DNA of 19,514 nt from positions 1-19,514 of the forward strand of contig JAGWDQ010000119.1 of assembly GCA_018260615.1 (NCBI GenBank). The letters run 5' to 3'. Shown here one piece after another: positions 1 to 19,514 of this stretch. Both the position numbers and the translations under genes were made by a program. Every line of letters begins with the position of its first letter. Within the stretch, counting starts at the first letter, position 1. The notes under the pieces were generated by a model. It made no database searches, was not told where the DNA came from, and worked only from the letters and a program-made list of their open reading frames with translations. This DNA is from Candidatus Altarchaeum sp. (GTDB lineage: Archaea > Altiarchaeota > Altiarchaeia > Altiarchaeales > Altiarchaeaceae).

Positions 1-242
1 ATATGAGTATAAGAATAAATACCTGTCCATAAAATCGGTGAAATTATTTAATACCTAACTTTGAAAGATATCTAAAAACACCTTTAAAATATATCTTTTT
101 GGTGTCCCTATTTTATATCTTTAACAAAGGTAAAAATTCAATAACTTTCAAAGATAGGTAATACTTGAAAATATCAACTTCTGAAACTAAATTATTAATC
201 CAAAATAAATTTACAATTTAAATTTCAATAACAAAGCAAAAA

Positions 243-1415
243 TTGATAGAACGACTAATTAAGAACAACAAAGAGATAATATTAATCGGAACCGCACACA
301 TATCTAAGGAAAGTGTGGATGAAGTAAAAAGCACCATTGAAGCGGAAAAACCGGATGTAGTATGTGTTGAATTATGTAAGCAGAGATATGAAATTTTGAA
401 TGATAAAGAGAAGTGGAAACAGACAGATATAACAAAGATTATAAAGGAAGGTAAGACCGCTTTATTTCTGGTAAATTTAATCCTTTCAAATTTTCAGAGG
501 CGATTGGGTGAGGATGTGGGAATTTTGCCGGGGGCAGAGATGACTGAAGCGATGAATGTTGCCAAAAATTTAAACATTCCGATAGAGTTAGCAGACAGGG
601 ATATAAATACTACTATGAAAAGAGCATCCTCAAAAATGAGTGTTTTTGAAAAATATAAGGTCTTTTCCTTAATATTGCTAACATTATTTTTCTCTGAAAA
701 GTTAAGAGCAGAAGAAATTGAACAACTGAAAAATAAGGATGTTATGTCACAAATGATGGACGAATTATCTCTTGCGTTTCCGAATGTTAAAAATACACTA
801 ATAGACGAAAGGGACTATTATCTGACAAATAAAATTTTGAATGCACAAGGGAATAAAATTGTTGCAGTAGTCGGAAGCGGACATTTAGCAGGAATAAAAA
901 GAAACATGGAAAAATTTGATGAAAAAAGCAAAGAACAGCGCGAAAATTTAATGAAAGAAATTACTTATGTCCCAAAAGGAAGAAATTTAGTTAAAATTTT
1001 TACATACTCAATTTTATTGCTTATCACGGGAATGTTTATTTATGGATTTTATGTTAAAGGAATAGATGTATTTTTGAGCATGGCTTTCACATGGTTTTTA
1101 TATCATTCGGTATTTGCTGCAATCGGAGCGATTTTAGTGTTTGCCCATCCTTTAACAATATTGGCAACTTTTATTGCCTCGCCCTTTACCGCAATTCATC
1201 CGGGCATAGGAATAGGAACTGTTTCCGCACTTGTTGAAGCAAAGGTTCGTCCGCCGAAGGTCTTTGATTTTGAAAATTTACACAAAATAAAAAAATGGAA
1301 GGACTTATGGAGAAATCAGGTTGTTAGAATTATTCTCATATTCTTTTTTACAAGTATAGGGGGTTCAATTGCAACATTTATATCAATGGGATTTATGCTT
1401 CCGATGCTATGGTAA
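243..1415 (+). CDS. TraB/PrgY (pheromone shutdown-like) family protein with C-terminal membrane segments
   Basis: 390-aa ORF with TTG start. Family motifs LIGTAHIS, VVCVELCKQR, PGAEM, LADRDI, LIDERD and VAVVGSGH, followed by a hydrophobic C-terminal third (HPLTILATFIASPFTAIHPGIG). Confidence 0.9.
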   Translation: MIERLIKNNKEIILIGTAHISKESVDEVKSTIEAEKPDVVCVELCKQRYEILNDKEKWKQTDITKIIKEGKTALFLVNLILSNFQRRLGEDVGILPGAEMTEAMNVAKNLNIPIELADRDINTTMKRASSKMSVFEKYKVFSLILLTLFFSEKLRAEEIEQLKNKDVMSQMMDELSLAFPNVKNTLIDERDYYLTNKILNAQGNKIVAVVGSGHLAGIKRNMEKFDEKSKEQRENLMKEITYVPKGRNLVKIFTYSILLLITGMFIYGFYVKGIDVFLSMAFTWFLYHSVFAAIGAILVFAHPLTILATFIASPFTAIHPGIGIGTVSALVEAKVRPPKVFDFENLHKIKKWKDLWRNQVVRIILIFFFTSIGGSIATFISMGFMLPMLW

Positions 1416-1438
1416 AATTTGGAAATTTAGCTTAAAGA

Positions 1439-2011
1439 TCAGTGTAGCAAAGGCATTGATAGAATTCCAACTGCAATAACTGTTACAACAAGTATAAAGC
1501 TGGCAATTATTTTGGTGTATTTCCAAAATTTTTTCTTATCCAATATTTTACTTTGAAATGCCAGTCGTGTTCTTTTATCAAAAAGTAAGAAGTAAAGGAT
1601 AATTATCATCATAAGCACAATGATTATTGCAGAAATTTGATTACTTAAAAAGAAAATTTGCATAACTCCTGCGGCAACAGGAATGCTGATAACTGTGGCA
1701 ATTACTCCGAATGCTACGCCTCTTTGTCTTCCTTTTTCATCTTCATGCCAGATTTCATAAGCGATATTAAAAAATATGAGCCATAAAGGAGTGAAAAATA
1801 TAACTGACAAAATTCCCAAAAATATTCTTGTTTCGGGTGTATCAGGGCCAAATTTTACGGGAAGTATATTTAGCATACCAAGCGGGGCAATTACGGAAAG
1901 TAAAAAGCAAAATATTCCCATCAAACCAAATATTACCGCACTTGTTGTTATTCCGATTGGTCTTTTTGAAATTTCCTGTTTTGCATATTTGATAATATTT
2001 TGTGGGTTCAT
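1439..2011 (-). CDS. Hypothetical integral membrane protein (about 5 TM segments)
   Basis: ORF track 1439..2068; the ATG at 2011 (MNPQ) is the more likely start. It has several hydrophobic stretches, an RPIGIT motif before TM1 and a YFLLFDKRTRLAF segment after the TM block. Confidence 0.7.
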   Translation of the reverse strand: MNPQNIIKYAKQEISKRPIGITTSAVIFGLMGIFCFLLSVIAPLGMLNILPVKFGPDTPETRIFLGILSVIFFTPLWLIFFNIAYEIWHEDEKGRQRGVAFGVIATVISIPVAAGVMQIFFLSNQISAIIIVLMMIIILYFLLFDKRTRLAFQSKILDKKKFWKYTKIIASFILVVTVIAVGILSMPLLH

Positions 2012-2109
2012 CTTAAATAAATTTTGATAATGATAAACAAGTAATGCTGTTTTAAATATAAAAACCAATATATAATTTAGGTTTTAAACATTATTGACTA
2101 ATTTATAAA

Positions 2110-2406
2110 ATGGACATTAAATTTATCTTATGTACAAAAGAAACACACGAAGTTGAATTTTCCATAGACAAGATGTGGGGAATCGTTCGCTTTAAAGTTG
2201 ACAGAAAACTCGTAAGGAAATTCTTTAAATTTGACTGGCTGCACACGCCCTATATCTTTAACTTTACCATAGACGAAACAGAAAGGTCTGAAAATAGGTC
2301 TGAAATTAAAATTATTTGCGAACCGCCATTACTCTTTGCCCCATTTCGTAAATGGAAATACTCTGTTTTGGCCGATGGAAAAATTTTAAAGTCCGGAGAG
2401 GGTTGA
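2110..2406 (+). CDS. Small hypothetical beta-rich protein (possible FAIM-like fold, see findings)
   Basis: 98-aa ATG-started ORF that fills the gap between two minus-strand genes, downstream of an AT-rich spacer. Confidence 0.65.
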   Translation: MDIKFILCTKETHEVEFSIDKMWGIVRFKVDRKLVRKFFKFDWLHTPYIFNFTIDETERSENRSEIKIICEPPLLFAPFRKWKYSVLADGKILKSGEG

Positions 2407-2411
2407 AATCA

Positions 2412-3188
2412 TTAAATTTTCTCCAAATTCACATTCCACGCTCCGATTTTATCCTTAACAATTATGCAAATTCCGTAAATTTCCTTAAATTTCTTTCCGA
2501 GTTCAATAACATCCTTAATGCTCTCTTCATCGTTTTTAACTAAATTTCCAAGTGATGTCGCGAATGCGTCTGCAATTGCCGGACTATTTGCTATAATTGT
2601 TGTCGCATCGCTGTCTCCGAAACTCACAGACAGCCCGACAGAAGACGAAGATGTGCATATACCTAAAATTTTGTCAGGGAATAATTTTGCCGGATTTAAC
2701 GATATAAAAAATTTGTTTGAAAAGGGCGAATTTCCTGCATAAATTTTTACCTTAAAATTCCTGTCTCCGAACAGAGCAATATCTCCTCCGTTTTCGATAA
2801 GCCCGGCATCAAATCCGAATTCAATACACTTCCCGCACAAAATTTCTGATATTGCTCCTGCAACACCTGCCATCGGACCGACATTTGCTGTCTTTGAGGA
2901 ACATACCATCAGTTTAATTATATCGGGTGCATCATTAATTTCAGCATTTTGAAAATCTCCCGAGTGGAACGAAGTGAGCGGAACGAAGTGAGCGGAAGTG
3001 AGGTGATTAATTTCAACCGGTTCAAGAGAATACTTAAACAACAAATTTTTTACTATTTCTTTCTCTATTTTGCTCCTTTCCCCGACAACCACTCTGAAAA
3101 TTTCTCTGAAAATTTCCTCGTCCTCTGTTATTGCATTGTTTTTGTATAAAGATATATTCAGGTTTGTGTTTTTATAGGTTAGATACAT
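2412..3188 (-). CDS. UPF0280 family (ApbE-like) protein carrying a 24-aa in-frame insertion
   Basis: Motifs SLEPV, VGPMAGVAGAISE, IENGGDIAL, GICTSSSSVGLSVSFGDSDATTI and ADAFATSLGN. Confidence 0.9.
   Translation of the reverse strand: MYLTYKNTNLNISLYKNNAITEDEEIFREIFRVVVGERSKIEKEIVKNLLFKYSLEPVEINHLTSAHFVPLTSFHSGDFQNAEINDAPDIIKLMVCSSKTANVGPMAGVAGAISEILCGKCIEFGFDAGLIENGGDIALFGDRNFKVKIYAGNSPFSNKFFISLNPAKLFPDKILGICTSSSSVGLSVSFGDSDATTIIANSPAIADAFATSLGNLVKNDEESIKDVIELGKKFKEIYGICIIVKDKIGAWNVNLEKI
2934..3015 (-). mobile_element. 72-bp in-frame inserted element with a 10-bp flanking direct repeat (MITE/palindromic-element-like)
   Basis: ATTAATTTCA occurs at 2934-2943 and 3006-3015, 72 bp apart. The interior has 2 exact copies of GGAACGAAGTGAGC (2966-2993) and shares sequence blocks with 12573-12605. 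Confidence 0.7.
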
Positions 3189-3297
3189 ATTAGATAAATT
3201 TATATTGCATTAAATTTTAAATATTTATATTATTTATGCTCTTATAACTAATTTATAACAAATTATTTATAAAATTTTATTATTTAAATTTTTTAAA

Positions 3298-4107
3298 ATG
3301 AGTGATGGCAGTATGATTCCCATTATTTTTGGGATGGTGGTAATAATAATGATTTTAGCACAGAGTATAAAGATAGTAAATGAGTATGAAAGAGGTGTGA
3401 TTTTTCGTCTCGGAAGATTAGTCGGGGCAAAAGGACCCGGAGTATTTTTCATAATTCCTATTGTTGATAAATGGATTAAAGTTGATTTAAGGACGATCGT
3501 ATTTGATATTAAAAAGCAGAATGTAATAACAAAGGATAATGTTTCTATCATGGTTGATGCGGTTGTTTATTACAGGGTTGAAGATCCGTGTAATGCGATT
3601 GTAAAGGTTGAAAATTATCATGAAGCAAGTGTATTAAGGGCAGAGACAACCATAAGGGATGTTCTCGGACAGAAAGAAATGGATGAATTACTTGCCAAAA
3701 GAGAGGAACTCGGAAAGACAATTCAGGAAATTCTGGATGTAGCAACGGGTCCATGGGGGATAAAGATTAATGCCGTAACAATAAAGGATGTTCTTTTGCA
3801 GGAAAATATGACGAGAGCAATGGCAAAACAGGCAGAGGCGGAAAGAGAAAAAAGAAGCAGAATAATTATGGCTGACGGGGAATTACAGGCAGCAATGAAG
3901 ATGAGAGAGGCAGCAGAGGAATATACAAAAATGCCGCTGGCAATGAAGTTAAGAGAGCTGCAAACACTTTCGGAAATAGCAAGGGAGAAAAATTTAATAG
4001 TAGTTCCTTCGGGGGCTATTTCAGGAACATCTGATATTGGAAGCATAGTGGGAATAACAGAAGGTCTTTTAAAGAGAGAGAAGGTGAATGAACAAATGAA
4101 AGAGTAA
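3298..4107 (+). CDS. SPFH / band 7 (stomatin/slipin) family protein
   Basis: N-terminal TM, then YERGVIFRLGR, VDLRT, ITKDNV, VDAVVYYRV, PWGIKI, RAMAKQAEAEREKR and LRELQTL. Confidence 0.95.
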   Translation: MSDGSMIPIIFGMVVIIMILAQSIKIVNEYERGVIFRLGRLVGAKGPGVFFIIPIVDKWIKVDLRTIVFDIKKQNVITKDNVSIMVDAVVYYRVEDPCNAIVKVENYHEASVLRAETTIRDVLGQKEMDELLAKREELGKTIQEILDVATGPWGIKINAVTIKDVLLQENMTRAMAKQAEAEREKRSRIIMADGELQAAMKMREAAEEYTKMPLAMKLRELQTLSEIAREKNLIVVPSGAISGTSDIGSIVGITEGLLKREKVNEQMKE

Positions 4108-4127
4108 ACGGGACTAAAATTTTTGAA

Positions 4128-5129
4128 ATGGACGTCTCTGTGATTATTCCGACATTGAACGAAGAGAAAAACATAAAAATTTGTCTGGAATCCATAGCGG
4201 CACAGGAAACAGATGCAAAATACGAGATAATTGTCTGTGACGGAAAAAGCAATGACCGAACTGCTGAAATAGCCAAAATATATGCAAACAAGGTAATTTT
4301 ATCGGAAGTCAGAAGTATCGGGCTGCAGCGCAACTATGGTGCTGAGTCAGCTAACGGAAGATATTTGCTTTTTATAGATGCCGATACCGTATTGCCAAAG
4401 GATTATATTAAGTGGGGAGTGAATAAATTTAAGGACTATCCTGACCTGCTTGGTTTTTGCGCAGGATTCAGGTTTTCTAATCCGGGCCCGAAAATGGTTT
4501 TCCTGGAAAAACTTAATTGTTCGTGGTTTGAATTCAATGACAAAATCGGCTTTCCTACGCTTTTGGGATTCAACACCTTTGTGACAGCGGATGCTTTCAG
4601 GCGTTCCGGCGGATTTCGGGATGTGCCACTTGAAGATGCCGATTATGCACGCAGGATGCATAAAATGGGCAAAGTGCGTTTTTTCACGGACAACTTTGTC
4701 ATAACAAGTCCGAGACGGCTTGAGGAAATGGGATTATTGTCCGCAATGAGGTATTATTTTGAGTTTGACCTGATTACCCGATATCCGGGCCTTAAAGATA
4801 TACTGTTTTATAACAACTATGTCGGATGTCGTCCCGACTCGGAGAAACTCTGTGAGGCATTCAATAAGCTCGGCACACCTGCAAAGGACTCTGCAGAACT
4901 TACCTGCATGATGAATGAGTATGTCAGAAAGAGAGCAGATAAATTTACCGAAGAAGTCAGACAGCAATTCAACGAAACAAGTACATGGGCAAAGAAAACA
5001 AATGAACGGGCAATAGAAAATATAATTGCGGTTAGCCAGTCAATATCTTATATTACGGCAAGGAAGATAGATGCGGATATAATAGACAAATCCGTAACCT
5101 ACATAAAGAAAAGTTTTAGAAAAATTTAA
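4128..5129 (+). CDS. Glycosyltransferase family 2 (GT-A) with a roughly 100-aa C-terminal helical extension
   Basis: VSVIIPTLNEE, IIVCDGKSNDRT, QRNYGA, LLFIDADT (DxD), EDADYARR and TSPRRL. Confidence 0.9.
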   Translation: MDVSVIIPTLNEEKNIKICLESIAAQETDAKYEIIVCDGKSNDRTAEIAKIYANKVILSEVRSIGLQRNYGAESANGRYLLFIDADTVLPKDYIKWGVNKFKDYPDLLGFCAGFRFSNPGPKMVFLEKLNCSWFEFNDKIGFPTLLGFNTFVTADAFRRSGGFRDVPLEDADYARRMHKMGKVRFFTDNFVITSPRRLEEMGLLSAMRYYFEFDLITRYPGLKDILFYNNYVGCRPDSEKLCEAFNKLGTPAKDSAELTCMMNEYVRKRADKFTEEVRQQFNETSTWAKKTNERAIENIIAVSQSISYITARKIDADIIDKSVTYIKKSFRKI

Positions 5130-5135
5130 TTTCAT

Positions 5136-5993
5136 CTAATCAAAAACAACCGTCTTATTTCCGTAAACCAGAATTTTATTCTCCAAATGTGCCTTTAATG
5201 CCCTTGCCAGAACTAATTTTTCAACATCCTTTCCTTTTTCAATAAAATCAGGCAATGTATCTCTGTGACTAACTCTTACAACCTCCTGTTCAATTATCGG
5301 GCCGTTATCTAATTCTTCCGTAACATAATGTGCGGTTGCTCCGATTAACTTTATTCCTCTTGTATATGCCTGTAAATACGGCTTTGCACCTTTAAACGCA
5401 GGCAAAAACGAATGATGGACATTTATTATTCTGTTTTGATAATTTTCAATAAAATTCGGACTTAAGATTTGCATATATTTTGCCAAAACGACTGTATCAA
5501 TTTTAAATTTTTCCAGCAATTCCGTTTCTTTCATTTCCTGAGAAATTTTATTTTCGGGGGTTTTTTCCATCACATAATATTTGCAGTTAAAAAATTTCGC
5601 AATGTTTTCCATGTCAGGATGGTTGCTTATTATCAAAGGAATATTGCATCTTAACTCCTTTGCTTTTTGTTTTAAAAGTATGTCAAATAAACAATGTTCC
5701 TCCTTTCCGGCAAAAATTGCGATATTCTGGATTTCGGATGAAAATTTTATTGAATAATGCATGCTAAATTTCCTGCCAATTTCATCAAATTGAGCTTTTA
5801 GACATTCCTTTTCAATCGCAAAGTCCGCTAAATCAAACTCAACCCGCATAAAAAGGGTTTGGTGATTATTAACACTATCAATATGCTGGTCTGCGTGCAG
5901 GATATTTCCGTTATTTTTATAAAGGAAGTCAGTAACACCTGCGACAATTCCTTTTTTGTCCGGACATGTTAGTAAAATAGTGGCGGTTTCCAT
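5136..5993 (-). CDS. purU: Formyltetrahydrofolate deformylase
   Basis: N-terminal ACT domain (CPDKKGIVAGVTDFL), VVLAKYMQILS, INVHHSFLPAFKGAKPY, KLIGATAHYVTEELDNGPIIEQ and NKTVVF C-terminus. Confidence 0.96.
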   Translation of the reverse strand: METATILLTCPDKKGIVAGVTDFLYKNNGNILHADQHIDSVNNHQTLFMRVEFDLADFAIEKECLKAQFDEIGRKFSMHYSIKFSSEIQNIAIFAGKEEHCLFDILLKQKAKELRCNIPLIISNHPDMENIAKFFNCKYYVMEKTPENKISQEMKETELLEKFKIDTVVLAKYMQILSPNFIENYQNRIINVHHSFLPAFKGAKPYLQAYTRGIKLIGATAHYVTEELDNGPIIEQEVVRVSHRDTLPDFIEKGKDVEKLVLARALKAHLENKILVYGNKTVVFD

Positions 5994-5995
5994 CT

Positions 5996-7546
5996 TTATA
6001 AATTTTTATAAATTTCAACATAATTTTTCGCTGTTTCTTCAATAGAAAATTTCTTTGCCCTCGCCATTGAATTGTGCATCATTATACCTGCTAAAAACGG
6101 CTCTTTTAAAATTTCTTCCTTTAATTTGCCGTATTCAACCGGAATTGAATCCATAAATTTTTTATATTGCTCCGAATGCGCACCAAAATCACCCAGAATT
6201 TCTCCTGATTTAACTAAAATACAGACCTCTAAAATTTTGTTCGTCAGTGCCATGCTGTCATTCAATACGAAAAACCCGGTAACATTGTTGTTTTTCATCC
6301 CGTCTGCAAAATCATATTTCCAGTAAAAGTCATTGAGCATATCCCTGACTCCTCCAACCTCTGTTCCAATAACAATTGCCCCACTGTCCATTGCCTCTAA
6401 TGTTGTCAAACCGAACGGCTCAAAATCCGGGACATTGACAAATATATCGCTTGCTTTGTATAAATTTTCCAGCTCAATCCAGCCCTTTAAAATTTTCACA
6501 TTTTCGGGAAATTTGGATTGCAGATAGTTCGCATAATTCAGCAAACTTTCATCCCCTCCGGAATATTTTATAATAAATCGCACATCTTTTGTTATTGTGT
6601 GGTTTTTTTCAAAAAATTTCTCTATTGCCGGTAACAGGACACCCGGTTTTCTCTGTCTTCCGTCAAATCTCCCGACAAAGGAAATAAGGATGCCATTGCT
6701 TAAATTGTTTTTATTAAGAAAATTTTTTCTCCCGGTTTTCTTTTCACCGACATTAAAATTATGAAATTTTTCAATACCGTTAAAAATGTAAGTGGTCTTG
6801 TTTTTCACATCCTGCTGATTTTGCGGAAATTTACCTATAAAATTTAAGACATCAGACATATAACTTTTGCTAACGGTATTTACCTTGTCCGCATAATAAC
6901 ATCCAAGTGCCTCAATTGAAAACTTACTCCAGCCGAACCCTGAAAAATAAGATGCGTTGCTTATACTCTCGTATTCGTAAAATTTTATCCAGTCCAGAAA
7001 ACTTATATCATAAACACCTTCTTTTTCTCCGATGCGGTGTATCGTGTAAAGCACAGGTATTTTCTTTCCCTGCTTTGCATACTTTAATTTTCCCATAACT
7101 CCCGCAGGAACACAATGCCAGTCATTAATGTGAATTAAATCAACACTATGATGATTCCAGAATAAATGGTCAATAAACATCGGGATTGCTCTTGAAAACA
7201 ACGCAATTTTCCGGGGAAGAGATGCGTAACATTGCCAGTCATTTAGTTCCGCTCCGCATATCAGATGAATCGGAATGTCCGGATTTAAGGAATCGGATGC
7301 CAATCGGACTTCAATGTGCTGTTTTCTGTCACCCAATTCAACATCAAAGTCGGTCTCTTTCTTTAAGATGGAAATATTTTTATAGCCGTTCTGCAGTCCC
7401 TGTGCAGGCATTGCCAAACTTACATAAATTTTCTCATCTGTGTTTCCAAAATTTTTCCATATTTCTTTATAAATATCTTTTACAATTCCTCCCAATCCGC
7501 CTGTTTGTGCAGGAGGATATTCAAAGGTTAATGCGAGGATGTGCAT
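5996..7546 (-). CDS. GT-B glycosyltransferase (GT4/GT5, glycogen/starch-synthase-like)
   Basis: Likely start ATG 7546 (MHILALTFEYPP). Motifs TGGLG, IHINDWH, YTIH, FVGRF and EPFGLTTLEAMDSG...VGGVRD. The stop is 2 nt upstream of the purU ATG. Confidence 0.88.
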   Translation of the reverse strand: MHILALTFEYPPAQTGGLGGIVKDIYKEIWKNFGNTDEKIYVSLAMPAQGLQNGYKNISILKKETDFDVELGDRKQHIEVRLASDSLNPDIPIHLICGAELNDWQCYASLPRKIALFSRAIPMFIDHLFWNHHSVDLIHINDWHCVPAGVMGKLKYAKQGKKIPVLYTIHRIGEKEGVYDISFLDWIKFYEYESISNASYFSGFGWSKFSIEALGCYYADKVNTVSKSYMSDVLNFIGKFPQNQQDVKNKTTYIFNGIEKFHNFNVGEKKTGRKNFLNKNNLSNGILISFVGRFDGRQRKPGVLLPAIEKFFEKNHTITKDVRFIIKYSGGDESLLNYANYLQSKFPENVKILKGWIELENLYKASDIFVNVPDFEPFGLTTLEAMDSGAIVIGTEVGGVRDMLNDFYWKYDFADGMKNNNVTGFFVLNDSMALTNKILEVCILVKSGEILGDFGAHSEQYKKFMDSIPVEYGKLKEEILKEPFLAGIMMHNSMARAKKFSIEETAKNYVEIYKNL

Positions 7547-7633
7547 TTTAAAATTTAATAATGCCTTTATAATTAGTATTAATTCCAATTTAATGTGTTT
7601 GGTAAAATTTTGGCAAAAATTTAACTTGATAAA

Positions 7634-7846
7634 ATGGAAAATAAAATAAATGCAAAAAGTGAATGGCTGGGGAAACACTTCAAAGAAATTAAAGAAAAGT
7701 ATGCGGGAAAATATATAGCGATTTTAAATAATAAGGTTATATCCTCAGGCAGTACTGCATCTGATGTCTTAAAGGAATTAAATGATGATGAATTGAAGAA
7801 AGTTGAAATAATAAGGATTCCATCAACCAATAGTGTGTTTTATTAA
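7634..7846 (+). CDS. DUF5678-like small protein
   Basis: 70 aa with WLGKHFKEIKEKYAGKYIAILNNKVISSG, the pattern I recognise for this family. It lies 8 nt upstream of a retropepsin-like gene. Confidence 0.75.
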   Translation: MENKINAKSEWLGKHFKEIKEKYAGKYIAILNNKVISSGSTASDVLKELNDDELKKVEIIRIPSTNSVFY

Positions 7847-7854
7847 TTTGTAAA

Positions 7855-8232
7855 ATGAGCGAGGCGAAGATGGAATTTGATTATATTGATAATGTGCCAA
7901 TTATCAGGGCAACAGTCACTAACAAAGATAAAGAAATGTCCATCTATTTTTTTGTCGATTCAGGTGCAGATATAACAATGATTCCGATTAGCGCGGCAAA
8001 ACGATTGGGATTTACAAAATGGGATAATAAACTACTGTTTGCAGAGGGTGTTGGAGGCGGTAAGATACCTTACTTTATCAGGAAAGTAAATATATCTGTG
8101 GGAAATAAGAAATTTGAAAGTGAGATAGCATGCGCACTAAGTGATGATGTCCCGTTTCTTTTTGGAAGAAAGTCATTTAACGGAACAATATGTTTCAATG
8201 AGAAGAGAAAGAAAATTATATTTAATGAGTAG
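7855..8232 (+). CDS. Retropepsin-like (clan AA) aspartyl protease
   Basis: 125 aa with catalytic FFVDSGADITMIP, flap-like EGVGGG and C-terminal PFLFGR (LLGR-type) motif. Confidence 0.85.
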   Translation: MSEAKMEFDYIDNVPIIRATVTNKDKEMSIYFFVDSGADITMIPISAAKRLGFTKWDNKLLFAEGVGGGKIPYFIRKVNISVGNKKFESEIACALSDDVPFLFGRKSFNGTICFNEKRKKIIFNE

Positions 8233-8302
8233 CTGGATGGATTGTTTTAGAAAATAATACAATTTTTTTACATTTCTAAAATTTAACTTCATATTAAAAA
8301 TT

Positions 8303-8830
8303 ATGATTACTGTTTTGCGGCTTGGACATCGTTTTGAAAGAGACAAACGAATTTCAACACATATATGCTTAACCGCACGGGCATTCGGAGCGGATGAGGT
8401 TGTTTTTGATGTCAGGGATGAAAGAGTAGAGGACAGCGTTAAGCGGATTACAGATGAGTGGGGTGGAAATTTTAAGGTAAATTTTACGGAAAATTATAAG
8501 GACTTTATAAAAAATTTTGACGGCGTAAGGGTTCATTTAACAATGTATGGCTTGCAGGTTAATGACATCATCAGAGAAATTTCGGATAAAGTAAGCAAAA
8601 GGAAAAATTTGCTTATAATTGCCGGCGGTCAAAAAGTTGATGCGGAGGTATATTTTCTTACGGATTACAATGTCGCCATAGGAAATCAGCCGCACAGCGA
8701 AGTTGCCGCACTGGCTGTTTTTTTAGATAAATTTTTTGAAGGAAAAGAGACGCAAAAAAAATTTAACGGAAAAATTGAGGTTATTCCAAAAGCACAGGGA
8801 AAGGAGGTCTTAAAAAAAGCGAATATTTAA
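8303..8830 (+). CDS. trm56: Archaeal tRNA (cytidine(56)-2'-O)-methyltransferase (SPOUT)
   Basis: VLRLGHRFERDKRISTHICLTARAFGA, VHLTMYG, GGQKV and VAIGNQPHSEVAALAVFLD. Confidence 0.96.
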   Translation: MITVLRLGHRFERDKRISTHICLTARAFGADEVVFDVRDERVEDSVKRITDEWGGNFKVNFTENYKDFIKNFDGVRVHLTMYGLQVNDIIREISDKVSKRKNLLIIAGGQKVDAEVYFLTDYNVAIGNQPHSEVAALAVFLDKFFEGKETQKKFNGKIEVIPKAQGKEVLKKANI

Positions 8831-8846
8831 GTGAAAATTTAAGTCC

Positions 8847-11432
8847 TTATTCAATCATCCCGATTTCTCCGTCCTTCGGTTCAAAGATTTTTCCCTCTCT
8901 TTTCGCATTTTCAACGAAATTTTTTGCATCCTTTTCGTCAATTCCCTGCTCTATTGCCTGCTTAACAAAGTCCTGTATGAAACAGTGTTTCTTTCCGTTT
9001 TCGGTGAGGTATTCTAAAATTTCCGACAGGTTCTTTATTTTGTCTCTCTTTTCTTTCGGTCCGTAAGATATTCTGTCAACATCTATTTTTCCTGTTTCTT
9101 TATCTCTTGCGATAAGATTCATTGAATATTCCATCAGGCGAATTGCCCTGTTAACATCATCTTCTTCAACAACATTTCTCAGTCGCATTTTTGCACTTGC
9201 ACAACTTATTCGTATTATGCCCTCAAGTTGTCTTGCAGTGATTTGCACCACATCCTTACTGCTTTCTCTTCTTAACTGCAAATAATATTCTTCTATTTTC
9301 TTTTGTGCAACCTCCCCTAACACAGGATTTAAATTTTTTCTCGCATAAGCAATGTACTTTCTTATAAACTCAATATCTATCGGCGGGATAAGTTGTTCCT
9401 CTTTCTTTCCGGAATATGCCATAAGTACATACTTTGCAACCCCCTTGTCTTGTGTACTGTCCATAATATCCCTAAGAGGAAAAATTAAGTCAAATCTAGA
9501 CAACAATGTCGGAGGAATGTTAAACTGGTCAGCTATTGCTTTTTCGCTTGAAAATCTTCCGAATTTCGGATTTGCCGCTGCAAGCACGCATGTTTCCGCT
9601 CTGAATTTTGCAACGATACCTGCCTTCGCGATGGATATGGTTTGCTGCTCTAAGGCCTCATGCATTGCCGCCCTATCTTCATCTTCCATTTTGTCAAATT
9701 CATCAATACAATTATGTACAACAACACTGTCTGTCAGGAAATTATTGTTTCCCGGAACAAATAAGTCATAAACAAACCCTTCATAATGGAACTCGTTGAT
9801 TTCAATGATTTTATTATTCCCCCAATCGGCAACTGCATCTTCTCCTGCGGAAAATTTCTCTGCGGGTTTCCATTCCATTGTGTTGCCATCAAGCAGGAGA
9901 TGGTCAGGTGTTAATTTTATTGAAGAATTATTTTTAAATTTTATCTCCAGCATATTTTCTTTATAAAATTTTCTTCTGATTCTTGTGGCGGTGCTTTCTT
10001 CTACTGAAAGTTCGTCTATATTGTACGAAACAACTGTTAAATTAATCTCTTTAATTTCTTGTATCTCATTAAATTTATCTCGTGCGAGAATATATTCGCC
10101 ATCAAATAGTTCCTCTATTTCTTTTACCTTTCCATTAACTAAAACATTTGTTTTTGGATGTAAGCATGCCAAGCCCCCGGATGCCAATACTAATGCCCCT
10201 GCTTTTAGCACCCACGCACCTTCCGCAAATTCATCTTTCTCTGCGGTAGCAGTCAAGCCGGCTGCACTTGTACCCTTTCCGCTGACATATATACTTTTCG
10301 GTGCAATATTGCTCGCACCAATCAGCAATTTTGACTTTGCAACCCCCGGATCACCGATTAACAACAAATGTGTTTCTCCCCTTGTTTTTGTTTTATCCGG
10401 AAGTTCAAATTTACTCCCTCCGAATAACTGCAATGCCATCACCTCTTTAATTTCTTTATATCCGTATATTGTCGGACTGATAGAACTTACAAATTTTTCA
10501 ACAACATCCGGCGACTTCGCAAATTCCTTTATTTTTTTAATGTCATCTTCCGATAAATCAACCTCTATAAATTCCCTGTCAATGACATTAACATTATTTG
10601 CATCAATAAATTTCCTGTAAACCGCATCATTTATATTTTTCGGAGGAATTAATTTCATCACTCCCGCTACATTTATTATATTTCCCGGCAGTACTTTTCC
10701 GGTTAAATCATCAGTCAGCCATATTTCTATCTTTCTGGCTTCTTCACCACCCCTGAGTACCTCCAGCGGCTCCTGAATCTCTAATCGCTGGATATCCAGA
10801 AATTTACTTTCTTCCGGAAGCAGTTTAAATTTAACTGTTTTTTTGCAGTCGTCACATACGGAAGGAACAACCAAATTTCTGTTTTTTTCCTGATATATCT
10901 CTTTTCTTTTCCCGCATATCGGACACTGAAAAACCCCGACATAAACCTTCGGAAGAACATCACTCACTCTCGTAATAACCCCATCCACGCAAAAAAATTT
11001 ATTTATATATTCGCTTGTTACATCTCGTATATTCACATTAAAGCCCTTAGGCAACATAAACCTGACATGAAATTGGACATCGCCTTCAAAATTTACAGGA
11101 GTATTTTGTTCATTAACCGCTTCTTCAAAAAGTCGTATTACTTTATCCGGGAAGTCAACCAGTTCATCGCATAATTGTGCATTAAATTTAAACAATTCGG
11201 AATAATCAACAAGCAGGGACTTCTTTTTCGGATAGTCCTTTGCAACCTCTAAAAGAGCGTCCTTTTTCAGAGTAATAAATTTCTCTGCTAACGACTTTAT
11301 TTTGTCCTCCGGCATACTTTCTCCGGAATTAGTTATGCTTTCTGCCTCTGCAAAGTTATCCTCTGCAAATTCATCAACAGTATTGCCCGTATTATCCTTA
11401 ATATCCGCATTATTCTTATTTGTCTTGCTCAT
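8847..11432 (-). CDS. mcm: Replicative MCM helicase containing a mini-intein
   Basis: Zn finger CPIC...CDDC, Walker A GDPGVAKS, SGKGTSAAGLTA, Walker B CIDEFDKM, EALEQQTISIAKAG, AAANP and arginine finger LLSRFDL. Likely start ATG 11432 (ORF track TTG 11438). Confidence 0.97.
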   Translation of the reverse strand: MSKTNKNNADIKDNTGNTVDEFAEDNFAEAESITNSGESMPEDKIKSLAEKFITLKKDALLEVAKDYPKKKSLLVDYSELFKFNAQLCDELVDFPDKVIRLFEEAVNEQNTPVNFEGDVQFHVRFMLPKGFNVNIRDVTSEYINKFFCVDGVITRVSDVLPKVYVGVFQCPICGKRKEIYQEKNRNLVVPSVCDDCKKTVKFKLLPEESKFLDIQRLEIQEPLEVLRGGEEARKIEIWLTDDLTGKVLPGNIINVAGVMKLIPPKNINDAVYRKFIDANNVNVIDREFIEVDLSEDDIKKIKEFAKSPDVVEKFVSSISPTIYGYKEIKEVMALQLFGGSKFELPDKTKTRGETHLLLIGDPGVAKSKLLIGASNIAPKSIYVSGKGTSAAGLTATAEKDEFAEGAWVLKAGALVLASGGLACLHPKTNVLVNGKVKEIEELFDGEYILARDKFNEIQEIKEINLTVVSYNIDELSVEESTATRIRRKFYKENMLEIKFKNNSSIKLTPDHLLLDGNTMEWKPAEKFSAGEDAVADWGNNKIIEINEFHYEGFVYDLFVPGNNNFLTDSVVVHNCIDEFDKMEDEDRAAMHEALEQQTISIAKAGIVAKFRAETCVLAAANPKFGRFSSEKAIADQFNIPPTLLSRFDLIFPLRDIMDSTQDKGVAKYVLMAYSGKKEEQLIPPIDIEFIRKYIAYARKNLNPVLGEVAQKKIEEYYLQLRRESSKDVVQITARQLEGIIRISCASAKMRLRNVVEEDDVNRAIRLMEYSMNLIARDKETGKIDVDRISYGPKEKRDKIKNLSEILEYLTENGKKHCFIQDFVKQAIEQGIDEKDAKNFVENAKREGKIFEPKDGEIGMIE
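9711..10166 (-). mobile_element. 152-aa mini-intein (no homing endonuclease) immediately before MCM Walker B
   Basis: ...LASGGLA | CLHPKTNV ... KLTPDHLL (block B TxxH) ... VYDLFV ... VVVHN | CIDEFDKM. Removing it restores the contiguous GGLACIDEFDKM. Confidence 0.95.
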
Positions 11433-11438
11433 TATCAA

Positions 11439-11579
11439 ATTTTATCAACTGTTTTTGTATATTAATTAAATTTTCTTATTTTAATTTTAAGAAATATTTA
11501 TTTTCATAATTCAATAAATTTTAATAAAATTTTAATTGATATAGATTAATAAATTTTCAAAACACTAAACATTCAGTCA
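11439..11579. promoter_or_regulatory. AT-rich intergenic region with presumed divergent promoters for mcm and mod
   Basis: Nearly pure A/T spacer between divergently oriented genes. No individual TATA/BRE element can be assigned uniquely. Confidence 0.4.
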
Positions 11580-14066
11580 ATGACAAAAGAACAAAAATTT
11601 TATAAAGCATTACAGGATGTCTTTATCGGCGCTAAGATTGAAGGCAAAGGCGGATTTATCAATCTGATGCGAATAAAATCAGGATATTATTCCCAGATAG
11701 AAAGACAGCTTCAAAAAGATATAGATAACGCATTAGAAAAGCATCCGGCTTTCAGGAACGAACTTTTTGACAAATTATACTCTTTTTTTAGCAGATATTT
11801 TACGGAAAACGGCTCAATTTATTTCAATTCAACGCCATTTCATAACAACATCTACGAAAAGGTTTATACCGATGAAAAAGATGTCATTCTCTTCTGGAAA
11901 ACGCAGATGCTTTACTATGTCAAAACAGACAGGATTTTCAGGACTGTGCCTGTTGAATTTGACGGATTAAATTTTTATTTTGATGCCTCAAAGATAGAAA
12001 ACAAAAAAGCCAATGAAAAACGCAATATTATTTTTGAATTTTACAAATTGCAGGAAGACGGGACGATTATTTTTTCTGTTGCTTATTCTGAAAAGGGCAG
12101 AATAACGAAACAAGACGAAATATTGAAGGCACTGAAACAAAAAGGAATTATAATAACCGGAGAGCAATTGGAAAAAGCTTTTAAGGTATTTGAAAAACAA
12201 AGTGAAGTGGATTTTTTCATCAACAAAAATGCCAAAGCGTTTTTGCAGGAACAGTTTAAACTTTGGAGCTATCAGTATTTCTGGGACGGGGCAAAGGACT
12301 GGGGTGCGGATAGAGTTAATCAACTGCAAACCTTAAAGGATATTGCTTTCAAAGTTATTGATTTTATCAGCCAGTTTGAAGACGAACTGGTAAAAATCTG
12401 GAATAAGCCAAAATTTGTAAGAAACTCAAATTATGTGATTACTTTGGACAGGATAAAAGACAAAAAGCTGATTGAAAAAATACTCAAAGCGGATGGAGTA
12501 AAATCGCAGATTAAAGAATGGCAGGGCTTGGGAATTATAGATGAAAACTTTAAAGTAAAAGATGTTTTTGAAAATCACCTCACTTCGTTCGGAGATTTTT
12601 CAAATCTCTGCGATTTGAAAAATGGTTTAGAAGGCGAATATTTGAACAAAAAATACGAGCATTTGCCAATTGATACCATATATTTTAAGGACTTAGAAAT
12701 AGAAATTTTGTCTTTGTTTGACAACCTTGACGAATCACTTGATGGCTGGTTGATAAAAAGCGAAAACTATCAGGCATTAAATACAATCCTGCCAAAATTT
12801 AAAGAAAAGGTGCAGACAATTTATATTGATCCGCCGTTTAATACGGGGGAAGATTTTCCTTATGTAGATAGGTTTCAAGATTCAAGCTGGCTGAGTTTGA
12901 TGGAAAATAGAATAAGAATAGCAAAACAATTTTTGTATAAAATAGGAAGTTATTATTTACATTTAGATTCAAATGCGGATTATTATGGAAAAATTTTGTT
13001 AGACAATGTATTTGGAGAAGATAATTTTAGGACAAAAATTACTTGGAAAAGACATACAGGTCCTAAAATACAATCTTTGCATTTTCCCAATATTTCCGAT
13101 TTTATTTTAGTTTACTCAAATAATGAAGGAAAGTGGATATATAATCCTCAATATTTACCATATAAAAAAGAATACTTAGAAAAAATGTATAGATATAAAG
13201 ATAAGAAAGGGACATATAGGATACACGATTTATATGCTCCGGGCGAAGGCCCAGCAAGATTATTTAATGGCAATAAAATTGAACCACCAAAAAGACATCA
13301 CTGGAGTTATACTCAAGATAAAATAGACGAAATGATTAAAGAAGGTGTGATATTTTTTGATAATCGGGGATTTCCAAAATTGAAAGTATATTTGGGAAAA
13401 GGAGAACAAGCAACTAATATTTGGACAGATATAAATGTAATTCAAGGAAGTTCCACTGAGTTCTCAAATTTTCAGACACAAAAACCCGAAAGATTATTAG
13501 CAAGAATATTAGAAGCATCTACTATCAAAGGTAGTTTAATTTTAGACTTCTTCCTCGGCTCTGGCACAACAACCGCAGTGGCGCATAAACTCGGCAGGCG
13601 ATGGCTCGGCGTGGAGATGGGAGAACATTTTTATACCGTAGTTTTACCAAGAATGAAAAAGGTCTTGGCTTATGATAAATCCGGCATCTCAAAGGATGTA
13701 AAAGAATATAAAGGTGGTGGCTTCTTCAAATACTACGAAATTGAACAATACGAAGAAGCGCTGGCAAACTGCAAATATTCTGATGGTAATATATTCACAA
13801 AACCAACCGCATCTTCGTATCAGGAATATGTTTTTATGAAAGATGAGAAAATGCTTTCTGTGTTGGAAATTGATTACAAGAAAAACAAAGTGGAAGTAGA
13901 TTTATCAAAACTCTACTCTGACATTGATATTGCCGAAACTTTATCTAATTTAACTGGCAAATGGATAAAGAGAATTTCAGATGACAAAGTAGAATTTACC
14001 GACGGGACAAAAATAAATACAAATGACTTGGATTACAAACTCATTAAGTCCTTAATCTGGTGGTAA
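11580..14066 (+). CDS. mod: Type III restriction-modification DNA methyltransferase (Mod, beta class)
   Basis: 828 aa. Motif IV IYIDPPFNTG (DPPF at 12828) precedes motif I ILDFFLGSGTT (about 13545), with TQKPERLL in between. The stop is 1 nt upstream of the res ATG. Confidence 0.93.
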   Translation: MTKEQKFYKALQDVFIGAKIEGKGGFINLMRIKSGYYSQIERQLQKDIDNALEKHPAFRNELFDKLYSFFSRYFTENGSIYFNSTPFHNNIYEKVYTDEKDVILFWKTQMLYYVKTDRIFRTVPVEFDGLNFYFDASKIENKKANEKRNIIFEFYKLQEDGTIIFSVAYSEKGRITKQDEILKALKQKGIIITGEQLEKAFKVFEKQSEVDFFINKNAKAFLQEQFKLWSYQYFWDGAKDWGADRVNQLQTLKDIAFKVIDFISQFEDELVKIWNKPKFVRNSNYVITLDRIKDKKLIEKILKADGVKSQIKEWQGLGIIDENFKVKDVFENHLTSFGDFSNLCDLKNGLEGEYLNKKYEHLPIDTIYFKDLEIEILSLFDNLDESLDGWLIKSENYQALNTILPKFKEKVQTIYIDPPFNTGEDFPYVDRFQDSSWLSLMENRIRIAKQFLYKIGSYYLHLDSNADYYGKILLDNVFGEDNFRTKITWKRHTGPKIQSLHFPNISDFILVYSNNEGKWIYNPQYLPYKKEYLEKMYRYKDKKGTYRIHDLYAPGEGPARLFNGNKIEPPKRHHWSYTQDKIDEMIKEGVIFFDNRGFPKLKVYLGKGEQATNIWTDINVIQGSSTEFSNFQTQKPERLLARILEASTIKGSLILDFFLGSGTTTAVAHKLGRRWLGVEMGEHFYTVVLPRMKKVLAYDKSGISKDVKEYKGGGFFKYYEIEQYEEALANCKYSDGNIFTKPTASSYQEYVFMKDEKMLSVLEIDYKKNKVEVDLSKLYSDIDIAETLSNLTGKWIKRISDDKVEFTDGTKINTNDLDYKLIKSLIWW
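12576..12623 (+). mobile_element. 48-bp in-frame inserted element with a 12-bp perfect hairpin (same family as 2934-3015)
   Basis: CACCTCACTTCGTTCGGAGATTTTTCAAATCTCTGCGATTTGAAAAAT. Stem ATTTTTCAAATC (12595-12606) pairs with GATTTGAAAAAT (12612-12623). Encodes HLTSFGDFSNLCDLKN. Confidence 0.65.
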
Positions 14067-14067
14067 A

Positions 14068-17052
14068 ATGGCAGAGAAAAAAGACGAAAAAATTACAAAA
14101 ACAAAAGGAATACTTGAAAAAATTGTAAATAACATTTCTTTTGCTCACCTGCCTGCAAAATGGCAGGGGTTTGACTTTGGTAAATTTTCTCAAAATAAAA
14201 CGCTTTTTGATTTTCAAAAACATGGATTGCAGAATGCTCTTAAAGCACTTTATCTGTTTTATGCTGAAAAGAAGGGCGACAAAAAGTCATTTTTCAGCCA
14301 ATATCAATCCAACGGATTAGGCGAAATTTTTGATTACGACCTTAAGAAAAAACAAGACAGCAAGACCGCTAAATTTTTGTTAGAATACGACAAGGATTAT
14401 CCCGTTACTGATAACAGGATTTCGTTTGAGCATTTCATCAACAGAATGAGTTTCTGGATGGCGACTGGCTCAGGTAAAACGCTGATTATTGTCAAACTGA
14501 TTGAAATTTTAGGTAAACTGATTAAAGAAAAAGAAATACCTGCGAACGATATTTTGTTTTTGGCTCACAGAGACGATCTTTTAGAGCAATTTAAAAATCA
14601 TATAGAGCAATTTAATAGTTTTAACTTTGACACTAAAATAAATCTCAAGAACTTAAAGGACTATGAAAGCGTAAAGCACCAAAACACCATACCTTTCACA
14701 AAAAATGAGATAACTGTTTTTTATTACCGTTCTGATTTAATTTCTGACGAATCTAAAGAAAAAATTGTAAATTTCAAAAATTATGACAATTATGACAACG
14801 GTGGGAAATGGTATATCCTTTTAGATGAAGCCCATAAAGGCGACAAAGAAGACAGCAAAAGGCAAATTCTTTATTCAATCCTTTCCAGAAATGGCTTCCT
14901 TTTTAATTTCTCTGCTACTTTTACTGATCCGCGTGATTATGCAACATGTGTTTTTAATTTTAACCTTTCAAAATTTATTGAAGAAGGATATGGCAAGCAC
15001 ATTTATGTTTCCGGTTCTGAAGTAACGGCTTTCAGAGACAATAATGATTTTTCTAAGACCGAAAAGCAAAAAATTGTTTTGAAAACTCTGATACTCTTGA
15101 CTTATATTAACCAACATTTTGAAAAAGTTAGAAAAGAAAATAAAACGCTTTATCATCGCCCGCTTCTTTTAACTCTTGTTAACTCTGTTAACACAGAAGA
15201 AGCAGACTTGGAACTATTTTTCGCTGAGTTAGTGAAAATTTCCCTGGGCAGTGTTGACAATAGTTTACTGCAAAAGGCCAAAGTTGAGCTTATTGATGAA
15301 TTTGGAAATAATCCTAAATATGAGTTTGAGGAAGATAAAAGTGTTGAAATAGATAAAGAGGATATCAATCAAATTAATTACGAAGACATACTGCGACGGA
15401 TTTTAAATGCGCCCTCATCAGGAAAGATTGAAGTATTAAAAATACCTGGCAATAGACAGGAGCTCATTTTTAAGTTACAAACATCTGACAAGCCTTTTGC
15501 CTTGATTAAAATCGGCGATATTTCTAATTGGCTGAAAGATAAATTGGAAGGATATGAAATAAACGAAAGTTTTGAAAACGAAAGCTACTTCAAGAAACTC
15601 AACAAAGATGATTCTGACATAAATATCCTTATGGGTTCCCGTTCGTTTTATGAAGGATGGGATTCTAACAGGCCAAATCTCGTTTTGTTTGTGAATATTG
15701 GTATAGGACACGACGCGAAGAAGTTTGTTCTGCAGTCAGTAGGAAGGGGTGTGCGAATAGAACCGCAAAAAAATAAACGCAAAAGAATTTTAAATTTATT
15801 TAATGCAAAGGAAATAGACACGGAATTATTTAATAAAGTAGAACATTCTGTTTTACCTCTTGAAAGCTTGTTTATTTTTGGAACAAACGCAGAAAATATT
15901 AAAGAAATAATGAATGTCCTGAAAACAGAAAAAGGTGAAGAAAAGGACTTGGGAAATTTGTTCAGCATCAATGAAGAGGCAGAGAAACACACTCTTCTTA
16001 TTCCGGTCTATAAAGATGCAGATAAAATAATTGCTGAAGAGCAGAAACCTCAGAAATACCCAATAAGCAAAGACGACCTTGAATTGGCGAGTTTGTATTT
16101 TACTTATTTGGGTGAAAAAATCGCTTTAGTTAAATACGAATGTGAGCCAAAAGTTTTAGAAACTATAAAAAAAAGCATCCGGAACAATAGTGAAAAAGAA
16201 AAAAGGTACGATTTTGCAGAAACGAGATCAATTGCTGAGCCCGAATTACTAATTGACCGTATATTAGATTATTTCAGTATGAAGATGCGTGAATTTGAGA
16301 CCTTTAAAAAACTTGAAAATGAAATAGTGCATTTTAAAAATATCAAATTTACAGGTAGCAATGATGAATATGAGAATCTAAAAAAGAAAATAGAAGGAAT
16401 AAAACAATATCCTGAAAAAGAAAAAGAACTTGATGAACAATATGGAAAGATTCCCAGAGAAGAATTTGCCAGAAAACAAATGAGCTTATTCGATTTTGGA
16501 AGTTTTGAATTGAAAAACCAAAAAATTAAAATCAGGTATTTAGTTAATCATTATTATCTGCCTGTAATCGTTTCTGAAAAGGATAAAGTGGATTATCTCA
16601 ATCATATTATTGATGTGAAAAGTGAGATTGATTTTATAAACAAGCTTGAAACGCATCTTGAAAGAAGTAATAACACTTTCAGGCAATTTGACTGGTGGAT
16701 GTTTTCCAAACTGGATGAAACAATAGATGAAGTGCATATTCCGTATTACAGCCCAAACGAGAACGCAATGGCAAAATTTAAGCCGGACTTTATTTTTTGG
16801 ATGCAGAAAGGGAACGAATACCTTATTTTGTTTGTTGATCCAAAAGGAACGATTTTTGCTGACTACCAGCAGAAGGTGGATGGACATAAAGAGATTTTTG
16901 GGAATAAAGTTTTTCAGCATAAGGGACAAAATATTTCTGTCAAATTGCTTTTCTATACAAATGATATTTCTAAGGTTGGAGAAAGTTACAGAAAATATTG
17001 GTTTGATAATTTTACTGATTTTGAAAATAAAATTAAGGAGGTTATATCTTGA
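14068..17052 (+). CDS. res: Type III restriction endonuclease/helicase subunit (Res)
   Basis: 994 aa with Walker A MATGSGKT, DEAH box LLDEAHKG, FSATF, EGWD, QSVGRGVR and C-terminal PD-(D/E)xK nuclease FKPDFIF...FVDPKG. Confidence 0.93.
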   Translation: MAEKKDEKITKTKGILEKIVNNISFAHLPAKWQGFDFGKFSQNKTLFDFQKHGLQNALKALYLFYAEKKGDKKSFFSQYQSNGLGEIFDYDLKKKQDSKTAKFLLEYDKDYPVTDNRISFEHFINRMSFWMATGSGKTLIIVKLIEILGKLIKEKEIPANDILFLAHRDDLLEQFKNHIEQFNSFNFDTKINLKNLKDYESVKHQNTIPFTKNEITVFYYRSDLISDESKEKIVNFKNYDNYDNGGKWYILLDEAHKGDKEDSKRQILYSILSRNGFLFNFSATFTDPRDYATCVFNFNLSKFIEEGYGKHIYVSGSEVTAFRDNNDFSKTEKQKIVLKTLILLTYINQHFEKVRKENKTLYHRPLLLTLVNSVNTEEADLELFFAELVKISLGSVDNSLLQKAKVELIDEFGNNPKYEFEEDKSVEIDKEDINQINYEDILRRILNAPSSGKIEVLKIPGNRQELIFKLQTSDKPFALIKIGDISNWLKDKLEGYEINESFENESYFKKLNKDDSDINILMGSRSFYEGWDSNRPNLVLFVNIGIGHDAKKFVLQSVGRGVRIEPQKNKRKRILNLFNAKEIDTELFNKVEHSVLPLESLFIFGTNAENIKEIMNVLKTEKGEEKDLGNLFSINEEAEKHTLLIPVYKDADKIIAEEQKPQKYPISKDDLELASLYFTYLGEKIALVKYECEPKVLETIKKSIRNNSEKEKRYDFAETRSIAEPELLIDRILDYFSMKMREFETFKKLENEIVHFKNIKFTGSNDEYENLKKKIEGIKQYPEKEKELDEQYGKIPREEFARKQMSLFDFGSFELKNQKIKIRYLVNHYYLPVIVSEKDKVDYLNHIIDVKSEIDFINKLETHLERSNNTFRQFDWWMFSKLDETIDEVHIPYYSPNENAMAKFKPDFIFWMQKGNEYLILFVDPKGTIFADYQQKVDGHKEIFGNKVFQHKGQNISVKLLFYTNDISKVGESYRKYWFDNFTDFENKIKEVIS

Positions 17053-17105
17053 TGCTTGCTGACCAGGAGATTTTTTTATCGTACAGGAAAGTTCGTTTTA
17101 TTATC

Positions 17106-17175
17106 CTCACACGGAGACACCGAGACACAAAGGAGTTATATTCTGTAACTTGGTGACTTTGTGGCTTTGTGTGAG
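17106..17175. repeat. REP-like imperfect inverted repeat built from 8-bp units, between convergent res and tyrA
   Basis: Left arm CTC-ACACGGAG-ACACCGAG-ACACAAAG (17106-17132) and right arm CTTGGTGA-CTTTGTGG-CTTTGTGT-GAG (17149-17175). 20 of 27 positions are Watson-Crick complementary, with a 16-nt spacer. Confidence 0.8.
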
Positions 17176-17191
17176 CATTTTTTATTAAAAT

Positions 17192-18526
17192 TTATCTTAA
17201 TTTTCCAAGCCGGCTCAAAAATTTCCTTATTTCTGCCTCCTTTGTCTCCATATCTCTGTTCACAAACAAAATTTCATAGCAAACGCTCTTGTTGTCCTTA
17301 AATTTCTCACTTCTGTAAATATCTTTAATATAGACATCGTCAATTTCCAGCCCGTATTTTCTGTAATTTAAAATTTCCGTAATTAATGTTTCGTCAATTC
17401 CCTCATCAAGCAAAACAGCAAAGTCCTTTTTTGTTATTCCGAAAACATTCTTTTGGACATTTAAAATTTCCTGGGCGTCCTTTAAAATTTCTATATTTGC
17501 TATTTTAAACTTTGAGTGTGTTGTCTTATTTTCCAGCTCTAAATTTTCCGCATCAACTGCACTTATGTTTCCAAAATGGATTTGCTGTGAGCTCGTGTGC
17601 CTGATAAAAATTTCCTTTCCCGTATTGTTTTTCAAAAATTCCAGCTCCTCGTGCAGCGAAGCAATTGCTTTATTTGACCTTCCGACGGCATTGCCTAAAT
17701 CGGAAAAGTGCTTTGCAGACGAACTCATTATACTGACAAAATTTTTCTCGTCTTTGCTGTTGATGGCATTATTCAGGCTCGTTGCACTTTCAATAAATTT
17801 TTTCCTTACATCCTGTGTCAGCGAATTTTCCATCTGAATGTGAGCATACAAGTAGGGATCCTGCGATAAAATCCTTCCGATTATGTCAAGCATTAAATTG
17901 TAAATCGGCGAGGCAAATTTTCTTGATTCCCTGACATTAAAGTCCAGATTTTTTAAGGTGTATCCGATTGAAATGTAAGTAAAATGGGTTAAGCCCTGAA
18001 TAACAGACATGGCTTTATCGTGCTCTTCGGGGGTTGCAGTAACAAATTTTGCCTTGTGCTCATTTAAAAATTTTTCTATAACAGGCATCCATTTTTCTGT
18101 CCTCAGGGGGCACAGGATAAAAATTTGTCCGTGTATGTCTGAAATTGTGGGACCGAACATAGGATGAATGCTTATAATTTCCGCATTTGTGTTTGTATAT
18201 TTAAGTAATGCATCACACACATCGCTTTTTACGGAGGTGAAGTCGGCAATTAAGGAACCGTCCTGGACAATAGGTGCAACCTGTTTTATTGTCTCTATTG
18301 TCTTTTCAATCGGAACTGTAATTATTGTTATGTCTGCATCGCCTGCTATTCTGTTGTCATCGCTAAATTTAACTCCGAAATCGTTTGCTGTTTTTTCGCC
18401 TTTTTCTTTACTCGGGCCTGTGATTATAACATTCCATCCGTAGTCCTTAAAAATCCTCACAAAAATTTTTCCCATTCCTCCGTATCCGCCGATAATTACG
18501 ACTGTGTAGGGTATTGTTGCTCGCAT
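17192..18526 (-). CDS. tyrA: Prephenate dehydrogenase with a long C-terminal extension
   Basis: Rossmann VIIGGYGGMG, ITVPI, DFTSVK, SIHPMFGP, TPEEHDKAMSVIQGLTHF and ASPIY, followed by about 150 extra C-terminal residues. Confidence 0.92.
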   Translation of the reverse strand: MRATIPYTVVIIGGYGGMGKIFVRIFKDYGWNVIITGPSKEKGEKTANDFGVKFSDDNRIAGDADITIITVPIEKTIETIKQVAPIVQDGSLIADFTSVKSDVCDALLKYTNTNAEIISIHPMFGPTISDIHGQIFILCPLRTEKWMPVIEKFLNEHKAKFVTATPEEHDKAMSVIQGLTHFTYISIGYTLKNLDFNVRESRKFASPIYNLMLDIIGRILSQDPYLYAHIQMENSLTQDVRKKFIESATSLNNAINSKDEKNFVSIMSSSAKHFSDLGNAVGRSNKAIASLHEELEFLKNNTGKEIFIRHTSSQQIHFGNISAVDAENLELENKTTHSKFKIANIEILKDAQEILNVQKNVFGITKKDFAVLLDEGIDETLITEILNYRKYGLEIDDVYIKDIYRSEKFKDNKSVCYEILFVNRDMETKEAEIRKFLSRLGKLR

Positions 18527-18588
18527 TGTTAATGTAAAATGAATAAGAAATAAGAAATGAATTAGTAAATTTTAAAATTTGTTAAATT

Positions 18589-18828
18589 TTAGATGTTTTT
18601 TGTTTTTATTTCCGAAATGATATTTGAAATTTTATTTACTCTGTCAGCAAGTCCTAATTTGAAATATAAATTCTTTGCATTTTCATAACAGGCAATTGCT
18701 TTGTTTATATTTCCAATCTTTCTATATATAATCCCTAAATTTTCATAAGCAATTGCCAAAGAATGTATATCTCCGAGATTTTTAAAATTATTTTCTGCCT
18801 CTTTAAAAATATTTATTGCTTCAGCCCA
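18589..18828 (-). pseudogene. Out-of-frame C-terminal continuation (79 aa) of the TPR gene after a 1-nt deletion
   Basis: Reads WAEAINIFKEAENNFKNLGDIHSLAIAYENLGIIYRKIGNINKAIACYENAKNLYFKLGLADRVNKISNIISEIKTKNI*, i.e. one more TPR plus a capping helix. Only 5 nt (18829-18833) separate the Q and W codons, where other repeats have 6. Confidence 0.85.
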
Positions 18829-19514
18829 TTTTCCTGATTTTTGTAAACCACACCCAAATTTGTCAATGATGCAGAATATCCCTGCATATCTCCTAATTTT
18901 TTAAAAATTTCCATGGATTCCTTAAAATGGCTTATTGCATCATCCCATTTTTCCTGATTTGCATAAATTATACCTAAATTTGTCAGTGATGCAGAATATC
19001 CCTGCATATCTCCCAATTTTTTCTTAATTTCCATAGATTCCTTAAAATTGCTTGTTGCTTCATCCCATTTTCCCTGATACATATAAACCAAACCTAAATT
19101 CATCAATGATTTAGAATATCCATGCACATCTCCTAATTTTTTCTTAATTTCCATAGATTCCTTAAAATGGCTTATTGCTTCATCCCATTTTCCCTGATCC
19201 ATATAAACCGAACCTAAATTTCCCAATGATTTAGAATATCCCTGCATATCTCCTAATTTTTTATCAATTTCCATAGATTCCTTAAAATGGCTTATTGCTT
19301 CATCCCATTTTCCCTGATTTTTGTAAACCACACCCAAATTTGTCAATGATGCAGAATATCCCTGTATATCTCCTAATTTTTTCTTAATTTCCATGGATTC
19401 CTTAAAATGGCTTATTGCTTCATCCCATTTTCCCTGATCCATATAAACCGAACCTAAATTTCCCAATGATTTAGAATATCCCTGCATATCTCCTAATTTT
19501 TTATCAATTTCCAT
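18721..19514 (-). repeat. 120-bp tandem repeat array (about 6 highly similar units plus 1 diverged unit)
   Basis: Sequence blocks recur at a 120-bp period. 19201-19274 is identical to 19441-19514, giving a 240-bp higher-order period. Confidence 0.95.
18813..19514 (-). CDS. Tetratricopeptide-repeat protein, 40-aa repeat type (5' end outside window, frameshifted near 18830)
   Basis: Six near-identical repeats of type MEIxKKLGDxQGYSxSLxNLGxVYxxQGKWDEAISHFKES. Confidence 0.9.
   Translation of the reverse strand: MEIDKKLGDMQGYSKSLGNLGSVYMDQGKWDEAISHFKESMEIKKKLGDIQGYSASLTNLGVVYKNQGKWDEAISHFKESMEIDKKLGDMQGYSKSLGNLGSVYMDQGKWDEAISHFKESMEIKKKLGDVHGYSKSLMNLGLVYMYQGKWDEATSNFKESMEIKKKLGDMQGYSASLTNLGIIYANQEKWDDAISHFKESMEIFKKLGDMQGYSASLTNLGVVYKNQENGLKQ

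Follow-up and report, generated by a model that had tools for sequence, protein, structure and literature searches.

The palindromic elements of Rickettsia (RPE) are short, lineage-specific repeats that occur both between genes and in frame within conserved genes; the host protein tolerates them, and copies persist only if their frame is open (Ogata et al. 2000, as summarised in PMC2229807 and PMC10969869). Each RPE is a single element of 105-146 bp with terminal inverted repeats of approximately 12 bp, a CGTC tag (PMC3733652) and a conserved peptide. The REP/BIME repeats of Proteobacteria, which go together with RAYT transposases, are very short hairpins present in more than 100 copies; they form mosaics, are mostly extragenic, create no target duplication and are occasionally found inside genes, especially replication and repair genes (PMC2817692, PMC3733652). 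ERIC and the 107-bp Correia/NEMIS repeats are also mobile, and their open frames have been fused into bacterial ORFs (PMC2229807). According to a published MITE census, the highest MITE density among archaea is that of Ca. Altiarchaeum hamiconexum (PMC11602168).

The window analysed here is a whole stretch of 19,514 nucleotides on contig C119 of an Altiarchaeum genome (2.23 Mb, 148 contigs, 33% GC, 87% complete; G000 below), and the insert in its UPF0280 gene belongs to a family of short repeat units. Like RPE, these units are lineage-specific and lie both in intergenic DNA and in frame in conserved genes, namely, those for UPF0280, a DNA methylase, TnpB, RadC, PolD DP2, a FAD protein and an NYN protein, with the position in a loop seen for UPF0280 alone. 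On the other hand, they are archaeal, measure only 39-50 bp, consist of two unrelated hairpins, nest within each other and have neither terminal inverted repeats nor the tag. With this different size and architecture, and with a motif confined to Altiarchaeum, they do not belong to the RPE sequence family.

With REP/BIME, the units share short hairpins, more than 100 copies, mosaics, a mostly extragenic location and the lack of target duplication. However, none of 180 units has the GTAG or CGTC tag, a search for a Y1/RAYT gene in G000 (87% complete) was negative, there is no downstream-of-gene or strand preference, and the loop rather than the stem foot is conserved. Similarly, mini-elements of IS200/IS605 (PATE type) resemble the units in their hairpins at both ends, their precise duplication-free insertion and their preference for single-stranded or hairpin targets, and TnpB genes are present in the genome. 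They differ in that no TnpA (Y1) was found in G000, the target has only a T after the insertion point in place of a conserved tetranucleotide, the ends of the TnpB IS do not contain the core motif, and the units are far shorter than known PATEs. The MJRE of M. jannaschii are alike by description only, as archaeal palindromic repeats inside coding regions. ERIC and Correia/NEMIS differ as MITEs, which have terminal inverted repeats and TA or other target duplications. In the Altiarchaeum units, the two ends are unrelated (T-N-A/C-N-C followed by CTCAC... at one end and the ...AAAA hairpin arm at the other); no target-site duplication of fixed length accompanies them in at least 15 filled/empty pairs, the repeat at UPF0280 being the exception; and six TnpB IS copies of ~1.34 kb, the only IS family examined, contain no matching core except in one secondary insertion. 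In general, the units work like RPE and in-gene REP and are modular like BIME, yet they have neither the terminal inverted repeats and target duplication of MITE nor the tag of REP, and no RAYT, TnpA or conserved target of the IS200/IS605 type was found for them.

The UPF0280 gene and its 72-bp insert

The host gene was assigned to the UPF0280 family by models and conserved residues. Its ORF scores 183 bits against NCBIfam NF003321, which is below the equivalog cut-off of that model (262); homologues of the protein belong to PF27030, and those in Candidatus Altiarchaeum bear the name UPF0280 family protein. PDB 2O34 matches the protein with an E value of 7e-16 in an alignment that begins at residue 86. 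In an alignment of 59 sequences that includes the window protein, 24 columns are invariant. Three strains have an intact ORF, and the synonymous:nonsynonymous codon differences between them (7:4, 8:9 and 10:9) are compatible with moderate purifying selection.

The initial annotation had described one parasitic element of 72 bp in this gene, bordered by a 10-bp target-site-like duplication. The sequence features on which it relied were found again: the 10-mer ATTAATTTCA is present at 2934-2943 and 3006-3015, with an exact spacing of 72 bp (24 codons); the 14-mer GGAACGAAGTGAGC is exact at 2966 and 2980 and is followed by a truncated copy; and the 62-bp interior has a GC content of 52%, compared to 37% for the gene. 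With up to 2 mismatches, GGAACGAAGTGAGC has three matches in the window, the third at 12578, and 0 of 200 shuffles reach three. At the insert, which comprises residues 62-85, the UPF0280 protein reads ...LEPVEIN-HLTSAHFVPLTSFHSGDFQNAEIN-DAPDII.... The coordinates of the features are listed in Table 1.

Table 1. Features of the window, by position, and in-frame units elsewhere in G000, by contig.
Feature	Position	Strand	Details
UPF0280 / ApbE-like host gene	2412..3188	(-)	258 aa; based on ORF, NCBIfam, PDB and AF2
Downstream 12-nt copy (AEIN)	2934..2945	(-)	contains 10-mer 2934-2943
Repeat-composite remnant	2947..3006	(-)	alignment with 102- and 150-bp alleles, unit definition
Pair of exact 14-nt units, both loop-bearing G-module halves	2966..2993	(+)	
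Upstream 12-nt copy (VEIN)	3006..3017	(-)	contains 10-mer 3006-3015
DNA methylase (N6/N4), host of second copy	11580..14066	(+)	PF01555 at residues 411-686
Intact 48-bp unit in methylase	12575..12622	(+)	G stem-loop and perfect hairpin with 12-bp stem
Unit in TnpB	C42		48 bp; five empty paralogues
Unit in RadC	C44		42 bp
Unit in PolD large subunit DP2	C78		42 bp; absent from three orthologues
Unit in FAD-dependent protein	C98		48 bp
Units in NYN-domain protein	C124		6 x 48 bp, perfect tandem
Unit in 211-aa ORF	C2		42 bp
Unit at C-terminal end of 731-aa ORF	C148		

In the AlphaFold2 model of the protein (59-sequence alignment, mean pLDDT 87.8), the sole segment with pLDDT below 50 comprises residues 64-84, a coil between helices 50-53 and 89-101, and the loop at this site varies in length among orthologues. 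Where a surface loop had been anticipated, the model shows a disordered loop. Most likely, translation of the 24 codons gives a disordered loop that is probably exposed at the surface and has no function of its own. We infer translation from the open frames only, and the insert is presumably neutral; selection would only remove variants with a frameshift or a stop.

The repeat units and their insertion into empty sites

The motif extends beyond the two copies in the window. Its 11-mer core, with up to 1 mismatch, has 268 matches in the 2.23-Mb genome (about 250-270), and an exact 24-mer has 22 copies there. In the four Altiarchaeum species, a 15-mer with up to 1 mismatch gave 139, 26, 102 and 58 matches; in each of 37 further genomes from the class it gave 0-1, on a par with the reversed control. 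When 185,579 species genomes were searched for an exact 19-mer, 53 stretches matched, of which 40 belong to Altiarchaeum/Altiarchaeales and 13 are singletons in unrelated taxa. Judged by these matches, the family is confined to the genus Altiarchaeum, and the core does not occur elsewhere beyond chance. No paper describing the family was found in a literature search, and it looks undescribed. The earlier suggestion of a possibly undescribed archaeal family of protein-embedded mini-elements therefore stands as to the family, which is large; a specialisation for proteins does not hold, since approximately 85-90% of the copies are intergenic.

The unit was defined from approximately 180 copies. 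Its length is 39-50 bp, with a mode of 46 bp and with 48, 47, 39, 44 and 42 bp also common. The 5' part, read on the sense strand of the UPF0280 and methylase genes, is a 21-nt G module composed of a 5-nt arm, the loop CTCACTTCGTT and the complementary arm; on the other strand, this loop is the conserved 11-nt GAACGAAGTGA. The G module is followed by a perfect AT-rich hairpin, which runs from TTT... to ...AAA. The G stem covaries, with A-T, C-G, T-A and G-C at position 4 in 88, 61, 14 and 8 distinct copies, respectively, and it keeps one mismatch throughout (T.T or A.C).

ORFs, taken as crude longest-ORF calls, cover 84% of the genome yet hold only ~10-15% of the cores. Copies are spread over the intergenic classes in proportion to the available DNA, and their strand relative to the flanking genes is not biased (63 sense and 56 antisense), which speaks for an element at the level of DNA rather than a directional RNA signal. 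An RNA-level role was rejected on this lack of strand bias. In addition, an Rfam scan of the whole window with E values up to 1 returned nothing at either copy.

The mode of insertion was examined by joining the 60 nt on either side of a unit and searching the joined flanks against the genome. For at least 15 distinct targets, empty paralogous sites were found that align to the joined flanks without a gap at the junction. What has been inserted is the unit and nothing else, from its first T to its last A; no bases are duplicated, and the junction is ambiguous by 1 nt (T) or by up to 4 nt of an A run. In the TnpB gene on C42, for example, the inserted unit is 48 bp long, and the empty paralogues are located on C13, C24, C69, C70 and the far end of C119; in these five paralogous IS copies, the empty site reads GATGTAAA^TGGTGC. 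The left flanks have no consensus and often end in A runs, and the first base after the insert is nearly always T. Frequent targets are the loops of other modules, e.g., CACT^TCG and CGT^TCGTG inside G loops, and insertion into the G loops of other units consequently gives rise to nested mosaics.

The units insert precisely and without target duplication, often into loops of other units, and they also amplify in tandem; mobilisation would be a single-strand, hairpin-dependent process performed by a trans-acting factor. A search of G000 (87% complete) for PF01797 (Y1/RAYT transposase) yielded no match, with controls positive in 6 of 14 genomes. There are nine TnpB genes in G000, and six of them form the ~1.34-kb IS, whose copies are 88-96% identical. 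TnpB-only IS copies were located on C13, C24, C69, C70 and C42 and at C119:22316-22531, on the same contig beyond the window.

Several other copies were recorded in the course of this survey. Perfect tandem arrays are present in G000 at C111:5970-6204 (47 bp x 5) and at C15:4902-5142 (48 bp x 5). At L106:231-278 (C84:2930-2977 in G000), a 48-bp unit interrupts a tRNA-Val-like 5' fragment that precedes an intact tRNA-Val gene; an uninterrupted paralogous tRNA-Val-like fragment exists, and C59 near 2001 was noted together with this locus. That this unit resides within a tRNA gene was rejected, as ARAGORN does not call the interrupted fragment. At approximately 7591-7597 of the window, a related strain (L035:5550-5603) has 48 extra intergenic bases composed of two G-type stem-loops, which is another module-sized strain difference. 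Furthermore, a predicted viral contig (IMG/VR contig UViG_3300046780_000453) contains one complete 23-nt G module with its arms (L052:9962-9984) and a second near-core within more GC-rich flanks; host and virus may have either the repeat or its source in common. Much of the fragmentation of Altiarchaeum assemblies is explained by the units, in which many contigs end.

Nested alleles and the flanking repeat at UPF0280

The gap of 24 residues that the initial annotation had expected in an alignment was observed: orthologues at 68-80% identity, from three other Altiarchaeum species and metagenomes, do not contain the segment, and neither do more distant relatives. By contrast with these, the closest two relatives, P0001 and P0002, which both come from one JGI sample and are 96-97% identical outside the insert, carry inserts of 34 and 50 residues, respectively, at the same site. 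At the DNA level, the alleles, which come from three independent assemblies, are 72, 102 and 150 bp long, measured between the first bases of the two flanking repeats. Their ends are identical, as is the flanking repeat, and all differences are internal indels that keep the frame; an assembly artefact can therefore be dismissed. By comparison of these alleles, the insert is older than the split of the three strains.

With the unit defined, the aligned alleles can be read directly. In the 150-bp allele, U1 (48 bp) is split at CACT^TCG by U2 (42 bp), and U2 is split at CGT^TCGTG by U3 (48 bp); the resulting 138 bp (48+42+48) are followed by TGC and the second repeat copy. Positions 8-92 of this allele match intergenic composites at 95%. 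The difference between the 102-bp and 150-bp alleles is exactly U3, the innermost unit, and thus two co-occurring strains differ by one whole unit. Compared to the 150-bp form, the window allele has lost most of U3 and the right part of U2 including its hairpin, and half of the U1 hairpin is gone as an 18-bp gap between two GATTTTCAAAAT direct repeats. The net change is -78 bp, in frame, and two identical 14-nt left halves are left. The two 14-mers of allele L003, which are parts of U2 and U3, are distinguished by a single base. The 14-nt spacing of cores is also present at 12 intergenic places. The 14-bp periodicity is a by-product of nesting, which the window copy has inherited.

The remnant at 2947..3006 consequently has four parts on the coding strand: the left half of the outer unit U1, the two 14-nt left halves from nested G modules, a short remainder of U3 joined directly to the right end of U1, and a hairpin arm that has collapsed (TTTTCAAAA). 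Folded as single-stranded DNA, the 150-bp allele reaches -26.9 kcal/mol (z -4.5), and the window allele reaches -3.2 kcal/mol (z +2.1), which is worse than 200 of 200 shuffles. The window copy is a remnant without any hairpin and is no longer palindromic. Of the notion of one parasitic element, the true insertion and the membership in a repeat family are kept, whereas the copy itself is a decayed remnant of three nested units. It is likely that the 72 bp consist of 60 bp of decayed selfish repeat and one copy of a 12-nt duplication, located in frame in a variable loop of UPF0280.

As for the course of events, a three-level nest stands in frame in this gene in one strain of the three-strain clade; it may have entered whole, or the innermost unit may have been added later. 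The window strain has undergone a net loss of 60 bp and another of 18 bp, both in frame, by which every hairpin was removed. The history is thus readable from a nested composite, by way of one unit gained or lost between co-occurring strains, to a remnant that codes for a peptide but has no hairpins, and it constitutes an archaeal, strain-resolved case of short repeat DNA entering conserved genes.

The repeat that flanks the insert is 12 nt long when read in frame (GTTGAAATTAAT and GCTGAAATTAAT, 11 of 12 nt identical) and specifies the four codons xEIN. In P0003, P0005 and species G001, a 12-nt tandem xEIN duplication is present at the same site without an element (L049:250-300, L050 and L004/L006), with the variants EINNEIN, EINKEIN and EINNEIY. 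P0008, which belongs to the same lineage, has no duplication, and the gene tree does not resolve the sister relation between the lineage with the element-free duplication and this clade; the xEIN site may be either duplication-prone or a shared ancestral state. In the UPF0280 gene, the base after the unit is a T, within TGC, which is the commonest right flank. Because the units insert without target duplication in at least 15 pairs, the flanking 10-mer probably existed before the insertion and probably is not a target-site duplication, as it had been taken to be. The family being otherwise duplication-free, and an element-free 12-nt duplication being present in a related lineage, we are inclined to prefer a reading in which the four-codon duplication already existed and the element entered it at ...GAAATTAA^TGC... 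without duplicating its target, and we think this reading probable. The perfect identity of the flanking 10-mer counts against it, and neither a near-identical strain with an empty site nor a duplication-only allele was found in homologue searches and two metagenome scans.

In each of the three alleles, the insert is bordered exactly by a perfect direct repeat of 10 bp, which is what a classical MITE would leave, i.e., a non-autonomous cut-and-paste element that was moved by a DDE transposase and produced a 10-bp target-site duplication on entry into the gene, and the very high MITE density that the published census gives for Ca. Altiarchaeum hamiconexum (PMC11602168) is in line with it. Nevertheless, such an origin is unlikely, considering that the longest allele has no terminal inverted repeats (its ends are CACCTCAC... 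and ...CAAAATGC), that the same units made at least 15 other insertions without duplication, that three non-unit bases (TGC) separate the unit end from the downstream repeat, and that the 12-nt duplication occurs without an element in a related lineage. It is also conceivable that no dedicated enzyme is involved and that the units spread by replication errors at hairpins (template switching or slippage, with microhomology to the A-rich 3' arm), in which case the UPF0280 insert and its duplication would be one templated insertion. The methylase target already had TTTGAAAAT, which is near-identical to the terminal hairpin arm of the unit; the TnpB target and the unit end both contain TAAAT; left flanks often end in A runs; perfect 47-48 bp tandem arrays (including the 6 x 48 bp in the NYN gene) and internal deletions between short direct repeats are present; and no Y1 transposase was found in G000 (87% complete). 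These points lend the error-driven route some plausibility, but many insertions are clean, with a target overlap of at most 1 nt, the unit borders are very sharp and do not vary (T...AAAA), and conservation of the loop extends to species with a protein identity of only ~75-80%. With such borders and such a loop, recognition by a protein fits better than error-driven copying, and we regard the latter as rather improbable.

Returning to precise insertion by a trans-acting factor, a bolder reading is that the units are undescribed archaeal mobile DNA, among the smallest known, duplication-free, preferring hairpin loops, self-nesting, still active and moved by an enzyme other than Y1/RAYT, and that their 42- and 48-bp variants supply loops of essential proteins. 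Taken as a whole, this is a tentative proposal, possible but doubtful; its element of continuing activity is drawn from the two co-occurring strains that differ by exactly one 48-bp unit. If it were true, the 42/48-bp variants would be a steady source of new loops in essential proteins, e.g., PolD. In any case, the family is genus-wide, with sharp borders, no target duplication and self-nesting, and its mechanism is directly testable.

In-frame units in other genes

Besides UPF0280, seven or eight other genes carry units in frame. In the methylase, the unit spans residues ~333-348, ahead of the catalytic domain; its orientation and reading frame agree with those of the UPF0280 copy, and precisely these 16 codons are missing from the G001 and G002 orthologues. 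Long ORFs contain 13 units at eight loci, every one of them 42 or 48 bp in length and stop-free, whereas the units outside genes (n=167) are mostly 46 bp long and 39% are multiples of 3; the stop-free fraction is 21-59% depending on the frame. From these two fractions, approximately 1/6 of random insertions keep an ORF open. The in-gene units are thus the outcome of filtering by selection, with no specialisation for coding DNA. The idea that only frame-preserving variants survive, first raised by the size of the UPF0280 insert, agrees with these lengths and with the three UPF0280 alleles, all of which are in frame.

The same frame statistics bear on the question of whether the segment reaches the protein at all. 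Some archaeal mRNAs are spliced, and the segment could be removed at the RNA level (e.g., as an archaeal bulge-helix-bulge intron) or otherwise remain untranslated; nothing direct speaks for it, apart from the one unit found within a tRNA-like fragment. The frame statistics led to the rejection of an intron-like reading, as all in-gene units are stop-free multiples of 3 while 61% of the intergenic units are not multiples of 3, and the three UPF0280 alleles keep the frame. Moreover, the poor folding of the window copy relative to its shuffles and the ARAGORN result for the interrupted tRNA-like fragment both tell against it, and removal or non-translation is hardly credible. Co-option of the insert as a functional or regulatory loop of UPF0280 would be consistent with its retention through the divergence of three strains and with the intact gene. 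It is nonetheless very unlikely, given lengths of 24, 34 and 50 residues among co-occurring strains, a predicted disordered conformation, the same peptide frames in unrelated proteins and the absence of the segment from all other orthologues. A translated, tolerated insert is therefore retained as the preferred reading, and repeats of this kind can make proteins longer without disrupting them. They also account for the differing lengths of orthologous proteins, which annotation pipelines could misread.

Two other interrupted genes were noted. In the RadC gene (C44:38019-39260 of G000), the N-terminal and JAB domains are approximately 225 inserted residues apart, including the one 42-bp unit. 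In the window, the MCM gene (8847-11438, minus strand) contains a mini-intein at 9711-10166 (minus strand), which is 152 aa long, starts with Cys, ends with HN followed by Cys, matches Pfam Intein_splicing with 57.6 bits and interrupts the MCM P-loop domain. This mini-intein is absent from the strain contig L035, which is otherwise 95-96% identical, and it is therefore polymorphic in the population.

Follow-up and report, generated by a model that had tools for sequence, protein, structure and literature searches.

The window considered here is a 19,514-nucleotide stretch of Altiarchaeum DNA from a genome assembly of 2.23 Mb (148 contigs, 33% G+C, 87% complete). Its host is a groundwater archaeon, assigned to Candidatus Altiarchaeum by neighbouring genes (MCM, Trm56) and by named matches. 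On the forward strand it carries a type III restriction-modification system, consisting of the methyltransferase Mod (11580..14066; an intact ORF of 828 residues, Pfam PF01555, E 2.4e-38) and the helicase/nuclease subunit Res (14068..17052; an intact 994-residue ORF, whose counterpart in L001 has ResIII/SWI2_SNF2). The reverse strand encodes a UPF0280/ApbE-like protein of 258 residues (2412..3188), homologues of which carry PF27030. Within Mod, residues 333-348 are an insert; the N6_N4_Mtase domain begins about 60 residues further on, at residue 411.

The preliminary description had proposed that this insert and another in the UPF0280 gene are copies of one element, and the shared blocks, their order, the common frame, the stem and the bounding words were all confirmed on the sequence. 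The 14-mer AATCACCTCACTTC is found at 12573-12586 (+) and 2995-3008 (-), the 12-mer CTCACTTCGTTC at 12579-12590 (+) and twice within the UPF0280 insert (2967 and 2981, -), and GGAGATTTT comes next in order in both copies, which are sense to their host genes and begin in the same frame (N-H-L-T-S). The Mod unit is bounded by TTTGAAAAT (12567-12575) and TTTGAAAAAT (12614-12623). DNA folding of 12560-12635 gives, at 12595-12623, a perfect stem of 12 bp closed by a 5-nt loop; at -9.4 to -9.9 kcal/mol this hairpin is only 1.7 standard deviations better than shuffled sequences (z = -1.7), and taken alone it is therefore unremarkable in AT-rich DNA.

The segment as a whole (12574..12623, +) is a 48-bp unit of a family of two-hairpin repeats, delimited by a 16-codon gap in homologues and by an nhmmer match at 12575-12621 (E 1.3e-14). 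Two registers, 12574-12621 and 12576-12623, are possible for the inserted 48 bp, the former (ATCACC...GAAA) being common to the other gene insertions. Hairpin 1 (12574..12596, +) is a conserved imperfect stem-loop of the form AT-N-A-CC / loop with the core TCACTTCGTTC / GG-A-N'-AT, defined by covariation, and hairpin 2 (12595..12623, +) is a variable palindrome, represented here by the perfect stem. Compared to the commonest unit of 46 nt, the Mod unit has an extra T in its left arm and an extra A in its right, a symmetrical addition by which, at 48 nt, it fits the reading frame.

A search with Mod residues 200-560 yielded thousands of homologues, the best 13 of which were aligned. Twelve of these 13 have an exact gap of 16 residues, such that removal of the 48 bp restores the reading of the homologues, as had been predicted: DVFEN, the 16 inserted residues and GLEGEYLNKKYEHLPIDT in the window stand against, for example, DVFENDLTGKHLSKKYEHLPIDT in a homologue without the insert. 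Among the 13, no homologue from an unrelated taxon carried it; the sole carrier (P0014) is encoded on a 92.6-kb metagenome contig which is syntenic with the window and ~95-99% identical to it, indicating another strain of one species, with the 48 bp unchanged. The nearest insert-free homologues (P0003 and P0005) lie in unrelated gene neighbourhoods. In a sister species (G003), the same MCM-Mod-Res order surrounds an empty site, at which GTTTTTGAAAAT is directly followed by AGTTTGGAA. As the site is empty in this species and identically filled in the P0014 strain, the Mod insertion is, by this comparison of sequences, younger than the split from the sister species and older than the divergence of the two ~96%-identical strains. 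The shared MCM-Mod-Res arrangement also indicates that the restriction-modification locus is old in the genus, rendering weak the earlier argument that residence in a mobile restriction-modification gene betrays recent activity. In the alignment, the insert region varies among homologues. The AlphaFold2 model of Mod (30 sequences) is poor, with a mean pLDDT of 64.5 and a pTM of 0.34, and in it residues 333-348 fall almost wholly into a coil of low confidence (334-351) flanked by two short strands, a predicted position that would be weakly compatible with a tolerated loop.

The UPF0280 insert (2946..3005, -; 60 bp or 20 codons in frame) does belong to the same family, with an nhmmer match at 2946-2978, but it is a decayed composite of three core-like pieces that has lost its hairpins. 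The best named matches of its host protein come from Ca. Altiarchaeum hamiconexum and Altiarchaeales A3, and the 60-bp insert is missing in every homologue at <=80% identity, including that of Ca. Altiarchaeum hamiconexum. In close strains the host protein occurs in three length alleles (258, 268 and 284 residues); two co-occurring strains have 30 and 78 bp extra at the insertion site, and the longest allele keeps three hairpins, which the window allele has lost. A 9-bp direct repeat, GAAATTAAT, flanks the insert and was considered as a target duplication; this was rejected because closer homologues already read EIN-NEIN there, making the repeat native.

Genome-wide, the 12-nt core occurs 140 times in the 2.2-Mb Altiarchaeum genome, compared to no occurrence of its reversed control, so that the similarity between the Mod and UPF0280 inserts is far beyond chance, as the preliminary description had expected, and a coincidental resemblance is ruled out. 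Three other species of the genus contain 132, 85 and 67 occurrences, and 57 other genomes of the phylum between 0 and 3. Among 185,579 species genomes searched with the hairpin-1 21-mer, only Altiarchaeum/Altiarchaeales MAGs were matched, together with one 1.3-kb contig labelled Methanoperedens. Iterated nhmmer gave 645 matches (434 at E < 1e-3), which form 369 clusters with a total of ~20.5 kb; for 66 of the clusters, a contig end is no more than 300 bp away. The units measure 42-49 bp, with peaks at 46, 48 and 47 nt, and may stand alone, follow one another in chains or in tandem 48-bp arrays, or form part of larger repeats whose flanks are the same at each recurrence. Identical units in unrelated flanks were seen in 11 cases. 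A CRISPR remnant or array was also considered and is ruled out, the 48-bp units being arranged head-to-tail without spacers.

A loose pattern matched 289 copies, in which we analysed covariation; relatedness within subfamilies inflates the counts. In hairpin 1, the outer pair N/N' is Watson-Crick in 274 of the 289 (C-G 176, A-T 84, G-C 9, T-A 5), the inner pairs covary as well (AC/GT 145, GC/GC 101, AT/AT 14, GT/AC 6), and an A.A mismatch and a TC/TC internal loop are fixed. With four pair types at one position, a pairing constraint is hard to avoid. In hairpin 2, an AT-rich palindrome, the arms measure 7-13 bp and the loop 3-9 nt; the sequence of this hairpin varies between copies, yet it is palindromic in 261 of 274.

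About 93-97% of the units are intergenic. Only 10 of the 369 clusters are spanned by an ORF that is open for >=50 codons on both sides, versus 57% of random sites, and crude gene calling (82% coding) places 29 of the 434 units within ORFs. The earlier picture of a high-copy element that enters both core and accessory genes is thus borne out, but gene insertions are rare survivors. Apart from Mod, in-frame units were found in the large subunit DP2 of DNA polymerase PolD, in aconitase, in the archaeosine tRNA-guanine transglycosylase (TGT) and, in antisense, in isoleucyl-tRNA synthetase (IleRS); further ones reside in an Fe-ADH-like dehydrogenase, RadC, a TnpB gene and an uncharacterised protein, and tandem ones in an MqnA-like protein (two units) and an NYN-domain protein (six). 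An intergenic array has five. The gene units use at least three reading frames and both orientations, and hence specify unrelated peptides (ITSLRSEIF..., FQNHGDSENL...). At all nine gene sites inspected the insert length is a multiple of three (48 bp; 42 bp in DP2), compared to 44% of units genome-wide. Since the insertions leave the reading frames intact, the units are expected to add peptides to their host proteins, in agreement with the preliminary description, and we infer translation of the inserts from the intact ORFs.

For Mod, aconitase, PolD DP2, IleRS and TGT, empty orthologous sites exist in one to three sister species (5/5 tested), and the filled sites differ from the empty ones by an exact gain of 48 bp (42 bp in DP2) in the same register. 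These five insertions therefore post-date speciation. Strains that are ~95-99% identical moreover differ in the element content of two sites, that in UPF0280 and an intergenic one. It is on these observations, rather than on the nature of the Mod gene, that the proposed recent activity of the element stands, and from the filled and empty sites of different species we infer that the units move. The gained block reads ATCACC...(G/T)AAA in a register common to all sites, with A(A/T) next in every case. The junctions are ambiguous by a single nucleotide in TGT and by 2 nt in IleRS; at 1-2 nt at most, this leaves no real target duplication. The longer flank repeats seen at Mod and aconitase are not a general feature of the copies. 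Terminal inverted repeats were not found, the ends at the four insertions defined by empty sites not being complementary.

The preliminary description had pointed to a cognate transposase of the IS200/IS605 TnpA or RAYT type, and none was found in the four Altiarchaeum genomes searched (G000-G003; 65-87% complete): the Y1/RAYT profile (PF01797) had no match in them, but matched the positive-control genomes. Nine TnpB genes are present, none flanked by units. We also considered an origin of the units from TnpB/IS605 ends and rejected it; units occur near three of the nine TnpB genes, in inconsistent positions, and one of these is the in-frame TnpB insertion. Other mobile-element genes comprise one IS110-type, two IS630-type, a few DDE_1-type and one tyrosine recombinase gene, and no units were seen beside the IS110, IS630 or DDE transposase genes or the tyrosine-recombinase region. 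Most of the IS630-, IS110-, DDE_1- and TnpB-type genes are on ~1-kb contigs, where their ends are unreadable.

Taken together, the segment in Mod is very probably one unit of an Altiarchaeum-specific family of miniature, non-coding, two-hairpin palindromic repeats that behaves as selfish DNA. A new unit arrives as a precise block directly before A(A/T), without inverted ends and without duplication beyond the 1-2 ambiguous bases. Within genes, copies would persist only if their length is a multiple of three and they contain no stops in the host frame, and those that survive would form extra surface loops. The Mod copy would be such a survivor, a unit of the 46-nt type that, with one base added per arm, reached 48 nt and added 16 residues. 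The covariation in hairpin 1 suggests recognition as folded single-stranded DNA, and we tentatively favour a putative structure-specific enzyme that recognises hairpin 1 in this form over template switching, as one possibility among several. It seems rather doubtful that the mover falls outside the known transposase classes altogether, either as an unrecognised hairpin-1 enzyme or as enzyme-free template switching that sometimes builds hairpin 2 from the target flank. Either mover, if true, would mean that a 48-bp element inserts seamlessly into essential archaeal genes.

Template switching would dispense with a dedicated enzyme: units would be copied by microhomology from an AT-rich nascent end resembling a hairpin arm, and arrays would grow by slippage. 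Aconitase offers an instance: its insert is preceded by 11-12 nt identical to the right arm of hairpin 2 and complementary to the left arm, and no other copy in the genome has this hairpin. In Mod, there is a resemblance between the flank TTTGAAAAT and the right arm, and the tandem arrays, in-frame in the MqnA-like and NYN genes as well as intergenic, are also what slippage would leave behind. In sets with unique flanks, four copies have >=7 matching nucleotides, compared to 1.3 expected (p 0.012), and the excess of flank/arm matches depends on word length, with p 0.004 for 12 nt and no significance for 8 and 10 nt (p up to 0.12). Over all copies, however, flank/arm identity equals that of permuted controls once tandem arrays are excluded, and the insertions in TGT and IleRS lack such homology beyond 1-2 nt. 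Given that the excess is weak and vanishes over all copies, microhomology may assist insertion at some sites but does not govern it in general. The stricter idea that hairpin 2 always derives from the flank of the target was rejected on three tests, holding for a few copies and not as a general rule. Template switching furthermore leaves the fixed mismatches and covarying pairs of hairpin 1 unexplained, and we regard it as an unlikely source of the family.

Much less probable still is that the units are not selfish DNA but a signal selected by the host, be it for transcription termination, RNA stability, protein binding or phase variation of mod. In its favour, phase variation is common among type III mod genes, T-runs are present in the hairpins, and the covariation implies that the structure matters to something. 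Yet the orientation of the units relative to flanking genes is even (93 versus 102), and their density per kb of spacer is similar in tandem (0.94), convergent (1.02) and divergent (0.76) arrangements, which speaks for selfish spread at the DNA level and against a terminator or a directional RNA signal. An Rfam search of the window likewise gave no match at the gathering score, and with no orientation bias and no Rfam match we rejected a terminator or directional RNA element. Copies also lie in both orientations inside essential ORFs; and as for a switch in mod, the copy is identical in two strains and a period of 48 bp is unable to shift the frame. That the insert represents a peptide module (HLTSFGDF...) under selection, passed from protein to protein for its function, is hardly credible, since the N-terminal peptide that Mod, UPF0280 and RadC have in common contrasts with ~93-97% of copies being non-coding, with gene copies in other frames or antisense that specify unrelated peptides, and with sister species devoid of the insert.

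As selfish DNA, the family stands out by an unusually small unit of 16 codons and by the genes it has entered, among them those for aconitase, an aminoacyl-tRNA synthetase and the replicative polymerase PolD. In annotation, it accounts for odd inserts of 14-20 residues and for many contig breaks in Altiarchaeum MAGs, and the units can be used as strain-level markers. The clean filled and empty sites make the movement of a 48-bp element testable.

Among known systems, in-frame palindromic repeats have been described in Rickettsia (RPE), as enterobacterial and Neisseria MITEs, and in M. jannaschii (PMC2229807). The RPE (Ogata et al. 2000, 2002), as presented there, are bacterial elements of 105-146 bp with ~12-bp terminal inverted repeats. 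Compared by description, the Altiarchaeum family shares with RPE its lineage restriction, its palindromic nature, its occurrence both between genes and in frame inside conserved, intact genes, and the lack of a known linked transposase; it differs in that its units are archaeal, measure 42-49 bp, have two hairpins and no inverted ends. It behaves like RPE at a third of their size. An archaeal parallel is provided by Methanocaldococcus jannaschii, which belongs to a different archaeal lineage from Altiarchaeum. Its MJRE (Suyama, Lathe and Bork 2005; cited in PMC2229807) are palindromic repeats with coding potential. Like the Altiarchaeum units, they are archaeal palindromic repeats some of which are fused into protein genes.

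REP, BIME and REPIN sequences, mobilised by RAYT, are imperfect palindromes of 20-40 bp that occur in hundreds of copies, clustered and mostly extragenic (PMC3733652). The Altiarchaeum units resemble REP in being very small palindromes with hundreds of mostly extragenic copies and a stem kept by compensating changes. Unlike REP, they have no GTAG/CGTC tag at the foot of the palindrome, starting with (A)T-N-ACC instead, they do not strictly avoid genes, and RAYT/Y1 was absent from the four Altiarchaeum genomes. With regard to MITEs, a census (PMC11602168) ranks Ca. Altiarchaeum hamiconexum first among archaea in density, at 146 per Mb; no description of the two-hairpin unit or its gene insertions was found in the parts consulted. 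This density fits the repeat load of the present genome. Like MITEs (Correia, ERIC, Sulfolobus SM elements), the units are short, non-autonomous and mainly intergenic, with some in frame inside genes; unlike them, they have no terminal inverted repeats and no target-site duplication. No parent IS sharing their ends was seen, most of the transposase genes lying on the ~1-kb contigs. PATEs and single-strand transposons derived from IS200/IS605 insert precisely and without duplication by a short word, and are recognisable by imperfect hairpins. The Altiarchaeum units also insert precisely, without duplication and beside a short word, and have imperfect hairpins, but they are far shorter, TnpA was not found and the TnpB genes are unflanked by units. 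The kind of element is already known (RPE, MJRE, REP-like), whereas the Altiarchaeum family appears to be undescribed in the literature searched. With it, the occurrence of selfish DNA within protein-coding genes, for which Rickettsia is the best-known case, extends to a carbon-fixing archaeon that is widespread in the subsurface.

The units also occur within coding sequence elsewhere in the source genome of the window, G000. In the N-terminal part of a gene for an NYN-domain protein (locus L011, contig C124, 1491-1776), six 48-bp units are arranged head to tail in antisense orientation and together encode an in-frame repeat of 96 residues. One of the nine TnpB genes (C42, 5410-6693) likewise carries an in-frame unit; its open reading frame comprises 428 aa, compared to 410-415 aa in six other TnpB genes, and the same unit occurs a second time, with identical flanks, on C26. 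A second repeat, composed of CACA(A/G)AG-type words, is a regular neighbour of the units on many contigs of this genome (e.g. C53:40944, C99:26124 and C110:8340), indicating that the units also serve as modules of larger composite repeats.

Beyond the Altiarchaeales, the 21-nt core of hairpin 1 had its sole genome match on L081 (JAPMTR010000103.1), a contig of 1306 bp binned as Candidatus Methanoperedens, which is probably a mis-binned Altiarchaeum fragment. An exact copy of the core, without hairpin 2, is also found on a viral contig of 48% G+C (L083, IMGVR_UViG_3300046780_000453, 9967-9987), for which we detected no similarity to G000 apart from these 21 nt; this match could be due to chance, represent a captured fragment or reflect a virus-host link.

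Comparison of the window with L001, the syntenic metagenome contig of a strain that is ~96% identical, revealed several further differences. A ~50-bp unit of the same family, with a CTCGCTTACGCT-type core, is present in L001 (2405-2460) and missing at the corresponding intergenic site of the window (7592-7599), where the junctions bear additional substitutions, so that this does not constitute a clean empty site. In the type III Mod gene, the two strains share no similarity at the nucleotide level across the centre (window 12835-13722, L001 7256-8317), whereas the flanks on both sides are 96-98% identical; judged from this pattern, it looks like a swap of the methylase target-recognition region. 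Separately, the TPR-type gene at the window end (18709-19488) contains at least five tandem 120-bp (40-codon) repeats, whose alignments are offset against the other strain. Finally, MCM (8847-11438) comprises 863 aa in the window versus 709 aa in L001, which lacks the mini-intein of ~154 residues encoded on the reverse strand at 9711-10164 (Pfam Intein_splicing, E 1.2e-13; first residue C, last residues HN, followed by C), indicating that intein presence varies within the species.
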